IMG/VR virus record: IMGVR_UViG_3300033182_000652 | Span: 2,541-66,540 of that record | From: a virus | Direction: 5' to 3' (one strand) | Length of the DNA stretch: 64,000 bases | In this document: positions 1-64,000 of the stretch, in pieces | Position numbering within the stretch: the stretch's first letter is position 1 | How the letters are laid out: the number at the start of each line of letters is the position of its first letter | Translations under genes and position numbers: made by a program | Notes under the pieces: generated by a model | The model's database searches: none | What the model saw: only the letters and a program-made list of their open reading frames with translations | Told to the model about the DNA's origin: nothing

Positions 1-1405
1 CCGGGTTTGAAAGTGTTACTGTTCCCAACCCAAAGCTAGAAGCGCTGATAGTTCCAGTAGAAGAGTCGCTCTGATCTGATCTTAGGAACGAAGCAGCCTC
101 CACCCCGTCCACCGTATCAGCATCTAGACCCGAGTACGCACCATCATTACCAGCGTGCCAGATTTGGTGACCGTCGGCATACAGCGTATATTTGTTGAAA
201 TAAAACGAACCACGATCAGTGTCAATGTTGCAGTAAGTAGCGCTCTTAGGACCGATGTCGATGTAACCGGTGTTACCCTGTACACGCATCGACCCATCAA
301 CATCAGCCTCAGTCAAATGAAGAGCACTCCCCAAGTTGATCTGAGTATCAGCATCTAATGCCCCCGTAAACCTACCTGTCCCATTCACATCCAGAGTGTA
401 CGACGGGGTGGAGTCGTTGATGCCCACACGACTATTCACGTCGTCATAATAAAGCGACGAAGCACCACCAAACACGCCGCCATCATTGTACTGAACCAAC
501 CCATCAGAACCACCCGGCGTTGTCTCACCACCATCTTGCCACGTCACCGAACCAGAACCATCAGTAACAAGCACCTGATCCGCCGTTCCATCAGCCGTAG
601 GAAGCGTGAACTCACCAGTAACCGCAAGCGCTGTAGCAGTAACCGTGCCAGTAGCATTAACCGCCCCAATAGACCAAGCATCCGCAGACTCATCCCACAA
701 AAACGACACATTCGTTTCAGAACCACGCTCAACCTCAATACCCGCATTCAACGACGGAGTACCAGTAACATTAGAGTTAAGTAAAATAATGTTATCTTCA
801 ACAGTCAAAGTTTCAGTATTCAGCGTGACCGTGGTGCCGTTAACAGTCAAGTCGCCGCCAACAGTTGCATCGCCCGATGTTGTCAGGGTCGTAGCCGAGA
901 TGCTGCCGCCCGACTGGTTGCCCGTGACGTTGCCGGTGACGTTGCCGGTGACGTTGCCGGTCAGATCACCTGTTACATCGCCTGTGACATCACCCGTGAC
1001 ATTACCAGTAACGTTACCAACCAGATTAGCATTCACAGTAGTAAGCGTGATATTGTCGTCAAGATTAACAGTGATCGACCCGCTCGTGCCGCCACCACTC
1101 AAATTCGTGCCAGCAACAATCTCCGTAATATCACCCGCAGGGTCACCAGTGTTTCCCGCACCCACCACGCCCGTAAACGCAACAAACGACCCAGACTTAC
1201 CCTCCAAAAACCCAACAAACACAACATCGCCAGCAGCAGGCGTCGGCCCCGCATACGGAATACCTTCGTAAACGTTATTCAAACCAAGCTTAGGAATCTT
1301 CAGCCCCAGCAAATTATCATCACCAATAGAAACAACTGTTCCCCGAAAAATCCCGCTAACAGCCACACCAGAACTTGCAGATGTGTTAAAACTTGTTCTT
1401 CTCAC
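1..1405 (-). CDS. Baseplate spike/tail fibre-like protein (partial, runs off window start)
   Basis: Not in the ORF track. I translated it by hand from GTG 1405 (GTGA overlap with the upstream stop); it is open to position 2. Short gpV/gp5-like N-terminus (GIFRGTVVS...GDVVFVGFLEG), then G(N/D)VT repeats and fibre motifs (AGIEVERG, RVGINDSTPSYTLDVNG, WHAGNDG..SGLDADTVDG). Confidence 0.75.
   Translation of the reverse strand, partial: MRRTSFNTSASSGVAVSGIFRGTVVSIGDDNLLGLKIPKLGLNNVYEGIPYAGPTPAAGDVVFVGFLEGKSGSFVAFTGVVGAGNTGDPAGDITEIVAGTNLSGGGTSGSITVNLDDNITLTTVNANLVGNVTGNVTGDVTGDVTGDLTGNVTGNVTGNVTGNQSGGSISATTLTTSGDATVGGDLTVNGTTVTLNTETLTVEDNIILLNSNVTGTPSLNAGIEVERGSETNVSFLWDESADAWSIGAVNATGTVTATALAVTGEFTLPTADGTADQVLVTDGSGSVTWQDGGETTPGGSDGLVQYNDGGVFGGASSLYYDDVNSRVGINDSTPSYTLDVNGTGRFTGALDADTQINLGSALHLTEADVDGSMRVQGNTGYIDIGPKSATYCNIDTDRGSFYFNKYTLYADGHQIWHAGNDGAYSGLDADTVDGVEAASFLRSDQSDSSTGTISASSFGLGTVTLSNP
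917..1018 (-). repeat. 12-bp coding tandem repeat encoding (G-N/D-V/L-T)n
   Basis: gttgccggtgac-type units, about 8-9 copies, inside the fibre ORF. Confidence 0.85.
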
Positions 1406-2625
1406 AATGCCGCCTTAATCATTGCCCAGTCGTCAGCGTCAACCTGACCAGTTACCGGTAGTCCGTTTAGTTCTTGAAATTTACGTACAGCTCTTGCTGT
1501 CTGTGGACCAAAAATACCGTCAATCGCTAAACGATAGTTTACTGTCTTAACATAAGACGTACTGGTCACGTTGGCACCAATGCTTGTCGCATGTGCAATT
1601 TCTTCAGCGGTCATCTGGACGGTTACCTGCCGTTTGCCGTTGTACGAGGCAGCCACCGCCTGCTGAATACGCTTAACACATTCACCACGAGAACCTTCAG
1701 CGAACGTCTGAATCTCACACTGCATATCGTCCGAGTCTTCTGGACAAGTACCCGACACGCTAACGAACCCTGCTTTAGACGTATCGAAGCTTACTCGGTC
1801 AACCATAAACTTTTTATCAAAGTTATTTAATCCTTTAATAGTTAATCCTAGCCCCGGAAAAACAGTGATGGATGACGTAGACTTTATCATGTTGATATTG
1901 CACGTCGATGCTGAATCTTTGCTGTCTACAGATCTACGCACAGTCAGGTTCGCTGCAAAAAACGGATCATCCTCGTTAGAAGGAACAGTAACCTCAATAG
2001 ACGGCTGCCTAGATATGATAAACTCCTCTGAAGCAAAAAACATCACACCATTAGCCTCAAAAAACATAAACTCCGCTTCTCGGGCTAAACGTACAAGAAC
2101 ATCATACGTTGATTCGTCTTTCTGCTCAGTCTGTTCCCGAACAATATTACCGTCAACCGGAGTATCTTCACCAAAAAACTGTAAACCAAACCGAGCCGCC
2201 GCCGCCGCCGCAAAAGCTGTAGGAGAAATCCGCCCAAACGACTCCTGCCCCTTTTCCCTACGCATTTGCTGCATCTTCCGATTACGAGCGGTAACCATTA
2301 CCGTATCACTAGCTCCGTGCTCTACCGAAACCGCAGCAATCTCAAAATCAACCGTCTTAACTGAAACAGTAACATCATCGCCACCACTATCTTCGACCAC
2401 TAGAGTGTCAGGTAAAACAAACGCAACACGTCTACCAATCATAAAATAGTTACTATTAAGCATCTTAAAGCCGGGATCGTACAAGCGAAGCTTTAACTCA
2501 CTGATCATTTTTGCAGTCATATCGAACTGAGCAGACAATACTGATTCCCGTACAAGGACGTTCTCATTCCCAATTTCACCAATATACAGGTACTCATTGT
2601 CTGTGAAAGCTGCAGAAATAGTCAT
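1402..2625 (-). CDS. Baseplate hub protein (gpD/gp44-like) with C-terminal peptidoglycan-binding domain
   Basis: Position after tape measure and tube initiator; ESTYDVLVRLA...FMFFEANGVMFF hub motif; C-terminal IDGIFGPQTARAVRKFQELNGLPVTGQVD PG-binding motif. Confidence 0.7.
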   Translation of the reverse strand: MTISAAFTDNEYLYIGEIGNENVLVRESVLSAQFDMTAKMISELKLRLYDPGFKMLNSNYFMIGRRVAFVLPDTLVVEDSGGDDVTVSVKTVDFEIAAVSVEHGASDTVMVTARNRKMQQMRREKGQESFGRISPTAFAAAAAARFGLQFFGEDTPVDGNIVREQTEQKDESTYDVLVRLAREAEFMFFEANGVMFFASEEFIISRQPSIEVTVPSNEDDPFFAANLTVRRSVDSKDSASTCNINMIKSTSSITVFPGLGLTIKGLNNFDKKFMVDRVSFDTSKAGFVSVSGTCPEDSDDMQCEIQTFAEGSRGECVKRIQQAVAASYNGKRQVTVQMTAEEIAHATSIGANVTSTSYVKTVNYRLAIDGIFGPQTARAVRKFQELNGLPVTGQVDADDWAMIKAAL

Positions 2626-2666
2626 GATAGTATTCTACCTACTTGAAAACAAGCGATCCAGTATTA

Positions 2667-3449
2667 TTAGTTGGGTTCGATAATATCGGCATCTGGAACA
2701 GGACGGTCAAGAATCACCGACGCTTGACTGTCCACAATAATCGTAATACCCTCTCCGCCGTCTTCCGGAGGAGGAGCAGAACCAATAGGGGTAGGAGCAT
2801 TAGGTGTAAATACAACTGCCGCTAACTCAACAATCTTCTGGTCGTATAACGGCGTTTCCGTCAACTGCAAATCTACAGAAACCTGCGTAGGATTACCATC
2901 AAGATCCCTACGAACAGTGGTGAAAGACATCTTAGTTATCGTAACCGTATAAGGAACGGCTGAAACTCCGTACACAAACTTGCACGGAATTGAGTTAGCC
3001 GCAATAAGCTCGATCTTATCCAAAATTTCAATAACAGGAAACGGATCACAACCACCAGTTACTTTATCTGCAATCATAGCTGAGAACGTAATCGTCCTCA
3101 AAGACGGGTTCTCAAAAACAAGCAAAGGAGCTTTCCCTGGCCTCGGAATCTTTTTCGTAACACCAGCGTACTCATCAAACTCTAGATTCTGAGGACCATA
3201 CGGAAACTCTACTTGAAAATCTTCCCATGTTGTCCCGTCCGGAAGATTATACTTATACGGACCTACGTCTACCCTTTCAAAGTCTCGGAATACATCATCA
3301 GGCCCAGTAACGGGGGCTGTTGATGTGAATTTGAAAGGCTGAAACGGTTTTAGCACGGCACGGCCAGGATTCACCGAGTGGTAATCCAGCGTATCAAAAA
3401 TATCTATTTGATTTGTTATATCAACTACTTTTTGTTGCAAAATAGGCAC
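2667..3449 (-). CDS. Tail tube initiator / baseplate protein
   Basis: Directly after tape measure; RPGKAPLLVF..PSLRTITFS and VTITKMSF...RRD.DG.P....VDLQLTE resemble contractile tube-fold initiators. Confidence 0.55.
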   Translation of the reverse strand: MPILQQKVVDITNQIDIFDTLDYHSVNPGRAVLKPFQPFKFTSTAPVTGPDDVFRDFERVDVGPYKYNLPDGTTWEDFQVEFPYGPQNLEFDEYAGVTKKIPRPGKAPLLVFENPSLRTITFSAMIADKVTGGCDPFPVIEILDKIELIAANSIPCKFVYGVSAVPYTVTITKMSFTTVRRDLDGNPTQVSVDLQLTETPLYDQKIVELAAVVFTPNAPTPIGSAPPPEDGGEGITIIVDSQASVILDRPVPDADIIEPN

Positions 3450-3464
3450 AATTTACCCCTATAA

Positions 3465-6400
3465 CTACTCAATCACGCCGGTCAAGTAAGCAATTGACAC
3501 TCCACGCTCATTAACGAAAGCGGCCTCTCTTACCTTAACACCGTTTTCATTCAAAGACTTAATATCAGTCATAATCTCGTAAAGATGCTCATTACGTGTC
3601 GTGTCAAGCTGCTCACTAGCTTCCATAAACCCTGCCCCTGCTAGTGACTGCAACAGAATCGAAGTAGTGTCAGCACCAGCAGCTTCTGCCTGCTTAAACA
3701 AGTCTACTGTTCCCGTAGCCGCCCCAGCAATAGCACTAATCCCCAATTCTTTAATCAACTCTCCCCTCACTGCCTCAGCTGCAGCACCTGTCGGAGCCGC
3801 CCCGGCATTAAGAAGACCTTGATAACGCTCAGACCCCGTCAAACCGCTACGAAGATTAAGCGCTGACCGAACGTTAGCCCGATTAGCAATAAAGTTCTCG
3901 ATACCACGCAGTTCAGAAGCATCGGTACCAATAATTCCGTCATCTCCAGCAAAAGCCATAATTTTATCTAACGGAATTCCGTAAGCCTGACTCATAGCTG
4001 TAGCGGACTCAAGAGTTCCAGTCGCCAACATTGCCAACAGGCCACCAGCCTGATCTGCAGATACATGAGGTAGAACCTTTTCTATCAACTCAAAATTCGA
4101 AGAAAAACCTGCAATATCTGGAGACACGCCCATAGCTATTTCATACGCAGCAAACGACTCAAATGCGTCTCGAACCAAATCAACAGTTAACTTATCGGCA
4201 TTAGCTAACGTAGTAAACGCAGCGTTTGCTGTGGCTCTAGCTTCCGACTGGCCCAAAGGTGAAGTAGAAAAAGTAGGGAAAAACCCCCGGTTTCTATCAA
4301 TAAGAGGAAGAATTTGCGCAGCGAAAACAGCGCTAGCGCCTGCAGCATTAAGCAAACCCTGAGTTAAATCAATGCCTAACGCAGCAGCAGTTTCTTCAAT
4401 TTGCTGATTAGTTAACGATGTAGTTCTACTAAGCATATCAAGATTAGTGTCAAACGTTTCCAGTTCTTCATCAATCCGTGCAAACATCATCTGCAGCTCG
4501 TTACCGAGTTTACTTCCGGGTCTTAACCTCTCAGTGATTTCTACATCTGTCAAGCCCTCAAAACTGACACCAAGCTCCTCTTCAATGAACTTCAATAAAC
4601 CTAACGTGGACGGATCTTTTAGATCTATGAGATTGGTAAGCTCGCTACCTTCGCCTTCACTCCACCCGCTTCCTAAAAAAGACGTAGTCCAGTTTAATGC
4701 TCTAGTAGCGCTGGCTACTGTATCACTCCACCAACCTCCGCTATAGTCTAAAATCTCTCCGTTCGTACGATCCGTCACAAGACGCCTCTGAGTTGCAAAA
4801 AATAAGCTCGGGTCATAAATTTCGCCAGCTTTTTGAATCCTTCTTCGGTTAGCATTAATATCTGCAAAAGATGCCCCTGCAAAAGAAACCTCTGAAGCAA
4901 GATTAGCCGCTTGGCCAAACAGATCATCCAGCTCACTGCGACGCCTATTCACACCAGCTCTTCCCGAAAGCACATCGACAATAGCACCACCAACCGCCCC
5001 CGCAATTAGTCCCGGTGCACCAAAGCTTGCCCCCAACATAGCCCCACCAGCAATAGTGCTCATAGAGCCTATATCTGAAGGCCCGTTGTAATAATTGCTT
5101 GCGGCTCCAAAACCGAGAAAACCTGCACCAGTCATCATGGAACCTTGACGGGAGGCTAAGAATCCGGGTGTGGCCCGAGCCATACCGGGTATCTTCTCGG
5201 CAAAGGTTAACGCCCTTCCTGGCCGCATTAATGCCAACAAACCCAACCCGCCAAGCACGCCACCAGCCGCACCTGCACCCATAACAGCGCCCAAAAGATC
5301 ACCTATGGTCTTAATAGCAGGAGCAAGCGTATTCAAAACAGAGGCCAACCCACTAAGCGCATTCGGAAGTTGTTCTAAAACAGGAACCAGCGCATCCAAA
5401 AGCTGACCAATAGCCGGAATAACCTCAGAGGCTACAGTGTTCATAGCATCAGCAAATAGATCTAACTTAGCAAAGAACCCCGACTGGCCAGACTTCAACA
5501 AATCAAAAATAGCACCAAACACATTACCAATAGACGCACCAAACGACTGGAAAGCCTCAGCATTCTTCACAATAAGATCACTAAACGACCTAAACAAACC
5601 ACGACCGCCACCCGTAGCGCCCATAGCCCTAAACATCTCAATCACAACATCAGCAGCAGGCTCAAACTGAACCAAGAACGCCCCAATGCCGTGGAAGAAA
5701 TCACGGATACTACGGAAGAACCCTACGAAGCTTTCACCCATTTGCTCAATGTTTTCAAGATGATCAAAGATGTTGCTCCGGATGAAATCCATCGTTTTTT
5801 CAACGAGAGTTACCAACGTGGGGGCAAACGAATCAGCACCAAAACGTTGAATGAGTAGCGACATGCCCACGAAGTTTTCACGAACAATACGGGCCATATC
5901 CATCATTGCGTCACGGAACGGGTTCAGAAGCGGCTGACCCATATCCGCAAACATGTTCTTCATGCCTGAGAATTCTGTTTTAGCTGTGCCGATAAACGTA
6001 CCGGCAAGTCCAGCGCCTACGCCCCGATAATTTTCAGATACGATAGATCCGCTGGAGAGAGCAGCCAGTAACTGATTTGTTGAAAGGCCCTCTTGTAAAG
6101 ACCCTGATCGGAATCCGGCTGCGCCACTCAGTGCTGAACGTAATTCTGCAGAGTCTTTAGAACCGATTGCTTTTGCAATTGATTGAACGGCTGCAGCGTC
6201 TCCCCCGGTCAGGTTAATAAGCTGACGGGCGATGCCGCCCGAGGCTGTCGGTGAAACTCCTGCTTTTGCGAGACCTGCCAACAGGTCGGTTGTGGCTTCA
6301 CCGCCAAGAAGACCTGTTGTTCTAGAACCAAGGCTGCGGCTCAGTAAAGCTGAGTTTTGAGCACCACGACGAGTCATGCCTCCCCCAACAGACGGGATAA

Positions 6401-6899
6401 GCATCGCTTCATTAAATTGCCGCATGGCTGCAGCCGCAACAGATACCGCTGTCGCTACACCGGCTGCCGTAACTGACAAACCTTTCAAAGCTATCTGATA
6501 AACTTGAACTGCAGCTCTACCGGTTATCAATGCGAGTTTGGCTGAAAGCAAACCTATAGTAAACAAGCCAATCTGACCGATTAATGCAACAAAAGACAGC
6601 TTAGATAATGTAGTGATAAACTTCTTAAGTGGTGCAATGGCCCGATCTAAAGTTCTTGCAAAACGACGATGACGGTGGTTAATGCGATCCATATGCCGAT
6701 CGTGTTTACCTAGGTGTGTGTTTGCTCTATTAAGCGAATTGCTGAAGCGATCTGACTCTCGTCGTGAATCGCCTATACGATCAGCAAACCTACGACTTCT
6801 CCTATCAAGCTGATCAAACCTTTGCTCAAGCAACGTAAGCTCGGATAAGTCATCAACCTTAACATCGACCTTAATAACTACACTATCTTGAACAGGCAT
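3465..6899 (-). CDS. Tape measure protein
   Basis: 1144 aa, Ala/Gly-rich and helical with hydrophobic segments, downstream of the tail chaperone; GGAGG RBS. Confidence 0.85.
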   Translation of the reverse strand: MPVQDSVVIKVDVKVDDLSELTLLEQRFDQLDRRSRRFADRIGDSRRESDRFSNSLNRANTHLGKHDRHMDRINHRHRRFARTLDRAIAPLKKFITTLSKLSFVALIGQIGLFTIGLLSAKLALITGRAAVQVYQIALKGLSVTAAGVATAVSVAAAAMRQFNEAMLIPSVGGGMTRRGAQNSALLSRSLGSRTTGLLGGEATTDLLAGLAKAGVSPTASGGIARQLINLTGGDAAAVQSIAKAIGSKDSAELRSALSGAAGFRSGSLQEGLSTNQLLAALSSGSIVSENYRGVGAGLAGTFIGTAKTEFSGMKNMFADMGQPLLNPFRDAMMDMARIVRENFVGMSLLIQRFGADSFAPTLVTLVEKTMDFIRSNIFDHLENIEQMGESFVGFFRSIRDFFHGIGAFLVQFEPAADVVIEMFRAMGATGGGRGLFRSFSDLIVKNAEAFQSFGASIGNVFGAIFDLLKSGQSGFFAKLDLFADAMNTVASEVIPAIGQLLDALVPVLEQLPNALSGLASVLNTLAPAIKTIGDLLGAVMGAGAAGGVLGGLGLLALMRPGRALTFAEKIPGMARATPGFLASRQGSMMTGAGFLGFGAASNYYNGPSDIGSMSTIAGGAMLGASFGAPGLIAGAVGGAIVDVLSGRAGVNRRRSELDDLFGQAANLASEVSFAGASFADINANRRRIQKAGEIYDPSLFFATQRRLVTDRTNGEILDYSGGWWSDTVASATRALNWTTSFLGSGWSEGEGSELTNLIDLKDPSTLGLLKFIEEELGVSFEGLTDVEITERLRPGSKLGNELQMMFARIDEELETFDTNLDMLSRTTSLTNQQIEETAAALGIDLTQGLLNAAGASAVFAAQILPLIDRNRGFFPTFSTSPLGQSEARATANAAFTTLANADKLTVDLVRDAFESFAAYEIAMGVSPDIAGFSSNFELIEKVLPHVSADQAGGLLAMLATGTLESATAMSQAYGIPLDKIMAFAGDDGIIGTDASELRGIENFIANRANVRSALNLRSGLTGSERYQGLLNAGAAPTGAAAEAVRGELIKELGISAIAGAATGTVDLFKQAEAAGADTTSILLQSLAGAGFMEASEQLDTTRNEHLYEIMTDIKSLNENGVKVREAAFVNERGVSIAYLTGVIE

Positions 6900-6913
6900 A
6901 AAGCACCTCCCCC

Positions 6914-6961
6914 AAAAAGAGAAAGCCAGGAACTTCTATTATTCTATAGAAATTCCCGGCT
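6914..6961 (-). terminator. Terminator-like hairpin between chaperone and tape measure
   Basis: Minus strand AGCCGGGAATTTCTA-loop-TAGAAGTTCCTGGCT followed by TTCTCTTTTT. Confidence 0.5.
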
Positions 6962-6962
6962 G

Positions 6963-7172
6963 TCAGTAACCACCAGTGCTACCTCTTCTCTTTTTTTCTC
7001 TAGCTTCATGATCTGCTGACAACGCCTGCGCAGCAGCCATCCTAATCAACCACTCATCCAAATCCGAATCCAAAATCTGAATCGGATCACAATGAAAAGC
7101 CTCAGCTAACCTAGCCGAAGATTTAATACGTGGATCGTCGGCTAGTCTATCAACTAGCCCTGCGTAGGGTCC
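6963..7172 (-). CDS. Tail assembly chaperone C-terminal extension (-1 frameshift product)
   Basis: The -1 frame has no start at its 5' end and reads LVDRLADDPRIKSSARLAEAFHCDPIQIL...GGY*, overlapping the chaperone end. Candidate slip site GGACCCT at 7172-7166. Confidence 0.7.
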   Translation of the reverse strand, partial: GPYAGLVDRLADDPRIKSSARLAEAFHCDPIQILDSDLDEWLIRMAAAQALSADHEAREKKRRGSTGGY

Positions 7173-7672
7173 TCCGCATCAACGTCGTCCCCATACCCAG
7201 CAAAATCCAGAATCTTCAAAGCAACATTCTCAAGATGCGGATCAACACCATAGAACGCACGGATAGCATCGGGCAGCGGACGATCAGTATTAGTCATCTC
7301 CATCATCACAGGAGAAGCAAACGTGATAGCGTTACCCTCATCATCCAACACAAGCTCATCATCAAAATAGATTCCTGACACAGTGTTACCAATCACGTAG
7401 CAAGAAAACTTGATTGAATCCAGCTCGTCAGTCTTGCGGTTCGTGGAGTTACGACGCCACGCCTTCAACTGCTCATTCGTGATGTTAGGAGAGAAACGTA
7501 CCGACACGCCCTTACGCTCCGGAACATCCATCTCAACCTCAGGACGAGTCACTTCACGAGAAATCTCGTCCTTAAGCATGTCAAGAACAGACACTCGCTT
7601 ACTTGACTTGCCTGACGTTGGCTCCGCCTTAGCAGGAGTAGTACCAGCTACCTCAATAATATCATCAGCCAT
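7154..7672 (-). CDS. Tail assembly chaperone
   Basis: 172 aa, acidic, upstream of tape measure, ends EDPTQG with an overlapping -1 ORF. Confidence 0.75.
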   Translation of the reverse strand: MADDIIEVAGTTPAKAEPTSGKSSKRVSVLDMLKDEISREVTRPEVEMDVPERKGVSVRFSPNITNEQLKAWRRNSTNRKTDELDSIKFSCYVIGNTVSGIYFDDELVLDDEGNAITFASPVMMEMTNTDRPLPDAIRAFYGVDPHLENVALKILDFAGYGDDVDAEDPTQG

Positions 7673-7698
7673 TATTAGCCTTTCTTCCTTTAACTTAC

Positions 7699-8436
7699 TC
7701 AGTCAGCCAGCGCTGCCCAAGTCTTAGCACCAACAACACCGTCAGCAGCAAGACCCTCGTCACGCTGGAACTGCTTCACAGCCTTCAACGTCTTAGGACC
7801 AAAGTCGCCGTCAACACCAGAATTCTTACGAGGACGAGAAGTCAGCTTGTAACCGTTCTTGTCCAGAAGCTTCTGAAGGAACTCCACAACCGGACCCTTA
7901 TCGCCCTTACGTACAACAGTCTGGAAACAAGCCGCAATGAACTCAAGAACCTGAGCCTGCTCAGACTTAACCGAAGCAGCTCTCGGAACCGTAATATCGC
8001 CCTTAACAGGGAACCAGTCCATCTTCGAACCGCTAACACGGCACGGCTGATGATGCCACCATTCCGAAGCCACGGTCTTACGAATACCGTACTCCTCAGC
8101 AATCTTGTTTACCTGCGTGGTAGAGATAGCGCCCTTCTTGATAATACGGAAGTCAACCGCATAGCCGTAACCATCAAACTTTGGCTGGCTCATATGATAT
8201 GAACCCTGGAAGCCTGCACGGTTGATGCGGTCAGGGTTAGCTGCCAGATTGAAACCGGGCTTGCGGCTCTTATAACCATCATACAGATACTTCTGCTGCT
8301 GGTAGGTACGAACACCAGACACAACAGCGACCTTGCCCGCAATGCGTGGATCAGCGAAGAACGCTTCCAGACGGGCCTTAAACTTCGGGTGAAGATCCTT
8401 CACATTCACCCTGCTACTTGTAACAGGAATAGTCAT
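7699..8436 (-). CDS. Endolysin: M15-family Zn peptidase plus peptidoglycan-binding domain
   Basis: SGVRT..QQ..LY, SYH...AVD and EWWH M15 motifs; C-terminal DGDFGPKTLKAVKQFQ...GLAADGVVGAKTW. Confidence 0.85.
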   Translation of the reverse strand: MTIPVTSSRVNVKDLHPKFKARLEAFFADPRIAGKVAVVSGVRTYQQQKYLYDGYKSRKPGFNLAANPDRINRAGFQGSYHMSQPKFDGYGYAVDFRIIKKGAISTTQVNKIAEEYGIRKTVASEWWHHQPCRVSGSKMDWFPVKGDITVPRAASVKSEQAQVLEFIAACFQTVVRKGDKGPVVEFLQKLLDKNGYKLTSRPRKNSGVDGDFGPKTLKAVKQFQRDEGLAADGVVGAKTWAALAD

Positions 8437-8472
8437 TCGATAATCCTTTGCTAGAGAATAACTTGCCTACCT

Positions 8473-8502
8473 ACACTACCAAAAACCTACACACCTAGTC
8501 AA
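8473..8502 (-). promoter_or_regulatory. Sigma-A-like promoter of endolysin
   Basis: Minus strand TTGACT-N18-TAGTGT just downstream of the tube terminator. Confidence 0.55.
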
Positions 8503-8510
8503 GCAAAATA

Positions 8511-8548
8511 AAAAAGAAAAAGCGCCACCCGAAGGTGACGCTTTTTCT
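8511..8548 (-). terminator. Intrinsic terminator after tail tube gene
   Basis: AGAAAAAGCGTCACC-TTCG-GGTGGCGCTTTTTCT then T-run; cUUCGg tetraloop. Confidence 0.85.
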
Positions 8549-8586
8549 CAAGTGTCTAGTTTAAGTTGAAATAGATAACGTATTTA

Positions 8587-9033
8587 TCAGGTACTCTGAT
8601 CCACAGATGAAACTGAGAAAGTCAGAGAAAGAGTAGCGGGAGCGCCAGAAGAAGCGTCACCATCAGGCTCAGTCAGACCCACCAGCAGGCATCTCGCATA
8701 ACTGCGCTCGGAACCCGGAACCTGAAGGTCACAATCCAGCGTGAAAACGCTAATGTCATAGTACGCACGACCAACAAGCTGTCTTAATGCCTGAAGGTGA
8801 GCATAGTCATCGGCATCATCTGTAGCAAACCGGCTAACAGTAATGTCACCGATTTCAGATGGAGCACAAAGGACCTCTGGATGAATCTTACCGCCGTCAT
8901 AAACCTTTTCAACCGCAGCACTAATCTCACCACCGCTTACGGTAGTAAAATAATTCCCGTTGTTAAAATTGGGGGCAGTACCGTCACTAGACTGAATCTG
9001 AGCGACAATTTGCCGTTGTGTTGCTTTAGCCAT
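8587..9033 (-). CDS. Tail tube protein
   Basis: 148 aa immediately after sheath; F..VSGGE...DITVSR...TLSLTFSV tube pattern. Confidence 0.8.
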   Translation of the reverse strand: MAKATQRQIVAQIQSSDGTAPNFNNGNYFTTVSGGEISAAVEKVYDGGKIHPEVLCAPSEIGDITVSRFATDDADDYAHLQALRQLVGRAYYDISVFTLDCDLQVPGSERSYARCLLVGLTEPDGDASSGAPATLSLTFSVSSVDQST

Positions 9034-9046
9034 TAATCATATCTCC

Positions 9047-10594
9047 TTAAACTAGAGGATCACTCAGATTGCTCTTCGTGACAACAATGTCAATCAAATC
9101 AGCCACGCCAGAAACACGCACACCAACAGTAGCTTTAACTAAACCAGTAGCAAGCTGCGAGTTGGGGTTGTTGGCAGCGGAAACCGAAACCGTATAACCC
9201 GGATCAATCTGCGCCCCTTCAACATCAAACGCAGCATACAGGCCATCCTGAAGAGCGATCGGCTGAAGGAAGTTCTTGATTGAAGAACGAATGTTAGCAA
9301 ACAGGTTACCTCGTGCATCAATCGTAGAGAACACAAACTGTTCCATACGATCCTCAATACCAATCGCAATGTAGTTCATTGTGTCCTGCATGGTGATGTA
9401 ACGCCAGTTGGTCTCATCGTTAGAAGCCGAACGAGCACCATACACACGAATAGAATTGTTTACCTTGCGGATAGCGTTGATTCTGGCCTTATCAAGAGTT
9501 TCAGCAGTAGTAGGAGTAACATCCTGATAGAGATCAGAAATGCTAACCGCTGAAGAAATCACACCGGCACCGGCACGCCACGGACCGCCCGCCACATCAA
9601 CCGCTTTAGCTCTAGCAGCCGCAGCATAGCTTTCCGGAGAAATGTTGATAGTGGAAGTCGTAACCGTTGACTCACCCGTCGCCAGCTCAGCAGCGTTAGG
9701 TGCAGGCACCTTAATGTGTGGCCAGTAGAAAGCCATGTGCTTAGCGTTTGCGTCAGAGTAGTATGATGAAACGCTGGTTTTAGCCGAAGATGAAGAGTCA
9801 CCCAGGGTGAACCCACACAAGGCAATACGGTTATTGTTAGCAGCGTGGGTACGCAGAGCGTTCCAAACCGCAGAACCGGTGTAGCCTGGAGCAGCCACAG
9901 CACCGCTCCGAAGGTTTATGCTGAAACACGTTGACACATCAGGATCTGAATCAAACGTACCATCAAGCGCATCCACGATGTGATCCGCTGTGACTGCCGT
10001 ACCATCTGCACCTCCAGAAAGGTTCGTATCAGCCAGCGAGTCCGGGTCATTTGCTGAAGTCGTGTTGTCGGCGGCAACGACCAGATGATTGACCGGTGAA
10101 GCATTAATAAACGAAACCGCATCATCAACATCCACAAGATCACGACTAGATAGAAGAAGCTCGCTATCTAGTGAAATCTTGATCCGGAAATAGCCTGAAA
10201 GAATATTGCTATCATCGCTGGTGTTTTCAACAGCGACAGAAAGGTTATTGCCCCAAGCGCCCTTGTTCTTTGACGTAACCGTCATAGTAGCAGAACCACT
10301 TGAATCGTTCAACGTGATCGAAGAAGTCGTAGCATCATCTGCATCATAGTTGATCGCACGGAACACATAGCAACGAGAACCGCCCTCATCAAAGAAGGTC
10401 TTTACGTGGGAATACAGGTTCCCTGACTGGTAGTTACCATAGTAGGTTGTGTAGTCGCTGAAGCTGCGAAGGAGCGTAGGCTCAGTCGTTGATCCACGCT
10501 CAGCGGTGCCAACCATAAACACCTGTCCAGCCACATTGTCAGTAGTGCCCACAGGACCAGTACGCACTGCAGTGGTGACATTAACTCCCGGCAT
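9047..10594 (-). CDS. Contractile tail sheath protein
   Basis: MPGVNV start with GGAGG RBS; FFDEGGSRCYV, GAWGNNL, LSGGADG, INAIR...IRVYGARS, WRYI sheath motifs. Confidence 0.92.
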   Translation of the reverse strand: MPGVNVTTAVRTGPVGTTDNVAGQVFMVGTAERGSTTEPTLLRSFSDYTTYYGNYQSGNLYSHVKTFFDEGGSRCYVFRAINYDADDATTSSITLNDSSGSATMTVTSKNKGAWGNNLSVAVENTSDDSNILSGYFRIKISLDSELLLSSRDLVDVDDAVSFINASPVNHLVVAADNTTSANDPDSLADTNLSGGADGTAVTADHIVDALDGTFDSDPDVSTCFSINLRSGAVAAPGYTGSAVWNALRTHAANNNRIALCGFTLGDSSSSAKTSVSSYYSDANAKHMAFYWPHIKVPAPNAAELATGESTVTTSTINISPESYAAAARAKAVDVAGGPWRAGAGVISSAVSISDLYQDVTPTTAETLDKARINAIRKVNNSIRVYGARSASNDETNWRYITMQDTMNYIAIGIEDRMEQFVFSTIDARGNLFANIRSSIKNFLQPIALQDGLYAAFDVEGAQIDPGYTVSVSAANNPNSQLATGLVKATVGVRVSGVADLIDIVVTKSNLSDPLV

Positions 10595-10727
10595 AATTGC
10601 CTCCATATTATTGTAGTTACAATACTAGTATTGAACATGCCCTGCGGGGATACGCAAAGCGTACGCTCTATCAAAATTTATTTTACCATGCAAGCAGTAA
10701 AGTCGAGTGTAACTAACGTGACTACGG

Positions 10728-10952
10728 TCAAGAATCAGATTGTTTGTTTAACTTTTCACGTTCTTCTTCGATAACAGCCTGCCAATCAACAGTACCCTCA
10801 TCGTTTAAAGGAAGACTTGTGCGTTTCACAACCTCCGCATATCGCTCCAAAACTCCCTTGCGATACTCACGCACATCCTCATCAGTAATCGGCTCTGTAA
10901 GAGAATACCCTGATACTTCTTGAATTTGTCTTTGTAGTTCTTCTGGACTCAT
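10728..10952 (-). CDS. Small hypothetical protein (satellite of giant gene)
   Basis: 74 aa; leaderless TAGACT-N6-ATG. Confidence 0.65.
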   Translation of the reverse strand: MSPEELQRQIQEVSGYSLTEPITDEDVREYRKGVLERYAEVVKRTSLPLNDEGTVDWQAVIEEEREKLNKQSDS

Positions 10953-10956
10953 ATCG

Positions 10957-11124
10957 TTAGTCTAACTCATCTAAGGTCGCAGCGGGGTCGCTGAGTAAAG
11001 AATTCTTTTTGTTAGGCTTACCCTCCCAAAACTCCGGACGCCGATGCGAATAATCTAACATCCTAGCAATTTCCGGATCATTCAATACTTCACTTGCCAA
11101 TCTGCCTTTTTTAGTCTTTGCCAT
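10957..11124 (-). CDS. 55-aa hypothetical protein ending LLSDPAATLDELD
   Basis: Below the track cutoff. Hand translation MAKTKKGRLASEVLNDPEIARMLDYSHRRPEFWEGKPNKKNSLLSDPAATLDELD fills the gap between neighbours. Confidence 0.65.
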   Translation of the reverse strand: MAKTKKGRLASEVLNDPEIARMLDYSHRRPEFWEGKPNKKNSLLSDPAATLDELD

Positions 11125-11132
11125 TTCTATTC

Positions 11133-11369
11133 CTATTCTGTACCAAAATCATCAATCGAAGCTGCAGGATCACTCAACAAATCAGTATCCACAACGGGTT
11201 CCCAATAGCCCCGAGCCAGAAGACTATACCACGAAAACGGCCCAGTCTTTTCACCGGTTTCAGTGTCTTGCAACATGACTTGAACACGCTGGTCCGCAGG
11301 GTCTGCGTCCTCTGCAACTAACGCTAAAGTTTCGGTGCCTCGCTTTGCAATAACTTTCATTTTTGCCAT
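11133..11369 (-). CDS. 78-aa hypothetical protein ending LLSDPAASIDDFGTE
   Basis: ATG 11369 lies directly after the giant gene's stop at 11371. Confidence 0.7.
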   Translation of the reverse strand: MAKMKVIAKRGTETLALVAEDADPADQRVQVMLQDTETGEKTGPFSWYSLLARGYWEPVVDTDLLSDPAASIDDFGTE

Positions 11370-11370
11370 T

Positions 11371-14300
11371 TTATCTCGCACTTTCCGGATCGACCACCAA
11401 ATAGTCATAAAGATATTCAGCAGTCACTACCTCTTCTAACGCTTCAACATCTCCAAACTTGAGAGTGATTCCGGCATCCTGAATAACTTTAAAAAACGCA
11501 TCAGCCTCTTCACGAGTCTCAAACTTTTTTGTACCGGTAGTAAAAACGATTTCGTCAACATCTTCCAACCCTAGAATACCATGAAATTGCAGCTCTGCAT
11601 AGATTGATTCTCCGCCGCTGTTCAAATTCGTTTCATTTTCAAGCCACACGTTTGCAATCGAAAACTCTTCGATAGCGTTACCCAACCGTTCGGGATCGAC
11701 AGAGCCATCACGAAGATCACTAATCCTCACCCCAAAAACCCTATCATCTAGTGTGTCACCAAATGAAACTGTTGTTCGATCAGCAACTTCATCTTTGAAA
11801 CGAACATTAACATCTCCGTACCCCTGTAATATGTTACGGGTTTCTGCTTCGTCCCAAATAGTTCCCTCAACATAACCATACTTTGGCCTTAACGCTCCTT
11901 CAACGGTCTCATCAACCCCCAAACCCTCTTCAAGCGCCCTACGAAAACTTGGATCAAAATAAGCTTGTGACCTGCCCGTCTCGAATTGATTCTTGAACCG
12001 ACCATCTCCGGCAATCAGCTCCCGAAGACCAGATCCAGGCATCCTCATCGACAAACTTCCATCCTTCAACGAGTCAGCCAAATACTTAGACACCCTACTC
12101 GTTAACTCCGCCTCAAACTCTTCCCGGCTCATACCAGAAACTCTTTCAGCTTCCTCAAAATCTTGCGAACCTATCAAATAGTAAAGAGTATCTTTTACTT
12201 CCTCTAGGCTACGAGGAGTGATCGCACTACCGCTAAATGTTTCACGCCCAACAGAATCAGGCAAAGTGGCTTTTGAAACGGATTGAGGAACAAGCGGCTC
12301 ACCATTAACAAGCAAATACTCCGGAGGAATCCGATCACTAATCACAACAGTATCCGGCCTCGTCCCGTCAATACTTTCCTCAGGTACAAAATCGTCAACA
12401 GCGAAACTGCTGGCAATTCCTGTCAACACTTCGTTGCGGATCACATCCGGTTCCCTATCCAAACTATCAACAGAAATTACCCCATCCTCAATAGCTCTAG
12501 GCAAATCAATCTCTACCACAACATCATAACTAGCCTCAGCCACATCAGCAGTCTCCGACGTATACACAGCATCACCCACACCCCTGTTAACGATACCTCT
12601 AGTGTCACTACGTGGATCCAAGCCTTCCGTCCTGATAGTCTCCAAAGCTTCTGCTGTAGTGCCGTGGAAGACAACTGTGCGCTTTGCGTCATTTTCACGC
12701 CAATCTTGTAAAGCTTGCTCTTCTAACTCGGAAGTATCAATACTGTAAACAAAATCATCAAAGCTTTCAAAAGTTTCAATTTCGGTAGGCCCGTCACCCG
12801 AATCGTCTAATGCAAAATAAAGATCTGTCTCCATGTCGTAGAAAATGCGAGAGCCAGAGTCCAGTCTGGTTTCCAAATCTTGTAGAGCGAACTGTTCCTG
12901 AATGCGTTCAACGCTGGCGGTCAAATCATCAACACCAGTTAGCTCATCCGCACTGCTAAGATTACCCAACTGAGTTATCTTGGCGTCGCTTGATAAGTAA
13001 TCAAACACAGCATCTTCTGACAATCTAAAAGCACTCTCTTCTCTGTCAATGATAAAGTTACCAGAAGGTTCTCGGTGAAGATCCAAAAAATCGTCTCCCA
13101 ACATGTTAACACGCCGTGAGCTACCTCCAAGAACAACAACTTCTTGCTCGACAGAAATACCAAACCGGAAAGATTCCTTGTGAGCGTCGCTAGCAAACCC
13201 AAATATTAACTCAGCAGGAACTACATCATGTAGCAAAACATGCTCAGGCATTCCAAGATCTTCACCGCTATCTTTAATCTTTTGAATTTCATCCTTAGCA
13301 GTTTCGTATTTATTACCTAAAAACAGAAGAGCCGTGTCTAACCTGCTAGTCCACGACTGTAGACCACGTGCCCTGGGTACGCCACGATCAGTCGTCGTGC
13401 CACGAGGAACTTCGGACGACTTTGACCTCGGAATAAACAAACCTCGATACAAGTTAACTTCTGTAATATCATTTTCTTTCAAATACTGCTGTGTTGCAGA
13501 ATACTGGCTTCTCGCCCAAGCGTCAACAAACGGTGCAAGAGCCTCCTGTAGATTTCGGATACTTTCAAAATCAGAAGGCGACTCTCGTCGTTCATGCTGT
13601 ATAGAAACTCCAAACTCGTCCCCTAAAACTGTTTGAACACGTTCCGACAAAAAGTCCCAATGAAACACTTCACTTCTTGCTGATCCCCAATGATGGCCAA
13701 TAGCGTTCCTTAGCTGTATCGCAAGTTCTTCTTCGGCCTCACGTATACGCTGCTGCTGGTCCGCACTTTCATCAGAAGACGATCTGAAAGCAATCAAATC
13801 ATCTAATGCCTGTATCACTTTAAATGTTTTCTCGTCACCAAGACTGCCTCGCTCTGCTTCTAGATACAGCGGGCTGCCTTCATCTTCAACTGCTTGCCGT
13901 AAAGCTTCCTGCAACGGCACAAGATCCTCTTCAGTAGCCGCCTCAGCTACAAAACGATTCAAAGATTTTTGATCCTCCCGCAAGCCCTCACCATCAAGCG
14001 CACTAATATTCGTGGGAGGCTGAGTGAAACCGTCTAGTCTGTCAGCATTAGACAAGCGTTCCCTGTCCCATTCTGTAGGAGAATCAGGCCCTGGAGGAAG
14101 ACCAAAGTTGGGGTCAATGTCATCACTTGAACGGGCCATGAACGAAACCACTTCATCCCCAGCATCATCTAAATCATCAATCGTAGCAGCAGCATCAGCA
14201 GCCACTGCGTCGATAGACTGTCCGGCTCGTTCTGCTGCACGCTGGGCTTTGATAGCAGCAACTTCACTTTCAGGCGTAAGATCAGGAATACCTTCGGGTA

Positions 14301-17300
14301 TGCCAAGCTTCTTCCTTTCTTCCAGCGTGGCGTTTGGGATCTCAGCGGCGATAACTTCATCTGATCGGAAGTTTCCAAAAATTTGAGTTTCCAAATACTG
14401 AAAGTAACCGGTAGGGACATACTCTTGCCTTCTTTCATTTAGACCCCCTCTCCTTGAAAGAACGGTCGAATCACTGCCGCTGAGCGCAGCGAAAAAATAG
14501 GTAGGGTTAATCGTATTATCTCCGGGTGTGCTCGACTTTTTAAACACGATTTCTAATAAGTCTTGATCAGTCATGTTTGCACTGACAGGAACCGGACTGC
14601 CACTATTGTTAATTGAGTCGCCATCTGAAACGCTGGAGCGGAACAAAACCTTTGGATCTAACATCATTGTGCCGCCACGCACTGCCCCAGGACTTATCAA
14701 CCCAACTTCCTTATCATTAAACTCAAGTCTCGCCTCTTCCGTAAGATACCCTAAACCGAATCGCTCAAAGACTTTATCGTTAACAGCAGCAACAGCAGTT
14801 TCTTTATCAGCGTCGGGCAGGTCACTAAGTCGCTGTACATCAGGGAACTCTTCTAAAACTTCTGAGACTATTGAGCCGATTTCGGCTTCCGCCTCCTCAG
14901 TCATAACACCCCGAGACTTAACAACCCCATCAGAGTCGATCATAACTGGAGACAAATCTTCCAAAGCTAACTTGCGGGCCAAACGTCGCTGCTCGCCAGG
15001 AATAAGAGATCCATAACTGGGACGTAATTCGGGAGGAGAATCAGCATGAACACCCATCATCGACGCTTCAAAGCCCTCACGCACACTACCCGGTCCGCCC
15101 GAACTAGATCCCGATCTCACCTCGGGGAAATGGCTATTTTTATTAATACCGTCCCTGAAAACATCTCGTATATAATCAGAATCAACCACCACAGTAGTGT
15201 CAGGATCATCAAAAATGTTTCGCAAATAATCAACAACAAGCTGCTTACGTTCTTCAAAAGTCAAAGATTCATACGTCTCAATAAAGTCTTTACGCCAAGC
15301 AAGCTCCCGATTTTGGGAAGGAGTGTCCCACGTATCTGGCCTTTCTCTTATACGTTCCTCCATTGTTTTGATCTGCTCTTCATTCTCAGCCATAAGGCGA
15401 CCAAAAACACTATCCAACTGGGCATCATCAAGAGGTTTACCTTGACCAAAACGGATGGTATTACCCCTCGGAAGATTAGCCGTACGACGCTCCTCCCACT
15501 CCTCAGGAGAAAGCTTATTCATCCGCTCAAGACTAAAACCATACGAAGCAAGCTCCTCCAAAATACGGGCATTATTCGCCATAACAGGATCATCCGCCGT
15601 AGCAGCATCCAACTCGCCCGCATCAGCAAACCCCAACTGGCGGGCAATATCGTCACGAGTCACCGGATCAGGAACATACCCATCCATATGAACATGCAAC
15701 CCATCCCGCACCGGAATCTCCTCACCACCATCAAGACCCTCAGCACCCATAACAACCATTTCAGAAACCGCATCATCCGAATCAGCACGCAACTGATCAG
15801 ACAAACCACGCAACTCCGCCAAACGCTCCTTCTGCCGCAAAAACTCAGCAACCTTACCATCATACTCAGCAAAATCTTCACGCTGACGCTCCAACCCCGC
15901 AACAGGATCAAGACCATCCAACGGCACATCATTCTCATCCATATAATCCAACAAACGCCACAACACCTGACCCGTCATCTCCGAATCAGCATCAGCCGTA
16001 TGCCACGAAAAATCCTCCAACCCGAAAAACTCCTGCAACTTCTTCAACGACGCACTACCCGGACCATCCTCAATCCCAGCACGCTTAGCAATATTGCCCA
16101 AACCCATCGTGTCAAAATACGTCACCTCATCCAAATCAAACGACGGCACACCATCAGGATCATGACGCTGACGCTCCAACTCCATACGCTTCAAATCAAA
16201 CGCAGCATTATGCGCCATAAACACCACATCAGAACCATCAGAATCGCCATTAGCAAAACGCATAAACTCCTGCAACACCGTAGGCATATCAGGCTGCTTC
16301 GCCAAAAACTCCGGAGACATAGGCTTACCATCAGCATCAATCAAATTCGCTTGAGACCAATCAGACAACTCATCATAATCCACATTCACATACATGGAGA
16401 AACGATCAACAAGCACACCATCAACATAAACCACGCCACCCAACTGAACAATACGATCCTCATCAACCTCATCCGGATCCATACGCCCAGCAGTCTCCGT
16501 ATCAAAAACCACCACACGCTTACCCTTAAGAAGCTGCGACACCTCTCTCCACGAAGTCGCCTCAGCCAACTCATCACGCAAACCCGAACCGGCAAGATGC
16601 GGAGGAGGAGAGAACGGCGACCTCACACTATCTACAAGCACACCGTCCCTAAACAACTCAGGTTCGTCTATCTCTGCCTGCGCTAGCTCGCCAAGGATTC
16701 GATGATATCTATCTTCCGACGCAGCGTCCGAAAGCATCTGAGACGTGGCTGAAGGATCGCCAGCAACCCTAGGCAGTAAGCTTCCCCTCGGCTCTCGATC
16801 TAACAAACTTTCTGGAGTAGCGGAAGCAATATCTAATTCTTGTCTACCTGCCAAAGCAGTCAAAGGAGGAAGCTGGTCATCTCGCCAGTTCGGGTCAGAC
16901 AAAATAAACTTAAGTTCTTCAGGAATAATCTGCTTCGCATAGTTATCAAGCATTTCAGGCAGATGACTGTCTGTTCCGCTAGTGCCTGCAGGAATTCTTC
17001 GATTGCCTAAAACCTGGGAAGAAATCACTTCTGCCAACGTTTCGACCCGATCAGTCGTAGTTATTTTATCTTGAATCTTTGAAGGTATAATCTTGCTATC
17101 CCTTTTGTACCCGAACCTCTGGGCAATATAGTCCGAATTTGAATCGTACCCTAAAATAGATAGCAAGTAAGCTTGGTTGGAGAACGTAGGAGCCAGCTCC
17201 ATCTCTTCAGTAAATGCTTCAAGCCACGGCGTGCTCTCATCTATCCACTGTTGTGAAGCTAGACGGATAGGACTATCTTTAGCTGCAGCATAACTACCAC

Positions 17301-19341
17301 GCTTTCTTTGTCTTTCAAGACTACGTAGCTCACTCTGCATCTGGCGTCGGCGCTTTAACAAAGGAAGCTTGCGGACATTGTTTCCTGTGAAGGCGTCTAT
17401 TTCTGCCGTAATCTTACGGATATCTGCTTCAAGGCGTGATTTGTTCCTAAAGAAAGCATCCGCACTCAACAACGTATCAATTCTATGAACCGTCTCATGA
17501 ATAGCTACTTGCTCAAGACCGCTACCTCGAAGTGAAGTGATTTGGTACTGCTTAATATTACTCAGCAACTTTGCAATTTCAGGAGTATTCCCCACACCCA
17601 AAGGCAACTCTACGCCGTCAGGCCCATCATCAGGACCAAACCTTCTAATAGTTCCATTTTTACGATCAATAACTAAATGCTCTTCTAAGCCCAACACTCG
17701 TGGAGAAAGGGTTAGTACCCCAGTTTTATGGTTGAAGGAACCACCTGCAAAAAGGTTTCGTTTACCATCGGATTTATCGTAACCAATACGAATTTCTTTA
17801 GGCCGAAACTCGGGACTTAAACCATCCGTTGCGGTTTTAATTTTACGCAACAACCCCTCATTCTCCACACCCCCAGGGATATAACTAAGAATACCTGAAT
17901 CCCCAAAAAGATCCTGAAGTTCAGCATCAAATTTTACTTCAATGTCTCTCGGAGTAGTAGCGTCTTTAAGCTCAGCTGTTAACTCCGATAAACGCACACG
18001 AAACTGGTCAGCCAACACATGATCGCCTTCAGAATCAAGTCGCTGAATCTCAAGCTCCGCAATTTCTATATCTCTCAAAACTTGAGTGATCACATCAAAG
18101 TCCTGATATTGCCCACTCAACTCACCAGCACGCTCAACAAACCTACTGTCAGAAGTTATCTCTTTGCTCGAACTAATACCAATACGCTTATCAGCACGCC
18201 TCGCTGCTTTATCAGAAAGAGTACGAATCGCTTCGCCAGCAATATCGTCAGTTTTACGTCTAAAAGTGTAACCTGTCAGATAATCATAATCTTTAAATTC
18301 ACGACTCTTTCTAAACAAATTATCTAGCAGCTCAGGATTATCGACCATGTACTGCAGCTGACTATAGTAGCCAAGATGATCTTCAAGCGAAGATGTGTTT
18401 TTAGTAAGCCAATCCGCATGATAACGAACTTTGTCAAAATCACGATTAACGTAAGCATCAATCAACTCTTTTATGTGGTGATCATGCCAAGTCGTCACAG
18501 GAATAGTAGAAACCAGCGTTTGTAAAAGGCGGGCATTATTTTCATCAATTGGCCCGATTACATCTGCTACAGATCGGTTCTGTCTACGAGCCTCGGTTTG
18601 TAACTCATTTAAACGACTACTAAAAGCAGTAAACGACACTGATCCCCCAAATTTAAGCATGTCGCGTAATTCTGCGCCCAACGGTAGGCTCTCATACACC
18701 TGCTCCGGAGAATCCATGTAATTACCGAATAAACGCCCCTCCATAGCCAAAAACAAAAACTGACGATTACCGACAGCCTTAGCATCCATGTCAGTCACAT
18801 CTTCAACAGAAATCTTATACAAAGCACGCAGTTTGTCTTGAGTCTCTTGAGTAATCAAACCACTCTCAACAGCCTCCGGTAACAAAAGACCAGCTATTTT
18901 ATCATCAATGTACGCCCGACGCTGATCCAACTTCGTTGTCGCATTAGCCGCATCAAACCCAGCAAGACGTACATCATCACCAGCATCATCAAAACGAGAC
19001 TCATCAGCCAAAGAACGCCCCAAAAACCCACGAGGCAAAATGCCACGAGACTCCAAAAGCGAAGGCGAATCATCACCCAACGTCCCCAAAGACCCACCCA
19101 ACGTGGAAGAATCAGTATCTCTAAACGACGGCGTAAAATCCCAAACAGACCCGTCAGCACGAACAAACTCTACCCGATCACGATCAACCTGACCGTACTC
19201 GCTCCAAATCTCACCCGTGTCAATAAAGCGCAAATACGCCCCTTTAGGGCGCTCCCAAATCGTTCCATCCTGAACAAGACCATCAAGGTCACCGTCACGA
19301 GGAAACGGCACAAAAGGTACAACACGAGGTTTCCTAGCCAT
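11371..19341 (-). CDS. Giant polyvalent protein: zincin peptidase, DEDDh exonuclease, multiple ADP-ribosyltransferase-like domains
   Basis: HETVH + ETLAE; VFDTETAG/AHNAAFD/HTADAD; LYRGL..SWTS..EQE; FHGT..VYTS..IPPEYL; two DUF3626-like copies (RPSYG/RPKYG, Y.E.Q..G). Confidence 0.75.
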   Translation of the reverse strand: MARKPRVVPFVPFPRDGDLDGLVQDGTIWERPKGAYLRFIDTGEIWSEYGQVDRDRVEFVRADGSVWDFTPSFRDTDSSTLGGSLGTLGDDSPSLLESRGILPRGFLGRSLADESRFDDAGDDVRLAGFDAANATTKLDQRRAYIDDKIAGLLLPEAVESGLITQETQDKLRALYKISVEDVTDMDAKAVGNRQFLFLAMEGRLFGNYMDSPEQVYESLPLGAELRDMLKFGGSVSFTAFSSRLNELQTEARRQNRSVADVIGPIDENNARLLQTLVSTIPVTTWHDHHIKELIDAYVNRDFDKVRYHADWLTKNTSSLEDHLGYYSQLQYMVDNPELLDNLFRKSREFKDYDYLTGYTFRRKTDDIAGEAIRTLSDKAARRADKRIGISSSKEITSDSRFVERAGELSGQYQDFDVITQVLRDIEIAELEIQRLDSEGDHVLADQFRVRLSELTAELKDATTPRDIEVKFDAELQDLFGDSGILSYIPGGVENEGLLRKIKTATDGLSPEFRPKEIRIGYDKSDGKRNLFAGGSFNHKTGVLTLSPRVLGLEEHLVIDRKNGTIRRFGPDDGPDGVELPLGVGNTPEIAKLLSNIKQYQITSLRGSGLEQVAIHETVHRIDTLLSADAFFRNKSRLEADIRKITAEIDAFTGNNVRKLPLLKRRRQMQSELRSLERQRKRGSYAAAKDSPIRLASQQWIDESTPWLEAFTEEMELAPTFSNQAYLLSILGYDSNSDYIAQRFGYKRDSKIIPSKIQDKITTTDRVETLAEVISSQVLGNRRIPAGTSGTDSHLPEMLDNYAKQIIPEELKFILSDPNWRDDQLPPLTALAGRQELDIASATPESLLDREPRGSLLPRVAGDPSATSQMLSDAASEDRYHRILGELAQAEIDEPELFRDGVLVDSVRSPFSPPPHLAGSGLRDELAEATSWREVSQLLKGKRVVVFDTETAGRMDPDEVDEDRIVQLGGVVYVDGVLVDRFSMYVNVDYDELSDWSQANLIDADGKPMSPEFLAKQPDMPTVLQEFMRFANGDSDGSDVVFMAHNAAFDLKRMELERQRHDPDGVPSFDLDEVTYFDTMGLGNIAKRAGIEDGPGSASLKKLQEFFGLEDFSWHTADADSEMTGQVLWRLLDYMDENDVPLDGLDPVAGLERQREDFAEYDGKVAEFLRQKERLAELRGLSDQLRADSDDAVSEMVVMGAEGLDGGEEIPVRDGLHVHMDGYVPDPVTRDDIARQLGFADAGELDAATADDPVMANNARILEELASYGFSLERMNKLSPEEWEERRTANLPRGNTIRFGQGKPLDDAQLDSVFGRLMAENEEQIKTMEERIRERPDTWDTPSQNRELAWRKDFIETYESLTFEERKQLVVDYLRNIFDDPDTTVVVDSDYIRDVFRDGINKNSHFPEVRSGSSSGGPGSVREGFEASMMGVHADSPPELRPSYGSLIPGEQRRLARKLALEDLSPVMIDSDGVVKSRGVMTEEAEAEIGSIVSEVLEEFPDVQRLSDLPDADKETAVAAVNDKVFERFGLGYLTEEARLEFNDKEVGLISPGAVRGGTMMLDPKVLFRSSVSDGDSINNSGSPVPVSANMTDQDLLEIVFKKSSTPGDNTINPTYFFAALSGSDSTVLSRRGGLNERRQEYVPTGYFQYLETQIFGNFRSDEVIAAEIPNATLEERKKLGIPEGIPDLTPESEVAAIKAQRAAERAGQSIDAVAADAAATIDDLDDAGDEVVSFMARSSDDIDPNFGLPPGPDSPTEWDRERLSNADRLDGFTQPPTNISALDGEGLREDQKSLNRFVAEAATEEDLVPLQEALRQAVEDEGSPLYLEAERGSLGDEKTFKVIQALDDLIAFRSSSDESADQQQRIREAEEELAIQLRNAIGHHWGSARSEVFHWDFLSERVQTVLGDEFGVSIQHERRESPSDFESIRNLQEALAPFVDAWARSQYSATQQYLKENDITEVNLYRGLFIPRSKSSEVPRGTTTDRGVPRARGLQSWTSRLDTALLFLGNKYETAKDEIQKIKDSGEDLGMPEHVLLHDVVPAELIFGFASDAHKESFRFGISVEQEVVVLGGSSRRVNMLGDDFLDLHREPSGNFIIDREESAFRLSEDAVFDYLSSDAKITQLGNLSSADELTGVDDLTASVERIQEQFALQDLETRLDSGSRIFYDMETDLYFALDDSGDGPTEIETFESFDDFVYSIDTSELEEQALQDWRENDAKRTVVFHGTTAEALETIRTEGLDPRSDTRGIVNRGVGDAVYTSETADVAEASYDVVVEIDLPRAIEDGVISVDSLDREPDVIRNEVLTGIASSFAVDDFVPEESIDGTRPDTVVISDRIPPEYLLVNGEPLVPQSVSKATLPDSVGRETFSGSAITPRSLEEVKDTLYYLIGSQDFEEAERVSGMSREEFEAELTSRVSKYLADSLKDGSLSMRMPGSGLRELIAGDGRFKNQFETGRSQAYFDPSFRRALEEGLGVDETVEGALRPKYGYVEGTIWDEAETRNILQGYGDVNVRFKDEVADRTTVSFGDTLDDRVFGVRISDLRDGSVDPERLGNAIEEFSIANVWLENETNLNSGGESIYAELQFHGILGLEDVDEIVFTTGTKKFETREEADAFFKVIQDAGITLKFGDVEALEEVVTAEYLYDYLVVDPESAR

Positions 19342-19366
19342 ACTATCTATTATAGCTCAACCGGAC

Positions 19367-20239
19367 CTACGAAGACGGCGTGACCTCTAACGAACTCGCA
19401 GAATACGCACCAGTACCGCCACCATTCAAAGCAGCCACCCGGAACATGTAGCCAAAACCATTCGTCAAACCCGTCACCCGATAAAACCCCTCGACCGAAC
19501 CCGTATCGGCAACAACCGTAGACCACGTGTCACCATCATCAATGCTTTGCTGAATCGTATAACCAGAGATCTCGTACACGCCACCATTCCACGTAGACTC
19601 AACCCAAGCCAACGTAGCTTCAGTATCGCCAGCAACTGCAACAACGTTTGTGGGAGCATTCGGGGTAGCCGCCATTTTTTCCACAGTAGCCTCAGAAGAC
19701 TGCATAATGCCTAATGGAGTGCGGGTCAGAACTTCTTCAAGGGTTAAAGAGTAACCTATGTATGACCCCGCCAGTAACCGCTCACCTTTAATCAAAGTCA
19801 AATCAGAGAACTGCTCGACAATAGTCCCCTCATCAATCTTGGGTGAACACGGCACGTCAGAATCGTAAGCAGAAAGCGAAGGATGATCCATCAACGCTTC
19901 ACGAACAACGGTTGTCAAGTTATCTCGTTGATCAGTGACAGTCTGTGCACCAGCATCCCGAACCCAAACATAGGTACGCATATCATACACAACCTGCAAA
20001 TCAGGATCAAATGCGGAAGTATAAGCAGTCCGGTTAATAGAATCGGTGCTCATCACAATAGTAATAATGGTTGGCCATCTATCAAGCTGAAACGGCTCAT
20101 GGCTAACATACAAACGAGGATCAGGCAACTGGCTGGCGCTCAGGTTCCAATGGTTCCTGTAAGCAACCAACCTAGAAGGCAGATCTGCTGCTAAATAATT
20201 GGTAACAAACTGTTTAGCCAAACGGCTTCCACTCATCAT
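19367..20239 (-). CDS. Neck/tail-completion protein with C-terminal fibronectin type III domain
   Basis: Position after neck genes; PNAPTNV...LAW...GYTIQ...VTGLTNG..YMFRVAALN FN3 motif. Confidence 0.65.
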   Translation of the reverse strand: MMSGSRLAKQFVTNYLAADLPSRLVAYRNHWNLSASQLPDPRLYVSHEPFQLDRWPTIITIVMSTDSINRTAYTSAFDPDLQVVYDMRTYVWVRDAGAQTVTDQRDNLTTVVREALMDHPSLSAYDSDVPCSPKIDEGTIVEQFSDLTLIKGERLLAGSYIGYSLTLEEVLTRTPLGIMQSSEATVEKMAATPNAPTNVVAVAGDTEATLAWVESTWNGGVYEISGYTIQQSIDDGDTWSTVVADTGSVEGFYRVTGLTNGFGYMFRVAALNGGGTGAYSASSLEVTPSS

Positions 20240-20250
20240 AATTCAAACAC

Positions 20251-20877
20251 CTACTGTCCTAACAAATCGCTGCCGCTGTACGTCTTGCTCCAATACGGAA
20301 TATTAGGACCAGACAGACCCGTCTTCTTCAACCAAGTATAGTACTTGCCTACCGAACCACCGTAAATAACTCTCTCAGCAATAGCAGAACCCAGCTTTGA
20401 AGAGAAGTGACGGCCCTTCGGCTCGCCAAAATTAAACAAGAACGGTCGAGCAGGCATCTTACTTGTACCGTATTGAATGAAACTTGCATACGGAACAACT
20501 CTACCATCAATCCCATCTCTCGTTAAATCCGTACCAAACTTCATACTATGCGACTTATACTCTCTAACCGCTCCTCGTGCATTGTCAACAGTAAGGCTCT
20601 TTCTTAAATCGCCAGTTCTAACAAGCACACCTTTATTGCCATATCCCTCTTCTATTTTCCATGCAACAGTTTCAGGCGCTAGTACGGTCCATGTCCCACG
20701 ACCGTTATTGCGAAAATCTTCCCGAATCTGACGTTTGACCCTTGTAGCTGCCCACTCAAACTGCGACTTGAAACCTTTTGCAGAACGGCGACGCATAGCA
20801 TTAAAATGCTTAGTCATTTCCCGCTTGTCAACTTTGACACTATACGTCAGAATCGGCCTTTTTCTTCTACGTGCCAT
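20251..20877 (-). CDS. Virion morphogenesis protein (Mu gpG / HK97 gp10-like)
   Basis: W..LAPET, LVRTGDLRKSL, YASFIQYGTSKMPARPFL. Confidence 0.8.
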   Translation of the reverse strand: MARRRKRPILTYSVKVDKREMTKHFNAMRRRSAKGFKSQFEWAATRVKRQIREDFRNNGRGTWTVLAPETVAWKIEEGYGNKGVLVRTGDLRKSLTVDNARGAVREYKSHSMKFGTDLTRDGIDGRVVPYASFIQYGTSKMPARPFLFNFGEPKGRHFSSKLGSAIAERVIYGGSVGKYYTWLKKTGLSGPNIPYWSKTYSGSDLLGQ

Positions 20878-20878
20878 A

Positions 20879-21523
20879 TCAAGCAACCCTTACACGGCGA
20901 TACTTCCGAAGAGTAAACAACTCCCTATCAGAAAAACCAGTCTCCAACGGTGCGACATTCCTCGTTGTCAAATCCTTCAAACCAACCACATCATCATGCA
21001 TGTTTTGCATCTCACGAGTCGCCGCCCGCAACATCAAAATTTTAAACGCTTTAATGTTCGGACCATCCAACCCAGCCGTATACGTAACCTCAATGCGATC
21101 ATTCGCAAAAGCATTAAACAAATCAATACCATAATCACGAGTCACATAATCACGCTCCGCAACCTGAGCCGTCGCCGTAGCAGACGCAGAAGCAGGCGTA
21201 ATCGAAACAGAAGACACCGAAACAACCGGACTATTATCCAAATACAACGTATACATAGGCGTATAAATAATCCCAGGAGAAGTCAACATAGAAGCAGGAT
21301 CCGTAGTGTAATTGTAATAGTACTGCTGATTTACAACACCCCGACCAACATCAGGAACACGATACGTTTCTGTAAACTCAGTCTGCTCGACAGGGCGACG
21401 CAAATACGCCTCTAACTCAGACTGTAAACCTTCAATTATAAACTCGGCAGCGTTTTCCTGAGTGTTCGTGAGCGTAATGTCCATGTAGGTGGTAATATCA
21501 GAGACTGTAATAAGAGCCATCAT
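20879..21523 (-). CDS. Head-tail adaptor/connector
   Basis: ALITVSDI, LEAYLRR, IEVTYTAG, C-terminal L.KYRR typical of gp6/gp15-like adaptors. Confidence 0.8.
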   Translation of the reverse strand: MMALITVSDITTYMDITLTNTQENAAEFIIEGLQSELEAYLRRPVEQTEFTETYRVPDVGRGVVNQQYYYNYTTDPASMLTSPGIIYTPMYTLYLDNSPVVSVSSVSITPASASATATAQVAERDYVTRDYGIDLFNAFANDRIEVTYTAGLDGPNIKAFKILMLRAATREMQNMHDDVVGLKDLTTRNVAPLETGFSDRELFTLRKYRRVRVA

Positions 21524-21535
21524 CGCCTACTTTCC

Positions 21536-21898
21536 CTAAAGCGGTCTGCCGGTATTTTTACGAGCAGCTCTCTTAGCTGCGGCGGTTTTCTTTTGGTCCG
21601 CTTTTAGCTGTGCAAGAAAACGCTCTACCTGTTCGGGGGTCCTATTAAATTTAAGCTGCCCTACCGTAGCGCCCGTTAAGTTAGCGCCCTTTTTGTTGTA
21701 TTTTTGTCGCCACTCTTTGCGAAGATTCTTCATATCGTTAGCGTTATCAAAAATACTCTGCTGGGTTTTTGTCAGGCTCCCATTCTTCTTTCGTAAAGCA
21801 CGCAAAGACGTAAGAATTCGATTAAGTTCCCGGTCGCTTTTACCATCCAGCTTATCGTCAGGTTTAACTTTCCCGACACCCTCAATAACCACAGCCAT
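21536..21898 (-). CDS. Basic hypothetical protein
   Basis: 120-aa Lys/Arg-rich ORF in the main orientation. Confidence 0.6.
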   Translation of the reverse strand: MAVVIEGVGKVKPDDKLDGKSDRELNRILTSLRALRKKNGSLTKTQQSIFDNANDMKNLRKEWRQKYNKKGANLTGATVGQLKFNRTPEQVERFLAQLKADQKKTAAAKRAARKNTGRPL

Positions 21899-21960
21899 AA
21901 CAGCCCCAATCCAAAAACAATACTGATACTATGATACCGTATCCAGCAACAGCATTAATC

Positions 21961-22431
21961 CTAATCTGCCATTTGCTTCAAAAAGCTACCATCCAAAAGC
22001 ATCAAACCAATCGTGGAATAGCCAACAATGTCCAGATAAGTGTCCTCCACCGCCTCATTCTCAGGCAGACGGCCAGAATCCAACAGATTCTCTAAACGTG
22101 CAACCTTGTCGTGGAGACGAACAATCAGACCACGATGCCCAAACCTGAGAATGTTCTCGGAACCATAATCTCGCTGCTTATTGCATAGCGTCCGCCACAC
22201 AAAATCCTTTTCTAGCGAAATATCAGCATGCTTGGTCATCACCGCTAGCTGAAACCAAACCTCAGGATCAACCAACTCCTTATTGCCGACAAAATAGGTT
22301 TCAATAAGCGAATCAATATACTCCCGAATGTCTTCCACCGTAGTAACCTGGGCCGACTCGGCCTTCCACACGCTGTCAATATGTGTCAACGCATGATCTT
22401 CCCACGTCAACAAATCGTCAATTACTGTCAT
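21961..22431 (-). CDS. DUF1599-like nucleotide-modification-associated (MazG-fold) protein
   Basis: KQRDYG.EN...IVRLHDKVARL...DTYLDIVGY motif. Confidence 0.65.
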   Translation of the reverse strand: MTVIDDLLTWEDHALTHIDSVWKAESAQVTTVEDIREYIDSLIETYFVGNKELVDPEVWFQLAVMTKHADISLEKDFVWRTLCNKQRDYGSENILRFGHRGLIVRLHDKVARLENLLDSGRLPENEAVEDTYLDIVGYSTIGLMLLDGSFLKQMAD

Positions 22432-22748
22432 GACTTCGCACCCTTCGACATGCTCAGCTTCACGGAAAATAAAATCCAGAGAATAGATGAAACTAGAAAA
22501 GCGTCAGTGTAACCAATACCGGGTCGGAACGCCATCAGGTTAGGCCATGCAGAATTAGCAATGCTGTTTAAAAACATCAGGCCCAAAGCGCCCGTGCCTG
22601 CAAGAAAAGCAAAACCGAAAATACTCTGCAAAACCGTGATAAGCACTGCCTGCTTGACTACCTGCTGAACGTTCTCTTCTAACTCTGTCGAAAGCTTGCC
22701 GGTGAACCGGCTCCAATCTTCAACACCTTGCCTATTTGCCATTTTCAT
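22428..22748 (-). CDS. Membrane protein
   Basis: Two hydrophobic segments; overlaps both neighbours. Confidence 0.65.
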   Translation of the reverse strand: MKMANRQGVEDWSRFTGKLSTELEENVQQVVKQAVLITVLQSIFGFAFLAGTGALGLMFLNSIANSAWPNLMAFRPGIGYTDAFLVSSILWILFSVKLSMSKGAKS

Positions 22749-23121
22749 ATTCCTTTACTATCTGATGAACCCGCTGACGGGACAACCTATACCGAGCACC
22801 GATCTTAGCTAACGTCTCACCGTTAGCGTACTCACTATAAATCTGACTATTTCTTTCTGCAATAAAATCCTTCGACTTCGGTCCCGGTCTAACAGGACCC
22901 CACGTCCAAGAAGAAAGACTTTCCAATAACTGAATCCGGTTAACAGCCAATGCGTTCTGCCTGTATCTCGTCCGCATGTAACTAACCCAATTACCCAAAC
23001 TGATACATTCACCAGAGTCTAAAAACTCTACGTGATCTGTCGGCACGATAGCGTCACCATAGCGTTTCTCATATGCGCATAGGGCCTCGTAATGCTTATA
23101 CCATCGTTGTTCATGCCTCAT
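22732..23121 (-). CDS. Helicase-associated (HA) domain plus HTH DNA-binding protein
   Basis: W...YEAL..Y...G...VP...LGNWV..MR; C-terminal TLAKIGARYRLSRQRVHQI. Confidence 0.75.
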   Translation of the reverse strand: MRHEQRWYKHYEALCAYEKRYGDAIVPTDHVEFLDSGECISLGNWVSYMRTRYRQNALAVNRIQLLESLSSWTWGPVRPGPKSKDFIAERNSQIYSEYANGETLAKIGARYRLSRQRVHQIVKEYENGK

Positions 23122-23127
23122 AGTGGT

Positions 23128-23156
23128 ATCTTAGTAAAGCCCCACCACCATGTCAA
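23128..23156 (-). promoter_or_regulatory. Leaderless sigma-A promoter
   Basis: TTGACA-N17-TAAGAT-N6-ATG(23121). Confidence 0.75.
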
Positions 23157-23170
23157 GCAAACCCCATAAA

Positions 23171-23545
23171 CTAACGTGGCTTATACAGCCTAGCGTTAGC
23201 TACCTCACCGGCTAAAGACTTAATAGTCTTGTACGCCTCTTCACTGCCAACCCGCTCAGACCAATCCACGATGTCTTCCCCAACAAACATCTCAATAGCT
23301 TCCCAACACCTGATAAAGTTAGCTCTCCTGTTAGCTGGTATCTTATCTAACAGTTCGTCAAAATTATTAGACAGGTTGCGCTCTGGCATCAAACCAACAA
23401 AGACAGCAATTGCTGCAGGTAAAGAAAGCCGCTTCTCATCATCAATCGGAACAGTCTCCGCTAAACCATGCTTACAACAAGCCGCAACAAGAAGCAACTC
23501 GTGCTGCACACCATTAAGCCTTAAATCCCTCAAAGAAAAAGCCAT
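23171..23545 (-). CDS. Hypothetical protein
   Basis: Start placed at MAFSL (TATGAT-N6-ATG), downstream of a terminator. Confidence 0.65.
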   Translation of the reverse strand: MAFSLRDLRLNGVQHELLLVAACCKHGLAETVPIDDEKRLSLPAAIAVFVGLMPERNLSNNFDELLDKIPANRRANFIRCWEAIEMFVGEDIVDWSERVGSEEAYKTIKSLAGEVANARLYKPR

Positions 23546-23560
23546 ATTCATATCATAACG

Positions 23561-23597
23561 TAAAAAGCGGGGTTCAGTCAAACTGACCAAACCCCGC
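23561..23597 (-). terminator. Intrinsic terminator
   Basis: GCGGGGTTTGGTCAG-loop-CTGAACCCCGC-TTTTT. Confidence 0.7.
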
Positions 23598-23745
23598 CCT
23601 AGACGTGCGATTGCTTTTACGGCTACCGGCACGTTAGCCGATAAACACAATCTCCTCCTTCGGGGTTAGTCAAATTTGCCGGTACACAAATACTTTAACT
23701 TCCCAAATTGCGACAGATTGCAACTTTGCGTATTATAATATCCCG

Positions 23746-24351
23746 TTATCGACCACACCATGTTAGCAGCTTGTCGATATCCATCTCGGGCGTTTTCTCA
23801 ATACCACCGACAACAATGTTGCAAATGTGACAAAGCAGCCCACGCACCTCGCCAGTGTCGTGGTTGTGATCTACATGCAGCCACGGACTTGTGGCCCACT
23901 TAGACTCCGTGGAGCCACACAAGGCGCAACCGCCACCTTGCTTATCAAGCATCTCCATGTACTCATCTTCAGAAATACCATACTTTGATTTTAGGTTTCT
24001 GACACGAGAAGCGCCGGGGTTCTTCTCACGCCAAGCATCATGTGCCTTTGCGCTACACTGTTTGCAGCGAGCACGAAGAGCCTGCCCGTTACCACGCTCG
24101 GGCCGCGCATCAAACGAAGAGGCAGGCAGAGTTTGATCGCACCCTTTACAGAACTTCTCTGTAGGAGGCACGTACTCTGCCCGCCCCTTACGAGGTCGCC
24201 CCGGCTTCTCATTCCACTTTTTCTTGCAACAAGCAATGCAATAAGAATTCTTACCGTCTTTGTTGCGTTTGTTATTCCAGTACTCATCCAAGGGCAACAG
24301 TTCGTTACACTTACGACAAGTCTTCATTTCTTTTCCAGATACATACATCAT
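23746..24351 (-). CDS. Endonuclease VII-family HNH nuclease with N-terminal Zn fingers
   Basis: YGIS..EY..ML..Q.G.CALC...LHVDHNH.TGEVRGLLC..CN; leaderless TATAAT-N6-ATG. Confidence 0.85.
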   Translation of the reverse strand: MMYVSGKEMKTCRKCNELLPLDEYWNNKRNKDGKNSYCIACCKKKWNEKPGRPRKGRAEYVPPTEKFCKGCDQTLPASSFDARPERGNGQALRARCKQCSAKAHDAWREKNPGASRVRNLKSKYGISEDEYMEMLDKQGGGCALCGSTESKWATSPWLHVDHNHDTGEVRGLLCHICNIVVGGIEKTPEMDIDKLLTWCGR

Positions 24352-24402
24352 GATATTATTATAGCATGTAAATGTACGAGTGGCGCTTACTGCGACACTA
24401 GG

Positions 24403-26352
24403 TCATCTCACGGGACAACTTCCGGTAGAGCATTCTGCATCGAACTCGTCATCCGACATGATCGTGGAACCCGACAGCTTCTCGCCAAGAGGTGACGTAG
24501 TGCTGAGTACATGCTCGTACTCTTCCTTCGTCAACTCGCCCATCGGAGCCTGATCGAAACCATGCTCGCTGTGCAGCAAGAACGAAACAGACTTCATCTC
24601 GCTCCAATGCTCCGCAAGGTACTCACGGATACCATCAAGCTCTTCGCTCTTGTAGTAGACAGTCACCGAAATGGCGTTGTCTGCCCACACCCTCTGGAGA
24701 CGACGGACGAGATCCATCTGCTCAATCGCAGTCATGTCCTTAGCTTCGATCGTCCCGTCAGGGAACGCACACGGGAACTCTACAACAACAGTCCGGTCAT
24801 CTTCTGAACCATCAAAGTTGCGGAGAGGCTCAACGTAGAAGCCCTTCGACTTGCAGTAGTTGACAAGAACATCGGTAGATGCCATACGCATACGCTTGAC
24901 AAAGTACTGGCTAAACCCAGGGTGAACGCCAGGAGTCACACCCGGAAGAAGGCTCAACGTGCCAGAAGGCTTGATCGTGGTGAGACGAACAGACTCAGGC
25001 CAGCCACGCTCTTCCGACCACTCGGCATCAAACTCACGCAGAGCGACATAGGTATCGTCCAGCCAATCAATCTTTTCCATGGCCTGCGTCACGCCAGTGA
25101 TACCTAGACCGAGACGCATGTTTGTTGACGTGATCTTGTCTGAAGCAGGGTCAAGGTAAGACAGCGCCGCTGTCGCCTTCTGAACCTTGTAAAGCAGCTG
25201 TGCTACGTCCTGAAGCTCTTCCTGGCAGCAAATCATCGGCAAGAAAATCTCAGACAAGTTGCAAGACTCACGGTTCGCCAACGGGATTTCAGCGCAAGGG
25301 TTAACGCCCACAATCGACGGATCGGGACGCTCTTCACCCATACGTCCAAACTGGCGTGAAGCTTCGAGGTTGAAGAACCCGTACGGTTCACCGTTACCCT
25401 TGTAACCTTCCCAGATAAGCTCCGGCATGTCCTTCATTTGTTCCGGAGAAACGAAAACAGTGTTGTTTGACATGGCTCGCTCAATCGGGATCTCACCAAG
25501 GTCCCAACGCTTCGCCATCAGGTAATCTTCATCGTCTAGACGGCCAACAGCAATTTCAGCGCTGCGGCGAACGTTACCGGCAACAACGATAGAGCCAATG
25601 ATGTTCATGCAGTCAAGAACCTCAACTGAAGTCAGCGTGCGACCGACAGCGCCGTCAAGGACAGCACAAATCTTCTCAATACCCGAAACGAGAATCTCGG
25701 GACCTGAAGCAGTACCGCCGAACGTCTTAATCGGCACACCGGCCTTGCGGATCAAGTGAGTAGCGTACGTCATCTTGCGGGGATTGTCGTCGTCGCCCAA
25801 GTAGCACTCAAAGACCTTCCGTACCGCTTCGCCCCAACCCTCACGGGTATCAGGCACAATGAAATCAGAATCGTCAGCGTCATGATGCTCAACCCACGCT
25901 GAACGCACAACACCCAGACGCTCAGGCTGGTCACAAGAGAAACCAACACCGCCGCCGAGCATCAACCGCTCAACAGCCCAAGAAAAATCCGTGGGCTTCT
26001 GAACATCGACAAACCAGCAGTTCACCAGACTGTCGCCACCCAGACGCTTGTTGTTCGGGGTACCCAGCTGCCAAAGCATTCGACCCGCCACAGACGCCTT
26101 CAAGTTAAACAGGTAGTCATACAGACGGACAGCCTCATCTTCCGACAACTGCGCCCCAATATCCTGGGCACCGTTAACGACACGCTGAATCGTTTCGTGC
26201 CATTCCTCAGTACGAACAATTGTGTCGCCCTCAAAAATAGGACGGGCATAGGTTCGCTTGTAAACAATATAGCCTAATCCGTTGAATCCCCACGGCGGCA
26301 TCTTGTCGGCGTATGAGGCGGCATGGTCATCGGAAATAAAAAAGGGGTCCAC
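24403..26352 (-). CDS. nrdJ: Class II (B12-dependent) ribonucleotide reductase
   Basis: LVNCW, GNVRRSAEI, NPCAE, CNLSE, TTIKPSGTLS, C-terminal CSTGSCPVR; no small-subunit gene adjacent. Confidence 0.9.
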   Translation of the reverse strand: MDPFFISDDHAASYADKMPPWGFNGLGYIVYKRTYARPIFEGDTIVRTEEWHETIQRVVNGAQDIGAQLSEDEAVRLYDYLFNLKASVAGRMLWQLGTPNNKRLGGDSLVNCWFVDVQKPTDFSWAVERLMLGGGVGFSCDQPERLGVVRSAWVEHHDADDSDFIVPDTREGWGEAVRKVFECYLGDDDNPRKMTYATHLIRKAGVPIKTFGGTASGPEILVSGIEKICAVLDGAVGRTLTSVEVLDCMNIIGSIVVAGNVRRSAEIAVGRLDDEDYLMAKRWDLGEIPIERAMSNNTVFVSPEQMKDMPELIWEGYKGNGEPYGFFNLEASRQFGRMGEERPDPSIVGVNPCAEIPLANRESCNLSEIFLPMICCQEELQDVAQLLYKVQKATAALSYLDPASDKITSTNMRLGLGITGVTQAMEKIDWLDDTYVALREFDAEWSEERGWPESVRLTTIKPSGTLSLLPGVTPGVHPGFSQYFVKRMRMASTDVLVNYCKSKGFYVEPLRNFDGSEDDRTVVVEFPCAFPDGTIEAKDMTAIEQMDLVRRLQRVWADNAISVTVYYKSEELDGIREYLAEHWSEMKSVSFLLHSEHGFDQAPMGELTKEEYEHVLSTTSPLGEKLSGSTIMSDDEFDAECSTGSCPVR

Positions 26353-26480
26353 AGTACGTTCTCCTTGTGGTCTAGTGGGTCTTCTGAAAAGAGGTGGTTT
26401 TAGTATTCTAGGGCGGATGAAGTATCTTCCGGCGTCAAGTTATCACGAGATTGGAAGAAATCAAACCTATTTGCTACAGA

Positions 26481-27215
26481 TTATTCTGTCAGTTCAGCTA
26501 GCCGCCTAGCTAAATCTTCTCTGTTGGAGAACAACAGGAAGATGCCCGCCGCTTGAGTATTTATGGAAAGGACTCCATCTGATTCGTTATCTAAATAGAT
26601 GTTAAACAAACCAACTTCTGCAAGCTTTAACAAAATTCCAATCAGTAACAAATCATCTAGAGGGATATTCTTACTAGCCTTCAAGTACTCGACTAGGAAA
26701 CCTATCTTAGTGGATGTCTGACCCATAGTCAACAAAGATTGTAATATCACGCCAGAAATAGTTTCCCACTCGCCAAACAACGCCAACGAAGGCCGCACAG
26801 CATCGTATCGAAACATGGAAGAAGCTCTGCCAGACAAGCACACAGCCGCATCCAAAGCAGCACCATTCGACTCGTTCAAAGCAAGAAACAACACACCGTT
26901 ATCCTGCAGCTCTACCGCTTCAAGAGACTGCCGATCATACAAACAGTCCAGTAAACAAAACTCGCTAGCGACCCCAATAACAGCCTCAGTTTCATCCAAC
27001 GAATAAATGTCTTCTCTGGAATCTTTATTTGCCACAGCATGCATCAACAGTAGCAGATCAAACTTTTCATTATCTACCATGCCGTTACGGGTCACAAGGT
27101 ATTCGACAACATTCGTCAACCCATACAGCAGGAACGGATCAATCGCCTCCAACAAATCAACATCATGCTGCGTCCACGCAGGGAACGGAATGTCGTCGTC
27201 ATCGAATATAGGCAT
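26481..27215 (-). CDS. Hypothetical protein
   Basis: Start at MPIFDDDD after TATAAT-N6. Confidence 0.65.
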   Translation of the reverse strand: MPIFDDDDIPFPAWTQHDVDLLEAIDPFLLYGLTNVVEYLVTRNGMVDNEKFDLLLLMHAVANKDSREDIYSLDETEAVIGVASEFCLLDCLYDRQSLEAVELQDNGVLFLALNESNGAALDAAVCLSGRASSMFRYDAVRPSLALFGEWETISGVILQSLLTMGQTSTKIGFLVEYLKASKNIPLDDLLLIGILLKLAEVGLFNIYLDNESDGVLSINTQAAGIFLLFSNREDLARRLAELTE

Positions 27216-27228
27216 GGGCTTATTATAG

Positions 27229-27296
27229 CAAAGGCCCCCCGACCGAAGCCGAGGGGCCAATAAGAGAACCCCCGGCCCAAAGGACCGGGGGTTCTC
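27229..27296 (-). terminator. Tandem hairpins terminating the capsid transcript
   Basis: GAGAACCCCCGG/CCGGGGGTTCTC stem (27264-27296) and GGCCCCTCGGC-TTCG-GTCGGGGGCC-TTT. Confidence 0.75.
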
Positions 27297-27321
27297 AACT
27301 TATCCAACTACCCCGAAGGGA

Positions 27322-28617
27322 CTAGGATAAGCTCGGAGCGGCGTCGAAGGTGACCTTGACGAACGACTCCGGACGCTTGACAGCGAGAGCCAGACGCTCT
27401 TCAGCAAGCACCACGATGGCGTTGCGGACGAAGAAGTCTGAGTGCTGCTCCGAAATACGGATCGTAGCAGCCTCACGGTCGTAAAGCTGAGCGCCAGTAC
27501 CGAAAGCACCAACAAGAGCGGTACCTGAAGCAATAGCAGGAGTGTCGATGACGGGGATACGCCAGACACGTGACTCAGCGCCACCGGCAACTGACATAGC
27601 AAGCAGGTAGGTGCCCTGCGAGTTCTTGGTCAGCTCGATGTCTTCCCAATCTGACGGGTGGACGATGATGCCGGTCGGCTCGTAGTAGGCAAGGTATGCC
27701 AGAGTAGCCGCACGACGGAGAGCATCGGCCTTGGTGTCAGCGACAGGTGAGGTTTCACCCGATGACCATGAGTAGGTCTGAATGCCTGAGGTGTTGAGGA
27801 CACCAGTAAGGTCCTCACCAGTACCAGCACCGTTCAGGATCTGCTCGTCCTCGTGAAGACGAAGACCGTAAAGAAGCTCGTTGTCGATGATTGAACGCAG
27901 CTGCGGCTCATCGGCAAGAACGTTACGGTGGGCAGCTTCCCAGTGAGCGATGGTACGGACCGGAGCCTGCTCACCAACGAAGGTCATCGTTGACTGAGGC
28001 TTCGCACCAAAGTTACCGCTGGAGTACTCCGGAACAACTGAAGCGTTGTTCGTGAAGCCACTCTGACGGAAATACTCAACAACGGCGGCATTGGTGGTAC
28101 GTGACGGGAAAAGGTCACGAACACGGCTACGACGCTGAGCAATCGGGACAATTCCGTCACGCTCAACAGCACCAAAAGCATCAGGATCGCCCGTGGGCAG
28201 CCCTGAGTAAATGTCCTTCTGGGAAAGTGACTTAGCCTGGAAAGGCGCAACCATGTTTACGCCAGCCTTGCCGCCCTGAAGTGACTTAAACTCGTCAGAA
28301 GCAAGGAAAGCCTCACCAACTGACTTGTGATGAGCAGCAACCTCGCGCTCAACACCAGCAGCTACCTCAGCAGCAACTGACTTGTACTCGGCCTCTGAGG
28401 ACCAAGCCGAAACGTCACGAAGTGAAGTCATGCCCTCAATGAGGCTCTTCATCTCGTTAATCTCAGCCATGTTTGACTGGAAAGCAGCCTTCTTTTCCGC
28501 ATCAGCGATAACAGTGGTGCCTTCCACCTGCATCGAATCAACGATCTCCTGCTGCTCAGCCATCTTAGCTGACAGAGCAGTCTTGACCTCGTTGAGCCGA
28601 CTCTCATCAAAACTCAT
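27322..28617 (-). CDS. HK97-fold major capsid protein
   Basis: Coiled-coil delta domain, RVRDLFP, EDEQILNGAG, HPSDWEDI, FVRNAIVVLAEERLALAVKRPESFV; strong AAGGAG RBS. Confidence 0.95.
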   Translation of the reverse strand: MSFDESRLNEVKTALSAKMAEQQEIVDSMQVEGTTVIADAEKKAAFQSNMAEINEMKSLIEGMTSLRDVSAWSSEAEYKSVAAEVAAGVEREVAAHHKSVGEAFLASDEFKSLQGGKAGVNMVAPFQAKSLSQKDIYSGLPTGDPDAFGAVERDGIVPIAQRRSRVRDLFPSRTTNAAVVEYFRQSGFTNNASVVPEYSSGNFGAKPQSTMTFVGEQAPVRTIAHWEAAHRNVLADEPQLRSIIDNELLYGLRLHEDEQILNGAGTGEDLTGVLNTSGIQTYSWSSGETSPVADTKADALRRAATLAYLAYYEPTGIIVHPSDWEDIELTKNSQGTYLLAMSVAGGAESRVWRIPVIDTPAIASGTALVGAFGTGAQLYDREAATIRISEQHSDFFVRNAIVVLAEERLALAVKRPESFVKVTFDAAPSLS

Positions 28618-28803
28618 GTTTATCTCCTTAAGGTATTTAACATGTTTTACTGTCTAATGACAGGCGACCCAACACAATGTGGTAACACCGGTCAAATATT
28701 ATGCTATCATCAACGTAAAGTAAATCACGGGAACTTTTCTAAGTTTCTGCAGCTACTGTTACAAGTAATAGTCTAATGTATAGCAAAAATGAAATCCACT
28801 AGC

Positions 28804-30321
28804 TTAGGATTTAGTTCTACGTGGATGTTTCTTAGGGAGAAGATCGTTATCGGTCGTGTACTTAGGATTCGACGGGTTACCGCTAGACACAAGTTTCAAG
28901 AATGCATTGACACGGCCCATCGCCCACTGCTGACGGCCCATCTTCGGACGGTGAGTAGCTGAGAAAGCACCGGCGCCTCTACGCCACACGGCCTTAAGCA
29001 TACCTAACGTCACCTTACGTTCAGGCTTGTTACGCTTCTCCATCTTCTCATTATGCTCTTTTACCTTGTTTTTCAACGAAGCCTCAACCGTAGCAGAAAG
29101 TTCAATCCCACCCAGCGTATTAGAAGCAGTCCCCGGCTTATTTCGTCTAGAACCACGGATACGTTCCGAAGGCTTCGCAGGCGTCTTAGGATCATTCGGG
29201 CCATAACGTCTAGCAGCCTTTTGACGAGTCTTCCAATTCTCAGGAATCAACTCGGTACGGCCCAAAGCACGAGCACGCTTCATAATATGCTTTTTCGCAG
29301 CTTCAGCATCCTTACCCAAACCATAAGCCTGGATAGCGTTACGCAAATCCCCAACATCCCGAATCGGGAACGAACCATCAGGCAACGCCCAACCACGCTT
29401 CGCATACTCCATCCGGCGACTACGAGTATAAAAACGTTTTTCCTCAATCGAATTAAACGACTTCTCAGTACCCTCTACACGAGCCACAATATTCTTCGCC
29501 CATGTATATCCCGCATCGCCACCCCACAAAGCGTGAGCAATTCGACCATTCGAGGGAAAGCCCTTTTCGCCCGGTCTAAACCCGTCAGCTTTTGCGTCAG
29601 ACTGGTGTCTATCAAAAAACGCCTTCATCCTCTTCACGGTCTTATACGGAAGATTCTTACCATTCGCAATGTCTCTAGCACGAGCAATACCTACAGCAGT
29701 GCCGCCACGCTTAAATTCTTTACGCCACTCCAACGCACGCTTCGCTTCCGCAATCATACCTTTCGTCGGAGTGAACGAATCAGAAGCCGTCACGGATTTA
29801 GCCGAAACCAAACCACCACCCGGCAACGTCTCAATACCACGTGGGCCACGCTCCCGAAGTTTCTCCCAGGCCCGCAAATCTGTAGCGACACGACGAGTTG
29901 GTCGCTTCAAACGCAAAACCGGAGAACCCCCGACACTCAAATGGCCATGAGCCGCATTGTAATCTTCAGGAGTCATACACGGCGCCCAAACCCCTTGCCG
30001 GGTCTGATGTGCACCGGCACACCCCATCTTGCTTGCGGCCTGTTCTGCAGCTTCACGAGTCGGGAACTTGTTCTTCCCTTTACCCTTCGCTTTCAACTCT
30101 AAAAAGTCGTAGAAGTTTTTCTTCTTCTGTTGACGCTTCTTCCACTCACGAAAAGCCGGGTTGCCGACAGCAATAAGCTTCTTAAGATCCTTGGGCGACT
30201 CACAAGGCCCCCAAGCATCCTCACCCACTTTGTGCGCCCCAGAACAACCCAAAATCTTCGACAGCTCTTTCGCCATCTTTTCGGTAGGGACAGTTTGTTC
30301 TTCTAATGGATCTTTAGCCAT
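28804..30321 (-). CDS. Modular head-associated protein
   Basis: Two GCxGAH..PC modules, a RGGTAVG...LWGGDAG domain, a PDGSFPI..NAIQAYG module and a RRGAGAF..QWAMGRVNAFL domain. Confidence 0.7.
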   Translation of the reverse strand: MAKDPLEEQTVPTEKMAKELSKILGCSGAHKVGEDAWGPCESPKDLKKLIAVGNPAFREWKKRQQKKKNFYDFLELKAKGKGKNKFPTREAAEQAASKMGCAGAHQTRQGVWAPCMTPEDYNAAHGHLSVGGSPVLRLKRPTRRVATDLRAWEKLRERGPRGIETLPGGGLVSAKSVTASDSFTPTKGMIAEAKRALEWRKEFKRGGTAVGIARARDIANGKNLPYKTVKRMKAFFDRHQSDAKADGFRPGEKGFPSNGRIAHALWGGDAGYTWAKNIVARVEGTEKSFNSIEEKRFYTRSRRMEYAKRGWALPDGSFPIRDVGDLRNAIQAYGLGKDAEAAKKHIMKRARALGRTELIPENWKTRQKAARRYGPNDPKTPAKPSERIRGSRRNKPGTASNTLGGIELSATVEASLKNKVKEHNEKMEKRNKPERKVTLGMLKAVWRRGAGAFSATHRPKMGRQQWAMGRVNAFLKLVSSGNPSNPKYTTDNDLLPKKHPRRTKS

Positions 30322-30322
30322 G

Positions 30323-30901
30323 TCACTTTCCTCGCTCTTCGCTAGGAACCGTCCCGCCGGTTAGTTTGATAAAGTCATAAGCGTACTTAGGGTTTTGTTC
30401 TTTCTCGACCTTGTTCAGTATCGCATAACTATATTCTAGTATCTCTCGCTGTGTAGCGTCGTCAATATCCGCTTCCGCCCCGGGCATGTTGATATTAATG
30501 CCCCAACCGAAAAAGATAGCTTCCATAAAAGCATCAACATCGGCAGGGGTCATCAAGCGAGTGTTCATCGAAAAGAAAAAGATGTAATCTGCCAACTCGC
30601 TATCAGGTATGGCCTCAATGCGCTGCTTAGTCAACATCGCCTGAGCGTTAAACTCATCAATGTTTGTGTACGCCTCAGAATACTCTGACCTGTCAATCTC
30701 AGACAGCTCGGGAAAGAAGAACCTGAGACGCTGCTCAGTAAACATGGGGACATCAAGTGGACGAAGCTTCTCTATCTCAGCAAACGCACGATCGACCTTG
30801 GCCTGACTATGCATAGTTGAATGCGCCTCAGCTGACCGAGGGTCCTGCACTCGGATAATAACGAAAGCATCATCTGTTGTCTTGTAGTATGTCTCGTTCA
30901 T
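30323..30901 (-). CDS. Hypothetical protein
   Basis: 192 aa, tightly coupled to neighbours. Confidence 0.7.
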   Translation of the reverse strand: MNETYYKTTDDAFVIIRVQDPRSAEAHSTMHSQAKVDRAFAEIEKLRPLDVPMFTEQRLRFFFPELSEIDRSEYSEAYTNIDEFNAQAMLTKQRIEAIPDSELADYIFFFSMNTRLMTPADVDAFMEAIFFGWGININMPGAEADIDDATQREILEYSYAILNKVEKEQNPKYAYDFIKLTGGTVPSEERGK

Positions 30902-31104
30902 ACGTTAACCTCTTCAATGTTCCACATGGTTGCACCACGACCCACTAGGTCTCTAATGCTAGTGAAATTTTTACCTTCTGCCCATTGAGTCATATCTAAG
31001 TGTAGTTGAGGATCATAGAACTGCATGTCGATTAGTTCACCATTTTCAAAAACGACGTAACCGTAAGGTTTACCATCATAGGAGAAGTTGTATCGCTTAG
31101 CCAT
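30898..31104 (-). CDS. Small hypothetical protein
   Basis: MAKRYNF start with GGAG RBS, overlapping the upstream stop. Confidence 0.6.
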   Translation of the reverse strand: MAKRYNFSYDGKPYGYVVFENGELIDMQFYDPQLHLDMTQWAEGKNFTSIRDLVGRGATMWNIEEVNV

Positions 31105-31330
31105 CTGACTGCTCCATTTCTTCCATGAGTTGCTCATACTTTCGAGCAAGACTCTCGAAACCTTCGTTTCTAAAATGTTGAATTAAGTTAGGATAGTCAA
31201 CTTCTAGTTCGTCTTCCCCCAACTCTTCGTCTCTAAGCTGCTCCATCCCTAATTCAACGTCAGCCCTTGAAGAAAAATCAGAATAATCTACCTCTACAAA
31301 AGAATTTTCATTAAAAGTACTCATGCTCAC
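31097..31330 (-). CDS. Small acidic hypothetical protein
   Basis: Coupled to the stop of the 902-aa gene; very acidic. Confidence 0.65.
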   Translation of the reverse strand: MSMSTFNENSFVEVDYSDFSSRADVELGMEQLRDEELGEDELEVDYPNLIQHFRNEGFESLARKYEQLMEEMEQSDG

Positions 31331-34035
31331 ATTAGTCCAGTCAGTAGTCCTGCTCTATCTTCAATCTCAGTATATTGTTCAGTCGGTAACGTAGCGCCTA
31401 CAGCCTCAGCGTACTTCTGTAAGTACAAAGCTCTAAACTGTTCTTCATCTATAACACCCATTTCTCTAAGAGTCTTATAAATATCTTCAGCGACACCATC
31501 TTTCAAATCTGAGTTTATCCACAGTCTCCGTTGCTGCTCCCACAAAATTGACTGCATTTCTCTTGGTAAAATACCATATTCAGCGGCTTTGCGCAAGGCG
31601 GCTTCTCTAGCCAGCCAATACCCGCCACTGAAACCGCCCGTGGTAGATTTAGTAGCGAACATAGAGGAGATGCTTTCAATACCCTTTTTGGGAATTATAC
31701 GATCTTTCCACGGCGCAGGGTTATTTTCTTTAGTTATTGTAAACGATCCGCCCGCCGGTATAAGCGACACAGCATTGAAATGATGGGTATCAGCAGTTAA
31801 GCTCTGAAAGCGAGTGTCTGCAGGATCTACAATATTATTATAAAATGACCTAACTTTAGCATCAGTCCCTAACTCGCCTGAAATATGCGTTGTCACATAT
31901 TCTTGGGTAGTCATGTCTTTACTGGCTTCATCCGCAGCTAATAAACGAAAAGCTTTTTCATAAGTAGATGCGCCCTGACGAGCCTCTTCAAAAAATTCTT
32001 TTTCTGCCGCAGATGCTTTATTAGGATTGTAAGCTTTTCCAAATTTTTTGAAAAACTTTTCCTCAGCACCTCTGAATTTATAGGTACTATGCATACCAGT
32101 CGAAGCGTCGCCATCTAGCATAGTCAACGAGTAGGAACCATCACCTGATTGTGAAGGAGTAATCCCTACTTTCTTTAAGCCGCCTTCTCCACCAAAATCT
32201 TTTACCTTACTTCGCAAATACACCGAAACAAACCCACCACCCTGATCCTGTAGTGGCTTACCTGCTTCCCCACCCAAGCCTTCCATAAACTCAGCAGGAG
32301 ATAAACTTTCAATATCAGCAACGTGTGCTTCAGCTTCAACTAGGGCTTCACCTTTTTTATACTTGAGACCATTCCTCTTCGCTTTTAAATAAGAGTCTTG
32401 AACTTTTTTCGCAGCAAACTCATCAATAACATCATTTTGCTTCCACACTCTAGCAGCGTGGACAGCTAACGCAACATTGTCTCTCCAGTCAGTTCCCGCT
32501 GAAAATATGGCTAGTAGTGCAGCAGCCGTTTCTGGGCGAATACCCAACTCATCCGCCATGTTCCCTGCCAAATTGTTTGCCACACTGTACCAAGCCTGAG
32601 TTTCTTTTGCAGCATCAGTGAGTTGCCCATCAACTAACATTGGGCTATCATAACCCGGCGCAGTTTGAGATAACAATAAATCAATATTTCCCTCAAAGTG
32701 AGAAATAATAGATTCTAAAGCTTCTTCAACTTGATCTTCACGTAAATTACGCAAGTTACCTGCCTTGCGTTTACTGCCTTTACCACCACTACTCTTATAT
32801 GTCAGGTTTAAGCCAAGTACCTGCTCAAGATGAGGCATTGACTTTACAATATCAGCAAGAACCGCTTTCTTCTCTCTAGCCTTTAAAGCAGAAAAATCTT
32901 GACTTCTAGCAGCAGCACTTTTAGGGGCTGTACCGCCAACTACACTAGCGCCCGAACGCTGCGGAGCTTCAGCACCATCTAACAAATCTAATATCTCTTC
33001 AGGGGCAACCAAACGCAACGTCGCCATCCGATCCGAAACCGAATCATGCTTACTACGCATACCGTCCCTATTAGAAGTCGGTAACCTGCCAGTATCGGCC
33101 ATAAAACGTTTAAGACCAGCAATATTTCCCTCATCATTAAGTTGCGCCGACAAACGCTGCAACGACTCTAAAACCTTCTCCCGATCATCACTACCCAACC
33201 TACGCTGCAACTCCACCACAGCCGGATGGTTAGCTTCCACAGCATCCTCAACAAACCGTTGCAAACCCTGACGATCTCTCCGCTCAACACCTATAAAATG
33301 CCCAGAATGCGAAACCGGATGCAAACTTACACCATCATCATCCGAAGAACCCATAATGTCCAAAGGACTACGAGCCGGGTTAGACAAAACAAAATCCATC
33401 AAAACCATACGAACCACGTCATCCGTATCAGCCTCTGACAAACTTTGCGCCGGAACTAAGTCACGAGTATCGCCAGCTACAACCGAATCAGGCATCTCAA
33501 TCAACACCGCAAACGACCCATTCTCGCCCAGGTCACTAGCAACACGAATACGGCCCTGAGCAAACCCAAACTCTTCAGCAACACGAGAAGCCAAAATCTC
33601 TACACGGCCAGAATCTGCCACAGTATCGTTACCATCATACCTCTTCAAACCATACACAATCCCATTAGACGTATCCCGAACCTTCAACATCCCTGCTTGA
33701 TCCGAAATGGTTTCAAAACGCCCACTTCCATTGGCAATATCCTGCACAATCGTCTCGGCTAAAAGCTGGTCAGGTACCGCACCCAGCGAACCATTCTGAC
33801 CAGAAACATGCGTTACAGCAGCCTCAATATCAGTAATCGCCGTGGATTGAATGACCTTAGGCGCTCCGCTAGGCTCACGATCCGGAGCCATATCCGAACG
33901 ATAGTTCGGACTATAACGCTGAGCCACCCCATTAGGTTTACGTGGACGCTTAGGATGAACCTCACAGAAAAGCTTTTCAGAAATCTGTTCAATTATTTTG
34001 TTAGTAATAAAACTCTGTGTAGAAAAATCAGACAT
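31327..34035 (-). CDS. Polyvalent protein: degenerate HipA/PI3K-like kinase fold plus alpha-helical DNA glycosylase-like domain
   Basis: YGLKRY..EILASRVAEEFG..DFVLSNPAR; AWY..A..AAALLAIFS..W..NV, KVRSFYNNI, TADTHH, PREMQSILW. Confidence 0.55.
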   Translation of the reverse strand: MSDFSTQSFITNKIIEQISEKLFCEVHPKRPRKPNGVAQRYSPNYRSDMAPDREPSGAPKVIQSTAITDIEAAVTHVSGQNGSLGAVPDQLLAETIVQDIANGSGRFETISDQAGMLKVRDTSNGIVYGLKRYDGNDTVADSGRVEILASRVAEEFGFAQGRIRVASDLGENGSFAVLIEMPDSVVAGDTRDLVPAQSLSEADTDDVVRMVLMDFVLSNPARSPLDIMGSSDDDGVSLHPVSHSGHFIGVERRDRQGLQRFVEDAVEANHPAVVELQRRLGSDDREKVLESLQRLSAQLNDEGNIAGLKRFMADTGRLPTSNRDGMRSKHDSVSDRMATLRLVAPEEILDLLDGAEAPQRSGASVVGGTAPKSAAARSQDFSALKAREKKAVLADIVKSMPHLEQVLGLNLTYKSSGGKGSKRKAGNLRNLREDQVEEALESIISHFEGNIDLLLSQTAPGYDSPMLVDGQLTDAAKETQAWYSVANNLAGNMADELGIRPETAAALLAIFSAGTDWRDNVALAVHAARVWKQNDVIDEFAAKKVQDSYLKAKRNGLKYKKGEALVEAEAHVADIESLSPAEFMEGLGGEAGKPLQDQGGGFVSVYLRSKVKDFGGEGGLKKVGITPSQSGDGSYSLTMLDGDASTGMHSTYKFRGAEEKFFKKFGKAYNPNKASAAEKEFFEEARQGASTYEKAFRLLAADEASKDMTTQEYVTTHISGELGTDAKVRSFYNNIVDPADTRFQSLTADTHHFNAVSLIPAGGSFTITKENNPAPWKDRIIPKKGIESISSMFATKSTTGGFSGGYWLAREAALRKAAEYGILPREMQSILWEQQRRLWINSDLKDGVAEDIYKTLREMGVIDEEQFRALYLQKYAEAVGATLPTEQYTEIEDRAGLLTGLM

Positions 34036-34036
34036 C

Positions 34037-37000
34037 CTAACACCCTATCTCATTAATGTCTGCCGAAGAAAGATCAATAACACCTTCACCAAGCGCAAAC
34101 TCACCAAGATTCTGATTGCTTCTATCTGCATAACTACCCAAATTATTAATCTCATCAACAGATGTTATTCTACTACCAGAACCTGCCGGAATAAAGTCAT
34201 TGACTTCATCCATCAAAGCGAGGGCCTCAGCATTGTTAAATGATATATAAGAGTCTTTGAACAACTTCACAACATGGCCCTCATGTTTGCTACCAGTCTC
34301 AGGCCGCAAAGCTTGTATGAATTCAGGATGCTGTGCCCAGTCTTTAAATTTCTCATCACCGAGCTGCAAATTTTGATTTAGTAGCGAGGCTACACGATCT
34401 CGCTTACTGTCGTCTCCGTTGAAAACCAGCAATGCAGTAATCTGGTAACGAGACAACGACTGACCTTTATCTATAGCGTCTTTAGCCCCGTCATAGTTCT
34501 TAACCAAATCCCTAAACGCTAAATTCAGATTTTTAATCTTATACTCCGAGGTAGAACGGACACCTTTCTTCGGCCAAACGTATTTACCGTCCCAACCCAC
34601 ATCAAGCTTATGATTCTCTTTAAAGCCCGCAGCAAACGCCATACCTAAGTATCTAGCGTTAAGCATATCAGAAATTCCACGCTTTCTATTGTCCAACTTT
34701 AGAATACTGCCATCAGGTAAAGGCACTGAAAAAGGAAACTCTGGATTATCTCTAGAGTTTACAACTACATAGTCGTGCTGTACGCTATAACCTCCATCAG
34801 ATGAGAAAGCTAAAGTACGTACCACATTACCCGTGGGGCTGACCTTCTGACGAGTTAACTCATTCCCGTCCTCATCAAATACCGTCACATAGAAATCAGA
34901 AACCAAACCCAATTCACCGTATGTACCAATATAAACACTGTCTACATTTGACACATTATCAATCTCAACCCTTACTGGTCTATCGTCATCTGTTCTAGCG
35001 TCATACGCAGCTACGATCGTACGCTTGCTGCGATCTCTAGCATCTTTTGTATCAGACGCATTTAACAGCTTCATCGCCCACTCGCCTAGTTTTCCTTCAG
35101 ACTGAAGCCGATTTAAAGTGTCATGAGGTGTTTCACCCGGAAGCGAAACATCATATTCCTCTGGTGTTAGCCCCGAAAGCCCAAACGTCAGAATTCCCTG
35201 CGTGCTTGCTTTCTTCCTTTCCCGGATAGCAACCTGCCAGACAGGAACATCGTTTGGTCCAGGCAGCAAATCAGGGTCATTCACGACATAATTAATTTTT
35301 CCAGCAACATCGCCTATTGATTTGGCACGGGCATCTCTAAATTCTGTTTTGAAAGCAATCAAAGCCGCCAAATTTTGTTCTGCGCCGTCCACCCCATACA
35401 AGTTATCAATAGACATCTGCAAAGATGCCATAGCGACCACAAACTCACGATCACTAATACTTCTGGCAAGTCTCTCAATATCTCGATCGTTATCTAAGAA
35501 CTGACTATACAATCTGTCCAGATCCTCGCCCGCTCTAGACATGTTTGAGCTAACACGCTGCAACTCAAAACCACGCTTCATATGAGAGATCGTGTCTTTC
35601 AGAACTCGTTCAGTCACTGCTTTATCTTCTGCTGAATAAGTTAATCCAGCAGCATCGGCACGCCTAAACATATCACGAATCCTGACATCAGCAACTGATT
35701 CATACATGCTCACGTTGTCTACATTAAAAACAAAATGTCTCAACACTCTCTCAAGCTCTTTTTCCATGACAACGTTCTTAGTGAAAAGATCGTACGCATC
35801 GCCTTCCGAAGCATTTAACTGAGCGTAAACACGGTCAACCATGCGTGCCGCATAATCGTCAACATTATCAAGATACTCGTTTTCTGAAGTAGACGTGATG
35901 AGGTAAATCAAAGCCTCTTCAGATCTTTCAGAACTTGGCCGATCCAACTGACCTAACTCGCGCCTTCTTCTGTCTGCCGTTAAATCGTAAATGTTGTCAT
36001 AAGCCATGCTTAACGTTCTGCGATCGGGGCCGTATCCTTCCGTCTCAGCAATCCGCCCTAACGCATAAGACAAATACGAGTACTCTTCCAAAGAAAGACT
36101 ATCCGGATCCTCATCAACTTTCGCCACATACTTCGATACCTGATTCACCATGGCATCACGGAATTGCGCCTGCGTAAACCCCAACCTGCGATCTTCCTCA
36201 TCAGTTTCAGGCATCGGTAACTGGTCAAGCAGATCAGCATAATCAACCATGCTTGCCACGTCCCACAAGCCATCTTGATCGTTCAAATCTATCAAAGCTT
36301 CAATGCGTTCTTCTGCGCGCTCGCCCGCCGACAGGGCCGTCACGCCCTCTTCTGTAACTTCATCAACCGTAGTAGCTACACGCTGATTATTCGCAATATC
36401 GACCAAACGCTCAGCTATAGATTCAATTCTACTTTCAGCACGAGCATCTCTAAGTCGAATACCATAAAAATCTAGATACGCCTGACGTTGCGCCTCAATC
36501 GTGGCAATGTCCTGCAATCGTGAAGCCAGCGCCTCCCACGAAGGCTCATCCAACTCTTCGCTGCCATCTACAAACTTCAGCTGGTTCAATGCAGCCAATA
36601 AATCTGTGCCGATATTATCTAAAGCCGCACGCACATCATCAGTCAACTGAGGAGCGCTCACAGGAGTCAGCCTATCCAACTGATCGACAGGAGGAAGCCG
36701 CTCTGACAACTTGTCAAAGTCCTCCATAACCTCATCAAGAGCAGCCTGAGTCTTAAATACACTTTGCCTGAAACTGCCCTCTTCGATATCATCTACAACG
36801 ACACCAGCCAAGCGGCCCGAGCCAGGTCTGTTGCGGGCAAACGTACCGCGAGCATCCTGCAAATTGCCCAAACTCAACATCGTGGAAGTATTCAAGCTAC
36901 GGCCACAAGTAGTGCCCCGCATATTCGTTAACTGACCGCCCCCAGTAAAACCAGGGGGACAACGATAACGACTAATCGACGGATCAAAAAACGCCAACGC

Positions 37001-38860
37001 CGAAGCAAACCCGCCCAACGCCCGGCGCAAAGGAACACCGCCAGGACGAACACGTTTAAAGTTCACACCACCCAAATACGCCTGATCCTTATAGGCGTCC
37101 ACCTTAAACGCAATATCCGCCTGATACTCTTTATAGAGTGTATCGGGTTGGACCGCCTTTGCGGTTATGAAAAAAGGGTTTACGGACTTGCCCTCCGGAA
37201 CAAGTTCAAAGATCGGGGCGTCCTTAGCACGACGTGGTGCAGAACGAGACAAGAACGTTTCGTAAACCCACTGAGGAACCTGAAGAACCTTACCCCCAGG
37301 ACCCTGTACCTTAACCAGTGTATTATCGGGCTTTTCAACAGTAAGGCGGCCCTGCTCGTTGAGGTTACCGAACTCAACCACGAACTTGCCGCCAGAGTCG
37401 TCAGCGAACCCTCGCAGACCGGCAGTCGGGTCGGGAAGATCAGCGTCACGAGAAATACGGGTAGGTAGGGCACGAGTTAGTGAGCTACGATCCGCAGGAC
37501 TAAGCTCGCCACCTTCTCTACCGAAACGAACAACACCAACCTCAGGAATAGCAAAGTACACATCTCTAAAGCCAGCGTTCAAAGACTGTACGGCTTCAAT
37601 GACTTCCGGAGTGTCAAACGAAGCATCAGTGTTTCTAACAACTAGCGAACCATCGACAACATCGTCAAAGTCGCCTGTCTGGTTAGCGAAGAAACTCAAA
37701 CCGGCTACGGGTTCTAGAATCACGCCGTCTCGCTTGGACACTCGAATATTCCAACGAGTATCACCAATAGCGTTAAGAATAGTGTTCACACCAGAAGCTC
37801 TAGCAGTAACATTCACTTTCTTCGGAGTTGACGGAATCTGCGCAGCACGAATAAACACGCCAGGGTTTTTCTGAGACCGCAAATCGCCAATACTCGAAAT
37901 AAGCTCAGCGTTTCTCGCTAACCGGGCAAGTGCACGACCCGTACCGCCAAGAAGCGAACCCGGACCAAAGTTCGGAATACCAAGAATCTGAGCACCGCAA
38001 GTACTGAAACGGCGATCCGTGAACGTACCGCCGTTCTCAAACCCAGGCGGACAACGGAACCGGTTACGAGCACCACGCCCCGAACGGCCCAATAGGCGAC
38101 GACCCGCACCCGCCAAACGACGGCCACGACCGCTACCTCCACCCGGTGTCAACGTTCGATAAATTCCGGAACGCAGCGCAGAACGAGGCGACCTGACAGG
38201 GCTGATATTTCCAGGCAGCGCAGTAGAACCGACAGCCTGAGCTGCCTGACCAAAGCGACTGTTCGAACCGAAAATACCTACACGCTTAACAGAAAGCTCA
38301 TCATTCTCAACAGCAACAGGCGTATCCAAATACTGCCTAAAAATAGCAGCCTTCATGTCAACAACATTCTGACGGCCAGCAATCGGTTGAACCAAAATAC
38401 CACCATAAGCACGAGACTCACTCACAGCATAACGCAAAGAAGAACCAGAATACTCTGGCCGACTCAAATCAACAGACTTCGCTTTTCTAACAGCAGAACG
38501 AACACGACGAGTCAACTTACCACGACGCTTACGCTTACCCTTACCGCCACGGCCATGATGATTGCCCTCATTCGGCCACTTACCAGTCAACTCGTGGTGA
38601 AGCCAAGCACAAATACGCTGAGGCCGACCACCAAACTGCGGCTTGTCCATCAAGATAACAACACACCGACGGAAGCCACCCGGCTTCTTCATGATCGGAC
38701 GCCAATACTTCAGCAGATCTTCAAGATTGCCACGACGAGGACCACGGCCACGAGTTAAAGCAGTTAACTGATCGGCGTTAGGGCCAATTTCAGGACCAAC
38801 CTTAGCAAAATAAGGCCCGATTTCAGGAGTTTCAATTTCCATCATCAGAAGCCTTTCCAT
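34037..38860 (-). CDS. Giant head-region protein with RCPPGF repeats and C-terminal GNAT-like domain
   Basis: N-terminal PGGFRRC..RICAWLHHELTGKWP; two RCPPGF..GG..T....CG; RKRGIS...DGKYVW. Confidence 0.6.
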   Translation of the reverse strand: MERLLMMEIETPEIGPYFAKVGPEIGPNADQLTALTRGRGPRRGNLEDLLKYWRPIMKKPGGFRRCVVILMDKPQFGGRPQRICAWLHHELTGKWPNEGNHHGRGGKGKRKRRGKLTRRVRSAVRKAKSVDLSRPEYSGSSLRYAVSESRAYGGILVQPIAGRQNVVDMKAAIFRQYLDTPVAVENDELSVKRVGIFGSNSRFGQAAQAVGSTALPGNISPVRSPRSALRSGIYRTLTPGGGSGRGRRLAGAGRRLLGRSGRGARNRFRCPPGFENGGTFTDRRFSTCGAQILGIPNFGPGSLLGGTGRALARLARNAELISSIGDLRSQKNPGVFIRAAQIPSTPKKVNVTARASGVNTILNAIGDTRWNIRVSKRDGVILEPVAGLSFFANQTGDFDDVVDGSLVVRNTDASFDTPEVIEAVQSLNAGFRDVYFAIPEVGVVRFGREGGELSPADRSSLTRALPTRISRDADLPDPTAGLRGFADDSGGKFVVEFGNLNEQGRLTVEKPDNTLVKVQGPGGKVLQVPQWVYETFLSRSAPRRAKDAPIFELVPEGKSVNPFFITAKAVQPDTLYKEYQADIAFKVDAYKDQAYLGGVNFKRVRPGGVPLRRALGGFASALAFFDPSISRYRCPPGFTGGGQLTNMRGTTCGRSLNTSTMLSLGNLQDARGTFARNRPGSGRLAGVVVDDIEEGSFRQSVFKTQAALDEVMEDFDKLSERLPPVDQLDRLTPVSAPQLTDDVRAALDNIGTDLLAALNQLKFVDGSEELDEPSWEALASRLQDIATIEAQRQAYLDFYGIRLRDARAESRIESIAERLVDIANNQRVATTVDEVTEEGVTALSAGERAEERIEALIDLNDQDGLWDVASMVDYADLLDQLPMPETDEEDRRLGFTQAQFRDAMVNQVSKYVAKVDEDPDSLSLEEYSYLSYALGRIAETEGYGPDRRTLSMAYDNIYDLTADRRRRELGQLDRPSSERSEEALIYLITSTSENEYLDNVDDYAARMVDRVYAQLNASEGDAYDLFTKNVVMEKELERVLRHFVFNVDNVSMYESVADVRIRDMFRRADAAGLTYSAEDKAVTERVLKDTISHMKRGFELQRVSSNMSRAGEDLDRLYSQFLDNDRDIERLARSISDREFVVAMASLQMSIDNLYGVDGAEQNLAALIAFKTEFRDARAKSIGDVAGKINYVVNDPDLLPGPNDVPVWQVAIRERKKASTQGILTFGLSGLTPEEYDVSLPGETPHDTLNRLQSEGKLGEWAMKLLNASDTKDARDRSKRTIVAAYDARTDDDRPVRVEIDNVSNVDSVYIGTYGELGLVSDFYVTVFDEDGNELTRQKVSPTGNVVRTLAFSSDGGYSVQHDYVVVNSRDNPEFPFSVPLPDGSILKLDNRKRGISDMLNARYLGMAFAAGFKENHKLDVGWDGKYVWPKKGVRSTSEYKIKNLNLAFRDLVKNYDGAKDAIDKGQSLSRYQITALLVFNGDDSKRDRVASLLNQNLQLGDEKFKDWAQHPEFIQALRPETGSKHEGHVVKLFKDSYISFNNAEALALMDEVNDFIPAGSGSRITSVDEINNLGSYADRSNQNLGEFALGEGVIDLSSADINEIGC

Positions 38861-39014
38861 CGTCCAAGGGGACGTACTCTACAAGCACATCATCCTGATA
38901 AAAGTATTTTACCGTATCTTCGTGCCAACTATCGCCTACAACAGCATTGCTGCCTACATTAAATAACGCCTCATTTGCCTGACTGATCACTTGCTCTAAG
39001 CGAGCGGGTCTCAT
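38832..39014 (-). CDS. Small hypothetical protein
   Basis: 60 aa filling the gap between two long genes. Confidence 0.5.
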   Translation of the reverse strand: MRPARLEQVISQANEALFNVGSNAVVGDSWHEDTVKYFYQDDVLVEYVPLDDGKASDDGN

Positions 39015-39034
39015 AAGCTACAACCCCTTCCGGA

Positions 39035-40966
39035 TCAGGCCAAATCTTCACCATCAAGCATGTTCTGGAATTCAGCCAAAGCGTTGATAAGCTCAACGTC
39101 TTCTTCCTTCTCAGCAGGAGCATCAGCCTCCGCCTCAGGTGCCTCAGGCTCTTCCTCATTCCAATCAGCAGGAATCATGTCTTCCTTACCAAGCTCCTTA
39201 GCACGCTTCATGATGTGCTCCTTAGCCGCAGCCTTATCCTTGGCACGACCGTAAGCCTGAATAGCGTTATCCAGATCCGCTGCATCAGCAATCGGGAAAG
39301 AACCATCGGGAAGAGCGTCGCCAGACTCAGCCATGGCCTCACGCTGTTCACGGGAGTACATGCGCTTAATCTCAAGCTCAGCTTCAAGAGCCTTCAGTTC
39401 ATCTTCCTCGTCCATGTCGTAGTCGAAAGGATTCTCAACTTCGTACTCATCAAAGCCAAGGACCTTGCCCTCAGGAGAAACGAACACATCGTAGCTCTTC
39501 TCGTCAGTGTCAACCTCAACGACATAGACATCCTGATTAGCAAACACATCGACCAGAACACCCATCACGTCGCCCTTGATGTCAAGATCCTCAAGAGCCT
39601 TAACGGCAGCATCCTCAGCATCAGCCTGAGAGACAATGTCCTGAACCTCACCAGACTTAGCATCAATCTCATCTTCATCAATGCGCAGCCAGCCCATCTC
39701 CTCGCCCTCACCGGACAGGAAAACCTGAATGCACGAACCATCGGCACGCTTAACATCGACAACAAAGATATCGTCTGCAGTTGAATACCCAGAGCCAACA
39801 ATCTCTGAACCTTCATATAGTGACTTGACCTGGGACTCAATATCTCCTAAACCAGGGAGATCTTCGGTAGGCATACACCCTCCTTGACAAAAATCGCACG
39901 GTTGATTAACTGACTTGCGGCTAAATCCGCAAAGGAAGTCGTCTGACTTCATGCCCTCTTCAGGCATTCCTGCAGGTGCAGGGGCCTGAGCGGGAGCAGG
40001 ACCAGCGCCCTGCGCCTGCTGCTGAGCAGCCTGGGCTGCTTGAGCTTGTCTGGCTGCACGAGCAGCTTCAGCCTGAGCCTCTTCACGTTCTTTCTTGGCA
40101 GCCATTTCTTTCTTGCTCAACTCCATCCACTCATCGTGGGAAGCGCAGGGCATGAACATCTTGCCCGCACGATGTGTGCCTTCGCATCCGAGAGCTTCGG
40201 CACGTTCCATAGCTTCATCGGCAGTTTCAAACACGTCTTCAACAGCGTTCTCATCTTGGGCTTTGCGCATAGCGTTCAGCTCAAGAGGGCTGCGTCGGCG
40301 GTAACGCTGGCCATAGCCCTTGCCGGTGCCTTCCTCGTAAACATCGACAGCTTCAAACGCTCCCTTAGCATCTTCATCAAGACCTTCGTAATCTTCATCA
40401 GAAACCAGCTCGCCGTCATCCATCATTTCCTTGAAGCGAGAATCGGTCAAGAAAATTGAAGGCTTATCGTTCTTAGGCTTACGCATCATTGACATGATTA
40501 CTGCAGCCTTTTCGTTAACCTCTTCATCTTCAGCTTCATCTTCATCTTCTTCGGCTTCTTCCTCAGCCTCTTCCTCAGCCTCTTCTTCGGCGTCTTCCTC
40601 AGCCTCTTCTTCGGCTTCTTCCTCAGCCTCTTCTTCGGCTTCTTCCTCAGCCTCTTCCTCGGCCTCTTCCTCGTCGGTCTCCTCATCATCTTCCGACTTG
40701 AAACGGAACATCCACCCCATAGGAGTCTCACCCTTCTCGTCCATGACAAGAACCTTCTCCATAAGCATCTGCTCTTCTTCCGAAAGCTCAGCAAACGCCT
40801 CTTCAGAAATCAGCTCACCAGCATCCTGCATCTCCTTGAAACGGATATCGGTCATGAAAACAGAAGGACCACCCTTCTCTTCATCTTGCATGCCCTTCTC
40901 TTCACCGTCCAGCATCGCCTGAATTTCTTCAAACTTCTGAAGGTCTTCGTTAAGATTTTCACTCAT
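39035..40966 (-). CDS. Acidic modular head protein (scaffold-like)
   Basis: Follows the protease; duplicated PS.F.TD.RFKEM..GEL.S, AEEE repeat, GCEGTH..PC, PepSY-like segment, PDGSFPI module. Confidence 0.65.
   Translation of the reverse strand: MSENLNEDLQKFEEIQAMLDGEEKGMQDEEKGGPSVFMTDIRFKEMQDAGELISEEAFAELSEEEQMLMEKVLVMDEKGETPMGWMFRFKSEDDEETDEEEAEEEAEEEAEEEAEEEAEEEAEEDAEEEAEEEAEEEAEEDEDEAEDEEVNEKAAVIMSMMRKPKNDKPSIFLTDSRFKEMMDDGELVSDEDYEGLDEDAKGAFEAVDVYEEGTGKGYGQRYRRRSPLELNAMRKAQDENAVEDVFETADEAMERAEALGCEGTHRAGKMFMPCASHDEWMELSKKEMAAKKEREEAQAEAARAARQAQAAQAAQQQAQGAGPAPAQAPAPAGMPEEGMKSDDFLCGFSRKSVNQPCDFCQGGCMPTEDLPGLGDIESQVKSLYEGSEIVGSGYSTADDIFVVDVKRADGSCIQVFLSGEGEEMGWLRIDEDEIDAKSGEVQDIVSQADAEDAAVKALEDLDIKGDVMGVLVDVFANQDVYVVEVDTDEKSYDVFVSPEGKVLGFDEYEVENPFDYDMDEEDELKALEAELEIKRMYSREQREAMAESGDALPDGSFPIADAADLDNAIQAYGRAKDKAAAKEHIMKRAKELGKEDMIPADWNEEEPEAPEAEADAPAEKEEDVELINALAEFQNMLDGEDLA
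40551..40670 (-). repeat. 12-bp coding repeat encoding (AEEE)n
   Basis: ttcctcagcctc/ttcttcggcttc units, about 10 copies. Confidence 0.9.
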
Positions 40967-40996
40967 TATAAACTCCTAAATCCTTTATAGAGTATC

Positions 40997-42574
40997 TTAT
41001 TGAGCACCCTCATCGGTGTCAATGGGTTCAGTAATGCTAATGTTAGGAACAAATTCCAAAGTAGCCAAAGAATCCGCTACCTTAACCATAAGTTCATCAT
41101 GATCCATCTTCGTAGAGAAGTGAACATCCACGCCCTCATCTGTCTTGAAGGAGAAAACAGGCACAGCCGAAAGCGCAGACGAAACATCAAGAGCCTCATC
41201 ATCAGAGCACTTAACGTGTACCACGAAACCAGAAACAGCCTTTTCGCCCTGCTCCATCGGACGAGACATCGGAGCCTCAGTCAAATACTCCTCGACCCCT
41301 GCAATAAGCTCAAGCGTGGCCTCACGAAGCTCGCCAGCACCACGAAGCTTCAACATTTCGTTGTAAGCCATCAAAAGAAGTGCCATGGGATCTTTAAGAT
41401 ACTCAGGCTTCTTTGACTCTCCGTAGCCGTGGCCCTTTTCCTCGGTACCACAGGAACAACCGCCAGTAGCATCCTTGGCCTCTTCGACCTCTACACCAGC
41501 CAAGAAGTTGTTGTGAACATTGATATTAGCGTTACCATCAAAACGCTTCAGGGCCTCAAGGTACTCCTCGTGCGTATCGCAAGGAAGATAGCCACCACCA
41601 TGTGAATGAACTCCTGAACAGCCAAACGTCTTCGACCATGCCAAAGCAATGTCTGGCGTCGCCCAAGTACCGTGCTCGTCCTCGGCGTCACGAATACCGT
41701 CAGGCTCTTCAGCGTCCTTCTCTTCAGGACCTTTAACCATCATCGACGGAGGAGCCGAATCACCAACCGGCGTGTACGATACAGTAGGCTTCACTCTGGT
41801 AGGCTTCCCAACCATAAGGTTGTCGCCGTCCATAGAGAACGTGGCCATCCACGCCATGTCCTCACCAGTTTCAAAGATGACGGAGTTTCCGTCAACACTA
41901 ATAATTTTTACCGGCTTACGAAGAGCTTGCGAAAGAGCGCTGCCAATCATTGATGACATTGCGTCCGCTCTGTTTGACGGTTTGTCCATTCCACTGTCAT
42001 CCATGTGCATTTTTGTCACTGTACCTTCTTCGTCGTCTTTTACAGAAATAGTGCCGGTTAGCTGGTTAGCGCCGTGCAGTACGGGAGAAATCTCGTATAA
42101 TTCAACTTCTTTAAGCATGTTTGCTTTTTGAACAGCATCGTAATCGGCGGTTAATGTTTTGTAACCAATCGACCATTCTTGCTCATTTCCATAAAATGCA
42201 ACATTTGCGAACGCTTCACGACCACGTTCAGTATTTAGGTTAAACTGAACCTTTGCATAGAGTCCGCCAATCTTAGCATTTTTCATCTTTTCAGGCAGTC
42301 TTGGATCATTTCTAGAAACTTCGTAAATCTCCAGAACTTTACCAATAGGCTGATTCCAGTCGTGGCCCCACACCACTCTGGGCTTGCGACGCTTCAAAGA
42401 TTCGTTAAAAGCCCCAGAAATGACAATATCGCCAACTGAATCGCGATTACCAATGCCTGAAACAAACGCTTCGACAATACCTTCGGCTTTATCAATGCCA
42501 ATCTGACCTGAAATAGCCTTAAAAGTGAAGTCGGCTTCCTTTTCTGATGCGTTTTCCATAACGGCAGAAGTCAT
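40997..42574 (-). CDS. HK97-type prohead protease with long C-terminal extension
   Basis: EAFVSGIGNRDSVGD, WGHDW..PIGK, WSIGY, EVELYEIS.V.HGAN. Confidence 0.9.
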   Translation of the reverse strand: MTSAVMENASEKEADFTFKAISGQIGIDKAEGIVEAFVSGIGNRDSVGDIVISGAFNESLKRRKPRVVWGHDWNQPIGKVLEIYEVSRNDPRLPEKMKNAKIGGLYAKVQFNLNTERGREAFANVAFYGNEQEWSIGYKTLTADYDAVQKANMLKEVELYEISPVLHGANQLTGTISVKDDEEGTVTKMHMDDSGMDKPSNRADAMSSMIGSALSQALRKPVKIISVDGNSVIFETGEDMAWMATFSMDGDNLMVGKPTRVKPTVSYTPVGDSAPPSMMVKGPEEKDAEEPDGIRDAEDEHGTWATPDIALAWSKTFGCSGVHSHGGGYLPCDTHEEYLEALKRFDGNANINVHNNFLAGVEVEEAKDATGGCSCGTEEKGHGYGESKKPEYLKDPMALLLMAYNEMLKLRGAGELREATLELIAGVEEYLTEAPMSRPMEQGEKAVSGFVVHVKCSDDEALDVSSALSAVPVFSFKTDEGVDVHFSTKMDHDELMVKVADSLATLEFVPNISITEPIDTDEGAQ

Positions 42575-42676
42575 GTCTCTCCTTAAGGTCTAAGAGCGCC
42601 CTGAGTATATGTTATCGGGGCAATGGTTGATACTTGAGCGTATTTATATAAACTCAAAAAAGGGTAATTATATAAA

Positions 42677-44179
42677 CTATAGTGCGGATTCGCTAGGAAC
42701 TCTTGATGCAGGAGCTTCAATATTATCAGTACCCTGCACAGTGCCAGCAGGAACAAACCCGCCAACCTCAGGACTAAACTCGGCAACATCCTGACTAAAC
42801 GCAGCAGACCTCTGGGCATCCAACGATTCACCAACACCAGCACCGGGAGCACCGCCGCCAGGAGCAATACTAGTCGGAACTGCACCGCCCTCAGCCGCCG
42901 CCGCTTCCTCCTGCTCAGCAGCAATCTCCTCCTGCGTCTTCTCAGTATTCGCAATCGGCGTCTGATTTGGATTAGCCAACAACGAATCAGCAATATCGCC
43001 ATCAACACGCTTACGGCCCACCGCATGACGATACTCATTAACACTAATTAGACCCTGCTGGAACTCTGACAAATGATGCATCGCTCGCTCCTGGCTAGCC
43101 AAAACCAATGTGGGAACATTGCCTGTATCGAAATCAATGTAGTAACTATCGTCAATCTTATCAAACGAACGTGCAATCAAATCCAAATGAGGAGACATAG
43201 TTTCCATCCAGAAAACCTTACCCTCTTCAGAAGCATTTGCAAAAGTACGGTTAGAAGAGTTACCAATAATCGACTCAGGAACACCAAATGCTGCCAAAAT
43301 CTCTTCTTTCGTAATAGTACGCATCTGAATGTAAGCAGCATCACGTGGGCTAGCAGCGGTATCAACGAAATCTGCCCCATCATCCGCAGAAATAACGCCT
43401 ACAGCGCCCGCTCTACCAATATTTCCACGGAAACGTGAACGCAACTCGTCCTTATCCTCCTCAGCGATCTCGCTGCGAAGAACAAGCAGACCACCCGGGC
43501 GACCGTCATTAATCAAGAAGTTTCTGTTGTAAATCTTTGCCAAGCTCTCAACTTCAATAGCAACACCAGAAGCTTCCATTGGGGTCATTGACAAATAAGG
43601 ATCGAGCGGGTGCGGACGACGAATCCAAATAACATTTTCTGGACGCAGCGTCCGCTTTTCGTGCGCACTAATCTTAACTTCAAACCCTTTCACAAACTTC
43701 TGAACATCCGGGATCGGTGAAGTATTCTGAGGCGGCAATAGATGAAGTGCAATAGGTACACCGCCCCTACCTCGAACAATCTCCACAAAAACACCACGGC
43801 TACTCATTAAAAGCTGAGCAGACAACCGATATCTAAACGCAAACGCATTTTCGCCCTGATTCGCAGTGTTATTAAAGATTTTCAATAAATCAGCGTCTTC
43901 AACAATCTCGCCAAACGGATTATTATCCTTGCGTAAAATCATCGGAAGACGTGCCTGATTTGAAGCAATGACATCAATGCTTCTAAACACCCAAGTGACC
44001 TTAGCGACACCTTCTTTGTAAGCCTTAACAATATCCCAACCATCATGATAACCACGATTATCCGCAAGAGACGGACTGTACGACACCGGGGCACCAACAG
44101 AAATAGGAGCAGCCTTCTGCTCCACCGGATTCATAGCAATATTGCGAAGTGATTTATTGGATGTGGAATTCCATGCCAT
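42677..44179 (-). CDS. Portal protein (HK97 family)
   Basis: WVFRSIDVIA, YLSMTPM, NDGRPGG, EILAAFGVPESIIG, ISVNEYR. Confidence 0.92.
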   Translation of the reverse strand: MAWNSTSNKSLRNIAMNPVEQKAAPISVGAPVSYSPSLADNRGYHDGWDIVKAYKEGVAKVTWVFRSIDVIASNQARLPMILRKDNNPFGEIVEDADLLKIFNNTANQGENAFAFRYRLSAQLLMSSRGVFVEIVRGRGGVPIALHLLPPQNTSPIPDVQKFVKGFEVKISAHEKRTLRPENVIWIRRPHPLDPYLSMTPMEASGVAIEVESLAKIYNRNFLINDGRPGGLLVLRSEIAEEDKDELRSRFRGNIGRAGAVGVISADDGADFVDTAASPRDAAYIQMRTITKEEILAAFGVPESIIGNSSNRTFANASEEGKVFWMETMSPHLDLIARSFDKIDDSYYIDFDTGNVPTLVLASQERAMHHLSEFQQGLISVNEYRHAVGRKRVDGDIADSLLANPNQTPIANTEKTQEEIAAEQEEAAAAEGGAVPTSIAPGGGAPGAGVGESLDAQRSAAFSQDVAEFSPEVGGFVPAGTVQGTDNIEAPASRVPSESAL

Positions 44180-44337
44180 TATTCAGCCCCTAAGAGATAT
44201 CCATAAATACCGCACGCAAGGCCAGCACTTGCCAAACCCCACCCTAAACTTAGTATACTAATACCAAGCCCAATCAGAATTACAGAAAGACACATAAGCA
44301 GATGGGCGCACGTTGATCGACTAAAAAAATTCATCAT
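44179..44337 (-). CDS. 52-aa membrane protein
   Basis: Hand translation MMNFFSRSTCAHLLMCLSVILIGLGISILSLGWGLASAGLACGIYGYLLGAE; TAATG overlap with portal; TTGAAT-N17-TAAAGT-N6-ATG. Confidence 0.7.
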   Translation of the reverse strand: MMNFFSRSTCAHLLMCLSVILIGLGISILSLGWGLASAGLACGIYGYLLGAE

Positions 44338-44378
44338 GTTTATACTTTACCGGTAAATAGTCAAGGATTCAAGCACAT

Positions 44379-45695
44379 ATGTCTAACGAGGCTCCAGACT
44401 GGAACAAAATTCGGCAATACTTGGAACCGAAACGTTCCGAATATTGGATCGAAGAGCCGTCGATCACACAAAAAGTCTTCCTAAAAAGCACCGCACAAGA
44501 AGTACTTTTTGGTGGAGCAGCAGGCGGCGGCAAATCTAGCGCCCTTATCATGGCTGCCCTACAGTACGTCGATGTTCCCGGTTACAGCGCAATCCTGTTT
44601 AGGCGCACATACGCTGACCTTGCACTACCCGGCGCTCTCATGGACCGCTTCCGAGATTGGACCATGCACTACGACGACGTTCATTGGAATGCCAACAGCT
44701 ACACAGCCACGTTCCCTAGCGGAGCCAGAGTAACATTCGGTTACCTCAACAACGTCAACGACTACCTCAGATACAAGGGTTCCGAGTTCCAATTCATCGG
44801 AATGGACGAGGTAACAGAAATCAGAGAGTCTGACTACCGTTACATGTTCTCCCGTCTTCGCCGTCCGGCATCAGGCCCGCTGGCTCAAGTCCCGTTGAGA
44901 ATGCGGGCAGCCACAAACCCTGCACCTAACTGGGTACGTCAGCGATTCCTTGTTGAAGGCAAAGATCGTGGAAGAATCTTTATCCCGTCCATGCTAACAG
45001 ATAACCCCGGCATCGACCCCGCCTCTTACCGGGCCGTTCTTCAAGAGCTAGACCCTGTTGAGCGGAAGCGGCTTGAGTTCGGTGACTGGTGGTCAACCGC
45101 TCTAGGATCACTTTTCAATCGCGAAAGTTTTGAGATCATAGATGACAGCGAAATCCCATCGTTCTCTAACGATACACAAATCGTAAGATTCTGGGACTTA
45201 GCTGGCTCAGAACCAACACAATCTAACCCAGACCCTGACTGGACAGTTGGTTGTCTCGGAGCGTTTGATAACGGAGTGTTCTACATCTTGGACATTCGCA
45301 GAATCAGAGCTAAGGGAGATAAAGTAGAAAAGTTTATTCGAGCCACGGCTGCAGAAGACGGTCCAGAAATTCCTATTATGATGGAGCAGGAACCAGGGTC
45401 TGCAGGTAAAAACCTTATTGACCAATATGCCCGATATGTGCTTCCAGGCTACAACTTTACAGGCCAACGTGCTACTGGTGATAAAGCCACAAGGGCAAAG
45501 CCACTTTCAGCAGCCGTAGCTAACGGTAACGTTCGCTTAATCCGGGCAGCATGGAACACAGACTTTCTAGATGAGGTCTCGGCGTTCCCCGAAGCACGTG
45601 TGCATGATGACCAAGTGGATGCGACAGTCCACGCTTTCAATCACTGCGCCGGACTGGGTATGGGCATTCGCCGTAAAATTGAAATAATTATTTAG
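44379..45695 (+). CDS. Terminase large subunit
   Basis: GGAAGGGKS Walker A, FIGMDE Walker B, ATNP, FWDLA, HDDQVD. Confidence 0.93.
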   Translation: MSNEAPDWNKIRQYLEPKRSEYWIEEPSITQKVFLKSTAQEVLFGGAAGGGKSSALIMAALQYVDVPGYSAILFRRTYADLALPGALMDRFRDWTMHYDDVHWNANSYTATFPSGARVTFGYLNNVNDYLRYKGSEFQFIGMDEVTEIRESDYRYMFSRLRRPASGPLAQVPLRMRAATNPAPNWVRQRFLVEGKDRGRIFIPSMLTDNPGIDPASYRAVLQELDPVERKRLEFGDWWSTALGSLFNRESFEIIDDSEIPSFSNDTQIVRFWDLAGSEPTQSNPDPDWTVGCLGAFDNGVFYILDIRRIRAKGDKVEKFIRATAAEDGPEIPIMMEQEPGSAGKNLIDQYARYVLPGYNFTGQRATGDKATRAKPLSAAVANGNVRLIRAAWNTDFLDEVSAFPEARVHDDQVDATVHAFNHCAGLGMGIRRKIEIII

Positions 45696-46282
45696 AGAAC
45701 GTCCCAGCGGAGATGGGGTCGGAACAAATCCTGGCATACGGCAGCAGGGTCTACCCACCAGTCTTCATGAATTGTTCGGACAACAAGCGTATACCCGAGA
45801 GCATCTAAAATCTCTCTTTGGGCATCACGGATAGACTTGTTCCTAAAATACATGTTGACGTCGTGCTCAAACGTGATGACTGAGAAACGAAACGTGTTTA
45901 AAGGCAGCGAAATCAATCCCAGCAAAGAAGTGTACGCACTGCCTTCAGGTCGCATGGCCGGATCATAACCATTGTCAATATCTACTTGTAGAAAGTCAAT
46001 TTGTTTAGGCCACTGAGCAGCCTCAAAAAACTCAGTATAATTAAAAGCTAATGCATCCCCATAACAAGGATTTGATCTGTTGCTCACAAACTGATCTCGC
46101 CGCTTATCATCAATCTCAAACGAAACACCGTGCCAGCCAAAGTCTTGCTCTAGTACACGGGTGTTGCTGCCGTCGTGAGAGTGGAAAGCACCAAGTTCTA
46201 CATAGTGACCGGCCTGCTTCATTTGCGTCATTTCGATGACAAAGTTTTCTTGCTCACTGGGACTAAATTGCTGAATCTGCAT
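45692..46282 (-). CDS. FkbM-like SAM methyltransferase
   Basis: YVELGA....GSNT..LE...GW.G, IDFLQVDID, VITFEH. Confidence 0.7.
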   Translation of the reverse strand: MQIQQFSPSEQENFVIEMTQMKQAGHYVELGAFHSHDGSNTRVLEQDFGWHGVSFEIDDKRRDQFVSNRSNPCYGDALAFNYTEFFEAAQWPKQIDFLQVDIDNGYDPAMRPEGSAYTSLLGLISLPLNTFRFSVITFEHDVNMYFRNKSIRDAQREILDALGYTLVVRTIHEDWWVDPAAVCQDLFRPHLRWDVL

Positions 46283-46826
46283 TTTTATCTCTCCAAAATT
46301 TAGTAGACGACACCTTGATGCCGCCTTTCACTGTGTTACCTTTATGCCTGTAATGGCACCCAAATAGCACCATCAGATTTTCTTTAGGACTAATCGTTAC
46401 ATCCAGATCAGGAAATACTAGCTCTCCACCACAGTAACCAGCATTCAAGTAGTGTACAGAACTAAAAACATGTATTTTTTCTCGCTTCTCCGGATCATCT
46501 GCGTTGTGATACATGTCATCGTGTAACCCCATATCGCATCCTTCAGGATAAACCACACCAGTTAGGTTAGCGGTTGTTGCAGCGTCAAAATCAAAGATTT
46601 CCTTCAATGCTTCTGCTATTGACTGACAATAAGTCAAAATGATTTGATCTTCCACGCTATCGGGATTGTCCTGGTTGACGACAGGTCGGCTAAAAAAGTT
46701 ATGGCACCGACCGGGCTTTTCCTCAACCTCCCCCGGACGCGGATTCTGTACCATGTGTAACAAATCACGACAATATGGAGAAAAGTCGTGGATCACAACC
46801 AAGTCGTCTCTTATGAAGTTAAGCAT
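46263..46826 (-). CDS. 2OG-Fe(II) oxygenase
   Basis: LHDD, YLNAGYCGGELVF, H.G..V.GG.K. Confidence 0.8.
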   Translation of the reverse strand: MLNFIRDDLVVIHDFSPYCRDLLHMVQNPRPGEVEEKPGRCHNFFSRPVVNQDNPDSVEDQIILTYCQSIAEALKEIFDFDAATTANLTGVVYPEGCDMGLHDDMYHNADDPEKREKIHVFSSVHYLNAGYCGGELVFPDLDVTISPKENLMVLFGCHYRHKGNTVKGGIKVSSTKFWRDKNADSAI

Positions 46827-47760
46827 CTCGGACCGCATTAAATACATTTACTTTAATACGATGGCTAAAGTTGTCTAACTCTAACGAATGCTGTGCCGCT
46901 TCAATAGCCGGAATGTCCCTATGAAAATCTATGTATTCCATAATAGCACTGTAAGCAGCCCATTTCGTATCACCAAATCTACCGAGGTTATGTGGCTGAC
47001 GATAAATCATCTTGATCTTCTCATGAACATCTTCGGCATTAGAACGCTTCTTAGCAGAAGAAGCGCCCTGCGTTGACCAAAACTTTTCCATTACCCCGAA
47101 CAGCTTATCAGAAGACATATGAGAAGATGTGAATTCACTAATGATAAGATCAAGCTTCTCAGACCAAATCTGACGCATCGTGAGAGCTTCTGTCGCATCC
47201 ATAGGATCAATAGTCTCATTAGGGGTGTGACGCTTACGTAAACTGAAATCAGCATCGGAGGAAAAACGATACACGGAATTGGTTTCCGCTCGCACATCCA
47301 GATTGTAGTAACACACCGGCATACTTCCATCGTGGGAAGTGATAACAACAATGTAGTTATCAATCGCATCTTCACCCATGGTAGAAAGAATCGTCGTACT
47401 GCTGTGCTTAACAGCTACAAAAAACTTACGGCCTTCTTCCAGCACGCCACAGCTATGTAAAGATGCTGCGCCGTTTGCCTTCGACACGATATCTCTAGCC
47501 CTATCCAAAATGCTAGAGTTGGGCACAACCGAATAACGCTCTTTCACGACTTCCCACATGATGCGGTGAGTCTGATCCAAACTAACTCGGTTAATAATAA
47601 AGCGGTTAGGAAACGTGACGATCTTACCCATCACATCGTCGTGCATCAATACTGGACTTAATGTGACCGTGTAGTCGCCCTTGGACTTCAGCAGAATTTC
47701 GTTATTGGACTGCTCCGAAGAAACACGGGTCCCCAGGTCAAGCCAAGACTTATCGCTCAT
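46819..47760 (-). CDS. DUF932/DUF945-family protein
   Basis: RYSVVPN, G.LEEGRKFF, SHDGS, RHT, TKWAAYSAI.EY.D. Confidence 0.75.
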   Translation of the reverse strand: MSDKSWLDLGTRVSSEQSNNEILLKSKGDYTVTLSPVLMHDDVMGKIVTFPNRFIINRVSLDQTHRIMWEVVKERYSVVPNSSILDRARDIVSKANGAASLHSCGVLEEGRKFFVAVKHSSTTILSTMGEDAIDNYIVVITSHDGSMPVCYYNLDVRAETNSVYRFSSDADFSLRKRHTPNETIDPMDATEALTMRQIWSEKLDLIISEFTSSHMSSDKLFGVMEKFWSTQGASSAKKRSNAEDVHEKIKMIYRQPHNLGRFGDTKWAAYSAIMEYIDFHRDIPAIEAAQHSLELDNFSHRIKVNVFNAVRDA

Positions 47761-48100
47761 CCCCGGACCCCTGAATCATATTACGATCATATCTGTCAAA
47801 AAGCTTCTCAATATTTTCTTTAGCAATATCGTTGAAATCAATACCAAGTTCCCAAGCAAGCACAGCAGCATACCAAAGCACATCACCGATTTCTTTGCTG
47901 ATAGCAGAGCGGAACACCGAATCAGTATAGTCCCCATCGCTGTCTCTAATGTGCTTCTTCACCTTGTCAGCAACTTCACCTGCTTCGCTAGCAAGACCAA
48001 GAGTCAAATACTCAACTGCTGATTCCTTGGGGTAAATAGCGGTTGTCTTAGCACCGACCTGATACGCATTAAATTCCATTCCCATTTTATCTCCTGTCAC
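47750..48100 (-). CDS. MazG-like NTP pyrophosphohydrolase
   Basis: LGLASEAGEVADKVKK, KEIGDVLWY, N.EKL..R....I.GSGD. Confidence 0.9.
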   Translation of the reverse strand: MTGDKMGMEFNAYQVGAKTTAIYPKESAVEYLTLGLASEAGEVADKVKKHIRDSDGDYTDSVFRSAISKEIGDVLWYAAVLAWELGIDFNDIAKENIEKLFDRYDRNMIQGSGDER

Positions 48101-48624
48101 AACGACTCAGGCTCGCCCGTCGGTCGCTCAATCTGAACATTTTCCCCAGTCGCTGATTCAATTGGTACCCACGCAGGCGAATACTTATGCTCTCTAATCT
48201 TACGCATTTTGATTAACGAACCCTCCATCAGCAACATAAACTCTTCATCTTCTAACCCCAACTGCTCTTGAAAGTCTTCAGGGTCAACATCGTTGTCAAA
48301 AAATATCTCCCGTAAAAGCTCGGACAAGAACTTATTTACGACAATGCCTCGATTTCGATTCATACTAACGTGGAGTAGTGCTGCTTCAACATCATCTACA
48401 TCGACGGTTACAACAGGGATTTCTTGCAAGTCTAGGAGCTTAGCAGCCTTCCAACGATGTAAACCATCAATAATACATGCAGTAGACTTTTGACATACGA
48501 TGGGCTGAAGAATCCCAAACTTTTCAATAGAAGCTGTCAATTTTCTAAAGTCCGGCGCAACAACATAGTTTACCGAACCCCAAAAAGCTGGTTGTATTCT
48601 GTCGGGAGTAACTGAAATATACAT
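48097..48624 (-). CDS. ParB/Srx-domain protein (IbrB-like)
   Basis: SIEKFGILQPIV, IIDGLHRW, NRNRG. Confidence 0.8.
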   Translation of the reverse strand: MYISVTPDRIQPAFWGSVNYVVAPDFRKLTASIEKFGILQPIVCQKSTACIIDGLHRWKAAKLLDLQEIPVVTVDVDDVEAALLHVSMNRNRGIVVNKFLSELLREIFFDNDVDPEDFQEQLGLEDEEFMLLMEGSLIKMRKIREHKYSPAWVPIESATGENVQIERPTGEPESL

Positions 48625-48628
48625 GTGC

Positions 48629-49798
48629 TTAACTTAACCTAAAATCGTCTTGCAAGTCAAGGCTGTCGGCATCAGCCATGTCCTGATAGAGGGCTTTCAT
48701 CCTCTTCTTATGTGCAATAGTTTGTGGCCCAACGGGTGAAGGATTACCAACAACAGAATTGAGTAGCAAAGTTCTTACTAAATGGTCAATCGGGTAAGCG
48801 AAAGGATCTTTGTTATGTGACGTTCTAAACTTGTCCGCAAAAGAAAACGCTAAACGACGATAGTCAACATCATCAAAATGCGTTTCAATGCACTCTTTAA
48901 CACCATCCCAACCATTTGCGGCAAACTGATCCACAACTGCCTCAATATCATACTCCCCCCAAAGTTGGCGCTGAGTATCTATCTCGGGAAACACCTCAAC
49001 TAGTCGGTCATAAAACTCCGGCTCAGTTTTAACTACGTCAGTCAGCCTTCTAGCTGCCGTAGAAAACAAAGGCGTACCAACCCGTTGATTTGCACCACCT
49101 AACATGGCGTAATCATAGTACTTGCAGTAAGAAGCACCGTGTTCTTCAGTGATAAACTTCAGAACATCATCAGAAGTCCAATCGTAAATCACTTTAGCAA
49201 ACCTCAATGGTATTGCTTTAGGCAAGCCTTGAGGACGATTGATATAATTTTCGTGAAGCTTCTGAGTAACGGATCGGTAACGAACCATTGACTCATTCGC
49301 CCTTACCCCGGTAATAAACGCAGTACGGCCACGCTTCCCCTGCATTGTATACTCATCTATTCGTTTAGGAAGAGGTAGATTGCCAGACAACCCAAAGTGC
49401 TCGGCTCGAATACAGTTCGGCGGGAAGTCTCGGACCAGCATGCCACACTCTTCCCGAAACGCAGACCACAGTAAAACCAGTTCACGGGTACCCATGTACC
49501 AAACCTCTTGCAACTGAGGAAGGCAGTACCATTCCATGTCCACCCAGTCATAGTTACTTACTTTAGTAACAAACTCTTCCGCCGCAGGCGAAATAATTTC
49601 TTCGTCACGAAAAATCGCTTTGACAGGTCCAAGCCCGCGCTCTTCATGAACCTCTTTCGCAAGATACAACGCAGCGGTGCTATCTTTACCGCCACTAAAC
49701 TGAACACAAACCGTGTCAAAAATATCGTAGACGTGACGAATCCGCTGCCTAGCGGCCTCTACACAGTTTATGTCCAGATACATTTGCTTACGAGGCAT
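48629..49798 (-). CDS. PAPS reductase-like PP-loop protein (IbrA-like)
   Basis: FSGGKDS, FRDEE, GVRANES..RY, IYDW...DV. Confidence 0.85.
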   Translation of the reverse strand: MPRKQMYLDINCVEAARQRIRHVYDIFDTVCVQFSGGKDSTAALYLAKEVHEERGLGPVKAIFRDEEIISPAAEEFVTKVSNYDWVDMEWYCLPQLQEVWYMGTRELVLLWSAFREECGMLVRDFPPNCIRAEHFGLSGNLPLPKRIDEYTMQGKRGRTAFITGVRANESMVRYRSVTQKLHENYINRPQGLPKAIPLRFAKVIYDWTSDDVLKFITEEHGASYCKYYDYAMLGGANQRVGTPLFSTAARRLTDVVKTEPEFYDRLVEVFPEIDTQRQLWGEYDIEAVVDQFAANGWDGVKECIETHFDDVDYRRLAFSFADKFRTSHNKDPFAYPIDHLVRTLLLNSVVGNPSPVGPQTIAHKKRMKALYQDMADADSLDLQDDFRLS

Positions 49799-49803
49799 GC
49801 GAC

Positions 49804-50586
49804 TTACTCCAAATGCTGGTTAAAGAAATCAAACAAAAGCTCCGTCGTTGTAGCGCCCTCATATGCAGGACTTTCCTTCAACTTGTGAAGAATCCTATAC
49901 CACCCAGCCTGCTGATCGGTGTTTTCAAAAACAAGAGTAAACTGAATAGCGACGTTCTTGCTGCCCGAAGCCCCAACGGTCGTACTGCCTTGAGTTACGA
50001 TCGTGTCAGTACTTACACCTTCAGGATTAAACGTCTGAGTCGGAGCGTCATCTTTGCCGTCGCTTACAAAAGCAGGCAAGTTATTTTCTTCAGGAACCCT
50101 GTTTACCGTAATCTGTGGAGCAGTCCAACCATCGTTAGGAGCGCTTGATACCTGTGAAGAAATTACATTGTTTTCGATCGTGGCAATCGAAAAATCATCC
50201 CAACCGAGGGTGCTGTAAAAATCTTCGTCCAGGCTAACAGCATCCGACAGCAAGTCGATAAGAGCGCTTTCATCAGTCTCACCAAGCTCGGAAATCCTAT
50301 TGTCTGCCAACGAGAAGGCGAGGGCGTCTTCTGAATCTAAATCAACGATGGACACAGCAATTTCTTGCCAACCCAAACGCTTAGCTGCCTCTAGCTGATG
50401 ATTTCCTGCGATAACTAAGAGCTTGTCGTCATCTTCCACGGCGACAATTGGCTTTACTTGCCCAAACTTGTTGTAAGACGCCATGATTGCTTCAACGTTG
50501 CCACGACGTGCGTTAACCTCAAGAGGCTTCAGTAGCTCAATGTCTACAGCTAGGGACTGAATGTTTGAAGCGATGTTATGGATCAT
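49804..50586 (-). CDS. ParB N-terminal domain protein
   Basis: NAR.G, FGQVKPIV, IAGNHQLEAAK.LGW, LADNR. Confidence 0.8.
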   Translation of the reverse strand: MIHNIASNIQSLAVDIELLKPLEVNARRGNVEAIMASYNKFGQVKPIVAVEDDDKLLVIAGNHQLEAAKRLGWQEIAVSIVDLDSEDALAFSLADNRISELGETDESALIDLLSDAVSLDEDFYSTLGWDDFSIATIENNVISSQVSSAPNDGWTAPQITVNRVPEENNLPAFVSDGKDDAPTQTFNPEGVSTDTIVTQGSTTVGASGSKNVAIQFTLVFENTDQQAGWYRILHKLKESPAYEGATTTELLFDFFNQHLE

Positions 50587-51197
50587 GACGGCGCATACCC
50601 CATAACTGCACACTGCCAATGCCAATAACCAACGACAGGCCAAGTGATATTGTTTTCATTATCCTTCCAAGATTTCATTCCGACGTTTTTCTCCACTTTA
50701 TCGGTAAACACATTACACTCATCAAATACTGTAGACATTATTGAAAGCATTCTCTTTTCATGACAGTTCCAGTGATGAGCAGCACCGTCCCACCACTCGG
50801 GGGTATTTGTGGAGTAGGCATCAGAATTTATGAACGATGTATACCCTCCGTACACGTCCTGATGCTCCATAACGGATTCAACCATATGCCAAGGCTCTTC
50901 ACCGTTTTTCCAGCGTTGTATAGTTCTATAAACATCTGGACCCACAGCAAGTACAGGAGCATTAGGTTTAGCAATCCTATTCATATCCTGTAAGAAAGGA
51001 AGAACGTCGTGCCAATCAATATGCTCCAGAACGTGGCCAAGAAATATGGCGTCAAAAGTATCATCATCGAATGGGTATGGCTGACCGGGTTCTACAAGAA
51101 CATCAGGCTTAGTCGCATGATCCTCCCAAACGTCTGTGTTTGTCCATCCTTCAGCGTAGTGTGTACCACATCCCACATTAAGTAGCTGCTTTTCCAT
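50583..51197 (-). CDS. Class I SAM methyltransferase-like protein
   Basis: LNVGCG, PFDDDTFDAIFLGHVLEHI. Confidence 0.8.
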   Translation of the reverse strand: MEKQLLNVGCGTHYAEGWTNTDVWEDHATKPDVLVEPGQPYPFDDDTFDAIFLGHVLEHIDWHDVLPFLQDMNRIAKPNAPVLAVGPDVYRTIQRWKNGEEPWHMVESVMEHQDVYGGYTSFINSDAYSTNTPEWWDGAAHHWNCHEKRMLSIMSTVFDECNVFTDKVEKNVGMKSWKDNENNITWPVVGYWHWQCAVMGYAPS

Positions 51198-51206
51198 GTC
51201 GTTCTC

Positions 51207-51557
51207 CTAAAACTTGACTTGTGATCTTACGTTTGCGGCAATCGTACGCAAAGCATCACATGCCGTTCGTAGCGAATGAAGACGTTCACGCTTTGCCTTA
51301 ACCAAGGCTTCAGCGATCATTGAATCGTACTGAAGATCACTTGTCTTGTAACCCGCCCAGCTTTCTTTCTGCTTAACAGCGCCTTCCGCTGCTAAATATT
51401 CTTTGTACCAAGCACTCTTATAGGACGCTTCTTTTTGGGCATGATCCTTACACAGGATCTCAAACGCTTCAGTTTCTTGCTCAATTTCGCCAATCAAGCG
51501 GACAAGTTCAGACTCAACTTCAACCTGACTGATTGGCGCAGTTCTCGTACTATTCAT
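51207..51557 (-). CDS. Coiled-coil hypothetical protein
   Basis: Leaderless TAGAAT-N6-ATG. Confidence 0.7.
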   Translation of the reverse strand: MNSTRTAPISQVEVESELVRLIGEIEQETEAFEILCKDHAQKEASYKSAWYKEYLAAEGAVKQKESWAGYKTSDLQYDSMIAEALVKAKRERLHSLRTACDALRTIAANVRSQVKF

Positions 51558-51566
51558 GTCGCTATT

Positions 51567-51947
51567 CTATCCGTTTCCACTCATCTCGTCAATAATAGAC
51601 TGCAGTCGTTCAACTTCGCTACCCCAATCAACTTTCACGCCCGAAACGCCACGTTCCAGCAAATCGTCTAAATGCTCTCTACCTAGCTCGTCTTCAAGCC
51701 ACCTCGCCCAAACCAGCGGGTTTTTAGATTGCTTCCAATGGCACGACGCACACAACGCAACGGCATTCCTTTCATCAGTCCTAGTAGCCGAGATAGACCG
51801 ACTGATTATGTGAGCGCACTGTATCTGCTTGCCGTCATCTTTATGAACGCCACACCAGCGACAGCGGAACCCATCACGAGTCCTTACAAGCAAACTGTGT
51901 AGCTTTGTAGCCTTAGCTTTAGCCGCTGTCCCGTAATTGGCAGCCAT
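51567..51947 (-). CDS. NinG-like HNH nuclease
   Basis: VRTRD..CRWCG, QCAHIISR, NAVALCASCH. Confidence 0.75.
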   Translation of the reverse strand: MAANYGTAAKAKATKLHSLLVRTRDGFRCRWCGVHKDDGKQIQCAHIISRSISATRTDERNAVALCASCHWKQSKNPLVWARWLEDELGREHLDDLLERGVSGVKVDWGSEVERLQSIIDEMSGNG

Positions 51948-51948
51948 C

Positions 51949-52848
51949 TCACAACGGAATGTTTTGGTTGATTGGGAAGAACCATCCACCACCATCATAC
52001 TGATGCGCTTGCGGCATATCGGGACGATGATTCACACCCGAATAATGAAGAATTGCTGTCTCTCGCCACAAGTCAGGATTGTTTGGAATAGAGCCACGAT
52101 GCATCAAACGAGCATGCCAAATCAACACATCACCCTTCTTGGCAATAAACTTTTCAGTCTCAAGATTGCCGCGATTTAGGATATCTTCAAACATGGGAGT
52201 GAGGAAACGCTCCGAGTACTTAGGCCAGTTAGGATCATCTCGCTCATGCGGCTCTAGCCTAGCCATCGTCGCATCTTGAGTAATCACAGGAAGAACATGA
52301 CTGCCCGGAACATACTCAAATGGACCAGAATCCTCGTGCACGTCATCCAACGCAACCCACACAGCCAAGTAATGATCTTTATTAGTGTCCGGATTCAAGT
52401 AGCCGTCCTGATGCCAGTTGCGTTGTGTGGACTTCCAGCCAGTCAAGTTCAAATGAATACCCATCTGATCGCCAATAAGATGCTCAAGGATATTATGCAA
52501 TGGGGCGTAAGTGGCGATGTTCATTAGGCTTTCTACCTGAAAGTAAGCACACTCGCCAGGGTAACCCAAAGGGCGGTCGTGGTTGACACGATTGTGTTGA
52601 ATCCAGTCTTGGCGGTATGCTTCAATCATGTCGTCAGGAATCAACGAGTCAACGATTACAACACCGTTCTGGCGCCACCCCTGCTGAATATTAGACAGGA
52701 ACGCTTCGTTAACATTCTCCCTATCTAGAAATGGAAGATCGCTATCAGCGAATCCTCCAGATAGGCTATTGATTTCATCTAATAGATCAGGATGCTCCGT
52801 CAGAGCCGAACCAATAAGGTTCTGCAGGAGTTCCTTTTTTCCAGGCAT
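51949..52848 (-). CDS. PhyH-family dioxygenase
   Basis: WHQD, WVALDD...SGP..YVPGSH, GDVLIWH..LMHRG. Confidence 0.88.
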   Translation of the reverse strand: MPGKKELLQNLIGSALTEHPDLLDEINSLSGGFADSDLPFLDRENVNEAFLSNIQQGWRQNGVVIVDSLIPDDMIEAYRQDWIQHNRVNHDRPLGYPGECAYFQVESLMNIATYAPLHNILEHLIGDQMGIHLNLTGWKSTQRNWHQDGYLNPDTNKDHYLAVWVALDDVHEDSGPFEYVPGSHVLPVITQDATMARLEPHERDDPNWPKYSERFLTPMFEDILNRGNLETEKFIAKKGDVLIWHARLMHRGSIPNNPDLWRETAILHYSGVNHRPDMPQAHQYDGGGWFFPINQNIPL

Positions 52849-53272
52849 TTCTTACCCTTTCTGCTTCGAGAAAATGCGACATTTTGTTTGATGTGCTTTT
52901 TAAATGAAGGCCAAGCATTTCAGAAATTAAAGGTTCTGTAGTTATTCTACTATGACACGGCCTACACACCGCAAGTAGATTTTCGTGATTCAAGATGCTG
53001 CCACCTTGTGATCTGTTTACGAGTTCATGAATGTCTTTACTTCTATGGCGAATAGCGAACAGCGATTCACTACTGCCAGTATAGTAGTCGTAAGACGCCC
53101 AAACTAGGCAAGCTTCACAATACTGGCGATCAGAAAGCAATTCCTTAACAGTCTTTCGACGGTCAACGTACTTTTCAGACATCTTGTCAGAACGCTTCTT
53201 TAAAGGCGTTCTCTTTAACTGACTACTTCCACGCTTCAACGGCGTTCTCTTTAAAGGTTTGCCTCGCTTCAT
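52787..53272 (-). CDS. HNH endonuclease-like protein
   Basis: LKRTPLK repeats, CEAC, DIHE...RSQGG, NLLAVCRPCH. Confidence 0.75.
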   Translation of the reverse strand: MKRGKPLKRTPLKRGSSQLKRTPLKKRSDKMSEKYVDRRKTVKELLSDRQYCEACLVWASYDYYTGSSESLFAIRHRSKDIHELVNRSQGGSILNHENLLAVCRPCHSRITTEPLISEMLGLHLKSTSNKMSHFLEAERVRNAWKKGTPAEPYWFGSDGAS

Positions 53273-54366
53273 CTTGCACGCTTCACTAAGTTATTGATTG
53301 TTTTAATAAGACGAGTCGCCCCGATCCTTACATCAAATTTCTTGACCCGCTTCCAATTCAAATCTGAAATTTCTTGCCGATAATCAACGTCTTGGTACTT
53401 CTTCAAAAGCTTTACGAAATCCTTCGGGTCACGAGCAATCTCACCGATGCCATGTACTTCCGCTAGCTCTTCATACTGAGGTGACCAAGACGCCACAAAC
53501 GGAACACCTCCACAAGCATACTCAAGACCCTTGATGTAAGACTTGGCATGGTTGAAAGGAATATTTGTAAGCGGCACAATCCCTACATCAAAGAGGAAAC
53601 CCTTCTCCAGCTCATAAGGAGCTAAGAAGGGATGGGTCGTTACACAACCCGCACTAACTTTAATTTCCTTATGGAACAAAGGAATGTTGGGAGCCTGCAT
53701 ATGTCCAGTATGATGCCACGTAGCAAACTTGCTGATAGAATCTGAATAAGGCTGAAGAATCTCCAAATCACCACTTCTATGGGCAGTAGACCCCATCCAT
53801 CCTACAACCATCTTATCGCTACGTTTTTCGTGAATGCGGCGAGTGGCATACTTTGAACGATTCACATAGTTGCCATGCAGCATAGTATTCGGATTCCACT
53901 CCTTCATTTTTTGATGAAGAAATGGAGTAGACGTAATGATCCCGTCACACTGCTCCAAAATGTTCTTATACCACAAAACATTTTCGTTCTTGTTCAACTC
54001 CGGATCTGAAGCTGCCTTGGCCTGATTCTTATCACTAAGACCCCAATACCAATCATCTACATCATTCAAAATGATCTGCCCAGCCGCCTGCGCACGTTTC
54101 ATATCAGGAAGCACCTGCATATGCATGTAACGCTGCATAACAATCACATCACAATCAAAATAGTCATGCCCATCCCACGCATGCACGCCGAACGTTCCGG
54201 TCAACTTGTTCTGCGCCAAGATACCAATCACGACATTATAACCAGCGTCACGCAAAGGCTTAATATACTGCCCAATGCGAATAAAGCCAGAACCGCCAAT
54301 CACAGGATGCCCCATAGTATCCGTAGCACTACGAGACCAGTCGTTCGTGGCAAACCCAATCTTCAT
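53269..54366 (-). CDS. Glycosyltransferase (GT-B fold)
   Basis: DVDDW, GWMGS.AH..D, DVGIVPL...FN.AKS.IK.LEY...GVP.VAS. Confidence 0.85.
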   Translation of the reverse strand: MKIGFATNDWSRSATDTMGHPVIGGSGFIRIGQYIKPLRDAGYNVVIGILAQNKLTGTFGVHAWDGHDYFDCDVIVMQRYMHMQVLPDMKRAQAAGQIILNDVDDWYWGLSDKNQAKAASDPELNKNENVLWYKNILEQCDGIITSTPFLHQKMKEWNPNTMLHGNYVNRSKYATRRIHEKRSDKMVVGWMGSTAHRSGDLEILQPYSDSISKFATWHHTGHMQAPNIPLFHKEIKVSAGCVTTHPFLAPYELEKGFLFDVGIVPLTNIPFNHAKSYIKGLEYACGGVPFVASWSPQYEELAEVHGIGEIARDPKDFVKLLKKYQDVDYRQEISDLNWKRVKKFDVRIGATRLIKTINNLVKRAR

Positions 54367-54824
54367 TAGAAACCCCAAACCCCGTCTAACGCTTTATACA
54401 AGCAATCATCGCCTTCTGAATTAACCATGTCGTTATCTATATGCCACTGCTTGTGAGCTAAAATTGCATTTCGCAAAAACGTGGCAAGCGAAAGTTCAGG
54501 GTCGGCTTCTTCTCCGAGAGTAAGCAACCTGTCTACTTCGACCAAGCGCTTTTCCGCATAAAACCGGAACCGTGCGGCTTTGTCACGCTGTTCTTCTAAC
54601 CCAGCAGCAGGGTCGATCGTGAAGGTAGTGTATGTTCCACGAAGACGAGCAATCTCTTCGTCCAAACTTGTAATCTTTGCTGTGACTGTTTCAACGATCG
54701 TAATTAAAGCGTCTCTCCACTTTAACTGATTCTCTGGCAGACGAAGAAAGTCTTTATCCTGCTGAGAAGCATTGTTCTTAATATCTTCAGACACCAACAT
54801 TGCAAAGTTATCGTTCTGCGACAT
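54366..54824 (-). CDS. Hypothetical protein
   Basis: 152 aa, GGAGG RBS. Confidence 0.7.
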   Translation of the reverse strand: MSQNDNFAMLVSEDIKNNASQQDKDFLRLPENQLKWRDALITIVETVTAKITSLDEEIARLRGTYTTFTIDPAAGLEEQRDKAARFRFYAEKRLVEVDRLLTLGEEADPELSLATFLRNAILAHKQWHIDNDMVNSEGDDCLYKALDGVWGF

Positions 54825-54827
54825 GAC

Positions 54828-55622
54828 TCAGCTACCTCCAAACTCAGGACAGATATGCTGATAATCGCACCAGTTACAAAGAGGACCAGTCCGGGTTTCA
54901 AACTCGCCCGACTCACACATGGACTTCACTTGATCCCATGTGTTACGAACCTCAACACGAACAGCGTTCTCAAGCTCTTCGTCCACTTTATAACGGGCAA
55001 ACTGGCCAGACTTAACATAGAGCAGCTCTGCACGCTTAATGTCCATACCTGTCATCTCTTTGAGAAGAATGCTGTAGATCGTAATCTGCATCTTCTTCTC
55101 CCACTCGTACTGCTTGCGAGGCTTCTTGCCTGTCTTATAATCCGAGATTACTAGCTTGCCGTCCTCAATCGTGTAACGGTCAATGATGCCAAAGATCGGT
55201 ACACCGTCAATATCGCCATCCATCTTGGCTTCAATGCCTTCAGCGTCAAACTTCGTGGGGTCTTCCATACCGAAGTAGTTTTCGATACACCACCACGCCT
55301 TCCACTTGAAGTTATTAGGATCATCGTCACGGTCGTCTAAACCAAAGTACTCATCAGCCCACTTCGACTCCCACAAGCTCTTCGCAAGACTGCTCGCAGA
55401 CTTTTCCGTTCGCTCTTCTGCTGGCAGCTTGAACAACTCTTCTAGCACTTCATGTACAAAAGAGCCAAGCACTTGAGGTTCTGTGGAGACACTCGGGAGC
55501 TTGTCCAGCTTGGCGTACTTGTACTTCAGAGGACACTGCTGAAAAGTACTAATCGAACTTGGCGACATGTACTTCGGGAACTCATAAGGTACCGGATCAA
55601 TCGGTAGAGGACTCTGCATCAT
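54828..55622 (-). CDS. RecB-like PD-(D/E)XK nuclease
   Basis: SPSS...F.QCP, G.IDR, DYKTGK, Q...Y, C.WCDY...CP. Confidence 0.88.
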   Translation of the reverse strand: MMQSPLPIDPVPYEFPKYMSPSSISTFQQCPLKYKYAKLDKLPSVSTEPQVLGSFVHEVLEELFKLPAEERTEKSASSLAKSLWESKWADEYFGLDDRDDDPNNFKWKAWWCIENYFGMEDPTKFDAEGIEAKMDGDIDGVPIFGIIDRYTIEDGKLVISDYKTGKKPRKQYEWEKKMQITIYSILLKEMTGMDIKRAELLYVKSGQFARYKVDEELENAVRVEVRNTWDQVKSMCESGEFETRTGPLCNWCDYQHICPEFGGS

Positions 55623-56260
55623 TGTGCTTCAGCATTACGTAGCGACTTTACAAAAACCAAAATCTTCTGAAGAAGATCGTTCGTGACGTTTGCGTTCACA
55701 AACTCTTTGCCTTCCGAGATAGTCGCCCAATACTCCTTACACTTTACAACGTGTTCCTGATCTAGAGAATTAAGAAGTTCTCGTAGCTTTGCAAAATGCT
55801 CTTCCGCTACAGGCTTATCAGACATCTCTTCAACATATTCGAGATTCATTGCCTCTTCGGAACGGGCAAGATAAATACCGACGCCGAGATGCTGCGCCGC
55901 CTTCTTGAGAGCGTCTGAAACGGCCCCCTTCATTTCGTCGCCCAGATCAACAATGTCTCCAGCCCGTGTACGCTTAATCTTCTGCCCACCAATGCCGTCC
56001 TTGACAACGGTAAGGGCAGGTGCGCTGTCTGTGGGCACAAACGTGGCCGTCAGACGTACATGAGCCACAATATAGTCAGGGTCTAGTGAGTCTCTCGCGC
56101 AAGAGACAACCTCATACGACCACATGTCTACACCCAGTACCTTGTTTAGGCGCGTGATGACTTCACTAACCGGGATGTATGTTAGAGAAGCGCCGCCCTT
56201 CTTTAGCTGGCGCTCAACCTCTCTCGGAAAAGGCTCCGACAATGCTTGCAAAATACTCAC
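55619..56260 (-). CDS. Rad52/Rad22-family single-strand annealing protein
   Basis: LTYI....VITRLNKVLG...W, KGAVSDALKKAA..LGVG.YL. Confidence 0.88.
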   Translation of the reverse strand: MSILQALSEPFPREVERQLKKGGASLTYIPVSEVITRLNKVLGVDMWSYEVVSCARDSLDPDYIVAHVRLTATFVPTDSAPALTVVKDGIGGQKIKRTRAGDIVDLGDEMKGAVSDALKKAAQHLGVGIYLARSEEAMNLEYVEEMSDKPVAEEHFAKLRELLNSLDQEHVVKCKEYWATISEGKEFVNANVTNDLLQKILVFVKSLRNAEAQ

Positions 56261-56775
56261 TTATCTCTCCTAATAACTAGACTCTTCTTCGGTTCTCCAA
56301 CTTCGCAGTAGTCATCTGCGTCAATATGAAGATCTTTCAAGTTACCGACCTTCCAATAAGAAACGCCCATGTACTCCATAGCGTGCTGAATCATCTCCTG
56401 CGACGACATGGTAATTTCGCCAGTCTCCATATCCACGCTCTTATCAACGATCCGGCGACTCACTTCGTTCATCAGCGCCTTATGATCCCACGTCTTGCGT
56501 GCAGAACCAGACTTAATTTCTACCGTGGCCCCATCAACAGCCACGGGAGTGGGAAGACTGCCGATCTTCTCAGTCAACAGAGACTGAAGCTCATTAAACA
56601 ACTCAGTAGCATACGACTTAACTAAGTGAGCGTCGCTAGCAAGCTGCATCATCTCTTCAACAGACGCATAATCCAAGTTTGAGATACCGTCCATCTCTCG
56701 GATGTCGCTCTCAAAACTTCGCAGTGCTGTGAAAGCTTCCTGTAGCGAATGCGTCGGATTTTCTAGTACAGACAT
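56257..56775 (-). CDS. Hypothetical protein of the recombination operon
   Basis: 172 aa, coupled to the annealing gene. Confidence 0.7.
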   Translation of the reverse strand: MSVLENPTHSLQEAFTALRSFESDIREMDGISNLDYASVEEMMQLASDAHLVKSYATELFNELQSLLTEKIGSLPTPVAVDGATVEIKSGSARKTWDHKALMNEVSRRIVDKSVDMETGEITMSSQEMIQHAMEYMGVSYWKVGNLKDLHIDADDYCEVGEPKKSLVIRRDK

Positions 56776-56808
56776 TATGTTTCCTTAGTAAATAGTAACA
56801 AGCCTATT

Positions 56809-57201
56809 TTAGTCTTCTTCCAAGAGCTTGTCAATCAAAATGTCAATGTTGGTTGTCTCTGTAGGGACATCTTCTGTAAGTATCAAAGCATCAATAATGT
56901 TTTCTAAAGCTTCAATCAATAACTCTTTGGAACGTTCACGCACATACTCTTCTTGATCGACTTGAGTGGATTCCAACTCATCAAGCTCCCGAATAATGTC
57001 CGAAACAATTTTTGAATCAAACTCGGAATTTAAAAACTCGTCCGCAAGACCAACCAGCATGTAATCCTCATCCCACAACAATACTTTGTAATCTTTACCA
57101 TCAAGAGTAACAGCCTTACTGACAACAAACTGGATTCTGGTGCCGCTGCGTTCAAGAACAGCTAAAGTATCGTGGGACATAGACTCGTCATCCAGCATCA
57201 T
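56809..57201 (-). CDS. Acidic hypothetical protein
   Basis: 130 aa, overlaps the whiB stop. Confidence 0.65.
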   Translation of the reverse strand: MMLDDESMSHDTLAVLERSGTRIQFVVSKAVTLDGKDYKVLLWDEDYMLVGLADEFLNSEFDSKIVSDIIRELDELESTQVDQEEYVRERSKELLIEALENIIDALILTEDVPTETTNIDILIDKLLEED

Positions 57202-57424
57202 GCTCCACCAACCTCGCTAGCTCCGGTCCCGTTTTACCTCCCCAAACACCGATGGTGATGCCCTCTGAAACGGCAAACTTCAAACATTCAGAACGATGAC
57301 TGCATTCAGAATTGCATACCTTGACAGCAAGACGCCGGTTCAACGGTTTCGATGAGAAAAACAAACGATCTTGCCCAGAACACGGAGAATCTTTGAACCA
57401 AGACGGTGACTTAACTACAAACAT
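57188..57424 (-). CDS. whiB: WhiB-family transcription factor
   Basis: Four Cys (C..FF..A..VC..C....CL..A) and GVWGG. Confidence 0.88.
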   Translation of the reverse strand: MFVVKSPSWFKDSPCSGQDRLFFSSKPLNRRLAVKVCNSECSHRSECLKFAVSEGITIGVWGGKTGPELARLVEHDAG

Positions 57425-57495
57425 TTGACTCCTTTTCGATCAGTAACAAAAATATTATAAATCTTTCATGTCAAGCAAACCAGAAGAAACGCTGC

Positions 57496-57524
57496 TTGAC
57501 TGACAGCAGCCAGAACGGTAGGCT
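57496..57524 (+). promoter_or_regulatory. Sigma-A-like promoter facing a non-coding region
   Basis: TTGACT(57496)-N17-TAGGCT(57519). Confidence 0.75.
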
Positions 57525-57530
57525 ACCTGC

Positions 57531-58012
57531 AAACTACAGAAGGAGACACACGCCACAAGACTGAATCCGGGAAATCCCGATGACATAAACGTTCACTAAA
57601 GGACCGGTGGGTTACACTTGTTACGCAACTGGTACTTACACGATCGGTAAGTTACACTTGTTACGCAACTGGTACTTACACGATTAAGAGGGCACGCCTG
57701 CCCAAAGAGGAACGATATGGATCACACGATACACTGGAACAACATCCTTGACGGGATGCCAGTCACTGCACGGAGAACATCAAGCCTTGAGGAACAGGTT
57801 CGGAACAAGCAAACGCCCATGCGGTTCCGGCACACGGGCTACTAGAGCCATATCTAGGGAGAGTGGGCATCACTGAAAAAATAGGCGGTGTTTGGGGTCC
57901 ATGAAGTGAACAGCCTTGAATAAACCAATTGGGTTCGTCCCGTCCTCTCGTGCGCTAGCGTCAACTACCACACGAAAGGGAGGGACCTCCATGCCAAAAA
58001 AAACACTTCAGG
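57531..58012 (+). ncRNA. Candidate structured non-coding RNA (or origin-associated transcript)
   Basis: Promoter upstream, no ORF of 60 aa or more, several hairpins, duplicated stem-loop with G.U-compatible changes. Confidence 0.45.
57605..57684 (+). repeat. 40-bp tandem duplication (38/40 identical)
   Basis: cggtRRgttacacttgttacgcaactggtacttacacgat x2. Confidence 0.95.
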
Positions 58013-58016
58013 GCAG

Positions 58017-58385
58017 TCACTTCAAAATACTACGTAACTGCTGAGCATCAATAAATATGGTTGCAGTACTGCCCCTCAACTCAACCTGATCCAAAGACAC
58101 ATCAAAATGCGAAGCAAGCGTAGCCTTTGCTTTCAACTCCTCCATTGGATCGTAATGATCAAAAAAGTCACGATCTTCCCTGTTTTCAGATAGTGCTTCC
58201 ATGAGCGTTAACGGAGCAGGGGGAGCGATACAAGTCTTACAACACAAGCGATCCTCGCTGACCTTGGGCTTCCGGGCGCTGGCAACAGTGTGCCCACATT
58301 CTAACTCAATATGCCATTTAGTTTTTCCGTACTCACCCAGACGTACTGCCTGAGTGACCAACCGCTTCGGTCCACGTTTCTCCAT
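58017..58385 (-). CDS. Zn-finger-like hypothetical protein
   Basis: LECGH...C..C; leaderless TAGAAT-N6-ATG. Confidence 0.7.
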
Positions 58386-58406
58386 ACATTTATTCTACAA
58401 GCACAC

Positions 58407-58435
58407 TTGACCCGCATCCACTAGACACATACAAT
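58407..58435 (+). promoter_or_regulatory. Leaderless recA promoter
   Basis: TTGACC-N17-TACAAT-N6-ATG(58442). Confidence 0.8.
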
Positions 58436-58441
58436 AGAAAC

Positions 58442-59431
58442 ATGGTAGATAGAGAAAAACTTTTAGAAGACGCCTTAGGGCAAATTGAAAAACAGTTCGG
58501 TGCTGGAACAGTCATGCGCCTAGGCGACGCAGCATCTATGGAAATCGAAACCGTCTCAACCGGCTCCATTGCCCTAGACCTTGCACTAGGCGCAGGCGGG
58601 CTGCCCAAGGGACGAGTCACCGAAATTTACGGTCCAGAGTCATCAGGTAAGACCACTATCGCACTACACGTTATCGCAGAAGCACAGAAGCTTGGAGGCA
58701 AGTGTGCTTTCATTGACGCAGAGCACGCTTTAGATCCCGTGTACGCTAAAGCTATTGGATGCGACGTAGACAACCTTCTAGTCAGTCAGCCAGATACCGG
58801 CGAGCAGGCACTCACAATTACGAACAAGCTCATTGAGTCAGGCGCACTAGATGTGGTCGTTGTTGACTCGGTTGCGGCCCTTACGCCCCGAGCCGAAATT
58901 GAAGGAGAGATGGGTGACAGCCACGTTGGTCTTCACGCCCGCCTGATGTCTCAGGCCATGCGCAAGATTGTCGGAAACCTGAACCACTCAAACACCATTC
59001 TGATTATGATCAATCAGCTGCGTGAAAAGATTGGTGTCATGTTCGGGTCACCAGAAGTAACCACAGGCGGTAAGGCGCTGAAGTTTTATGCATCAGTACG
59101 TTTGGATATTCGCCGTATTGAAACTCTCAAAGACGGCGGCGAAGCGTCCGGAAACAAGACCCGAGTAAAGGTTGTCAAGAACAAAGTCGCTCCCCCGTTC
59201 CGTCAGGCCGAATTTGAAATCACCTACGGCGAAGGAATCAACCGTACCGGCGATATTGTTGACATTGCTACAGAGATGGGCATTATCGACAAGAAGGGCG
59301 CATGGTACGCTTACAAGGGCGAAAATATCGGTCAGGGCCGAGCCAACACCAAGATCTATCTTGATGAAAACCCCGATGTTAGAGAAACGATTGCAAACAC
59401 AATCTACTCTGTGCTTCCAAATATTTCCTAG
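58442..59431 (+). CDS. recA: Recombinase RecA
   Basis: [44 protein letters not shown]. Confidence 0.97.
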
Positions 59432-59491
59432 ACAGGTTGGTGTTTACCTTCTTTCGTGATACACTACGTATTACGAAAAGGAGATAACAAT

Positions 59492-59812
59492 ATGCCTAAA
59501 GTTAAAAAAGCAAAGGTTCCGGTCCAGCCGCCAGAGGGATGGGTGATTGAAAATCATTTCACCATCTCTCCTCAGGTTACGCTGTACTCGGGCGACAAGT
59601 GCCGAGTGAAGGGCGAGCGTGGAGTCTTCACATTTAAGCGCCACGTAGTCAACACAAAGTTTAACCCGATCTCAGAATGGGTTGATGTGTACGGCGGTTC
59701 ATACGGGCGTGAACAATACCGCTCGCTGCCTGTGGAACGGATCAAGCACATTCCTAAGCGTCGTACAAAGAAGAAGTCCCCGACCAAAAAGCCGGGGACC
59801 TCAACTCGTTAA
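59492..59812 (+). CDS. Basic hypothetical protein
   Basis: AAGGAG RBS before MPKVKK. Confidence 0.65.
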   Translation: MPKVKKAKVPVQPPEGWVIENHFTISPQVTLYSGDKCRVKGERGVFTFKRHVVNTKFNPISEWVDVYGGSYGREQYRSLPVERIKHIPKRRTKKKSPTKKPGTSTR

Positions 59813-59903
59813 GGATAAGTACAAAAGGAGCTAAAAACTTACCGCTCAACTTTATCTATATTAACACCTGCTAGATAGCTCCGTCAAGCGGTGCTCTTTA
59901 CTT

Positions 59904-60101
59904 TCAGATGAGTGAAGCGGAGGACTTGTCGCCAATCTTGGTGGCGACAAATGACTTCAGTACTGAAAGGGCGGCAGCCACACCAGCTGTCGCAGCACCC
60001 TTGGCTGACGCCATGTCAGTCACGACAAACATTGCCAGAAAAGTCTGAGCGAATGTCATGATAGCACGTTCGGCAACCTGCTTGTACATGTTCATATCCA
60101 T
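59904..60101 (-). CDS. Holin (r1t-like)
   Basis: ERAIMTFAQTFLA...A.LSVLKS pattern, two TM segments. Confidence 0.75.
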   Translation of the reverse strand: MDMNMYKQVAERAIMTFAQTFLAMFVVTDMASAKGAATAGVAAALSVLKSFVATKIGDKSSASLI

Positions 60102-60130
60102 TTAGTTTTCTCCTTATCAGGGAATAGTTT

Positions 60131-60148
60131 TAGAAGGAATTCCTTCTA
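60131..60148. promoter_or_regulatory. Perfect 18-bp palindrome at the holin transcription start
   Basis: TAGAAGGAATTCCTTCTA, 5 bp downstream of a minus-strand TACAAT (60159-60154). Confidence 0.5.
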
Positions 60149-60206
60149 CATATATTGTACAGCATAAACTTTTAGCACATAGATGCAGATTTATGTAAAC
60201 GTTACC

Positions 60207-60461
60207 TTAGTTTTTCTTAGGCTGTGTCATGCTAAATGCTGCGTCAATCTCGTCAACAGTAATCTTTCCGTCATCAGCATACGCAGCAGCAAGCTTCTGA
60301 ATAACAGTCGCAGCAGACGTAGCACCCGCCAACACGGCAGCCGTCCACGGATCAATACCACCAATGAGGCTAGAGCTACCAACAATAGCCATAGCATTCA
60401 TACAGAACACTGCCGCAATGCGGCCTATGGTATTCCAGATAAGTTTATTAGTTGCTTTCAT
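60207..60461 (-). CDS. Holin-like membrane protein
   Basis: Two hydrophobic helices then DDGKITVDEID. Confidence 0.65.
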   Translation of the reverse strand: MKATNKLIWNTIGRIAAVFCMNAMAIVGSSSLIGGIDPWTAAVLAGATSAATVIQKLAAAYADDGKITVDEIDAAFSMTQPKKN

Positions 60462-60669
60462 TTTCTCTCTCATCATCTACATAGTCTAATACAGTGCCCA
60501 ACAGATGCAGCGCAAGACCGGCAAGAGAAATATATATTCCCTGCCTTAACGTGGTCGATGACAAGGTGATCAACACCAGCCCCGTACCCGCTAATGTCCA
60601 TCCAAGGTAAAGCATTTCTCTACCCATACGCCGGATGGCTCCTACTGTTAGTTTGATTATGTTTTTCAT
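60448..60669 (-). CDS. Small membrane protein
   Basis: Two TM segments, GGAGG RBS. Confidence 0.7.
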   Translation of the reverse strand: MKNIIKLTVGAIRRMGREMLYLGWTLAGTGLVLITLSSTTLRQGIYISLAGLALHLLGTVLDYVDDERENESN

Positions 60670-60680
60670 GGTGCCTCCTT

Positions 60681-63200
60681 TCACCGAGACCTTCTTCTAG
60701 AACTACCCTTTTTACCTTTACCGCCACCGGAGTCACCGCCGGGGCCTCCTCCGCCGCCACCGCCGGAAGGACCGCCACCGCCGCCACCGGCAGGACCGGC
60801 AGGACCAGCAGGACCAGCAGATGTCGCAGCAGCAACGCTTACAGCTGCAGCAGCGGCAACAACAGTACGGCGAGTTTCCGTGTCAACCACAGAACCCTCA
60901 GCGATGTACTCATTGAAAGCCTCGTCGTCAAAGATATCTACAGTCTCTTCAAACTCTGCCTTCACTTCATCGTCCGCTTCGTTAACGGCAGCGACTAGAA
61001 CAACTTTGGCATCGTCAGAGATGTCATCAAATTTTTCGTCAGTGACAAGGCTTTCAATTTCTTCCGTGGTAATTTCGCCGTCAACAACGTCCAAGAACTC
61101 TTCAGCAAGTTCTTCGTCTAAGGCGTCAAGTTCTTCAACGACTTTTTCCTCGGCGGCATCAACTTCAGACAACTCGACGCCTTCGATGTCAAGTCCAAGG
61201 CTGTTTAGCTCCAGCGCCAGTTCTTGATCTTCTTCTTCAACGTCGAATTCTTCAAAGAACTCTGCAACGGTTAACGATTCGCCTGTGTCTTCGTCAACAA
61301 ACTCAAACTCAATTTCTTCACCGTCTATGGTAACGATCTCCGGCTCGGGTTCCGGTTCAGGTTCAGGCTCTGGTTCGGGAGGGAGCGTTGTTGTTGTCGT
61401 TGTTGTCGTCGTCGGAGGAAGCGTTGTTGAGGTGGTTGTGGTGGTGCTTGTAGTTGTAGTGGTCGTTGATGTAGTCGTAGTCGGGGTTACCGTAGTCGTC
61501 GTAGGCGGTACGGTTGTCGTTGTCGTTGATGGCGGTGCCTCCGTAGTCGTAGTTGTAGGCGCTACCGTCGTCGTAGTCGTTGGCGGCAACGTCGTTGTTG
61601 TCGTTACAGGTATTGTAGTGGTAGTAGTGGTCGGCGGGGGCAAGGTCGTAGTAGTTGGAGGTAAAGTTGTAGTAGTTGTTGTTGGTGGAACGGTCGTCGT
61701 CGTTGTGGTCGTTGGGACGGGCGTTGTGGTCGTTGTCGTAGGAGGAACGGTCGTCGTGGTCGGAGGGGTAGGCTCCTCTACAGTCAGCGTCACTTGGGTA
61801 GACCATCCAGAGTACACGCCTAGAGTGTCATTGTCTGCACGCACGTCAAAGACATATTCTTCTCCGAGTCCTCCGGTGCCCTCAAACAAGTCGTAGGGTA
61901 GAGTATATTCGGTAGTGAGAGCATTTTCGTCACCAACATTTCCAGTAGCGACACCCCATCCAGCATCGGGCGGTATACGGAAAGAGATGGCATAACATTC
62001 GGGATCGACATTTCCGGTATTTGGCTCATCCCAATCCAAGAAAACGCCGTTAGCGGTCAACTCACCGGTAAGGTTCATCGGCGGGCCAAGTGTCTGCGGA
62101 ACGGTGGTCGTTGTAGTAGTGGTCGGCGGAACCGTTGTGGTCGTCGTCGTTGTCGTCGTTGTGGTGACAGGCGTTGCCCAAGTCCAAGTATTCTGAGTAA
62201 ACCCGCACAGAGTGGCAGAGTGTAGCCCTTGGCATGTGTCCCATGATGCGTTTGAGGACCAGCCGTTTGGGGCAGAGTTGCTGTTGATTGAGTTGAACTG
62301 CGGGTTAGTGAGTAGGCTTGTTAAATCAGTCCACACTCCTGAACCATCTAGTTTCGCTTGGAACGAAACTTCTTTAATCTCGGTACCATAGTTACCGCCC
62401 CAACCTTCACCGTCTTTCGCCCAGATACGAATCTTTATAGTATCCCAGTTTGTCGAATCCTGAACGTTACTAGACACCGAGGCTTGGAACCAGCCAGACC
62501 CGACTTCAACCCAAGAAGTAGGTGCCGATGATGTCAGGTTACCTTGCAACAAGTTACCTGCCGAGTCATAAGCGGCATACTGCGTGGCCACGTAGTCATT
62601 AACATCGTAGAAACGCTTAACAAGAGGGGTCACAACAATTGAATCAATCTCTCCCGCATACGAAGAAACGTCCATTGTTTGCTCAATATATGCGGGGGTG
62701 TAAGAGAATCTGACCCCGTTGTAGGTGCTAAAGTTTGTGGCGAGCGTTAGATCAGTGACAAGGGAGTACTCTCCACTGTCGTACCCGTTTCCTCTTTCGC
62801 TACAACAGTACCCCGCATGGAGGCGATAAACGCCAGCATCTAGCGTTGTGTCGATCTTTGAGGAAACACACTGCGTTTCATTATTGTGGTTACCGTCGTC
62901 ATTTGCTGCGAGTACCGTGCCTGACAAGTCGTACAGCCACAAGAAAGGGTCAGATGTCAACTGGGTGCAAGAACTGTTTGAATTGCCGTAAATTAGGACA
63001 TCGGTGTCGTCTTCCGTAACCTCAAAGTACCAGTCAGATTCTTCGGTAACTGTGTATGAAGCGGCAGCTGCGGGGACAGGAGCGAACCATGCTAGTGCAA
63101 AAACCCACACAAGCGACGCTTTAGCCATTGTTTTAAATGACTTTGAAAGTTTCTTCAGCACGGCCAACCGCCTAAATACAAAAAGTAAAACACATTTCAT
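60681..63200 (-). CDS. Exported Thr/Pro-rich surface-type protein
   Basis: Signal peptide ending PAAA (start may be 63128), beta-sandwich/FN3-like domains, long poly-Thr linkers, acidic helical region, Ala/Gly/basic tail. Confidence 0.75.
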   Translation of the reverse strand: MKCVLLFVFRRLAVLKKLSKSFKTMAKASLVWVFALAWFAPVPAAAASYTVTEESDWYFEVTEDDTDVLIYGNSNSSCTQLTSDPFLWLYDLSGTVLAANDDGNHNNETQCVSSKIDTTLDAGVYRLHAGYCCSERGNGYDSGEYSLVTDLTLATNFSTYNGVRFSYTPAYIEQTMDVSSYAGEIDSIVVTPLVKRFYDVNDYVATQYAAYDSAGNLLQGNLTSSAPTSWVEVGSGWFQASVSSNVQDSTNWDTIKIRIWAKDGEGWGGNYGTEIKEVSFQAKLDGSGVWTDLTSLLTNPQFNSINSNSAPNGWSSNASWDTCQGLHSATLCGFTQNTWTWATPVTTTTTTTTTTTVPPTTTTTTTVPQTLGPPMNLTGELTANGVFLDWDEPNTGNVDPECYAISFRIPPDAGWGVATGNVGDENALTTEYTLPYDLFEGTGGLGEEYVFDVRADNDTLGVYSGWSTQVTLTVEEPTPPTTTTVPPTTTTTTPVPTTTTTTTVPPTTTTTTLPPTTTTLPPPTTTTTTIPVTTTTTLPPTTTTTVAPTTTTTEAPPSTTTTTVPPTTTTVTPTTTTSTTTTTTSTTTTTSTTLPPTTTTTTTTTLPPEPEPEPEPEPEPEIVTIDGEEIEFEFVDEDTGESLTVAEFFEEFDVEEEDQELALELNSLGLDIEGVELSEVDAAEEKVVEELDALDEELAEEFLDVVDGEITTEEIESLVTDEKFDDISDDAKVVLVAAVNEADDEVKAEFEETVDIFDDEAFNEYIAEGSVVDTETRRTVVAAAAAVSVAAATSAGPAGPAGPAGGGGGGPSGGGGGGGPGGDSGGGKGKKGSSRRRSR
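61385..61762 (-). repeat. Low-complexity (PPTTTTT)n coding repeat
   Basis: gtcgtt/gtagtc-rich tract; a second tract lies at about 62100-62170. Confidence 0.9.
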
Positions 63201-63255
63201 TTATTGTATCTTGCCGCCGTTTGACCTTTCCCAGGGATTCGCTATAATAACGTTT

Positions 63256-63474
63256 ATGCCTACGTACAATTACTCTTGCCCCCAATGTGGGTACTTTGAA
63301 AAATTTCAGAAAATGTCCGAAGACTCCTTGACAGAATGCCCCACTTGTGGCGATTCCATCAAAAAGGTTTACAACGCCCCCGCCATTTCCGGGTTCACCC
63401 CCACCCCCGCAACAGTAAGCCCTAACTACAACCCTAACCGTTCAGCGGTGTGGAACTCTGCCCAGCAAGAATAA
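63256..63474 (+). CDS. FmdB-family zinc ribbon protein
   Basis: MPTYNYSCPQCG.FE..Q.M......CPTCG; TTGACC-N16-TATAAT-N7-ATG. Confidence 0.85.
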   Translation: MPTYNYSCPQCGYFEKFQKMSEDSLTECPTCGDSIKKVYNAPAISGFTPTPATVSPNYNPNRSAVWNSAQQE

Positions 63475-63509
63475 GGTAAAATAACCTTAACTTACAAAAG
63501 AGAGGCAAC

Positions 63510-64000
63510 ATGGGTGAGTTAGTTTTCATGACAGGGACGATGGCTTCGGGTAAAACAACCCATCTCCTACAGGCCCACTTCAACATCGACAGCGCCTTTC
63601 CGAACCAAACCATCCTGTTGAGCAAGAACGACAGAGAAGGCGACTCGGTATGTACCAGCCGACTCGGGCAAAGATCATGGGCCGTCAACATTTCCGACGA
63701 TCAACCAATTTCTGATCTCATCGACGCTCAAGAACAAAGCACCCGCGAAACTGCCAAATACGTCTTTGTTGATGAAGCCCAATTCCTGACAATAGAACAA
63801 GTTGAAGAACTTGCTTTCTTGGCGGATATTCGAGGAGTCAACGTTTACGCATATGGTCTACTTACCACATATAAAGGTGAGCTGTTCCCTGCATCTAAAC
63901 GACTAATCGAACTTGCTGACAATATTCATCACTTAAGAAACGGCATGCGATGCTGGTGCGGTAAACCCGCTACTCACAACGGCCTATTCATCGGTGGTGA
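63510..64000 (+). CDS. tdk: Thymidine kinase (partial)
   Basis: Hand translation GTMASGKTT, SRLG, VFVDEAQFL, YGL.T...GELF..S.RL.ELAD, CWCG. Confidence 0.9.
   Translation, partial: MGELVFMTGTMASGKTTHLLQAHFNIDSAFPNQTILLSKNDREGDSVCTSRLGQRSWAVNISDDQPISDLIDAQEQSTRETAKYVFVDEAQFLTIEQVEELAFLADIRGVNVYAYGLLTTYKGELFPASKRLIELADNIHHLRNGMRCWCGKPATHNGLFIGG

What the first reader, a model, noticed from the sequence alone, without database searches (positions are those of the whole stretch)
57496..58016. Strong promoter driving an ORF-free, highly structured region of about 480 nt
Seen: this is the largest intergenic gap. TTGACT-N17-TAGGCT points into it and the next gene is convergent. Hairpins: CGGGA/TCCCG (57568-57579), the duplicated stem-loops, GGGCA/TGCCC (57690-57703), CATCCT/GGGATG (57743-57758), a long GTCCC..TCGTG/CACGA..GGGAC stem (57937-57986), enclosed by TGAAGTG/CACTTCA (57902-58010). 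I do not recognise it as tmRNA, RNase P or another known family. Inference: a novel phage ncRNA or an R-loop primer RNA at the replication origin.
Basis: partly seen in the sequence, partly recalled or inferred. Interest (0 to 1): 0.75.

Follow-up and report, generated by a model that had tools for sequence, protein, structure and literature searches.

The report
New ornate RNA gene in marine actinophages
The gap holds a promoter-driven gene for a roughly 430-base, intricately folded non-coding RNA that matches no described RNA family and is conserved in a group of uncultured marine phages that probably infect actinobacteria.

Summary
The ORF-free gap 57425-58016 is real. It holds an autonomous RNA gene. 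A conserved promoter (TTGACT 57496-57501, 17 nt, TAGGCT 57519-57524) is present in 48 of 52 distinct relatives. It precedes a unit of about 430 nt, which is 468 nt here because of a window-only 40-nt tandem duplication.

I collected 52 distinct copies from viral and marine metagenome contigs. Two motif scans of 185,579 prokaryote genomes found none. A curated structure of 17 helices and 84 pairs, with one pseudoknot, is paired in 96.7% of cells. 39 pairs carry compensatory changes, 0 of 500 shuffles reach this, and slid controls give 30-43%. Eight held-out sequences keep 93-95% of the pairs. G-U outnumbers A-C 306 to 38, so the promoter-sense strand is the one that folds.

No ORF is conserved. 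Rfam and ARAGORN find nothing. Downstream genes vary or are absent and appear to carry their own promoters, so a cis leader is unlikely.

The origin-primer idea is untested. Function is unknown. The closest analogues are ROOL and GOLLD and the abundant Pleft RNA of mycobacteriophages L5 and D29. Transcript evidence is weak.

The parts
57470..57500 (.). Perfect 8-nt inverted repeat GTCAAGCA / TGCTTGAC (57470-57477 and 57493-57500). The right arm overlaps the -35 box of the RNA promoter. The left arm (TGTCAAG) is also conserved in most relatives. It may be an operator or part of the divergent promoter architecture.
   Evidence: pair I6; conservation seen in the alignments. The role is inferred, not tested.
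57496..57524 (+). Promoter of the RNA gene: -35 TTGACT (57496-57501), 17-nt spacer, -10 TAGGCT (57519-57524).
   Evidence: TTGACN-N17/18-TANNNT occurs in 48 of 52 distinct sequences, with variable spacers and 15 different -10 hexamers. Not listed by the generic scan.
57529..57996 (+). Structured non-coding RNA, 468 nt here and about 420-440 nt in relatives. The 5' end is inferred at the conserved GCAAAC, 5-7 nt after the -10. The 3' end is inferred just after the last conserved hairpin and the ATGCCAAAA motif.
   Evidence: nhmmer gave 94 hits in the fetched loci, nearly all spanning the whole model; the five partial ones touch the end of the DNA held. Alignment A1. Structure statistics. The ends are inferred, not mapped.
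57540..57545 (+). AAGGAG, a Shine-Dalgarno-like motif in the A-rich 5' leader. In the representative sequences inspected by eye, no start codon follows at a usable distance.
   Evidence: conserved in nearly all rows although its position shifts. The role is inferred (RNA stabiliser or ribosome contact).
57568..57579 (+). P1 hairpin, CGGG-AAAT-CCCG.
   Evidence: helix 1: 100% paired, and one pair is G-C in 38 and A-U in 6 sequences. Two further pairs covary in the held-out sequences.
57591..57911 (+). Long-range helices that close the core. P2 is 57591-57596 with 57906-57911. P3 is 57601-57605 with 57896-57900. P4 is 57615-57619 with 57861-57865.
   Evidence: helices 2-4: paired in 95.8, 96.8 and 100% of cells, with 3, 4 and 2 pairs changed on both sides. 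Coordinates.
57597..57676 (+). Window-only tandem duplication, two copies of 40 nt at 88% identity. It duplicates the P4 5' strand and the conserved GTTACGCAACTGG segment.
   Evidence: (37 of 40 identical at offset 40). Single copy in all relatives. One RNA-library contig of a relative skips 40 nt here (table 5).
57690..57818 (+). Pseudoknot: GGGC 57690-57693 pairs with GCCC 57815-57818, which lies in the loop of P9.
   Evidence: helix 5: 100% paired, and one pair is G-C in 36 and A-U in 8 sequences.
57696..57799 (+). Central arm, with these pairings: P5 57696-57700/57795-57799; P5a 57702-57703/57791-57792; P6 57707-57710/57785-57788; P7 57714-57718/57777-57781; P8 57733-57737/57759-57763; P8a 57743-57747/57754-57758.
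   Evidence: helices 6-11 (88-100% paired; 3, 2, 1, 1, 3 and 5 pairs changed on both sides). Coordinates.
57800..57892 (+). Three hairpins: P9 57800-57806/57824-57830 with P9a 57809-57810/57821-57822; P10 57842-57846/57853-57857; P11 57866-57873/57885-57892, which has an A-rich loop. The invariant single strand GGCACACGGGC lies between P9 and P10.
   Evidence: helices 12-14 (100, 100 and 96.1% paired). Invariant columns listed.
57931..57978 (+). 3' domain: small hairpin P12 (GGG 57931-57933 with CCC 57939-57941) and hairpin P13 (57945-57952 with 57971-57978, apical pairs 57956-57958 with 57965-57967). P13 is a candidate terminator or 3'-end protector without a U tract.
   Evidence: helices 15-17 (94.7, 91.8 and 80.3% paired). 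One search compares the alternatives. No intrinsic terminator was called on the + strand.
57978..57999 (+). GGGAGGG (57978-57984) followed by ATGCCAAAA (57991-57999), a conserved 3' tail motif NTGCCNAAA. Its meaning is unresolved. It could be the RNA's tail, a short non-conserved ORF start, or a -35-like box for the next gene in some relatives.
   Evidence: My hand tally of the first codon, made from that listing and not by a script: ATG 17, TTG 15, CTG 4, GTG 1, ATA 5, ACG 1 of 43. ORF length varies from 5 to more than 30 codons.

Best explanation
The gap holds an autonomous gene for a large structured non-coding RNA.

Shown:
- A promoter of the host housekeeping-sigma type points rightward.
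- A unit of about 430 nt follows it and is conserved as a block in 52 distinct phage-like contigs.
- The promoter-sense strand of this unit folds into at least 17 helices. These include three nested long-range helices and a pseudoknot, and are interspersed with invariant single-stranded stretches.
- No reading frame is conserved.
- The RNA is kept whether the next gene is convergent, a variable cargo cassette, a tRNA or recA.

Inferred:
- Host RNA polymerase makes the RNA early in infection.
- It starts at the conserved GCAAAC and ends at or just after the 3' hairpin P13.
- It accumulates as a stable, compactly folded molecule that acts in trans.
- The fold and the invariant loops suggest a scaffold or catalytic or assembly core, possibly one that touches the translation apparatus through its two Shine-Dalgarno-like motifs.
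- It is not a simple antisense regulator. I found no complementary targets in the window.

Its biochemical function is unknown.
For: - Conservation. The element is 77-87% identical at DNA level, against 72-75% for the neighbouring gene, and keeps its place when 1.3-2.4 kb are inserted beside it. Of the 94 nhmmer hits, nearly all span the whole model; the five partial ones touch the end of the DNA held.
- Structure. RNAalifold gives 69 pairs, 32 of them with compensatory changes. In the curated 84-pair structure, 96.7% of cells are paired against 88.5% in shuffles. 39 pairs changed on both sides against 25.6, and 324 such cells against 80.2. 0 of 500 shuffles reach any of these. Partners slid by 1-3 columns give 30-43% paired and 3-9 such pairs.
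- Held-out test. Eight further sequences were not used to draw the structure. They keep 76-80 of 80-84 pairs and add new compensatory pair types at pairs that were invariant before.
- Strand. There are 306 G-U cells against 38 A-C cells. 96.7% of cells pair on the + strand against 89.4% if the complement is read.
- Promoter. Present in 48 of 52 sequences, with a 17-18 nt spacer and a TANNNT -10.
- Not coding. The window's 42-codon frame is 42 codons in 21 of 44 sequences, cut to 11-26 codons in 19, and frame-shifted to 55-62 in 4. No other ORF start is shared by more than 19 of 44.
- Autonomy. In my reading of the ORF maps, the immediate downstream neighbour is a convergent gene in 14-16 of 44, co-oriented cargo in 22, tRNA-Arg plus a DNA methylase in 3, and unknown in 3. 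In four divergent members it is recA itself. Cargo, tRNA and recA each have a TANNNT box 6-7 nt before their start, read by eye in representative loci.
- RNA libraries. Contigs of relatives cover parts of the element in 4 metatranscriptome runs from 3 studies.
Against: - No strand-specific or end-mapping transcript data exist. The RNA-library contigs are short (151-235 nt), have depth 2-3.3, and could be carried-over DNA. One run (X17) also holds contigs on both flanking genes. The runs were found through the conserved element, which biases what they cover.
- No canonical intrinsic terminator is called on the + strand, so the 3' end is only inferred.
- The family is narrow. All members share at least about 69% identity with the window's copy. 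Many compensatory changes are inherited together, for example one 33-to-11 split of the sequences. Independent events are therefore far fewer than cells.
- One of the five measures, further pair types, is not above shuffles: 78 against 78.1, reached by 290 of 500 shuffles.
- The folding energy z-score is only -2.94 and is similar on the other strand.
- Nothing here shows what the RNA does. Acting in trans is an inference from context.
Confidence: 0.7

Rival explanations
1. The RNA is a giant cis-acting leader. It would be a riboswitch-like sensor, antiterminator or translational control element for the genes downstream of it: the cargo cassette, the tRNA or recA.
For: In 22 of 44 distinct sequences, co-oriented genes start 30-50 nt after the last hairpin. 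A GGGAGG motif lies in the 3' strand of P13, followed 6-8 nt later by NTG (my hand tally: ATG, TTG, CTG or GTG in 37 of 43). The CCC of hairpin P12 could alternatively pair with that GGG, which looks like an expression platform.
Against: The element and its promoter are equally conserved in the 14-16 sequences where the next gene is convergent. Downstream genes belong to unrelated families: LicD, cytidylyltransferase, methyltransferases, deacetylase, dioxygenases, GT2, DNA methylase and recA. They have their own TANNNT boxes 6-7 nt before the ATG, a leaderless arrangement. The short ORF after the NTG is not conserved in length or sequence. At 430 nt the element is far larger than known riboswitch aptamers. 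The outer sequestering helix is paired in only 33-42 of 44 sequences, with poor register.
Confidence: 0.12
2. The transcript is a replication primer or origin RNA. A structured RNA made from a strong promoter would form a persistent hybrid with the template and prime DNA synthesis, as ColE1 RNA II does.
For: The element has a strong promoter and an ORF-free structured transcript of a few hundred nt. It sits inside the recombination and replication neighbourhood: recA, a Rad52-like annealing protein, a PD-(D/E)XK exonuclease and ParB-like genes.
Against: The element itself lacks the origin-like traits I looked for. The only repeat is the window-only duplication, and the sequence is not A+T-rich by eye. 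I did not look specifically for an antisense regulator, and no - strand promoter was called inside the element. Conservation is highest in the internal loops and long-range helices, not at the 3' end where a primer would be handed over. Variable cargo is inserted right at the 3' end, which an origin would tolerate poorly. Nothing was tested directly.
Confidence: 0.07
3. It is a DNA-level element: a single-stranded DNA structure used in recombination, packaging or single-strand initiation, or a cluster of protein-binding sites. Any RNA made would be incidental.
For: Hairpins with G-T pairs can also form in single-stranded DNA. The motif CAC(A)CG recurs five times in invariant stretches (seen). 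An inverted repeat overlaps the promoter.
Against: A conserved promoter is oriented to transcribe exactly the folding strand, and conservation begins at the predicted start. Nested long-range helices spanning 250-320 nt and a pseudoknot are typical of RNA tertiary folds. Contigs of the element occur in RNA libraries (weak).
Confidence: 0.04
4. It encodes one or more small proteins, for example the 42-codon frame 57717-57845, which is preceded by AGAGGA.
For: The frame is open for 42 codons in 21 of 44 sequences and has a purine-rich stretch before an NTG.
Against: The frame is truncated to 11-26 codons in 19 of 44 sequences and frame-shifted in 4. The changes inside it are compensatory for helix P8a rather than synonymous. 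Its 'start' is a bulged variable base next to helix P7.
Confidence: 0.02

Closest known systems
ROOL and GOLLD RNAs (Rfam families; large ornate RNAs of phages and prophages)
   Same: They are phage-encoded, several hundred nt long, elaborately folded with pseudoknots, and of unknown function. They have no known protein partner and are often near tRNAs (PMC12286853, passages read). Here a tRNA-Arg follows the RNA in 3 of 52 distinct sequences.
   Different: No Rfam match at gathering score, or at E up to 10, in the window or in six relatives. This RNA is smaller: about 430 nt, against 659 nt for the ROOL studied and over 800 nt for many GOLLD. It is not in tRNA islands. It is confined to one clade of uncultured marine phage-like contigs, with none in 185,579 prokaryote genomes by two motif scans. 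Oligomer or cage formation is untested.
[quoted passage not shown]
   Same: It is an actinophage RNA made from a strong early promoter that leads into an ORF-free region of about 500 bp. It is the most abundant transcript after infection, its function is unknown, and it is toxic to the host when expressed (PMC5712189, passages read).
   Different: There is no detectable sequence similarity: blastn of the region against 50,697 GenBank phage records found nothing. The Pleft RNA lies at a genome end and heads the early operon. No covariation-supported fold is mentioned in the passages I read. The RNA here stands between whiB and recA.
ColE1 RNA II type primer RNAs
   Same: A promoter-driven structured transcript of a few hundred nt without an ORF (recalled knowledge, not from a call).
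   Different: I did not look for an antisense partner, and no - strand promoter was called inside the element. No origin features were found, and the tertiary-type architecture is much more elaborate. Priming was not testable here.
Large housekeeping structured RNAs (RNase P RNA, tmRNA, group I/II introns, 6S and Ms1-type RNAs)
   Same: Similar size range and complexity, with long-range helices and invariant joining strands.
   Different: No Rfam covariance model for these families reaches even E = 10 on the region. ARAGORN finds no tmRNA. No gene is interrupted, as an intron would require.

Membership tests
Any Rfam 15 family (4227 models) | Covariance-model score at or above the family's gathering score | tested here: not met
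   0 matches in the whole window. 0 matches other than one tRNA in six relatives' loci. At E up to 10 there are only two chance hits to eukaryotic families, both at 57344-57487, outside the element.
GOLLD / ROOL | Match to the family model and its consensus fold | tested here: not met
   No hit at E up to 10 on 57300-58200.
GOLLD / ROOL | Encoded in phages or prophages, often beside tRNAs | tested here: inconclusive
   Phage-like contigs: yes. A tRNA-Arg(TCT) lies downstream in only 3 of 52 distinct sequences, and there is none in the window.
GOLLD / ROOL | Self-assembly into homo-oligomeric cages | not testable with these tools
   Needs native gels or cryo-EM.
tmRNA / tRNA-like | tRNA-like domain plus tag reading frame | tested here: not met
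   ARAGORN finds 0 genes in the window.
Riboswitch or cis-regulatory leader | Constant association with a regulated downstream gene in the same transcript | tested here: not met
   The downstream neighbour is convergent in 14-16 of 44 sequences, and otherwise belongs to unrelated families with their own -10 boxes.
Small-protein gene | Reading frame kept open across relatives | tested here: not met
   The best frame is intact in 21 of 44 sequences, truncated in 19 and shifted in 4.
Primer RNA / replication origin | RNA-DNA hybrid formation and initiation of DNA synthesis at its 3' end | not testable with these tools
   The element itself lacks origin-like sequence features. There is no functional test.
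Structured ncRNA gene (generic) | Own promoter, conserved boundaries, covariation-supported fold on the transcribed strand | tested here: met
Structured ncRNA gene (generic) | Discrete transcript detected | tested here: inconclusive
   There are only short low-depth contigs of relatives in 4 RNA libraries from 3 studies. Contigs cannot show strand, ends or level.

The most novel reading that the evidence does not exclude
This is a previously undescribed class of large RNA machine specific to marine actinophages: a ribozyme or a self-assembling RNA particle. It would be made in bulk from an early promoter and would engage the host translation apparatus through its two Shine-Dalgarno-like motifs. 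That would make it a third kind of phage ornate RNA, unrelated to ROOL and GOLLD.
Probability: 0.2. Interest if true: 0.9.

Novelty: new variant of a known kind. Interest (0 to 1): 0.75.

Why it matters
Structured RNAs above 400 nt with dense covariation are rare. Those whose roles are known are mostly ribozymes or central cellular machines. ROOL, GOLLD and OLE have recently turned out to form unexpected RNA-only assemblies.

A new, unrelated family adds a tractable case to the open question of what large phage RNAs do. It has a clear promoter, clean boundaries, a compact size of about 430 nt and 52 natural variants. The size suits chemical probing and cryo-EM. The natural variants already define which helices and which invariant strands to mutate.

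It also marks a fixed hot spot where these phages swap sugar-, lipid- and DNA-modifying cargo genes.

Tried and rejected
- Rfam at gathering score and at E up to 10 found nothing.
- ARAGORN found nothing.
- blastn of the region against GenBank phages found nothing. megablast of 14 kb found only a 110-nt recA stretch.
- Two motif scans of one genome per prokaryote species gave 0 matches each. These need exact matches to invariant positions, so distant cellular homologues are not excluded.
- A 17-mer scan returned five loci (L018, L021, L031, L037, L038) that had no blastn or nhmmer match to the element. I dropped them as chance. Most of the 95 loci from the 15-mer scan were chance as well.
- TRF did not report the two-copy duplication. 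The repeat finder did.
- I searched the window for sequences complementary to 13 conserved single-stranded motifs. Only scattered 2-mismatch hits turned up, so there is no antisense target.
- I searched for extra tertiary pairs among unpaired variable columns. Only isolated single pairs appeared and none was convincing.
- A simple helix scan that allowed G-U was too noisy to use.
- Pairing of the 5' end with the 3' tail, and of the tail with the invariant TTTGGG, was considered by eye and is not kept across the family.
- I first read a leftward TTGACA-N17-TATAAT promoter for whiB. Recounting gives only 9 nt between the boxes, so I withdrew that reading. The -10-like TATAAT (57454-57459, - strand) stays as a candidate.
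- The sequencing-run search found no run holding more than 0.19 of the sampled words. I draw no habitat or host conclusion from it.
- No covariance model was built. The full unit exceeds the size that can be calibrated, and only in-session DNA could have been searched with it.
- Literature searches for a prior description found none. Supplements were not seen and might list candidate marine RNAs.

Full report
**Setting.** The window is most of a 66,540-nt linear IMG/VR virus record that CheckV rates 45% complete. The element occurs once in it. The genes are those of a tailed phage: terminase, portal and protease, a 2656-aa ORF, and a long leftward operon. The operon begins with a WhiB-like regulator (57188-57424). 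It continues with a Rad52-like annealing protein and a PD-(D/E)XK exonuclease. To the right lie a leftward 122-aa gene of no known family (58017-58385) and a full-length recA (58442-59431; Pfam E 1.6e-136). WhiB points to an actinobacterial host. The closest cultured phages share at most about 45% terminase identity.

**The observation.** The gap 57425-58016 has no ORF above 43 codons. TTGACT-N17-TAGGCT sits at 57496-57524. Folding energy alone is only moderately unusual: z is -2.94 on the + strand and -2.46 on the - strand. The case therefore rests on comparison with relatives.

**Relatives.**
- Protein-anchored searches with the two flanking genes brought 16 loci.
- blastn showed the gap conserved at 77-87% identity from about 57529 to 57990. 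The adjoining 122-aa gene is only 72-75% identical. The element stays intact where 1.3-2.4 kb are inserted beside it.
- Scans with invariant motifs brought more loci from viral contigs and marine metagenome contigs. The same motifs found nothing in one genome each of 185,579 prokaryote species.
- A profile search gave 94 hits. Nearly all span the whole model; the five partial ones touch the end of the DNA held.
- The hits collapse to 44 distinct sequences including the window, aligned as A1. Eight more divergent sequences came later.
- Five 17-mer loci without any further similarity were dropped as chance.

**Promoter.** Upstream of the conserved unit, TTGACN-N17/18-TANNNT is present in 48 of 52 distinct sequences. 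Spacer sequences are unconserved and there are 15 different -10 hexamers. Two of the four misses are cut by contig ends. The other two carry a variant -35. A conserved NCAA lies 3-5 nt after the -10 in 42 of the 48, which fits a start at the GCAAAC of 57529-57534. The generic scan missed the site, presumably because TAGGCT matches the E. coli -10 consensus at only 3 of 6 positions.

**Structure.**
- RNAalifold predicts 69 pairs, 32 of them with compensatory double changes.
- I curated 84 pairs in 17 helices; window coordinates come. The helices are P1; three nested long-range helices P2-P4 that span 250-320 nt; a central arm P5-P8a; hairpins P9-P11; a pseudoknot between 57690-57693 and the P9 loop; and a 3' domain P12-P13.
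- On A1, 96.7% of cells pair, against 88.5% in shuffles. 39 pairs changed on both sides, against 25.6. There are 324 such cells, against 80.2. 0 of 500 shuffles reach these values.
- Sliding the partners by 1-3 columns gives 30-43% paired and 3-9 such pairs.
- One measure, further pair types, is not above shuffles: 78 against 78.1.
- Much covariation is co-inherited, including one 33-to-11 split, so independent events are fewer than cells.
- The eight later sequences played no part in drawing the structure. They keep 76-80 of 80-84 pairs. They also bring new compensatory types at pairs that were invariant before, for example two pairs of P1 and one of P8.
- G-U cells outnumber A-C cells 306 to 38, so the promoter-sense strand is the one that folds.

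**Not coding, not a known family.** The window's best frame (57717-57845) is 42 codons in 21 of 44 sequences. It is cut to 11-26 codons in 19 and shifted in 4. Its internal changes are the compensatory ones of helix P8a. Rfam gives nothing at gathering score in the window or in six relatives. At E up to 10 it gives nothing relevant. ARAGORN finds no tRNA or tmRNA in the window. blastn finds no GenBank phage match.

**Context and autonomy.** The RNA always lies divergent from whiB. What follows it varies. In my reading of the ORF maps, the neighbour among the 44 sequences is:
- the convergent 116-139-aa gene directly, in 14-16 (the window included);
- co-oriented cargo, in 22;
- a tRNA-Arg(TCT) plus a DNA methylase, in 3;
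- unknown, in 3, because too little sequence follows.

The cargo genes encode LicD-like proteins, a cytidylyltransferase, DUF3307, methyltransferases, a polysaccharide deacetylase, PhyH and 2OG dioxygenases, and GT2. In four divergent members recA follows directly. In the representative loci I read by eye, cargo genes, the tRNA and recA each have a TANNNT box 6-7 nt before their first base. This suggests their own, largely leaderless, promoters. The RNA is therefore kept for its own sake. A cis-leader role is unlikely though not excluded. A GGGAGG and a conserved NTGCCNAAA follow P13, and their meaning is unresolved.

**Transcript evidence.** No public run holds more than 0.19 of the sampled words. 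In four metatranscriptome runs from three studies, short contigs of relatives (151-235 nt, depth 2-3.3) lie on parts of the element. One of them lacks the window's 40-nt duplication. One run also covers both flanking genes. Contigs cannot show strand, ends or level, and DNA carry-over is possible. This is a weak hint only.

Three are supported: CGGG/CCCG, CATCC/GGATG and the inner 3' stem. Three are not. The 'duplicated stem-loops' are a window-only 40-nt tandem duplication of one strand of P4 and an invariant segment. GGGCA/TGCCC conflicts with P5 and the pseudoknot. TGAAGTG/CACTTCA uses the P2 strand and non-conserved flank.

**Mechanism and comparison.** Shown: a promoter, a conserved unit, a fold on the sense strand, and independence from neighbouring genes. 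Inferred: early transcription by the host polymerase, a 3' end at or after P13 (no U-tract terminator was called), stability, and action in trans.

The nearest functional analogues are two.
- The abundant, stable and toxic non-coding RNA made from the early promoter Pleft of mycobacteriophages L5, D29 and StarStuff (PMC5712189, passages read).
- The phage ornate RNAs ROOL and GOLLD, which have unknown function and form RNA-only cages (PMC12286853, passages read).

The element is a member of none of these. The idea that the 5' AAGGAG acts as a stabiliser against 5' exonuclease, as described for Gram-positive mRNAs, is recalled knowledge and a guess. The origin-primer hypothesis has no positive support but was not testable.

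**Verdict.** This is a real RNA family that I did not find in the libraries or papers I could search. It is large, ornate and clade-restricted, and its function is unknown. I found no prior description. Supplements were closed.

Noticed in passing
downstream of the RNA in relatives, e.g. L039:3657-4917, L042:2891-4532, L074:1782-4374, L024:1960-4588: The 3' flank of the RNA is a hot spot for swapped cargo cassettes. One cassette has LicD-like, cytidylyltransferase and DUF3307 genes. Another has methyltransferase, polysaccharide deacetylase, PhyH dioxygenase and GT2 genes. A third has GT2, methyltransferase and 2OG-Fe(II) oxygenase genes. The window has no cargo there.
   Followed up: partly
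L035:4995-5068, L141:1148-1221, L163:3661-3734: A tRNA-Arg(TCT) lies 50-140 nt downstream of the RNA on the same strand in two lineages. An N6/N4 DNA methylase follows it. A TTGTAA-N17-TATAGT box directly precedes the tRNA in the L016-type sequence.
   Followed up: partly
relatives, 30-50 nt after the RNA; also upstream of recA in L171-L174: Cargo genes and recA have TANNNT boxes 6-7 nt before the ATG and no Shine-Dalgarno sequence. This suggests leaderless mRNAs, as is common in actinobacteria (recalled).
   Followed up: no
window 57470-57477 / 57493-57500: A perfect 8-nt inverted repeat GTCAAGCA/TGCTTGAC brackets the region upstream of the RNA promoter and overlaps its -35. The left arm is conserved in most relatives. 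It is a candidate operator.
   Followed up: partly
window 57454-57459 (- strand): A conserved TAYAMT box (TATAAT here) lies about 30 nt upstream of the whiB start codon. It is the likely -10 of the leftward operon. The nearby TTGACA is only 9 nt away, so it is not this promoter's -35.
   Followed up: partly
window 58017-58385 (-): A 122-aa cysteine-rich protein with no Pfam or PHROG family lies between the RNA or cargo and recA in most relatives. It is absent in L171-L174, so it is not an obligate partner of the RNA.
   Followed up: partly
window 58442-59431 (+): A full-length bacterial-type RecA with its C-terminal domain is encoded by the phage, alongside a Rad52-like annealing protein and a PD-(D/E)XK exonuclease.
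   Followed up: no
window 48629-50643 (-): A PAPS-reductase-like gene lies next to a ParB-like nuclease or partition gene. This may be a DNA-modification module.
   Followed up: no
window 11371-19341 (-): A single 2656-aa ORF lies in the structural region. It was not examined.
   Followed up: no
window 44379-45695 (+): The large terminase's best matches in GenBank phages are archaeal viruses psiM2 and psiM100 (44-45% identity) and Gordonia phages (about 40%). The phage clade has no close cultured relative.
   Followed up: no
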